From a virus (lineage: Duplodnaviria > Heunggongvirae > Uroviricota > Caudoviricetes): a stretch of DNA of 4,850 bases. The notes beneath the pieces were generated by a model, which worked only from the letters and a program-made list of their open reading frames with translations, was not told the origin of the DNA and ran no database searches. The translations under genes and the position numbers were made by a program. Positions 1 to 4,850 of this stretch are shown one piece after another. The stretch lies in the IMG/VR virus record IMGVR_UViG_2778261251_000003; one strand, written 5' to 3'. Position 1 is the first letter of the stretch. Each line of letters starts with the position of its first letter.

Positions 1-22
1 GTTATTTATAAAATCCTTTCTA

Positions 23-337
23 TTATTTATCAGATGTTAGATTGTAATAATTGGTATAAGCTGAAATTGACTTCTGGCATGCTTCAAGAAATTCCTGTGG
101 ATTCATTCCTAGTCTTGCTTGCTCTGTGGTCAGAAAACGCTGTAAGAACTCATCTCCGCCAGGCATTTTTGTTGATTCTTGAAATGTTGCCATTTGTTTG
201 ATTGTGCCGCACATGCCAGCAAATTTCGAAGTTATCATGAGTTCTTGCAGGCCTTTAAGATCGCCATTATCTGATTTTGGTTTGGCGAAAACTATTGTAG
301 AGAAGAACAATATTAACAAAATAGCGATACGTTTCAT
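23..337 (-). CDS. hypothetical small secreted protein (104 aa precursor, about 86 aa mature) with Sec-type signal peptide; function unknown
   Basis: ORF track 23..337 minus. N-terminus MKRIAILLILFFSTIVFA-KPK has a basic n-region, hydrophobic core and V-F-A cleavage-type motif, with no lipobox Cys. Two Cys in the mature part (C43, C87). Its ATG (337-335) overlaps the mnt stop (336-334) as ATGA, implying translational coupling. No family recognised from memory. Confidence 0.6.
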   Translation of the reverse strand: MKRIAILLILFFSTIVFAKPKSDNGDLKGLQELMITSKFAGMCGTIKQMATFQESTKMPGGDEFLQRFLTTEQARLGMNPQEFLEACQKSISAYTNYYNLTSDK

Positions 338-585
338 TTTTCACTGTTGCCATGCATACATTTTAACTTCTCAACCTCATGCTCAAGCTCTATCAACCGC
401 GATGCTATAGTTGCAAGATCTAGTGCTTGAATATGTTTATTTTTTTCAGTCCATGCCTCAAGTGCTGCTACCATCTCAGCATTTAATGAACGAGAATTAG
501 CCTCAGCCAGTTCAATAAGACGTTCCTTTATCTCTACAGGAAGCCTCAGATTCACTTGAGGGTTTTTGTACTTACGATCAGACAT
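334..585 (-). CDS. mnt: Mnt-like ribbon-helix-helix transcriptional repressor (83 aa from ATG at 585-583; the ORF track's GTG at 591 would give 85 aa)
   Basis: Translation ...NPQVNLRLPVEIKERLIELAEANSRSLNAEMVAALEAW... aligns with my recollection of P22 Mnt (…HFNFRMPMEVREKLKFRAEANGRSMNSELLQIVQDAL…), including the RHH beta-strand and ANGRS motif. AGGA Shine-Dalgarno complement at 594-597, about 8 nt upstream of the ATG. 83 aa matches P22 Mnt length. Divergent from arc-ant as in P22 immI. Confidence 0.8.
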   Translation of the reverse strand: MSDRKYKNPQVNLRLPVEIKERLIELAEANSRSLNAEMVAALEAWTEKNKHIQALDLATIASRLIELEHEVEKLKCMHGNSEK

Positions 586-613
586 CGGCACATCCTGAAT
601 AATTTTTTACCAC

Positions 614-642
614 AGGATATGTAGGTATCTATTGACTATCAA
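614..642 (-). promoter_or_regulatory. candidate leftward promoter Pmnt (weak match)
   Basis: On the minus strand, -35 TTGATA (642-637), 17 bp spacer, -10 TATCCT (619-614); alternative extended -10 TGgTAAAAA (612-604). It sits back-to-back with the Pant -35. Hexamer matches are only moderate. Confidence 0.3.
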
Positions 643-660
643 TGCGTACCTAAATACTAT
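632..660 (+). promoter_or_regulatory. candidate sigma70 promoter Pant driving arc-ant
   Basis: -35 TTGACT (632-637), 17 bp spacer, -10 TACTAT (655-660). Predicted start near 667, upstream of the arc RBS AAGGAG (679-684) and ATG 690. Confidence 0.5.
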
Positions 661-678
661 GTATGCGTACCACATACA
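642..678. promoter_or_regulatory. candidate operator sites: 9 bp direct repeat ATGCGTACC (642-650 and 663-671) and imperfect 19 bp palindrome TGTATGcgtaccaCATACA (660-678) over the Pant -10/start region
   Basis: The exact 9 bp repeat occurs twice, 21 bp apart (two helical turns), bracketing the Pant -10. The second copy lies inside an inverted repeat with 6 bp arms TGTATG/CATACA. The position matches where Oarc and Omnt sit at P22 Pant, but the sequence differs from the P22 operators as I recall them. Confidence 0.35.
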
Positions 679-689
679 AAGGAGCAAAA

Positions 690-836
690 ATGAAAGTTAA
701 GACATTAAGGATGCCAGAATGGCTGGAAAAGGCTTTGGAGCAGTCCGCGAAAAAGGATGATCGGTCGTTCAGTAATGAGGTATTGAGGAGACTAAAGGAG
801 TCAGTAGCTAAGGATGGAATTGTTTGTCCAGAATGA
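690..836 (+). CDS. arc: Arc-like ribbon-helix-helix repressor (48 aa)
   Basis: Absent from the ORF track because it is under 60 aa. Hand translation: MKVKTLRMPEWLEKALEQSAKKDDRSFSNEVLRRLKESVAKDGIVCPE, stop TGA at 834-836. Aligns with recalled P22 Arc (…NLRWPREVLDLVRKVAEENGRSVNSEIYQRVMESFKKEG…), sharing L-R-x-P, RS-x-N-xE and R-x-x-ES-x-K-xG. Strong RBS AAGGAG 5 nt upstream. Sits immediately upstream of ant as in P22. Confidence 0.75.
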   Translation: MKVKTLRMPEWLEKALEQSAKKDDRSFSNEVLRRLKESVAKDGIVCPE

Positions 837-902
837 GTAAAGCCCAAGCTATTGCGAGTAGCTCGGGCTTAAATCGCCAGTAAATTTTGAGGAAAAACTG
901 AC
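835..902 (-). ncRNA. sar: candidate sar-like small antisense RNA (about 65-70 nt) complementary to the ant ribosome-binding site
   Basis: Strong minus-strand promoter inside the 5' end of ant (next feature) predicts a start near 901-902. The transcript would run leftward across the ant SD (TGAGGA 888-893) and end at the 840-870 hairpin. P22 sar is established as a 68-69 nt antisense RNA of this arrangement. Ends are approximate. Confidence 0.4.
840..870. terminator. stem-loop in the arc-ant intercistronic spacer; likely terminator of the leftward sar-type transcript
   Basis: 12 bp stem 840-851 / 859-870 (AAGCCCAAGCTA ... TAGCTCGGGCTT) with a 7 nt loop. The single mismatch (846/864) is A-C on the plus strand but a G-U wobble in the minus-strand RNA. 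The minus-strand RNA is followed by UACUCAUUCU (U-rich); the plus strand has no U-run after the stem. Confidence 0.45.
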
Positions 903-1832
903 ATGAAAAGTATAGCAACAGCAGTATCTACTATCAACGTGCCATTCCACGGCGCAGAGCTTTATGTCGTCAATCACAACGGTGAGCCGTACACCCCAAT
1001 GAAACCTATCGTTGAAGGTATGGGTATGGATTGGGCTTCACAGTTTACGAAAATAAAGCAACGGTTTAAAACCTCCATTGTGAAAATCACAATGCAGCTT
1101 CCTGGTGATGAACAGTGCCGTGAGATTATTTGTTTGGCACTTCGCAAACTTGCTGGCTGGCTGCAAACCATCAGTCCAAACAAAGTCCGCCCTGAAATCC
1201 GCGACAAGGTAATCCAGTATCAGGAAGAGTGTGACGATGTGCTCTACGAGTACTGGACTAAAGGCCATGTAGTTAACCCACGCAAAGCTAAAAAGGCGTT
1301 GCCGGGTAAAATCACCACTGAACAGCAGGAAGCCATTAAACAACTCGTCATGAGTCGCGGTCAGTCTCTGCCAAAAGAAAAACAGGCGAAGGCAATGATT
1401 ACCATGTGGTCGTCGCTGAAATCTCATTTTGGGTGTTCATACAAAGAAATCAGCGATGAGCAGTTTACCGAAGCTCTGTCACTTGCAGCTCGCGTTCCGC
1501 TTGAAGGCGAGTTAATCGGCAAACAAGAGAAGAAAGCAAACGAGCTTTCTGCAAAAGAAGCAAACAGCCTTGTATGGTTATGGGATTATGCCAACCGCTC
1601 ACAGGCATTATTCCGCGAACTGTATCCGGCGCTAAAACAAATTCAATCGAACTATTCAGGCAGATGTCATGACTGTGGTTATGAGTTCTCCCGTATTATC
1701 GATATGGCGAGAGACGTTTTAATCAATCACTCACGAGATGTTGATATCAATGAGCCAGACGGACCAACGAATCTTTCCGCATGGATGAGACTTAAGAATA
1801 AAAAATTACCTCCTTCAGTACATAACTACTGA
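903..1832 (+). CDS. ant: phage antirepressor Ant (309 aa)
   Basis: ORF track 903..1832. N-terminus (…INVPFHGAELYVVNHNGEPYTPMKPIVEGMGMDWASQF…) resembles the phage antirepressor N-terminal domain. Length close to P22 Ant (about 300 aa). Position after arc and before the tailspike matches P22 immI. RBS TGAGGA 888-893. Confidence 0.85.
   Translation: MKSIATAVSTINVPFHGAELYVVNHNGEPYTPMKPIVEGMGMDWASQFTKIKQRFKTSIVKITMQLPGDEQCREIICLALRKLAGWLQTISPNKVRPEIRDKVIQYQEECDDVLYEYWTKGHVVNPRKAKKALPGKITTEQQEAIKQLVMSRGQSLPKEKQAKAMITMWSSLKSHFGCSYKEISDEQFTEALSLAARVPLEGELIGKQEKKANELSAKEANSLVWLWDYANRSQALFRELYPALKQIQSNYSGRCHDCGYEFSRIIDMARDVLINHSRDVDINEPDGPTNLSAWMRLKNKKLPPSVHNY
909..937 (-). promoter_or_regulatory. candidate Psar promoter (minus strand) within the first codons of ant
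   Basis: Minus-strand -35 TTGATA (937-932), exact 17 bp spacer, -10 TATACT (914-909). One of the best sigma70 matches in the window, oriented antisense to ant. Confidence 0.45.
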
Positions 1833-1850
1833 CAGATAACCAACGCAACG

Positions 1851-1874
1851 ACCCAGCTTCGGCTGGGTTTTTTT
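1851..1874 (+). terminator. rho-independent terminator downstream of ant
   Basis: Stem CCCAGC (1852-1857) / GCTGGG (1862-1867) with TTCG tetraloop (1858-1861), followed by a run of seven T (1868-1874). Lies 19 nt after the ant stop. Confidence 0.75.
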
Positions 1875-1932
1875 ATACCCAAAATTCACCGTAGCCACGC
1901 TGCGGCGATTCCTTGCATCTGGAGCAAATTAA

Positions 1933-2271
1933 ATGACAGACATTACAGCCAATGTGATTGTATCTATGCCTTCGCAACTCTTCACTATGGCGCGTTCTTT
2001 TAAAGCGGTTGCCAATGGCAAAATTTATATCGGTAAAATTGACACTGACCCGGTAAATCCTGAAAACCAGATTCAGGTTTATGTGGAGAACGAAGACGGT
2101 TCTCACGTTCCTGTTTCGCAACCAATCATCATTAACGCTGCTGGATATCCGGTATATAACGGACAGATTGCCAAGTTCGTAACTGAGCAAGGCCATTCCA
2201 TGGCTGTATATGATGCGTATGGTGCGAAGCAGTTCTATTTTCCTAATGTGCTGAAGTATGACCCTGACCAA
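1933..2271 (+). other. tailspike N-terminal head-binding (particle-attachment) domain, ending at the conserved YDPDQ junction
   Basis: Residues 1-113; similarity to recalled P22-family tailspike N-termini stops just after YDPDQ (aa 109-113), the usual module-exchange boundary. Confidence 0.7.
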
Positions 2272-4062
2272 TTTCAGTTCACGCTCTCGTCAGACACTGG
2301 CGCAAATCTTGTCGGCATCAAGAGAACTGGACTGCCAAATAATAACTCTACTACTGTTGGTGCTTACTATCAGACAACACCTATCAACGCGGTAACAGAT
2401 TACGGAATGAAAGGGGATTTCGACCCGTCAACTGGATTTGTTAACGGAACGAATAACCGTTCTGCACTTCAACAATTGATGGATGATCTGGTAAATATCG
2501 GTGGAAACAAAACTGTAACCATTCCTCCGGGTAACTATTACTTCAACTTTGACGGTAGCACTAATCCTGGTGGTGTTGGGGTTATGTGGGGAAGGGTCGG
2601 TGCAGGGTTAAAGAATGTCACATTCCTGTGCTATGGCGCCACATTTTACTCTGGGAGCATTGGCAGACTTAACGGCATATTCAGCGCTAATTATGGTGTA
2701 AGGATAAAAGGCTTGAGAGTGATAGGGTTCGGCGGCGGAACGCTCGCTCCTTCACGAGAAAGGGATGCTATCTTTGCTCTTGCCTACAACTGCTGTGGGG
2801 TAACATTTGATGAGTGTTACTTTGCTAACAGCATGGGGGACTGCGTTTATCTTGGTGGCAGTCTTGATGACGGCTCTATAACTGGATTATTTTGCAGGGA
2901 TATCGCTTTTAATGGCTGTACTTTAAAAGAAAGATACGGGGATGGTATTAGATCTTACTACAGCGGATCTAGGTCAAGGATGGCTATTGCTGTTATCGAC
3001 TGCGTTGGTCTCAGGATTGATAACTGCAAAATAGTAGGCGGAATAGACTTCGAACCAAACGCAACAAACCAGCGCCTGCAGAATATGATGGTAGGTAATA
3101 CCAGGTTCCATGCAGGAAATGTCCTTGCATACACTGGAACAAACCCATTTTACGAGGAGCAAATCAATAGCGGAACTCAGGTTATACGTGGAGACATCCG
3201 ATTCCAGACGCGAGCGGGTGGGGTCATCACTCAGAATATTCATATATCTAACGTATCATTCGACTACGGATGCATCAGGCAGACATCTCTTGGTATAGCT
3301 GACGTTATTTATGAAAACATAAGAATGCGCAGGGGTATATTGGTGGTTGGTTCTGACTCAGGCACAAACTTCAACCCATCTGCAAACTTCAATGATGTTT
3401 ATGTTGATCTGGCTCTTAACGGTTCAGATGATGATATCTTTGAGTTGAATGGGTCAGGCACAACACCTCCTACATTGCCAGCAGTAGTCATGTTGATACA
3501 GGGAAATCTTACATACGCAAGATTTAATGGGATAAGTGGAGGGAATACCATCGGTGCATTTAGTTACCTGTTTTATGCAGATCCAACACACACAGCTGGT
3601 GATGCGGGGAGGAGCATTTACGCAAACTGCAGCATACTTGGCGGTAACCTTTACAACTACACTATCCCGGATAGCAGTCAGGAACTTGGAAACACATCTA
3701 TGCCAGCCTCCGGAGTTGCCTTTACAAAATACCGTAGGATTAATACTGACCTAATCATGCAGTCGGTTGGTGCTCTAAGCATATCCGCAAGCGGTTCAAT
3801 AGACTGGAACGCATTCAGAACAAGCAAATTGGCAGTAACTGCTACCACTACAGGCCTGCAAATATCAGGGATTGTTAATGGCCCTATGGTTGGTGCTGAG
3901 GTTCAGATAAGGAATAGTGGATCAAACCCCATAATTCTGGCTCACAGTACATCTTTCTATCTTAAAGGAACAACTAGTGCCACCCTTGACGATACGAGAA
4001 AGGTGGTGACGTTCCAGTACATCTCTTCAGGAGTATGGACGGAGATATACCGGAACTTTTAA
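1933..4062 (+). CDS. tailspike protein (709 aa): P22-gp9-family N-terminal head-binding domain plus a putative beta-helix receptor-binding/glycan-depolymerase body of unassigned specificity
   Basis: ORF track 1933..4062. RBS GGAG at 1921-1924. First ~113 aa ([43 protein letters not shown]…NVLKYDPDQ) closely match the conserved head-binding domain of P22/Sf6/HK620-type tailspikes as I recall them. The remainder is Gly/Asn/Ser/Thr-rich with repetitive short-strand character typical of parallel beta-helix tailspikes, but I do not recognise it as the P22, Sf6 or HK620 body. Confidence 0.9.
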
Positions 4063-4099
4063 TCAGTGTCCATGGATGGCCATCTTTCACCAGTTATCT

Positions 4100-4464
4100 T
4101 CATTTCCCATCCCTAAAGACAATGAACTTTTAATAGACGAAACCGCACACCAGACTGATGGCGGAGAAGGTGATAAGAGTGACAATTGGAGGAAGTGCGC
4201 ATCTATCAGCAGCCCATCCAATAGTAGCACTCAGTGTCCCCATGAACCCGACATATAACATGTAGCGCATCGTTGTAGTCGATGTTTTGAATGTGAATCT
4301 TGCATTCGCGAAGAAGCTAAAGCTCACAGCCACAACGAAACCTGCGAAGTTTGCCAAAGCCTGATTGGTATGCTCGGCATAGATACATACACCAAAAACC
4401 ACCCAGTGTATAAGTGTGTTCAGCACACCAATCGAGGTGTGTACTTTGCAAATAGCTTTAACAT
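4100..4464 (-). pseudogene. gtrA: gtrA (bactoprenol-linked glucose translocase of O-antigen glucosylation operons), disrupted by a +2 frameshift and an in-frame stop
   Basis: Minus strand: ATG at 4464-4462 encodes MLKLFAKYT then hits TGA (4422-4420). The -1 frame continues SIGVLNTLIHWVVFGVCIY… (ORF track 4130..4426) to TAA at 4132-4130, after which the same frame reads KFIVFRDGK to a stop at 4102-4100. Joined, this gives a 120 aa GtrA-like protein matching my recollection of SfV/P22 GtrA. Span is 365 nt = 363 + 2. The frame switch maps to the GTGTGT tract at 4437-4442. Confidence 0.6.
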
Positions 4465-4850
4465 TTCTTATATCAGGTAATAATCAAAGTCATGAAGTCT
4501 ATCATCCAAGTCTCAATCGATCGATGACTTGCTGTGGTTGATGAGACAAAACTGATGCACACAAAGCTTTGCGCTGGATTGCAAGGCTTTGTACTCTTCG
4601 ATAGTGGTTAAGGCGGTTCACTCCACCTTTTCATCAATCCAGTCCGCCCACCACTGCATCATTTCTCTGCGCTTATCGTGGCAGATGCCTCACTATCACA
4701 CGGTGATGGTTCATTACTGGTTTGCATAATGGATAGAGAACTGAGGATAAAAGATATCCCAAAACCCAAAAATTGTTCTTGCCCCCTTATTTCCAGACAG
4801 GGGTTGTATCTTAAGTTAACATTACCCGCTGACGTCGATATTCTCGCGGA

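Follow-up and report, generated by a model that had tools for sequence, protein, structure and literature searches.

A complete immI-type module with DNA-reading strands and candidate operators that differ from those of P22: a probable heteroimmune version of the switch

The window analysed here, a stretch of 4,850 nucleotides from a virus of the Caudoviricetes (IMG/VR record IMGVR_UViG_2778261251_000003), contains a leftward mnt-like gene followed by rightward arc-like and ant genes. Together they occupy positions 334 to 1832, which are the final bases of the mnt-like and ant stop codons, respectively (Table 1). A tailspike gene with the P22 head-binding domain starts at 1933, after ant, and this order and orientation agree with the annotated P22 record. 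A previous sequence-only reading had described the segment as a complete immI-type module arranged as in P22, and the coordinates it gave were exact. Gene 16 lies outside the window; in a 97%-identical copy from E. coli TW10573 it is found two genes to the left of the module, and the divergent mnt and arc-ant genes have the location expected of the P22 type, flanked by gene 16 and the tailspike gene within a late operon like that of P22. In the window the three reading frames are intact, as are both predicted promoters between the repressor genes, the sar-like RNA and the terminator.

Table 1. Positions of the genes and predicted control elements in and around the immI-type module
Feature	Position	Strand	Remarks
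orf104, 104 aa	23..337	-	From the ORF list; N-terminal signal-like sequence
mnt-like repressor (Mnt2), 83 aa	334..585	-	Ribbon-helix-helix domain, strand PQVNLRLP, C-terminal heptad helix
Predicted Pmnt	614..642	-	-35 TTGATA (642-637), 17-bp spacer, -10 TATCCT (619-614)
Box 1, TAGGTATCTA	622..631		GTA-centred pseudo-palindrome within the Pmnt spacer
Predicted Pant	632..660	+	-35 TTGACT (632-637), 17-bp spacer, -10 TACTAT (655-660); promoter scan
Box 2, TGCGTACCTA	643..652		Lies in the spacer of Pant, at 21 bp from box 1; conserved
Box 3, TGCGTACCAC	664-673		Inside a 17-bp palindrome, GTATGCGTACCACATAC, at 661..677; 21 bp from box 2
arc-like repressor (Arc2), 48 aa	690..836	+	Ribbon-helix-helix only; strand KVKTLRMP
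sar-like antisense RNA	836..902	-	Two hairpins; antisense to the ribosome-binding site of ant
ant, antirepressor, 309 aa	903..1832	+	P22_AR_N, E 7e-45; P22_AR_C, E 1.2e-26
Predicted Psar	909..937	-	TTGATA-17-TATACT, upstream TG; inside the first ant codons
Intrinsic terminator	1850..1877	+	After ant; 8-bp stem followed by a T-run; terminator scan

Both repressors belong to the Arc family (Pfam PF03869), with scores of 40.3 bits for Mnt2 and 25.1 bits for Arc2 against a curated cut-off of 20.4, and each of them is 30% identical to its P22 counterpart. The closest solved relative of Mnt2 is 1mnt, and the AlphaFold2 prediction places its helices at residues 17-29, 34-48 and 57-79, the last one being a putative C-terminal oligomerisation helix of the Mnt type with L57, I60, L64, L67, V71 and L74 in heptad positions. 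Arc2, whose gene is preceded by a GGAG Shine-Dalgarno sequence 6 nt upstream, ends after helix B and is devoid of the 6-residue N-terminal arm of Arc. In a profile search of solved structures done with one of our alignments (A5), the matches to Arc were discarded as circular, given that the alignment contained P22 Arc. The label 'partition protein ATPase' carried by Mnt homologues in PHROG and RefSeq is an annotation error, these being 83-aa ribbon-helix-helix repressors. Directly downstream of the mnt-like gene, with an ATGA overlap, is orf104, assigned to PHROG 19844 (unknown function, E 7e-64) and without a match in Pfam. It is probably co-transcribed with the mnt-like gene from the prophage, and it holds the position that orf59a and sieA occupy in P22.

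The strand positions that face the DNA, which we take from the literature on Arc and Mnt, correspond to Q10, N12 and R14 in Mnt2 and to V3, T5 and R7 in Arc2. The P22 equivalents are H6, N8 and R10 in Mnt and Q9, N11 and R13 in Arc, so that the Mnt-like strand carries the Q-N-R triad of Arc instead of H-N-R, whereas the Arc-like strand shows V-T-R instead of Q-N-R. The Asn and Arg positions of both P22 proteins are retained in Mnt2, and these strand residues reportedly contact bases (Raumann 1994; Knight and Sauer 1989). The P22 strands given in the sequence-only reading (QFNLRWP for Arc and HFNFRMP for Mnt) were correct, the full strands being PQFNLRWP in P22 Arc and PHFNFRMP in P22 Mnt, and the difference it pointed out with respect to MKVKTLRMP and PQVNLRLP in the window was confirmed; the presence of Arc's triad on the Mnt-like strand had gone unnoticed. 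Both reading heads are nearly invariant while the remaining protein diverges: R-x-Y-K-x-P-Q-V-N-L-R-L is invariant or nearly so among 38 Mnt2 homologues, and MKVKTLRMPEWLEK is nearly invariant in Arc2 homologues that otherwise drop to 57-65% overall identity.

The region between arc and ant has the layout of the sar locus, where an RNA of ~68 nt with two hairpins is expected: the predicted RNA at 836-902 folds into two hairpins, is complementary to the arc-ant spacer as well as to the ribosome-binding site of ant, and has its predicted promoter in the 5' end of ant. All the positions of the Rfam model RF00262 (1-68) were matched with 29.3 bits (E 0.0067), a value under the gathering score of 43; the predicted fold has -25.9 kcal/mol (z -6.1) and the sequence aligns with P22 sar. 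Psar gave 10/12 matches in the promoter scan and is located at +6 to +34 relative to the ant ATG, exactly as the annotated Psar of P22. Ant is homologous to its P22 counterpart over the full length (55% identity, E 1e-114). The prophage's own repressor is not within the window.

In the region between the two repressor genes, the -35 hexamers of Pant and Pmnt abut back to back. Pmnt showed 9/12 matches in the promoter scan, and a TAnnnT hexamer is located at the same distance in all aligned homologous loci. For Pant, all 16 loci have TTGAC, together with either TACTAT or TAATAT as the -10. A Pmnt fully overlapping Pant in the P22 style was considered as well, and none was found by the minus-strand scan. 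The position of box 1 is kept in 16 loci, being a perfect palindrome, TAGGTACCTA, in Photorhabdus temperata; box 2 has zero mismatches to the pattern TRSGTACSYA; and box 3, which overlies the expected transcription start of Pant, belongs to a palindrome of the form GTATG-N7-CATAC. The 9-mer ATGCGTACC is found exactly at 642-650 and 663-671, and with up to one mismatch there are three occurrences in the window, a number reached in 5 of 200 shuffles. TRSGTACSYA at up to two mismatches gave 14 matches in the window versus 12.15 expected, indicating that the degenerate pattern is not enriched. Since the latter is not significant by itself, the case for the boxes is built on the exact 9-mer pair, on their phasing and clustering, and on their conservation across genera. 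The operator-like repeats that had been reported between 642 and 678 are thus real, but their architecture is one of three phased boxes over two promoters; the third box, at 622-631, and the sar-like RNA had been overlooked. The claim that these repeats are unlike the P22 operators also stands, as neither Oarc (ATGATAGAAGCACTCTACTAT) nor Omnt (AGGTCCACGGTGGACCT) has a match in the window at up to three mismatches.

A scan of genome contigs, with one genome per species, yielded distant species only; closer relatives were drawn from E. coli and phage collections. Across 105 pairwise comparisons among 15 loci from about ten genera, identity in a 56-bp core was 86%. In the same 15-locus comparison, identity was 65% for the DNA coding for the Mnt2 N-terminus, 41% for its third codon positions and 38% for the adjacent leader. 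The core is under strong purifying selection. It is also largely promoter sequence, and part of its conservation needs no operator, given the overlap with the -35 and -10 hexamers. The signatures of the Mnt2/Arc2 type are all found in the window, namely RxYK[NH]PQVNLRLP, MKVKTLRMP and the GTAC-box core CTATTGAC-N3-CAATGCGTACC...TATGTATGCGTACC. In four Providencia and Moellerella loci with mnt2 and without arc or ant, the boxes TAGGTGTT, TAGGTATC, TGCGTACC and TAGGTATC lie just upstream of mnt2; because the boxes persist in such loci, we infer that they are read by the Mnt-like repressor. The eight arc2 loci examined all carry the Mnt2 head, even where the C-terminal domain of Mnt2 has been replaced. 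The half-sites TAGG and TAGA of the boxes resemble TAGA of Oarc and TAGG of Omnt. Two Xenorhabdus loci (L012 and L013), in which the Mnt2 head is kept, a second ribbon-helix-helix gene is located upstream and no GTAC boxes are found nearby, were treated as a different arrangement and counted against the assignment.

A division of labour like that of P22 could be an alternative, with the Arc-like protein acting on the inverted pair formed by boxes 1 and 2 to shut both promoters, and the Mnt-like protein on 661-677 only. The inverted repeat I1 (618-635 / 639-656, 78% complementary) and the palindrome I3 that it calls for do exist, GTATG-N7-CATAC is retained in most loci, and in P22 both promoters contain Oarc, with the palindrome Omnt positioned over the Pant start. 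However, all three boxes have one core, so that a single sequence would have to be recognised by two different strands (Q-N-R and V-T-R); loci lacking arc keep boxes of both the TAGGTATC and the TGCGTACC type; and in Yersinia, Lonsdalea and Photorhabdus box 1 is identical to box 2, TGCGTACCTA, in direct orientation. We consider this alternative unlikely. The pair formed by boxes 1 and 2 can also be described as an imperfect palindrome with 18-nt arms, centred at 637, between the -35 hexamers. Placing the Arc-like operator by covariation gave no discriminating signal, since the three Arc2 strand types (KTLRMP, SSVRFP and VSVRMP) adjoin essentially the same core. An ATTG-N5-CAAT palindrome between the -35 hexamers is a possible but unsupported Arc2 site: its centre varies freely and its right arm is also found in the Providencia loci without arc.

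It could be argued that the core consists of just two strong promoters, with the repeats as a by-product and the repressors acting elsewhere or not at all, considering that the conserved block includes the -35 and -10 of each promoter and that the degenerate pattern shows no enrichment across the window. Nevertheless, a promoter is normally unconstrained in its spacer and downstream of the -10, and here the boxes in the spacers and at +1 show the same degree of conservation as the hexamers, while the 3-bp gap separating the two -35 hexamers is free to change (TAT, TAG, ATT, GGG); the 9-mer is duplicated exactly at helical phasing; and ribbon-helix-helix genes are as a rule autoregulated through operators located within their promoters, all of which makes such an explanation highly improbable. 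Equally remote is the notion that the module is a decaying remnant without current function in the prophage, for which the IS insertions and truncated genes in the prophage harbouring the nearest E. coli genome copy, the transposon interrupting ant in SEN22 and the frequent degradation of P22-like 'ant morons' (PMC2629481) could be invoked, but which is at odds with the intact genes and signals in the window and with the strong constraint on the reading heads and the core across genera.

The interpretation we favour is that the module probably works as a heteroimmune form of the immI switch of P22. According to this model, in the lysogen the Mnt-like repressor would be made from Pmnt, probably along with orf104 as a secreted product, and its dimers, joined by the C-terminal coiled coil, would bind the three GTAC-centred 10-bp boxes, which are two helical turns apart and therefore on one face of the DNA. 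Occupation of boxes 2 and 3, over the spacer and the start of Pant, would keep arc and ant silent, and that of box 1, in the Pmnt spacer, would result in negative autoregulation. Upon infection, or when an incoming genome meets no matching Mnt, Pant would fire, giving rise to the Arc-like protein and Ant; the latter would inactivate a C2-type prophage repressor and the former would then switch the region off again. The sar-like RNA transcribed from Psar could pair with the ant ribosome-binding site, so that read-through transcripts would stay untranslated.

The combination of a complete set of immI parts with reading heads and operators unlike those of P22 favours an immI of different specificity, as had been proposed in the sequence-only reading. 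Near-identity to a characterised immI was sought, and the P22 version, the only one that has been studied (PMC2629481), is 30% identical at the protein level and has no operator in common with the module. A specificity different from that of P22 is therefore the best supported reading, derived as it is from sequence comparison. Our search of the literature found no experimental work on the Mnt2/Arc2 version. This version is a common allele and a heteroimmune member of a known system, and is not peculiar to the window. Of 5,426 complete E. coli genomes, 146 (about 2.7%) contain the control region at identities from 100% down to 95%, UTI89 and an O104:H4 strain among them. It is also present in the phages CUS-3 and SEN22. 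Its presence in public phage and E. coli genomes had been overlooked in the earlier reading.

Understanding of such switches remains unchanged by this allele, heteroimmune alleles being expected diversity in phage immunity regions. Within this frame, the module would define a second immI immunity group, and group membership would decide which superinfecting P22-like phages induce resident prophages via Ant. Arc and Mnt are textbook models of DNA reading by a beta-ribbon and of specificity swapping. From the sequence data, a natural, widespread Mnt homologue with the Q-N-R triad of Arc appears to read a different, GTAC-centred box, and its pairing with an Arc homologue with a very short head would constitute a natural experiment on ribbon-helix-helix specificity. 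The same control core recurs in late operons of podoviruses, within a cluster of siphovirus tail genes and before unrelated antirepressors of the Bro-N type. It is tempting, albeit doubtful, to consider Mnt2/Arc2 as a separate, portable class of immunity specificity with an operator logic unlike that of P22, and possibly a shared network of antirepressors acting in trans. If that were the case, one helically phased GTAC box would be read by an Mnt bearing Arc's contact triad, and antirepressor wiring could be shared within a cell by prophages that differ in morphotype.

With respect to other systems, the met-boxes of MetJ, the heptads of the omega repressor and the CopG operator are short (pseudo)palindromic boxes, each fitting one dimer, that are repeated on one face of the DNA. 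Those boxes are contiguous, in units of 7-8 bp, whereas the ones described here are spaced by 21 bp in arc-ant loci and by 10-11 bp in those of Providencia; the likeness is one of fold and implies no further homology.

Phages with closely related modules include the E. coli K1 phage CUS-3 (CP000711), between the ejection-protein genes and the tailspike, where the Mnt-like protein is 93% identical, ant is homologous and the control region differs from that of the window in two bases, and the Salmonella phage SEN22, with an 88%-identical Mnt-like protein and a homologous ant in the same region; the literature search retrieved no functional data on either phage. CUS-3 was reported as apparently lacking arc (Villafane et al., 2008; PMC2629481). 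This is corrected here, as it carries an unannotated arc-like gene in a stretch labelled 'boundary sequence', a diverged allele with 57% identity and the same MKVKTLRMPE head. CUS-3 differs from the window in that a Cys-rich ORF of 67 aa separates its arc from sar, and in having an additional, adjacent mnt of the P22 type.

Compared with P22 immI (mnt, arc, sar, ant), the window shares all four components, their order and orientation, and the tailspike neighbour. Both have ribbon-helix-helix repressors of the Arc family, with an extra C-terminal helix in the Mnt type and none in the Arc type, as well as the sar hairpins, a Psar at equal offsets and a terminator after ant. The control region diverges: P22 has one 21-bp and one 17-bp palindrome, and its Pant (14793-14821, +) and Pmnt (14798-14826, -) are almost fully superimposed, whereas the window has three 10-bp boxes at 21-bp phasing, and its predicted Pant (632-660, +) and Pmnt (642-614, -) overlap at the -35 hexamers only, a layout distinct from that of P22.

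In a P22-like (Lederbergvirus-type) prophage, the 4,850-bp window corresponds to the right end of the late operon; its features are listed in the table. An immI-type module with the gene order of P22 had been recognized at 334-1832 from the sequence alone; its ends coincide exactly with the stop codons of the mnt-like and ant genes, and the order matches the annotated P22 record (mnt, Pmnt/Pant with the operators Oarc and Omnt, arc, sar, ant, terminator and gene 9). Both small repressors fall in the Pfam Arc family (40.3 bits for Mnt-like and 25.1 for Arc-like; curated cut-off 20.4), and the 309-aa protein carries the Pfam domains P22_AR_N and P22_AR_C. Along its whole length the ant product shares 55% identity with P22 Ant, and the Mnt-like and Arc-like proteins are each 30% identical to P22 Mnt and P22 Arc, respectively.

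Features of the window, with predicted promoters and boxes of the control region
Feature	Coordinates	Strand	Details
Signal-peptide ORF	23-337	-	104 aa, function unknown
mnt-like gene	334-585	-	83 aa, ribbon-helix-helix
Control region	586-689		104 bp
Predicted leftward promoter (Pmnt)	642-614	-	TTGATA, 17 bp, TATCCT
Box 1	622-631		TAGGTATCTA, within Pmnt spacer
Predicted rightward promoter (Pant)	632-660	+	TTGACT, 17 bp, TACTAT
Box 2	643-652		TGCGTACCTA, within Pant spacer
Box 3	664-673		TGCGTACCAC, covers expected Pant start
arc-like gene	690-836	+	48 aa, ribbon-helix-helix
Spacer arc-like/ant	837-902		66 nt
ant, antirepressor gene	903-1832	+	309 aa
Intrinsic terminator	1850-1869		plus T-run
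Tailspike gene	1933-4062	+	P22 head-binding domain
Lone gtrA	4130-4426	-	

A component missed by the sequence-only reading is an antisense RNA. The Rfam sar model is matched from end to end at 836-902 of the minus strand (E 0.0067; 29.3 bits, under the gathering score of 43), a stretch that can be aligned with P22 sar and folds into two hairpins (-25.9 kcal/mol; z = -6.1 versus shuffles). A strong promoter-like site (937-909, minus strand; TTGATA, 17 bp, TATACT, and a TG upstream) is a predicted Psar, whose distance from the ant ATG (+6 to +34) equals that of the Psar annotated in P22. Match, fold, alignment and promoter together argue for a complete module, including its antisense layer.

The DNA-reading strands had been said to differ from those of P22. 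The P22 strands quoted for this were correct (PQFNLRWP in Arc, PHFNFRMP in Mnt), and the window does differ, with KVKTLRMP in the Arc-like and PQVNLRLP in the Mnt-like protein. What had gone unnoticed is that in the latter the three residues pointing outward are Q, N and R; from the structural and mutational literature on Arc and Mnt, we take their positions to be DNA-facing. This triad is that of P22 Arc, whereas P22 Mnt has H, N and R. The Arc-like triad is V, T and R, without the six-residue N-terminal arm of P22 Arc. Among 38 homologues of the Mnt-like family with overall identity down to around 50%, the N-terminal arm and strand, R-x-Y-K-[NH]-P-Q-V-N-L-R-L-P, show little or no variation, and the Arc-like head MKVKTLRMPEWLEK is near-invariant among homologues of 57-65% identity. 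Among solved structures, 1mnt is nearest to the Mnt-like protein, whose AlphaFold2 model (mean pLDDT 75.6) has helices A and B and, at 57-79, a C-terminal helix of 23 residues with a clean heptad pattern, through which dimers on adjacent boxes could associate. Mnt and its homologues are labeled 'partition protein ATPase' in the P22 RefSeq record, in other RefSeq phage records and in PHROG 795 and 2685, an erroneous label for a ribbon-helix-helix repressor of 83 aa.

Neither Oarc nor Omnt was found in the window, even at three mismatches. With distinct strands and the P22 operators absent, the proposal of a different immI specificity is supported, and the module can be read as a complete immI of putatively non-P22 specificity. 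The repeat ATGCGTACC on which attention had been drawn is real, with exact copies at 642-650 and 663-671, and a palindrome GTATG-N7-CATAC is present at 661-677. Comparison with relatives revealed a third copy and a clearer unit, a GTAC-centered 10-bp pseudo-palindrome (T-R-S-G-T|A-C-S-Y-A), which in Photorhabdus temperata box 1 becomes a perfect palindrome (TAGGTACCTA). The box-to-box spacing of 21 bp would place all three boxes on one helix face.

The case for the boxes rests on comparative evidence, since the degenerate pattern is not enriched in the window (14 matches versus 12.15 expected). Module loci were gathered from CUS-3, a scan of species-representative genomes (Yersinia, Arsenophonus, Phlomobacter, Xenorhabdus, Photorhabdus, Lonsdalea, Chimaeribacter and Pantoea), contigs encoding Arc-like homologues (Citrobacter and Symbiopectobacterium) and metagenomic P22-like contigs. 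Across 15 loci (105 pairs), mean pairwise identity is 86% in the 56-bp core from box 1 to box 3, which in part is promoter sequence, compared with 65% in the best-conserved part of the adjacent mnt coding sequence, 41% at the third codon positions of that stretch and 38% in the neighboring leader. Inside the core, there is free variation at the three bases separating the -35 hexamers (TAT, TAG, ATT, GGG), while the spacer boxes and the start-site box are as constant as the promoter hexamers, a pattern that ordinary promoter constraint would not predict.

As for the protein reading these boxes, the Mnt-like head is present at all Arc-like loci examined, even where the Mnt C-terminal domain is swapped for unrelated sequence. 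Moreover, four Providencia/Moellerella loci (L007-L010) have a mnt-like gene without arc or ant, and directly upstream of it four boxes (TAGGTGTT, TAGGTATC, TGCGTACC, TAGGTATC) spaced by 10-11 bp, so that the boxes appear to travel with the Mnt-like protein. Box half-sites (TAGG, TAGA) resemble TAGA of Oarc and TAGG of Omnt, which fits the Asn and Arg retained in the Mnt-like strand. A caveat to this assignment comes from two Xenorhabdus loci (L012, L013), with the Mnt-like head and no GTAC boxes nearby; there the Mnt-like gene is the second of a tandem ribbon-helix-helix pair, and the divergent promoter region contains other repeats (TGATATCAAA in L012). The main rival, which we consider unlikely, is a division of labor as in P22, with the Arc-like protein on the inverted pair of boxes 1 and 2 (centered at 637) and Mnt-like only on the 17-bp palindrome. 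A separate site for the Arc-like protein was not located in the comparison of loci, where three Arc-like strand types adjoin essentially one core. In L007-L010 the boxes, around 100 bp upstream of mnt-like, are immediately followed by a LexA-box-like palindrome (CTGT-N8-ACAG), with a UmuD-like gene after it in L008, which points to another use of this repressor, perhaps in connection with the SOS response.

With the Mnt-like protein as reader of the boxes, and following the logic of P22, we infer a scheme in which the protein made in the lysogen would occupy them, blocking Pant from boxes 2 and 3 and damping its own promoter from box 1. Firing of Pant would yield the Arc-like protein and Ant; Ant would inactivate a C2-type repressor, the Arc-like protein would then shut the region down, and the sar-like RNA would block ant translation on read-through transcripts.

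The CUS-3 record (L001, CP000711) annotates this stretch as 'boundary sequence', and in it lies an unannotated 46-aa arc-like ORF (MKVKTLRMPEKLEK..., 3359-3499) behind a control region two bases different from that of the window, so that CUS-3 does carry an arc of the window's type. Within the CUS-3 stretch 2724-3699, two mnt genes, one P22-type and one window-type, are adjacent, and a 67-aa Cys-rich ORF (3496-3699) is inserted between arc and the P22-like sar region. The control region is found at 95% identity or more in 146 E. coli genomes, UTI89 and an O104:H4 strain among them, out of 5,426 complete ones. Among 50,697 phage records it is found only in CUS-3 and SEN22. Positions 684-690, just before the arc start codon, appear to be a sharp recombination boundary. 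In many E. coli genomes (H97-H103) the match ends around 684 and then diverges, as in CUS-3, and a single control region and N-terminal head are common to two or more arc alleles, with 57% identity between alleles. The regulatory cassette appears portable, moving as a unit independently of its cargo. The control core is found in different contexts, together with both reading heads, in Citrobacter koseri (L028) and two metagenomic P22-like contigs (L031, L032), one of these loci lying in a lambda-like siphovirus between the genes for the tape measure and a minor tail protein, the others before Bro-N plus P22_AR_C antirepressors, with unrelated Mnt-like C-terminal domains.

In the flanks, the 104-aa ORF has an N-terminal signal-like sequence (MKRIAILLILFFSTIVFA...) and matches PHROG 19844 (unknown function), with no Pfam match. 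The start codon of this ORF and the stop codon of mnt-like overlap (ATGA), which makes co-translation with the lysogen-expressed repressor probable. Since P22 has orf59a and sieA at this place, the ORF is a candidate gene for lysogenic conversion or exclusion. A terminator-like hairpin with T-run (544-571, plus strand), inside and antisense to mnt-like, is made by the codons of the invariant PQVNLR strand and faces late-operon read-through from the left; terminator-like sites in the region (4 versus 1.5 expected) are not clearly above chance. The tailspike head-binding domain comprises residues 1-113; DNA similarity to most phages ends near 2270, and the receptor-binding part beyond has partial matches in few E. 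coli phages only (N7, HZ41, EC.P3, E212), the usual domain-swap mosaic. The GtrA-like protein (98 aa) covers profile positions 13-110 of 120. Neither gtrB nor gtrC lies between gtrA and the tailspike stop, whereas gtrABC is contiguous here in P22, so gtrA looks like a remnant of an O-antigen conversion operon.

The region has been called the 'ant moron' and described as highly variable (ten types across sixteen genomes), the P22 version alone having been studied and CUS-3 and HS-1 apparently lacking arc, so that they must control ant differently (Villafane et al., 2008; PMC2629481). For E. coli phage Kapi1, a transcriptome study of 2026 mentions no more than a difference between the mnt-arc-ant locus of this phage and P22. 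No functional work on the version in the window was found in the literature; RefSeq now names such genes generically 'Arc family DNA-binding protein', and the SEN22 RefSeq record calls its own copy 'Arc-like repressor'. This allele is common, and public genomes already contain it. Because of this, and because phage immunity regions normally diversify as heteroimmune alleles, the module is of modest interest. Worth keeping are the overlooked arc gene in CUS-3, the portability of the cassette (into a siphovirus tail-gene cluster and before Bro-N type antirepressors), a Mnt homologue bearing the contact triad of Arc, and three phased GTAC boxes over back-to-back promoters, whose -35 hexamers abut in the window, whereas the promoters of P22 are almost fully superimposed.

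Follow-up and report, generated by a model that had tools for sequence, protein, structure and literature searches.

The segment at positions 836–937 of the DNA analysed here (the window, 4,850 nt in full) is very probably a sar gene carried by a P22-like E. coli prophage. It would comprise a promoter (Psar) within the first twelve codons of ant and an antisense RNA of ~67 nt, both on the minus strand. A sar-type antisense RNA had been proposed at this place in the first-pass annotation, and this sequence-based reading is supported by the immI context of the element, by its end-to-end alignment with the Rfam sar model (RF00262), by a separate covariance model (R1) and by the geometry shared with P22 sar. 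The element is of a known kind and ordinary, yet it has diverged past the reach of the standard RNA-family model.

Genetic context of the predicted sar element

The window corresponds to the immI region (mnt-arc-ant, followed by the tailspike gene) of a P22-like E. coli prophage. Open reading frames and Pfam matches place mnt, arc and ant in the same order as in P22, and all three reading frames are full-length. The mnt-like gene (334–591, minus strand) encodes an Arc-family protein of 85 residues (PF03869, E 3e-10); the mnt label is carried by a 92%-identical stretch of CUS-3. The upstream cistron of the Pant transcript, arc (690–836, plus strand), encodes an Arc-family ribbon-helix-helix repressor of 48 residues (PF03869, E 1.6e-5), with which the “Arc-like repressor” of Salmonella phage SEN22 shares 96% identity. 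The Arc allele of the window differs from that of P22, and a tblastn search with it returned nine phage records, none of them P22. The regulated gene, ant (903–1,832, plus strand), encodes an antirepressor of 309 residues that contains the P22_AR_N (E 7e-45) and P22_AR_C (E 1e-26) domains and shares 55% identity with P22 Ant. The host is E. coli here, compared with Salmonella for P22.

A Pant-like promoter (TTGACT-17-TACTAT, 632–660, plus strand; 9/12 consensus) is convergent with Psar and lies ~240 bp upstream of it. It is overlapped by a divergent Pmnt-like promoter (642–614, minus strand; 9/12 consensus), and an inverted repeat (618–635/639–656) represents a possible operator. Within this mnt-arc-ant module, the predicted antisense RNA (836–902, minus strand) occupies the interval from the arc stop codon (834–836) to the ant ATG (903), a stretch that includes the ant Shine-Dalgarno sequence (889–892). 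A minus-strand open reading frame (808–918, 36 residues, TTG start) was dismissed because transcription is predicted to begin downstream of its start.

When a 441-nt query running from mnt to ant was compared with 5,426 complete E. coli genomes, most of the stretch was present in 35 of them; PSJ-36, LR-25 and UMNF18 are examples of E. coli strains that carry this prophage. The records inspected carried no ncRNA annotation at the sar position. RefSeq annotation of sar is also absent for the CUS-3 type, which scores above the Rfam threshold, and “unannotated” status is therefore not peculiar to the window class.

The predicted Psar promoter

The near-consensus minus-strand promoter that the first-pass annotation had described as TTGATA-17-TATACT in ant codons 3–12 was confirmed at 937–909. 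In full it reads TTGATA-17-TGcTATACT, matches 10 of 12 consensus positions and additionally carries the TG of an extended -10, which makes it the top-scoring promoter-like site of the entire window. The -35 hexamer TTGATA (937–932, 5/6 consensus) is encoded by ant codons 10–12 (..ACT ATC AAC), and the extended -10 TGcTATACT (917–909, with the TG at 917–916 and the hexamer at 914–909) by codons 3–5. Promoter geometry and the start of the Rfam sar alignment at 902 both point to G902 as the first transcribed base, seven bases past the -10 and one base 5′ of the ant ATG. This putative sigma-70 promoter inside the 5′ end of ant would thus start transcription immediately 5′ of the ant start codon.

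Because sites matching at least 10 of 12 positions occur in 80% of dinucleotide shuffles of this A+T-rich window, the hexamer match alone is weak evidence; sites that also have the 17-nt spacer and the TG occur in 2.8%. The position of the match and its conservation raise it above chance. The motif TGnTAnAnT occupies the identical place in 26 of 26 distinct ant 5′ ends from at least 13 genera, P22 included, and the CA of ant codon 5, from which the TG derives, is retained though the encoded amino acid varies among Ala, Pro and Thr. A constant 6 nt separates the -10 from the base of stem I, even where the ant ATG has moved by one codon. Most of the compared ant 5′ ends have TTGATA or TTGATT at the -35 site, a conservation that may be partly a by-product of the T-I-N in the conserved protein motif T-I-N-V-P-F.

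Fold of the predicted antisense RNA

The extent of the predicted RNA (902–836, minus strand, ~67 nt) is given by the full-length RF00262 alignment, by R1 and by the fold. Its minimum free energy structure (−24.8 kcal/mol, z −5.9, with 0 of 200 shuffles as good) is identical to the centroid structure and consists of two hairpins; the same interval read as plus-strand RNA reaches −19.6 kcal/mol (z −2.7). An RNA of ~68 nt with two stem-loops, of which the 3′ one is a putative terminator, agrees with the architecture of P22 sar and with the Rfam consensus structure line. Folding of the minus-strand transcript, suggested as a check in the first-pass annotation, thus came out in favour of its proposal, and the product of 65–70 nt that it had predicted, in keeping with the size of P22 sar, is matched by the predicted start at 902 and the length of 67 nt.

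Stem-loop I (876–902), which the earlier description did not include, is composed of a 6-bp stem (GUCAGU/ACUGGC) with one U.G pair and a 15-nt loop (UUUUCCUCAAAAUUU) that contains the anti-Shine-Dalgarno sequence CCUC. Stem-loop II (840–870) is a G+C-rich putative terminator hairpin of 12 bp (AAGCCCGAGCUA/UAGCUUGGGCUU, arms 859–870 and 840–851) that includes seven G-C pairs and one G.U pair and is closed by the 7-nt loop CUCGCAA. A 12-bp hairpin with a single imperfect position, G-U in the minus-strand RNA alone, had been noted before, and this was borne out: the sole non-Watson-Crick position in stem II, 846/864, is G.U in the minus-strand RNA and A.C in the plus-strand RNA. Position 877/901 of stem-loop I repeats the same strand asymmetry.

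The accompanying claim of a U-rich stretch on the minus strand only held in part. The 3′ tail UACUCAUUCUGG (828–839, minus strand), which extends across the arc stop codon into the final arc codons, contains five U in 12 positions versus two in 12 on the plus strand; the tail of P22 sar, CAACUUUACGCG, is no richer in U. The tract is nevertheless modest: the tail following stem II (UACUCAUU) has four U in eight positions, below the scan criterion of at least five T in eight, and gave no terminator call. The sequence at this place in P22 sar, CAACUUUA, does not improve on it, and GCUGUUUUUA forms the tail in many other sar classes. Because this poor U tract fails a simple terminator scan, the 3′ end of the sar RNA is uncertain.

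Homology to the sar RNA family

RF00262 aligned to 836–902 on the minus strand over its complete length (model positions 1–68 of 68) with both helices in register, scoring 29.3 bits with an E value of 2.5e-4 over the 181 nt searched. At the gathering score of 43 bits the model has no match in the window, and the default Rfam threshold does not report the element because 29.3 bits falls below it. At the homologous place, the P22, CUS-3 and L013 types score 70–98 bits (P22 97.8) and are the only ones among the classes compared to pass the threshold. Window-class relatives, the 2851 type and L069 score 28–32 bits, and the RF00262 search gave no match at E ≤1 for the L049 and Oslo elements.

The covariance model R1 was built from the sequences of five unrelated ant loci (Oslo, Yersinia, Erwinia, Klebsiella and Rosenbergiella), with the window-class and P22-class sequences left out, and found the homology independently of the query class. 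It matched the window at 834–903 on the minus strand (29.0 bits, E 5.8e-6) and the P22 sar locus at 1,432–1,501, also on the minus strand (45.4 bits, E 1.5e-10). In 25 of the 33 sources searched, the top R1 match was on the minus strand and no more than a few bases from the ant start; the ant start was less certain in three more, and five sources gave no match at E ≤1.

A blastn search of positions 560–1,000 against phage records (“distant” mode) returned six records, P22 not among them; the relation to P22 was found via the Ant protein and not by nucleotide blastn. An exact-pattern scan for the window-type hairpin, covering one genome per species, found none.

Covariation and strand asymmetry

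The position of Psar and both helices are retained across ~24 sequence classes from at least 13 enterobacterial genera, and the two-hairpin fold was obtained for 28 of 29 distinct junction sequences. Plain MAFFT placed stem I out of register, and stem II too for the window class; we therefore turned first to a helix-anchored alignment padded with N and next to one made with a covariance model. In the latter (24 classes), which like the hand-anchored one is fitted to structure, 96.6% of cells were paired and 13 of 19 pairs showed changes on both sides across classes (four of six in stem I, nine of 13 in stem II). The covariation score was 0.575, compared with 0.261 for shuffles (0 of 500 reached the observed value) and at most 0.117 for slid registers. 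The hand-anchored alignment yielded nine compensated pairs of 20. Plain MAFFT, the third alignment in which covariation was counted, recovered stem II once the window-class sequences were omitted, with eight of 13 pairs compensated. These homologues thus maintain the sar structure by compensatory substitutions.

Among the distinct helices, the minus-strand RNA has 25 G.U pairs and one mismatch, whereas its plus-strand counterpart has 26 mismatches and no G.U pair. The non-Watson-Crick pairs are, bar one, G.U in the minus-strand RNA, and the ant mRNA is therefore mismatched at these positions. In every class the minus-strand fold is 5–12 kcal/mol more stable than its plus-strand counterpart. 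This sequence comparison indicates that selection has maintained the two-hairpin fold on the minus strand alone. Within the window class, the G.U wobble of stem II is reversed to U.G and one of its C-G pairs is replaced by A-U; the variants of this class are only compensatory or wobble-preserving, which points to continuing selection.

Such selection bears on the reading that the locus is a sar-derived relic, with inherited hairpins and hexamers, whose RNA is not usefully made or no longer regulates ant. The weak U tract of the 3′ tail would fit this reading, as would at least one relative (L068) in which half of the terminator hairpin is missing but ant is retained. However, besides the restricted kind of variation just described, the parts in the window are all intact, mnt, arc and ant are full-length, the promoter is nearer to consensus than that of P22 (TTGATA versus GTGTTA at the -35), and 16 viral loci fetched in addition to the window carry an identical copy of the 76-nt element. 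We consider a relic improbable.

It is highly improbable that the 840–870 hairpin is mainly a plus-strand attenuator, terminator or processing/stability element between arc and ant, with the minus-strand promoter a chance match. The hairpin does form on that strand, at the plus-strand energy given above, and shuffled windows do often contain promoter-like sites of similar score. Yet the plus strand lacks a T run downstream of the hairpin (AAATCGCC), the covariance models found no plus-strand match in the window at E ≤1, the extended -10 is conserved at the nucleotide level in 26 ant alleles at a fixed distance from stem I, and the imperfect pairs are G.U on the minus strand and mismatched on the plus strand.

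The sequence could also be a DNA-level palindrome rather than an RNA structure, acting as a protein-binding site or as a recombination joint (“boundary sequence”) where interchangeable arc and ant modules meet. One and the same hairpin II follows at least eight unrelated upstream sequences, one ant 5′ end is found with several different sar bodies, and the CUS-3 record calls the region “bsq2; boundary sequence”. A mosaic joint could, however, also be the terminator of sar, and probably results from the conservation of that element. A DNA palindrome is expected to be strand-symmetric, whereas the wobble/mismatch pattern is strictly one-sided and the compensatory changes preserve RNA pairing amid sequence divergence, which leaves this a very unlikely reading. 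The one-sided wobble pattern led us to reject both the plus-strand terminator and the DNA palindrome.

Comparison with P22 sar and proposed mode of action

The sar RNA is an established component of immI that acts on ant mRNA (PMC2629481, PMC11016777, PMC12111858), with P22 sar described in work cited in the first of these articles (Liao et al, 1987; Wu et al, 1987; Schaefer & McClure, 1997). A P22 homologue has been seen by small-RNA sequencing on the same strand (PMC13397905, Table 2, P22J-sar).

The window element occupies the same place and strand as P22 sar, antisense to the arc-ant intercistronic region of mnt-arc-ant. In both, the promoter is located in the first ant codons and has the -10 TGcTATACT, the 5′ end lies one base before the ant ATG, the loop of hairpin 1 displays the anti-Shine-Dalgarno sequence, and hairpin 2, a terminator in P22 and a putative one in the window, is G+C-rich and begins AAGCCC...GGGCUU. 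The G.U pairs correspond to mRNA mismatches in both RNAs. Differences are found in the length (67 nt here, 68–69 nt in P22) and in stem II, which departs from that of P22 at four pairs, three of them changed on both sides, and has 12 bp and a 7-nt loop, compared with 13–14 bp and a 4-nt loop in P22. The predicted duplex between the window sar and the P22 target reaches −51 kcal/mol versus −120 kcal/mol for the cognate target.

Several other 60–100-nt constitutive countertranscripts, namely OOP of lambda and P22, P22 sas and the plasmid ctRNA/CopA-type RNAs, combine a 5′ recognition stem-loop with a terminator and act post-transcriptionally on the overlapping mRNA. These RNAs have no known homology to sar and target a replication initiator or cII/sieB, in contrast to the antirepressor ribosome-binding site here. 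Weak sub-threshold matches to ctRNA_pGA1 (RF00236, 24–28 bits) fall on the same elements at other loci.

By analogy with P22, the predicted RNA would act as a cis-antisense block of ant translation. The P22 literature suggests that RNA polymerase would start at G902 and terminate past stem-loop II, near 836. The resulting RNA would be perfectly complementary to the arc-ant intercistronic region, with the CCUC of loop I facing the ant Shine-Dalgarno sequence. Its target on the plus-strand arc-ant mRNA (888–905) comprises this GAGG (889–892), which the weaker plus-strand hairpin carries in its loop, and the start codon (903–905). Pairing would prevent ribosome binding and result in post-transcriptional shutdown of Ant synthesis. 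In P22, Psar opposes the strong Pant and is reported to fire mainly after Arc or Mnt has repressed Pant. The window Psar should likewise fire mainly when Pant is repressed, and any ant message still arising from Pant or from late-operon read-through would then be left for sar to neutralise. Because the G.U pairs of sar are A.C mismatches in the mRNA, the regulator would be stably folded and the ant ribosome-binding site more open without sar.

The wider sar family

In at least 13 enterobacterial genera, Psar and two hairpins were found together with an ant homologue, in elements that form about ten or more sequence classes. CUS-3, Stx-phage 2851, phage Oslo and other P22-like or lambdoid prophage types have an antisense element directly upstream of their ant homologue, with the same promoter geometry and two-hairpin fold, and constitute sequence classes separate from that of the window. 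Predicted duplexes range from −116 to −131 kcal/mol for cognate pairs versus −36 to −60 kcal/mol between classes. We tentatively raise the possibility, itself rather doubtful, that the sar family is far larger and more varied than the curated model, that its classes are specificity types, that its modules are shuffled and that the one-sided G.U/A.C pattern is a selected design feature. If so, the RNA of one class would not pair with the target of another, a resident prophage could use its sar against incoming ant mRNAs of the same class alone, exchange at the conserved hairpin would shuffle the arc-sar body separately from the Psar-ant 5′ end, and the one-sided pattern would represent a folded regulator facing an open target.

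The practical gain lies mostly in annotation. The element would control the antirepressor of a prophage type that few complete E. coli genomes contain. At its gathering threshold RF00262 misses the window class and several others, which a wider seed alignment would recover. For the biology of these phages the P22 paradigm is unchanged; the covariation and the strand-specific wobble pairs provide comparative support for the experimentally derived sar structure.

Organisation of the immI region

The window spans 4,850 bases and corresponds to the immI (immunity I) end of a prophage of the P22 type. ORF and Pfam analysis identified an Arc-family gene at the mnt position (334-591, minus strand), the small Arc-family gene arc (690-836, plus strand) and the antirepressor gene ant (903-1832, plus strand), whose 309-aa product contains P22_AR_N and P22_AR_C domains. 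A terminator scan located a strong plus-strand terminator 3' of ant (1850-1869), and a tailspike gene with a P22 head-binding domain spans 1933-4062 on the plus strand. Chromosomal prophages of two E. coli strains, PSJ-36 and LR-25, match the region 560-1000 at 100% identity, and at least 80% of this region is present in 35 of 5,426 complete E. coli genomes. The nearest arc-ant junction in isolated phages is that of Salmonella phage SEN22 (87%).

Upstream of arc, a Pant-like promoter (632-660, plus strand) overlaps a Pmnt-like promoter (642-614, minus strand). Two repeats lie in 614-681, an 18-nt inverted repeat with imperfect arms (618-635/639-656) and a direct one, ATGCGTACC, at 643-651 and 662-670. 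They probably serve as operators for Arc and Mnt in this immI allele, which is not the same as that of P22. Downstream of mnt lies a 104-aa ORF (23-337, minus strand) without a Pfam match; its N-terminus (MKRIAILLILFFSTIVFA) resembles a signal peptide, and the ORF may be a moron gene for a secreted protein or lipoprotein.

The P22-type head-binding domain of the tailspike corresponds to residues 1-116. Among solved structures the best match to the tailspike was 7sg7 ("Gene 14 protein"), limited to residues 1-218, and no PDB sequence matched the receptor-binding part. E. coli PSJ-36 has the identical immI stretch and a tailspike of different length, which places a module boundary between ant and the tailspike body. 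Only 68 bp separate the end of a GtrA-like ORF (4130-4426, minus strand; 98 aa, GTG start, PF04138) from the tailspike stop. The gtrB and gtrC genes normally follow gtrA and this gap has no space for them, so this gtrA looks orphaned or remnant.

The predicted sar promoter

The first-pass annotation had proposed a strong minus-strand promoter within ant codons 3-12, and a matching sequence is indeed present there. The predicted promoter, Psar, consists of TTGATA (937..932) and TATACT (914..909) separated by 17 nt that include TGc (917..915). It matches 10 of 12 consensus positions in addition to the extended -10 TG, is the top promoter-like site of the window and faces the Pant-like promoter at 632-660. 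The predicted start, G902, is the seventh base past the -10 and lies one base before the ant ATG. By themselves the hexamers prove little, because matches of at least 10/12 occurred somewhere in 80% of dinucleotide shuffles of the window, and in 2.8% when the 17-nt spacer and TG were also required; the argument rests on position and conservation.

All 26 distinct ant 5' ends compared, which represent at least 13 genera, have TGnTAnAnT at the same codons, always with a -35-like hexamer 17 nt away. The CA that supplies the -10 TG is kept although the codon specifies Ala, Pro or Thr depending on lineage, a sequence pattern that points to selection on DNA rather than protein. The -35 TTGAT(A/T) overlaps conserved Ile-Asn codons, and its conservation is therefore less telling. 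Where ant is one codon shorter (locus L049, phage Oslo, Erwinia and Klebsiella), the ATG shifts and the spacing from the -10 to stem I is kept within ~1 base.

Fold and strand asymmetry of the predicted RNA

The predicted 67-nt minus-strand RNA (836..902) was subjected to the folding check suggested earlier and gave -24.8 kcal/mol (z -5.9), and none of 200 shuffles did as well; read as plus-strand RNA, these 67 nt reached only -19.6 kcal/mol (z -2.7). Stem-loop II, the predicted terminator hairpin, is formed by the inverted repeat 840-851/859-870 around a 7-nt loop, with the 12 pairs that the first-pass annotation had described. Its sole imperfect pair (846/864) is indeed G.U in RNA from the minus strand, and it reads A.C in RNA from the plus strand. 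We identified a further hairpin missing from that annotation, stem-loop I (876-902), with a 6-bp stem, a 15-nt loop and another one-sided wobble at 877/901; its loop holds CCUC opposite the ant Shine-Dalgarno GAGG (889-892). The proposed minus-strand-specific U-rich tail stood only in part: the plus strand has no T run, but in the minus-strand tail UACUCAUUCUGG 5 of 12 bases are U, and a simple terminator scan does not call it.

The same two hairpins were present in 28 of 29 distinct 76-nt junction sequences, drawn from the window and the 86 loci fetched by then. The sole exception is a close relative, L068 (1390-1460), in which another module has taken the place of arc and of the terminator hairpin's left (plus-strand) arm; this module ends in its own plus-strand terminator (AAACCCACCGTCAGGTGGGTTTTTT), and a sar-like transcript of L068 would be without the terminator hairpin. 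A promoter and two-hairpin element was also observed ~70 nt upstream of ant homologues, on the minus strand, at loci L087-L101 and L119 from Yersinia, Mixta, Erwinia, Klebsiella, Izhakiella, Mangrovibacter, Morganella, Rosenbergiella, Photorhabdus, Brenneria, Raoultella and Providencia.

Covariation was borne out by all three alignments. A plain MAFFT alignment of 23 sequences, with none of the window's own class, recovered stem II with 8/13 pairs changed on both sides. A hand helix-anchored (N-padded) alignment (n=17; 99.7% paired) showed compensation at 9/20 pairs and a covariance-model alignment (n=24; 96.6% paired) at 13/19, counts that are inflated because both alignments were fitted to the structure. 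Covariation in the covariance-model alignment was 0.575, against 0.261 in shuffles (0/500) and at most 0.117 in slid registers; the low slid-register values and the recovery of stem II by MAFFT speak for a genuine signal. In the window class, which includes SEN22 and loci L010 and L032, 4 changes were seen and 0 break pairing: the stem II wobble is G.U to U.G in SEN22 and L032, one C-G is A-U in L032, and one A-U is G.U in stem II of L010 and in stem I of SEN22.

Across the distinct helices of all classes, non-Watson-Crick positions comprise 25 G.U and 1 mismatch as minus-strand RNA, and 0 G.U and 26 mismatches as plus-strand RNA. Helix-calling permitted G.U on the minus strand, which somewhat biases terminal pairs; internal positions show the identical pattern. 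The minus-strand fold is more stable by 5-12 kcal/mol in each class. On these comparisons, the single G-U of the first-pass annotation extends to a property of the whole sar family. Given the one-sided G.U pattern, what selection has kept can be neither a structure in the plus-strand RNA nor a palindrome in the DNA, which would be strand-symmetric.

An unlikely alternative is that hairpin II serves as a DNA-level recombination joint. Hairpin II does lie at a mosaic boundary. At least eight unrelated arc 3' ends adjoin the P22-type terminator hairpin (GAAGCCCCAACTGC...CAGTCAGGGCTTC) on its upstream side, and window-type, CUS-3-type and L013-type sar bodies all occur with one and the same Psar-bearing ant 5' end, so that the hairpin looks like a recurrent mosaic joint (arc-ant junctions, L012-L071, ~1430-1470); the CUS-3 record (L002, 1545-2026) labels the region "bsq2; boundary sequence". 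A joint leaves the one-sided pairing unexplained and is compatible with a conserved sar terminator. Because the genes are intact, the promoter is close to consensus and the variation is purifying or compensatory, the element is unlikely to be a non-functional relic. The evidence argues against a plus-strand attenuator or terminator, which lacks a T run 3' of the hairpin and is contradicted by the wobble pattern.

Homology to sar

At the curated threshold Rfam returned no match within the window. In a permissive scan of 780-960, positions 1-68 of 68 of the Rfam sar model RF00262 aligned to 836..902 on the minus strand with both helices in register, scoring 29.3 bits (E 2.5e-4 for this small search) against a gathering score of 43. 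Homologous loci were reached via the Ant protein in 80 viral contigs, P22, phage Oslo and Stx phage 2851, with 37 more from bacterial assemblies (one genome per species). RF00262 matched at the homologous place in P22 (97.8 bits), the CUS-3 type (84.6), the L013 type (70.1), SEN22 (32.4), L010 (31.3), the 2851 type (29.5), L032 (28.7) and L069 (28.5), with no match at E <=1 in L049 and Oslo. Seven of the ten Rfam-scanned loci, all phage records or viral contigs, fall below the gathering score. Because low scores at the homologous place recur across several classes, the window element represents one of several sar classes under-covered by the curated model.

For a test independent of Rfam and of the window class, a further covariance model (R1) was trained on five sequences without gaps, taken from phage Oslo, Yersinia, Erwinia, Klebsiella and Rosenbergiella. 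R1 matched the window element at 834..903 of the minus strand (29.0 bits, E 5.8e-6; 122 kb, both strands) and the P22 sar locus (45.4 bits, E 1.5e-10); the plus strand of the window had no match. In 25 of 33 sources its best match was antisense and no more than a few bases from the start of ant, the ant start was less certain in three (L099, L101, L120), and five had no match at E <=1. The sar-type reading is supported by every defining feature examined save the curated Rfam score, and the window element is homologous to P22 sar.

Among the RefSeq E. coli matches listed (genomes H76-H98), none has an annotated ncRNA at the sar position, and this includes the CUS-3-type element, which scores above the Rfam gathering score. 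On this basis, sar appears to be unannotated in E. coli prophages.

Proposed mode of action

sar is an established immI member, an antisense RNA that binds ant mRNA and reduces antirepressor synthesis (PMC2629481; PMC11016777; PMC12111858). P22 sar was detected on the same strand by small-RNA sequencing (PMC13397905, Table 2), and the sequence given there matches the fetched P22 locus. Sequence and comparison show the position of the element, its promoter sequence, its fold and the conservation of that fold on one strand, and the later steps are modelled on P22. The window RNA would start at G902 and end near 836. It would be fully complementary to the arc-ant intercistronic region, loop I would face the mRNA's Shine-Dalgarno loop, and the resulting duplex would block ribosome entry at ant. 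Plausibly, the A.C mismatches in ant mRNA keep the ribosome-binding site accessible when sar is absent. Pant transcription in P22 is said, from work of Liao and colleagues in 1987, to interfere with Psar; sar would therefore accumulate after Arc or Mnt shuts Pant.

Predicted duplexes were -116 to -131 kcal/mol for cognate pairs versus -36 to -60 between classes. On such modelled energies, there is a modest probability that the many sar sequence classes are functional specificity types; special selection is unneeded for distinct classes, since cis-antisense RNAs diverge automatically with their targets.

The window differs from P22 in several respects: its host is E. coli, its Arc allele is different, its Ant is only 55% identical, and blastn in "distant" mode with the stretch 560-1000 does not reach P22. 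Stem II differs by three compensated pairs and one one-sided change, its loop is 7 nt rather than 4 nt, and the -35 is better than that of P22. The window element is a diverged sar with no new mechanism and, by analogy, most likely works like P22 sar.

Follow-up and report, generated by a model that had tools for sequence, protein, structure and literature searches.

A mosaic tailspike gene of a P22-like Escherichia coli prophage joins a conserved head-binding domain to a rare, predicted beta-helix body

The locus described here raises the question of what a P22-type tailspike would recognise, and how it would act, when its conserved head-binding domain is joined to a body unlike those of P22, Sf6 and HK620. 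The window corresponds to one entire draft contig, NODR01000134.1 (4,850 bp), from the E. coli assembly GCA_002517595.1, and its features are collected in Table 1. Our preferred reading, to which we assign a probability of about 0.7, is that the gene encodes a trimeric, depolymerising tailspike of the P22 type with a swapped body, and that its target is most likely the O-antigen of the host.

The tailspike gene is complete, and the preliminary description had placed it exactly (1933..4062, + strand, 709 aa). It lies downstream of a terminator-like hairpin, which occupies the same relative place as t_ant in the P22 annotation, and the gene order of the window is that of the P22 immI-gene 9 arrangement, with Mnt-like, Arc-like and Ant genes before the tailspike. 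The identical 709-aa protein was found on 12 contigs and is named 'phage head-binding domain-containing protein [Escherichia coli]' by NCBI (WP_244572155.1, STE71519.1). Besides GCA_002517595.1, carriers of this allele are GCA_002925925.1, GCA_002233385.1, the assembly with STE71519.1, and the runs SRR7871404, ERR3831510 and SRR1816606. In contigs L001-L003 homologues of gp4, gp10, gp26, gp14, gp7, gp20 and gp16, all of them intact, are found upstream of the identical tailspike gene, and in the longer contigs that encode this protein the end of the prophage adjoins dacD-sbmC-yeeA. The gene occupies the position of a P22-like tailspike gene, at the end of the virion module and after the ejection-protein genes and mnt-arc-ant, and it encodes the spike of a temperate podovirus of P22-like (Lederbergvirus) type that is integrated in E. 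coli.

Table 1. Features of the 4,850-bp window, with residue numbers of the full 709-aa protein.
Feature	Position	Strand	Evidence or remark
Signal-peptide protein, 104 aa	23-337	-	
Mnt/Arc-family repressor gene	334-591	-	
Arc-like gene	663-836	+	
Antirepressor gene ant	903-1832	+	PF10547, PF10548
Strong terminator-like hairpin and T-run, 3' of ant	1850..1878	+	8-bp stem (1850-1869), 5 GC pairs
Shine-Dalgarno GGAG, 8 nt 5' of ATG 1933	1921..1924	+	Direct reading of sequence
Complete tailspike gene, P22 gene 9 homologue, ATG start, 709 aa and stop	1933..4062	+	
Head-binding (virion-attachment) domain, aa 1-113, ends in conserved KYDPDQ	1933..2271	+	PF09008, BLASTP, PDB matches
Left recombination junction, where DNA similarity with the tailspike genes of other P22-like phages stops	2264..2277	+	Homology ends, DNA alignment
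Linker/neck, aa 114-147, predicted disordered	2272..2373	+	pLDDT about 40, body residues 1-34
Cap helix and right-handed parallel beta-helix, aa 148-588, presumed polysaccharide-binding/catalytic domain	2374..3696	+	
Internal recombination patch, codons 277-592	2762..3707	+	130 nt differences vs sister allele P0001/L024
Motif Y-x-x-N-S-(L/M)-G-D-C-(I/V)-Y, aa 296-306	2818..2850	+	N299, G302 nearly invariant
Motif L-K-E-R-Y-G-(N/D)-G, aa 331-338	2923..2946	+	K332, R334, G336 nearly invariant
Motif I-(Y/V)-G-x-I-D-(L/F)-E-P-N, aa 367-376	3031..3060	+	G369, E374 invariant; D372, N376 nearly invariant
Loop, family consensus Y-W-Y-D-E-P, here PFYEEQ, aa 405-410	3145..3162	+	E409 invariant
Low-confidence loop between helix and C-terminal domain, aa 589-610	3697..3762	+	pLDDT 30-54, body residues 476-497
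C-terminal beta-sandwich domain, aa 611-709	3763..4059	+	AF2 strands pLDDT 80-91; sub-threshold PF25692
Downstream DNA travelling with body	4063..4540	.	Similarity to same-site prophages resumes at 4541 (EC17GD31) or 4610 (ET245)
gtrA pseudogene, remnant of O-antigen glucosylation operon	4109..4465	-	tblastn with P22 GtrA/GtrB; PF04138

The head-binding domain matched the Pfam Head_binding profile (PF09008) over its whole length (residues 1-113 aligned to all 113 profile positions, E=3.5e-65). By BLASTP it was 94.7% identical to the domain of HK620, 92.0% to that of Sf6 and 74.3% to that of P22, and phmmer matched it to PDB entries 7sg7, 2xc1, 8tvr and 1lkt. The profile match and the 74-95% identity agree with the earlier assignment of these residues to the P22/Sf6/HK620 type, and it is via this conserved domain that a P22-type tail hub receives the spike. 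The length of about 710 aa given for the HK620 tailspike in the preliminary description was also accurate (710 aa, against 709 here). A megablast search against 50,697 phage records matched only gene positions 1-345, and in a multiple DNA alignment all the comparators were near-identical through TATGACCCTGACCAATT (the YDPDQ codons) and unrelated from nt ~2271-2274 onwards. Both the extent of the megablast match and the alignment bear out the junction at YDPDQ (about nt 2271) proposed in the preliminary description.

The bodies of the P22 and Sf6 tailspikes are endorhamnosidases and that of HK620 is an endo-N-acetylglucosaminidase. BLASTP of residues 114-709 against these three tailspikes gave nothing significant (E=0.016 for HK620 over 148 aa, 0.33 for Sf6 and 1.1 for P22), and the body is as unlike theirs as had been supposed. 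The preliminary description of the mosaic was thus borne out on every point, and chance does not account for the pattern. When all PDB sequences were searched with phmmer, the alignments were confined to the N-terminal domain and no solved-structure relative of the body was found. The Sf6 alignment continued weakly to about residue 218, an extension that appears to reflect a generic beta-helix cap motif, because the family profile also matches this motif in Sf6. Two family profiles (A1 and A2) run against all PDB sequences matched only anchor domains and the cap motif ('dfGAvGDG...aiq.A...vP.G.Y'), which is also found in PfbA, iota-carrageenase and GH110. No family for the body was present in Pfam, PHROG or NCBIfam, where the only matches were sub-threshold: PF12708 at the cap (E=0.6, 10.3 bits, cut-off 27) and PF25692 (Phage_depo_C) at the C-terminus (E=2.5e-4, 21.4-21.9 bits, cut-off 25). 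Among relatives, PF12708 was matched by 7 of 16 at E<=1 (best 0.0034) and PF25692 by 13 of 16 (best E=1.9e-6), while PF13229 was matched in one.

Two known enzyme classes were considered and rejected. GH28 (polygalacturonase-like) was dismissed as neither a PF00295 match nor the ordered motifs NTD / (G/Q)DD / G-x-HG / RIK were found, and AlgE-type mannuronan C-5 epimerases and related lyases as the motif YG(F/I)DPH(D/E) and sequence homology were absent. Judged by these comparisons, the body is not of P22, Sf6 or HK620 type, nor GH28, nor AlgE-type. The phage protein database contained no protein more than 40% identical to the body, and its relatives there were three records only, TR1 and vB_EcoS_IME542, at 40% identity. 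A characterised tailspike highly identical to residues 114-709, a possibility that the preliminary description had left room for, was not found in these searches, the closest phage-database proteins being the unstudied ones of TR1 and IME542. Among GTDB species representatives there was a single match, on a 46.7-kb contig labelled Nitratidesulfovibrio liaohensis with identity (40%) and coverage equal to those of TR1 and IME542; it was set aside as probably a T1-like coliphage contaminant. A literature search on the accessions of the protein returned no papers.

The body is rare. It was absent from 5,426 complete E. coli genomes even at a blastn word size of 11, and the flanking prophage DNA is present in thousands of these genomes. 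It was found in 15 clusters among 5.8 billion 90%-identity clusters, and its relatives at E<=0.001 comprised 71 representatives among 1.84 billion 50%-identity clusters. The same body, with a common start boundary, is joined to no fewer than six N-terminal anchors that are unrelated to one another (the PF09008 head-binding domain, the PF18668 tail-spike anchor, a 123-aa Pseudomonas type, a 110-aa type, a 24-aa stub and others of 134-391 aa) and is found in phages of Escherichia, Enterobacter, Obesumbacterium and Pseudomonas. Its genomic contexts are a siphovirus-type prophage of Escherichia marmotae, in which two Acyl_transf_3 genes follow the homologue, a P22-type virion module adjoining ERF/SSB/helicase genes, a small integrase-AlpA-capsid island in P. 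aeruginosa, and T1-like phages (Drexlerviridae). Since relatives with 56-59% identity occur in Pseudomonas aeruginosa, the module extends beyond enterobacterial O-antigens.

Prophages that are otherwise 92-97% identical carry different bodies between the same breakpoints, and other bodies are also found in prophages of this chromosomal site whose upstream DNA is 94-96% identical. Together with the occurrence of one body, with one boundary, on at least six anchors, this shows cassette exchange directly: recombination with its left junction at the conserved YDPDQ codons has replaced the receptor-binding module, and the horizontal exchange that had been suspected is borne out. Modular exchange of tailspike receptor-binding domains has already been catalogued systematically (PMC10408124). 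The mosaic tailspike is a new example of a textbook host-specificity swap, and leaves the understanding of tailspike modularity unchanged.

The AlphaFold2 (AF2) model of the body, built as a single chain with 15 homologues (mean pLDDT 80.8; body numbering plus 113 gives that of the full protein), is a right-handed parallel beta-helix with a beta-sandwich-like C-terminus. In body numbering the cap helix spans residues 63-76, short strands typical of a parallel beta-helix extend from about 80 to 475, and the beta-rich C-terminal domain covers 500-596. The predicted linker opens with the motif L-x-x-L-x-x-x-x-G-x-x-LVG, which is common to homologues with other anchors. An epimerase, lyases and hydrolases were the top structural neighbours, and many capsule depolymerases were among the others, all at 11-17% identity; Foldseek searches of the PDB and BFVD likewise returned exclusively beta-helix proteins. 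On the predicted model the C-terminal receptor-binding part is a beta-helix, as in P22-like tailspikes, and the alternative of another fold, raised at the outset, did not materialise.

Residue conservation was counted over 57-85 aligned relatives. Conserved charged residues are concentrated in aa 296-410 (Table 1), with D303 present in 60 of 76 aligned relatives and the loop at aa 405-410 lying within a long strand-free insertion of the helix. The conserved motifs are spaced 23-30 residues apart and lie at strand ends in the AF2 model, which suggests that the conserved residues line one face of consecutive coils, like the active sites of beta-helix glycanases; this stacking is read from the spacing and the strand pattern. 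The acidic residues of the motif at aa 367-376 are candidate catalytic acids, and the catalytic centre is probably formed by D303, K332, R334, D372, E374 and E409 on successive coils in the proximal half of the helix. The chemistry is ambiguous, because the top structural neighbours comprise an epimerase as well as lyases and hydrolases, the signature motifs of AlgE and GH28 are absent, and either a hydrolase or a lyase that binds uronate could make use of the K-x-R pair. It is possible, though we do not favour it, that the body is a polysaccharide lyase acting by beta-elimination on a uronic-acid-containing glycan and not a glycoside hydrolase, a reading that fits either an O-antigen or a capsular receptor. 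Across the family, charged residues are strongly conserved within a compact stretch, which argues against a beta-helix that only binds its glycan without cleaving it, as a non-enzymatic, adhesin-like spike; to our knowledge all characterised P22-family tailspikes are enzymes, and we consider such a spike quite improbable.

A sister allele of the gene (P0001, on contig L024; run SRR8989446) provides a view of variation inside the body. Codons 1-276 and 593-709 are identical in the two alleles, and the contig differs from the window flanks at 4 positions in 2.5 kb (4 in ~3,700 aligned nt outside the patch). Over the block of codons 271-600 the alleles gave dS=0.53, dN=0.061 and dN/dS=0.12, and because this ratio is low, purifying selection is indicated for both versions of the patch, which have been kept functional. 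The same value bears on whether the tailspike gene might be a relic, now functionless and decaying in a defective prophage. The adjacent gtrA is indeed a pseudogene with gtrB and gtrC gone, and a draft contig of 4.85 kb leaves room for an incomplete prophage in this strain. Against this, the 709-codon reading frame is intact, there are identical copies of the protein on 12 contigs, dN/dS is low between alleles, and the upstream virion genes are intact in L001-L003. The relic reading was rejected on the first three of these grounds, and we hold it to be very improbable.

The E. marmotae homologue is 75-95% identical to the protein over aa 121-360 and only 22-52% identical over aa 361-640, so that the helix has its conserved core in the proximal half and varies mainly in the distal one. 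The distal half (aa ~380-600) corresponds to the internal recombination patch and would probably tune substrate specificity, and the two patch alleles are a natural pair for asking which part of the beta-helix sets it. A wider proposal, which we put forward only tentatively and regard as doubtful, is that the body and the 71 cluster representatives constitute an undescribed family of polysaccharide-degrading enzymes with its own catalytic constellation (N299/D303, K332-x-R334, D372-x-E374-P-N and E409, unrelated in sequence to GH28, PL families and AlgE). Such a family would move between phages of Enterobacteriaceae and Pseudomonas and satellite-like islands, and in addition to swaps of the entire module at the anchor junction it would exchange its distal half alone as a specificity cassette.

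In the mechanism that we propose for a depolymerising P22-type tailspike, the protein would form a homotrimer, by analogy with P22, Sf6 and HK620, with the N-domain docking the spike to the tail and the groove of the beta-helix binding and cleaving repeating units of the host surface polysaccharide. The conserved cluster of acidic and basic residues would do the chemistry and the distal helix would set substrate preference. The substrate is most probably the O-antigen displayed by the prophage's own host, a rare E. coli lineage, and by cleaving it the virion would make its way to the outer membrane.

The O-antigen is the likeliest substrate because Lederbergvirus tailspikes mostly target it, because O-antigen-modifying genes adjoin the module, and because there is the O104 precedent considered below. 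According to published work, the usual targets of P22-like tailspikes are O-antigen or K antigen, and most of the characterised ones act on O-antigen (PMC11990801). The modifying genes are the gtrA remnant in the window and the two acyltransferase genes beside the E. marmotae homologue. The remnant is 77% identical to residues 8-118 of P22 GtrA and carries a premature stop and a 5' frameshift; it was examined by tblastn with P22 GtrA and GtrB, and neither gtrB nor gtrC accompanies it.

A tailspike of the same architecture might instead target a capsule (K antigen) or other exopolysaccharide, as does the K1 endosialidase tailspike of CUS-3, in which a head-binding domain with 93.8% DNA identity is joined to a capsule-specific body. 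Capsule-targeting Lederbergviruses are known from the literature (PMC11990801), the weak C-terminal match is to PF25692, a domain named from capsule depolymerases, and capsule depolymerases are numerous among the structural neighbours. We nevertheless consider a capsular target rather unlikely, as the neighbouring conversion genes, both here and beside the homologue, are O-antigen modifiers and characterised P22-like tailspikes are mostly directed at O-antigen (PMC11990801, PMC3303846). PDB, phage-database and profile searches also gave no similarity to endosialidase or known K-specific enzymes. Against the O-antigen reading, in turn, stand the relatives in P. aeruginosa and the 40% relatives of the body in T1-like phages whose isolation host was E. 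coli BL21(DE3). This strain is not known to make O-antigen; in the T1-like phages the module is either dispensable or has another target.

The tailspike of a prophage is a reagent that comes ready-made and is highly specific for the surface sugar of the host. The body family is small and is without a solved structure or family model, and naming its glycan would add one receptor-binding type to the catalogue that serves the prediction of host range, reagents for serotyping and the engineering of pyocins or phages.

Among known systems, HK620 gp9, Sf6 gp14 and P22 gp9 are like the protein described here in head-binding domain, gene position and YDPDQ boundary, and their layout, in which a beta-helix body leads into a beta domain at the C-terminus, is the one predicted for it. 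The 825-aa 'tail fiber protein' of TR1 and vB_EcoS_IME542 is 40% identical over body residues 7-596 and shares the C-terminal ...W(T/S)E(I/V)(Y/S)RNF end. It differs in having another anchor, of 224 aa, a siphovirus context (Drexlerviridae) and no assigned function, and IME542 is predicted to use LptD via a separate receptor-binding protein (PMC13035648). The A-module of the mannuronan C-5 epimerase AlgE4 (2PYG) and the polysaccharide lyase RbmB (9OZD) are pectate-lyase-like beta-helix enzymes with 13-15% identity to the body; both are non-phage proteins that lack the anchor and the C-terminal sandwich, and the AlgE catalytic motif is missing here. The tailspike of the E. coli O104:H4 prophage, the basis of pyocin AvR2-104.1 and specific for the O104 antigen of its own host (PMC3303846), has the same layout of 113 conserved residues followed by a novel C-terminus. 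Its gene too belongs to a P22-like prophage, and a gene for O-antigen modification follows directly after it (PMC3303846). The O104:H4 protein has 659 aa and a specificity established by experiment, whereas the protein described here has 709 aa and is known from its sequence; that precedent was made into a serogroup-specific killing protein within weeks.

The exchange of modules in this prophage is not confined to the tailspike. Contigs that encode an identical tailspike fall into two groups when compared with the window. L002 and L003 match it at 99.98% throughout, and in L001, L004 and L006 similarity starts only at nt 1499, within the antirepressor gene ant, leaving nt 1-1498 unmatched. The latter contigs carry mnt/arc repressor alleles unlike those of the window and an Ant protein of 300 aa. 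The immunity-I region is thus a mosaic as well, and its breakpoint falls midway through ant.

Features of the window and of homologous loci
Feature	Location	Strand	Remarks
ORF of 104 aa	window 23-337	-	obvious N-terminal signal peptide (MKRIAILLILFFSTIVFA...); matches phrog_19844
gtrA pseudogene	window 4109-4465	-	77% identity to P22 GtrA residues 8-118
Compact island, about 8.6 kb	L011:1-8613		Logan ERR13421796_154; protein named as Pseudomonas aeruginosa
Homologous tailspike locus, E. marmotae-type prophage	L012:10001-15395

The segment exchanged along with the tailspike body includes a gtrA remnant, the end of which is separated by some 45 nt from the stop codon of the tailspike gene. It has a frameshift directly behind the ATG at 4465 and an in-frame stop nine codons short of the normal end, and both gtrB and gtrC are missing. 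The O-antigen glucosylation (seroconversion) operon has been lost by deletion in this prophage. In the E. marmotae-type prophage, the tailspike has a PF18668 anchor and is 58% identical overall to that of the window (75-95% across aa 121-360). Behind it, two Acyl_transf_3 genes lie on the other strand; they probably encode O-antigen acetyltransferases for seroconversion.

The prophage end adjoins dacD-sbmC-yeeA...cobUST in several strains (L001/L002:12131-22130, L009), and related prophages with other tailspikes are located at argW beside intS. On the K-12 map, some 20 kb separate dacD from the his-gnd-O-antigen cluster, and the prophage could therefore conceivably be transferred jointly with the O-antigen locus that it targets.

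Homologues of the tailspike body also occur in other settings. The island in the table encodes, in order, a tyrosine integrase, a 191-aa ORF, AlpA, several small ORFs, an HK97-type capsid protein, two small ORFs and a 721-aa tailspike with a body 59% identical to that of the window, and is immediately succeeded by ordinary genes of the chromosome. It appears to be a phage satellite that brings both a capsid gene and a tailspike of its own. Among GTDB species representatives, the sole match was a contig labelled Nitratidesulfovibrio liaohensis XJ01 (L007, NZ_VSMK01000220.1), at 40% identity. Its match covers query residues 7-596, as do those of the T1-like phages TR1 and IME542, and its size (46,669 bp) is near that of IME542 (46,553 bp), which suggests that it is a T1-like coliphage contaminant in the N. 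liaohensis assembly.

The 104-aa ORF matched a family of unknown function (E=7e-64) and gave no match in Pfam and NCBIfam searches. Because it adjoins mnt, at the place held in P22 by orf59a and sieA, it may encode a periplasmic or exclusion factor expressed by the prophage.

Follow-up and report, generated by a model that had tools for sequence, protein, structure and literature searches.

Does the gtrA-like sequence beside the tailspike gene of this P22-like prophage still belong to a working O-antigen glucosylation operon, or is it what remains of one? GtrA (PF04138) is a bactoprenol-linked glucose translocase, and gtrB encodes a bactoprenol glucosyltransferase of the GT2 family. The window analysed in this study, i.e. 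the whole 4,850-bp stretch of DNA, is the complete contig NODR01000134.1 of the draft assembly GCA_002517595.1 (L009). An earlier note, made from the sequence alone, had described a decayed glucosylation locus and suggested that the serotype-conversion module was lost. The analysis makes it highly probable that the feature is a non-functional remnant of a gtrABC operon at the right end of a P22-like prophage, located upstream of dacD in E. coli.

By its gene content, the window covers the right end of a prophage of the P22-like (Lederbergvirus) type that sits in E. coli upstream of dacD. The ORF list and Pfam search placed a 104-aa gene with no assigned function at 23-337 (minus strand), a Mnt/Arc-type repressor at 334-591 (minus strand), an Arc-like gene at 663-836 (plus strand) and the antirepressor Ant at 903-1832 (plus strand) ahead of the tailspike gene, and the families PF09008, PF03869 and PF10547/PF10548 were all present in the window, which thus has an immunity-I region of the Mnt/Arc/Ant type. 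In sibling assemblies, P22 ejection genes are found upstream (PF25688, PF16928 and PF26808, the gp7/gp20/gp16 genes, in loci L005 and L006) and dacD, sbmC and yeeA downstream. The flanks in these siblings are 99% identical to E. coli chromosomes, and the prophage host is therefore E. coli; many further P22-like prophages also occupy the site upstream of dacD. No tRNA was found in the window, and a search of Rfam gave zero matches across it. The 104-aa ORF at 23-337 has a hydrophobic, signal-peptide-like N-terminus (MKRIAILLILFFSTIVFA...) and matches phrog_19844 (function not assigned) end to end, with no match in the Pfam search. P22 has sieA between its ejection genes and mnt; this ORF, which lies between the ejection genes and mnt as well, is probably a prophage-expressed moron.

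The gtrA sequence occupies 4100..4464 on the minus strand and measures 365 nt compared with 363 nt for intact genes; it was delimited by translation, alignment, Pfam, its homologues and phrog_2224. Translation of the minus strand starts as MLKLFAKYT, continues as PRLVC and stops, with a second frame resuming the GtrA sequence as SIGVLNTLIHW...GFVY, a stop, and then KFIVFRDGK up to a final stop. The lesions were defined by an alignment (A1) to the intact gtrA(-gtrB) of phage HF4s and of E. coli E189, which contained exactly three structural differences (an insertion in an AC tract, a TAA codon, and the end of homology at 4092) and no other gaps up to the native gtrA stop at 4102-4100. The insertion, a +2 frameshift in codon 9/10, lies in the GTGTGT tract at 4437..4442, where the earlier note had placed it: the plus strand carries (GT)3 and the intact genes (GT)2, so that the minus strand reads GTACACACC in place of the GTACACC of the relatives, with two extra bases in the AC tract. 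Owing to this insertion, the native frame ends after 14 codons (MLKLFAKYTPRLVC and a stop). The in-frame TAA at 4130..4132 was likewise borne out by alignment and codon table as a nonsense codon replacing the TCA (Ser111) of intact genes, followed by nine further GtrA codons and the native TGA.

That a full-length GtrA-like protein emerges only after repair was supported by both profile collections. The repaired 120-aa protein scored 52.1 bits against PF04138 (cut-off 26.1) over profile positions 1-117 of 117, matched phrog_2224 ("GtrA-like O-antigen conversion") over residues 1-120 of 120 with E=2.4e-69, and was 93% identical to E. coli GtrA proteins; the full family profile was recovered only once both lesions were repaired. 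The unrepaired sequence has no uninterrupted frame of about 120 codons, the longest ORF being 98 aa. The best 120 homologues in a 5.8-billion-protein collection covered 100% of the repaired query and ranged from 117 to 201 aa, mostly 120, and not one of these 120 has its start at the internal GTG or its end at ...GFVY, so that the refuting condition on homologues set in the earlier note fails. From the sequence, then, the gene at 4464..4100 is a pseudogene of the GtrA family and not a functional member of it.

The substitution pattern leans the same way. Relative to seven intact gtrA genes, the window has five private non-synonymous changes (A30E, A60T, V81I, S111* and A119G) and two synonymous ones, compared with 13 non-synonymous and 28 synonymous private changes pooled over the seven intact genes; A30E hits a position that is invariant across those seven. 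With so few changes the difference is not significant alone (5:2 vs 13:28, Fisher p=0.086), and the excess of non-synonymous changes is only suggestive of neutral decay. Programmed frameshifting or phase variation at the (GT)3 repeat was considered and rejected: three units are too few, the tract is constant in all instances found, and gtrB and gtrC are absent. As a separate observation, an exact 11-nt direct repeat, GAACTTTTAAT, occurs at 4053-4063, spanning the tailspike stop, and at 4124-4134, covering the gtrA nonsense codon. Without that mutation the second copy would not be exact, since intact genes have GAACTTTGAAT there. With about 0.1 such repeats expected in the stretch, this one is probably due to chance, and it could be a seed for a further deletion of 71 bp.

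Downstream of gtrA, almost nothing of the operon is left. A gtrB vestige at 4092..4103 (minus strand), seen in alignment A1 and by megablast, consists of the start codon and three codons (ATG AAG ATA aCT; ATGAAGATAaCT). It matches the gtrB start of HF4s and E189 through ATGAAGATA, after which come one mismatch and CT before homology ends, and megablast matches to gtrA-gtrB loci accordingly start at window position 4092. The vestige overlaps the gtrA stop, as gtrB does in intact operons. Its presence implies that gtrB was once there and was removed, as opposed to a locus that originally had no gtrB. Beyond it, a 29-nt linker (4063..4091) leads to the tailspike stop at 4060-4062, and the 37-bp spacing between the gtrA remnant and that stop given in the earlier note is correct. 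Relatives with an intact operon have about 2.2-2.4 kb between the tailspike stop and codon 4 of gtrB. That gtrB and gtrC are missing before the tailspike gene also held up, as no ORF of gtrB or gtrC size is present in the window and gtrB is reduced to the 12 nt of the vestige; the linker had no match when compared with seven gtrC genes, and short-word BLAST of the linker against eight related loci returned chance 8-13-mers only.

The terminator is missing as well. A G+C-rich hairpin with a T-run directly follows the tailspike gene in the relatives E189, HF4s, EC17GD31 and E212. At the linker and junction, neither an intrinsic terminator nor a structured RNA was found, and the predicted fold was unremarkable (z=0.35). 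With no terminator in 4063-4110, tailspike transcripts would therefore enter gtrA in antisense, and transcripts from the gtrA side would enter the tailspike gene. The 39-nt exact junction had zero matches in species-representative genomes or metagenome contigs and was found in a single viral contig in IMG/VR.

The position of the remnant is that of an intact operon, adjoining the integrase and attachment site and convergent with the tailspike gene as in HF4s, E189 and LR-28. The region upstream of gtrA (4465..4620, minus strand) was delimited by two further alignments (A2 and A3), and all variants, relatives without any gtr genes included, conserve the segment between about 4490 and about 4680. 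Within it, 4618..4677 (minus strand) encodes the end of an IntS-type integrase, the last 19 codons (4677..4621) and the stop (DKRREMMQWWADWIDEKVE plus stop; 18/19 identical in tblastn with the HF4s integrase, E=6e-8), and homology to HF4s stops at 4678. Most simply, this integrase 3' fragment would be the core of the right prophage junction (attR), and the sequence from about 4490 onward upstream of gtrA probably represents one arm of the attachment site of the phage. The short-read contigs L007, L008, L010 and L017 break at 4672, as expected if the att core is repeated at both prophage ends. A consensus sigma-70 promoter was not found on the minus strand of 4465-4620. The same interval contains a single GATC site (4519-4522) and so falls short of the two GATC pairs of a P22-type Dam/OxyR phase-variable gtr promoter; the P22 gtr promoter has four GATC sites (phage L paper). 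Outward from the junction, 4678..4773 is a flank common to E. coli chromosomes upstream of dacD, as seen by nucleotide comparison, and 4774..4850 (plus strand) is the end of an IS3-family (ISEc48-like) element that begins TGTTCTTGCC and is identical to IS3/ISEc48 copies over 80/80 nt. Sibling assemblies have no IS insertion here and run on as CTCATCTTTAGG into dacD, which marks the insertion as specific to this strain and just outside the prophage end. The contig ends inside this multicopy element (up to 26 IS3/ISEc48 copies per genome), and the insertion probably explains the break.

Because the window is a 4.85-kb draft contig and short dinucleotide tracts may be miscalled, the frameshift and the stop could in principle be sequencing or assembly artefacts overlying an intact gtrA. 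Against this, the same bases are found in at least seven other assemblies (NCBI GCA_002925925.1 and GCA_002233385.1; IMG 2778261223; Logan SRR7871404, ERR3831510, SRR1816606 and SRR8989446), which stem from different projects, assemblers and pipelines; (GT)3 is no error-prone homopolymer; and gtrB and gtrC are missing in any case. An artefact is thus extremely improbable, and the concern for assembly error attached to the original claim is answered as far as assemblies, as distinct from reads, can show. The recurrence of the remnant points to common descent. The window is 100% identical, without gaps, over 1569-4773 in L004, L005, L006, L007, L008 and L010, and the tailspike protein is identical in 12 contigs on record and in an IMG/VR contig. 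The seventh assembly, L017, has the identical remnant together with 134 substitutions clustered in the tailspike gene at the equivalent of 2751-3707. Two prophage backbones (L005, L008 and L010 vs L006 and L007) are wholly different left of 1499, inside ant, and differ by 7 SNPs in 1508-1568, with identical right ends from 1569 to 4773; comparison of the two indicates that about 1499-1568 is a recombination joint within ant. All instances of the remnant have all three lesions, and by this shared signature they are one ancestral lineage and not independent confirmations of decay.

A further alternative is a locus that is reduced without being dead, in which a shortened GtrA, started at an internal GTG (4426), is still made and works with GtrB and GtrC encoded elsewhere, for example by a CPS-53-type yfdGHI locus. 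The residual ORF (4130..4426, minus strand; ORF list, Pfam and gene-index look-up) runs without interruption through 98 codons and, at 37.5 bits, still clears the PF04138 threshold, and GtrA and GtrB are interchangeable among gtr operons according to literature quoted in PMC4413052. This ORF is 13 residues short of GtrA at the N-terminus and 10 short at the C-terminus, and its match to positions 8-110 of the 117-position profile leaves out positions 1-7 and 111-117. Its GTG is not preceded by a purine-rich or Shine-Dalgarno-like ribosome-binding site on reading of the sequence, the shortened form occurs in none of the 120 best homologues, and an exact look-up of the product in a 153-billion-gene index returned zero genes. 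Gene callers also skipped it, their only call in the gtrA stretch being an antisense 35-aa ORF at 4158-4265 (L009 and L010). With the private substitutions leaning towards non-synonymous changes, including the one at an invariant position, and since a chromosomal gtr locus would supply its own gtrA, a working short GtrA is considered very unlikely, slightly less so than an artefact.

How the operon was lost is less clear-cut and involves the neighbouring tailspike gene. This gene (1933..4062, plus strand, 709 aa) encodes a P22-type head-binding domain (PF09008 at residues 1-113, E=3.5e-65) and, after it, a receptor-binding module (about 2275-4062) that is rare; nucleotide homology to other P22-like phages ends near 2273. 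Among 5,426 complete E. coli genomes and 50,697 phage records, the module had zero nucleotide matches, and a search of representative genomes also gave zero. At the protein level, the best phage matches of the module are tail fibres of TR1 and IME542, at 40% identity, and its relatives span 40-70% identity; those at 48-59% have other N-terminal adaptors, e.g., PF18668, and such fusions to different adaptors indicate that the module is mobile between phages. The patch in L017, with 130 substitutions (34 amino-acid changes), falls within this module and is recombinant. The loss of gtrB and gtrC may be tied to the gain of this foreign module. In its most specific form, this idea holds that one illegitimate recombination imported the receptor-binding module with the 29-nt linker (about 2275-4091) and in the same step displaced the old module along with the terminator, gtrC and gtrB, so that a host-range switch and the loss of conversion were one event, with the point lesions in gtrA arising later. 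The only part of the window without nucleotide homology to P22-like phages, prophages or E. coli is a single unbroken block from about 2275 to 4091, the module is mobile as noted, and nothing remains of the usual terminator or of the gtrC 3' end; a further appeal of the idea is that a serotype-specific gtrC would have no use on a new O-antigen. On the other side, no donor combining the module with the 29-nt linker was found, and the 70%-identical L018 loses homology at the stop codon. Two successive events would give the same picture, and E212 and Res13 have deletions at the site without this module. A single exchange is therefore a possible origin for the same remnant, to be held tentatively.

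A graded series at this prophage site places the remnant between intact operons and none. The gtrC-gtrB-gtrA layout convergent with the tailspike gene, which the earlier note had expected from P22-type phages, was seen at the same site in E189, LR-28, ET120 and UPEC132, and in the free phage HF4s, all with intact gtrABC and differing gtrC genes. In the prophage of E. coli XDL, gtrB is interrupted by IS3; the window holds the gtrA pseudogene with 12 nt of gtrB; the isolated phage E212 has a 46-nt gtrA stub, fused directly to the terminator of its tailspike gene; and no gtr sequence is left in EC17GD31 and Res13. The XDL prophage resembles the window in that its gtr operon is inactivated at the same dacD-proximal end, but it keeps intact gtrA and gtrC and its lesion is an insertion, whereas that of the window is a deletion. 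The gtr-less phages E212 and EC.P3 and prophages EC17GD31 and Res13 share the site and the block upstream of gtrA, with the tailspike gene followed by the att region; their deletions are deeper (the 46-nt stub or nothing) and they keep the terminator, unlike the window with its nearly full-length dead gtrA and no terminator.

Comparison with known systems agrees with this placement. The gtrABC operons of P22-like and Shigella serotype-converting phages (P22, epsilon34, HF4s, SfV, SfI, SfII and SfIV) resemble the window in their gtrA (87-96% nucleotide identity) and share with it their position between att/integrase and the tailspike or tail genes, the convergent orientation, and the overlap of gtrA stop and gtrB start. 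They differ from the window, where gtrA has a frameshift and a truncation, 12 nt are all that is left of gtrB, and both gtrC and the terminator are missing. The closest published parallel in kind is BTP1, a Salmonella P22-like prophage with a family 2 gtr locus in which gtrA with a premature stop lies beside the tailspike gene and gtrB is wholly deleted (Kintz et al. 2015, PMC4413052). Like the window, it is a P22-like prophage with a gtrA pseudogene by the tailspike and no gtrB, but BTP1 keeps a functional gtrC, an acetyltransferase independent of GtrA and GtrB, whereas the window has no gtrC and thus no modifying activity left at the locus. Additionally, gtrABC clusters in prophages range from largely intact to highly degraded (Villafane et al., PMC2629481), and a published list includes gtr genes that carry deletions, frameshifts or premature stop codons (Davies et al., PMC3688519). 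Decay of gtr operons in prophages is thus already documented, and both the operon whose pseudogene remnant the window holds and the position of that operon are well known.

Combined, these results favour decay of a former gtrABC operon, in which one rearrangement would have put the 29-nt linker in place of the terminator behind the tailspike gene, gtrC and gtrB apart from its first 12 nt (about 2.2-2.4 kb in intact relatives). The orphaned gtrA, with neither GtrB nor GtrC, is unable to glucosylate, and its point lesions would have arisen by neutral decay after the deletion. As lysogenic-conversion cargo flanked by two elements that the phage needs, the tailspike gene and the attachment site, the region would be open to loss, and these two would set the bounds of the deletions. 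That E212 is an isolated phage suggests that the gtr operon is dispensable for the phage life cycle. A more speculative extension concerns regulation: in BTP1, once gtrC is lost, the O-antigen of the host is shortened by the prophage tailspike (PMC4413052). In the present lysogen, which would no longer protect its O-antigen by modification, the region upstream of gtrA might still fire, and with the terminator gone transcription could pass through the dead gtrA into the tailspike 3' end, the antisense RNA damping leaky tailspike expression. This extension is regarded as very improbable.

Overall, the claim that the serotype-conversion module is lost stands for this prophage locus, on account of its lesions and the absence of gtrB and gtrC, and extends to this prophage only. 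The prophage should be annotated as non-converting, with gtrA as a pseudogene and gtrB and gtrC deleted, and a gtrA match alone is no ground to infer O-antigen glucosylation in these strains. Beyond annotation the significance is slight: the locus adds one clean step to a series that, at one E. coli prophage site, leads from the intact operon to its complete absence and illustrates the gain and loss of lysogenic-conversion cargo between the tailspike gene and the att site, possibly together with the exchange of tailspike modules.
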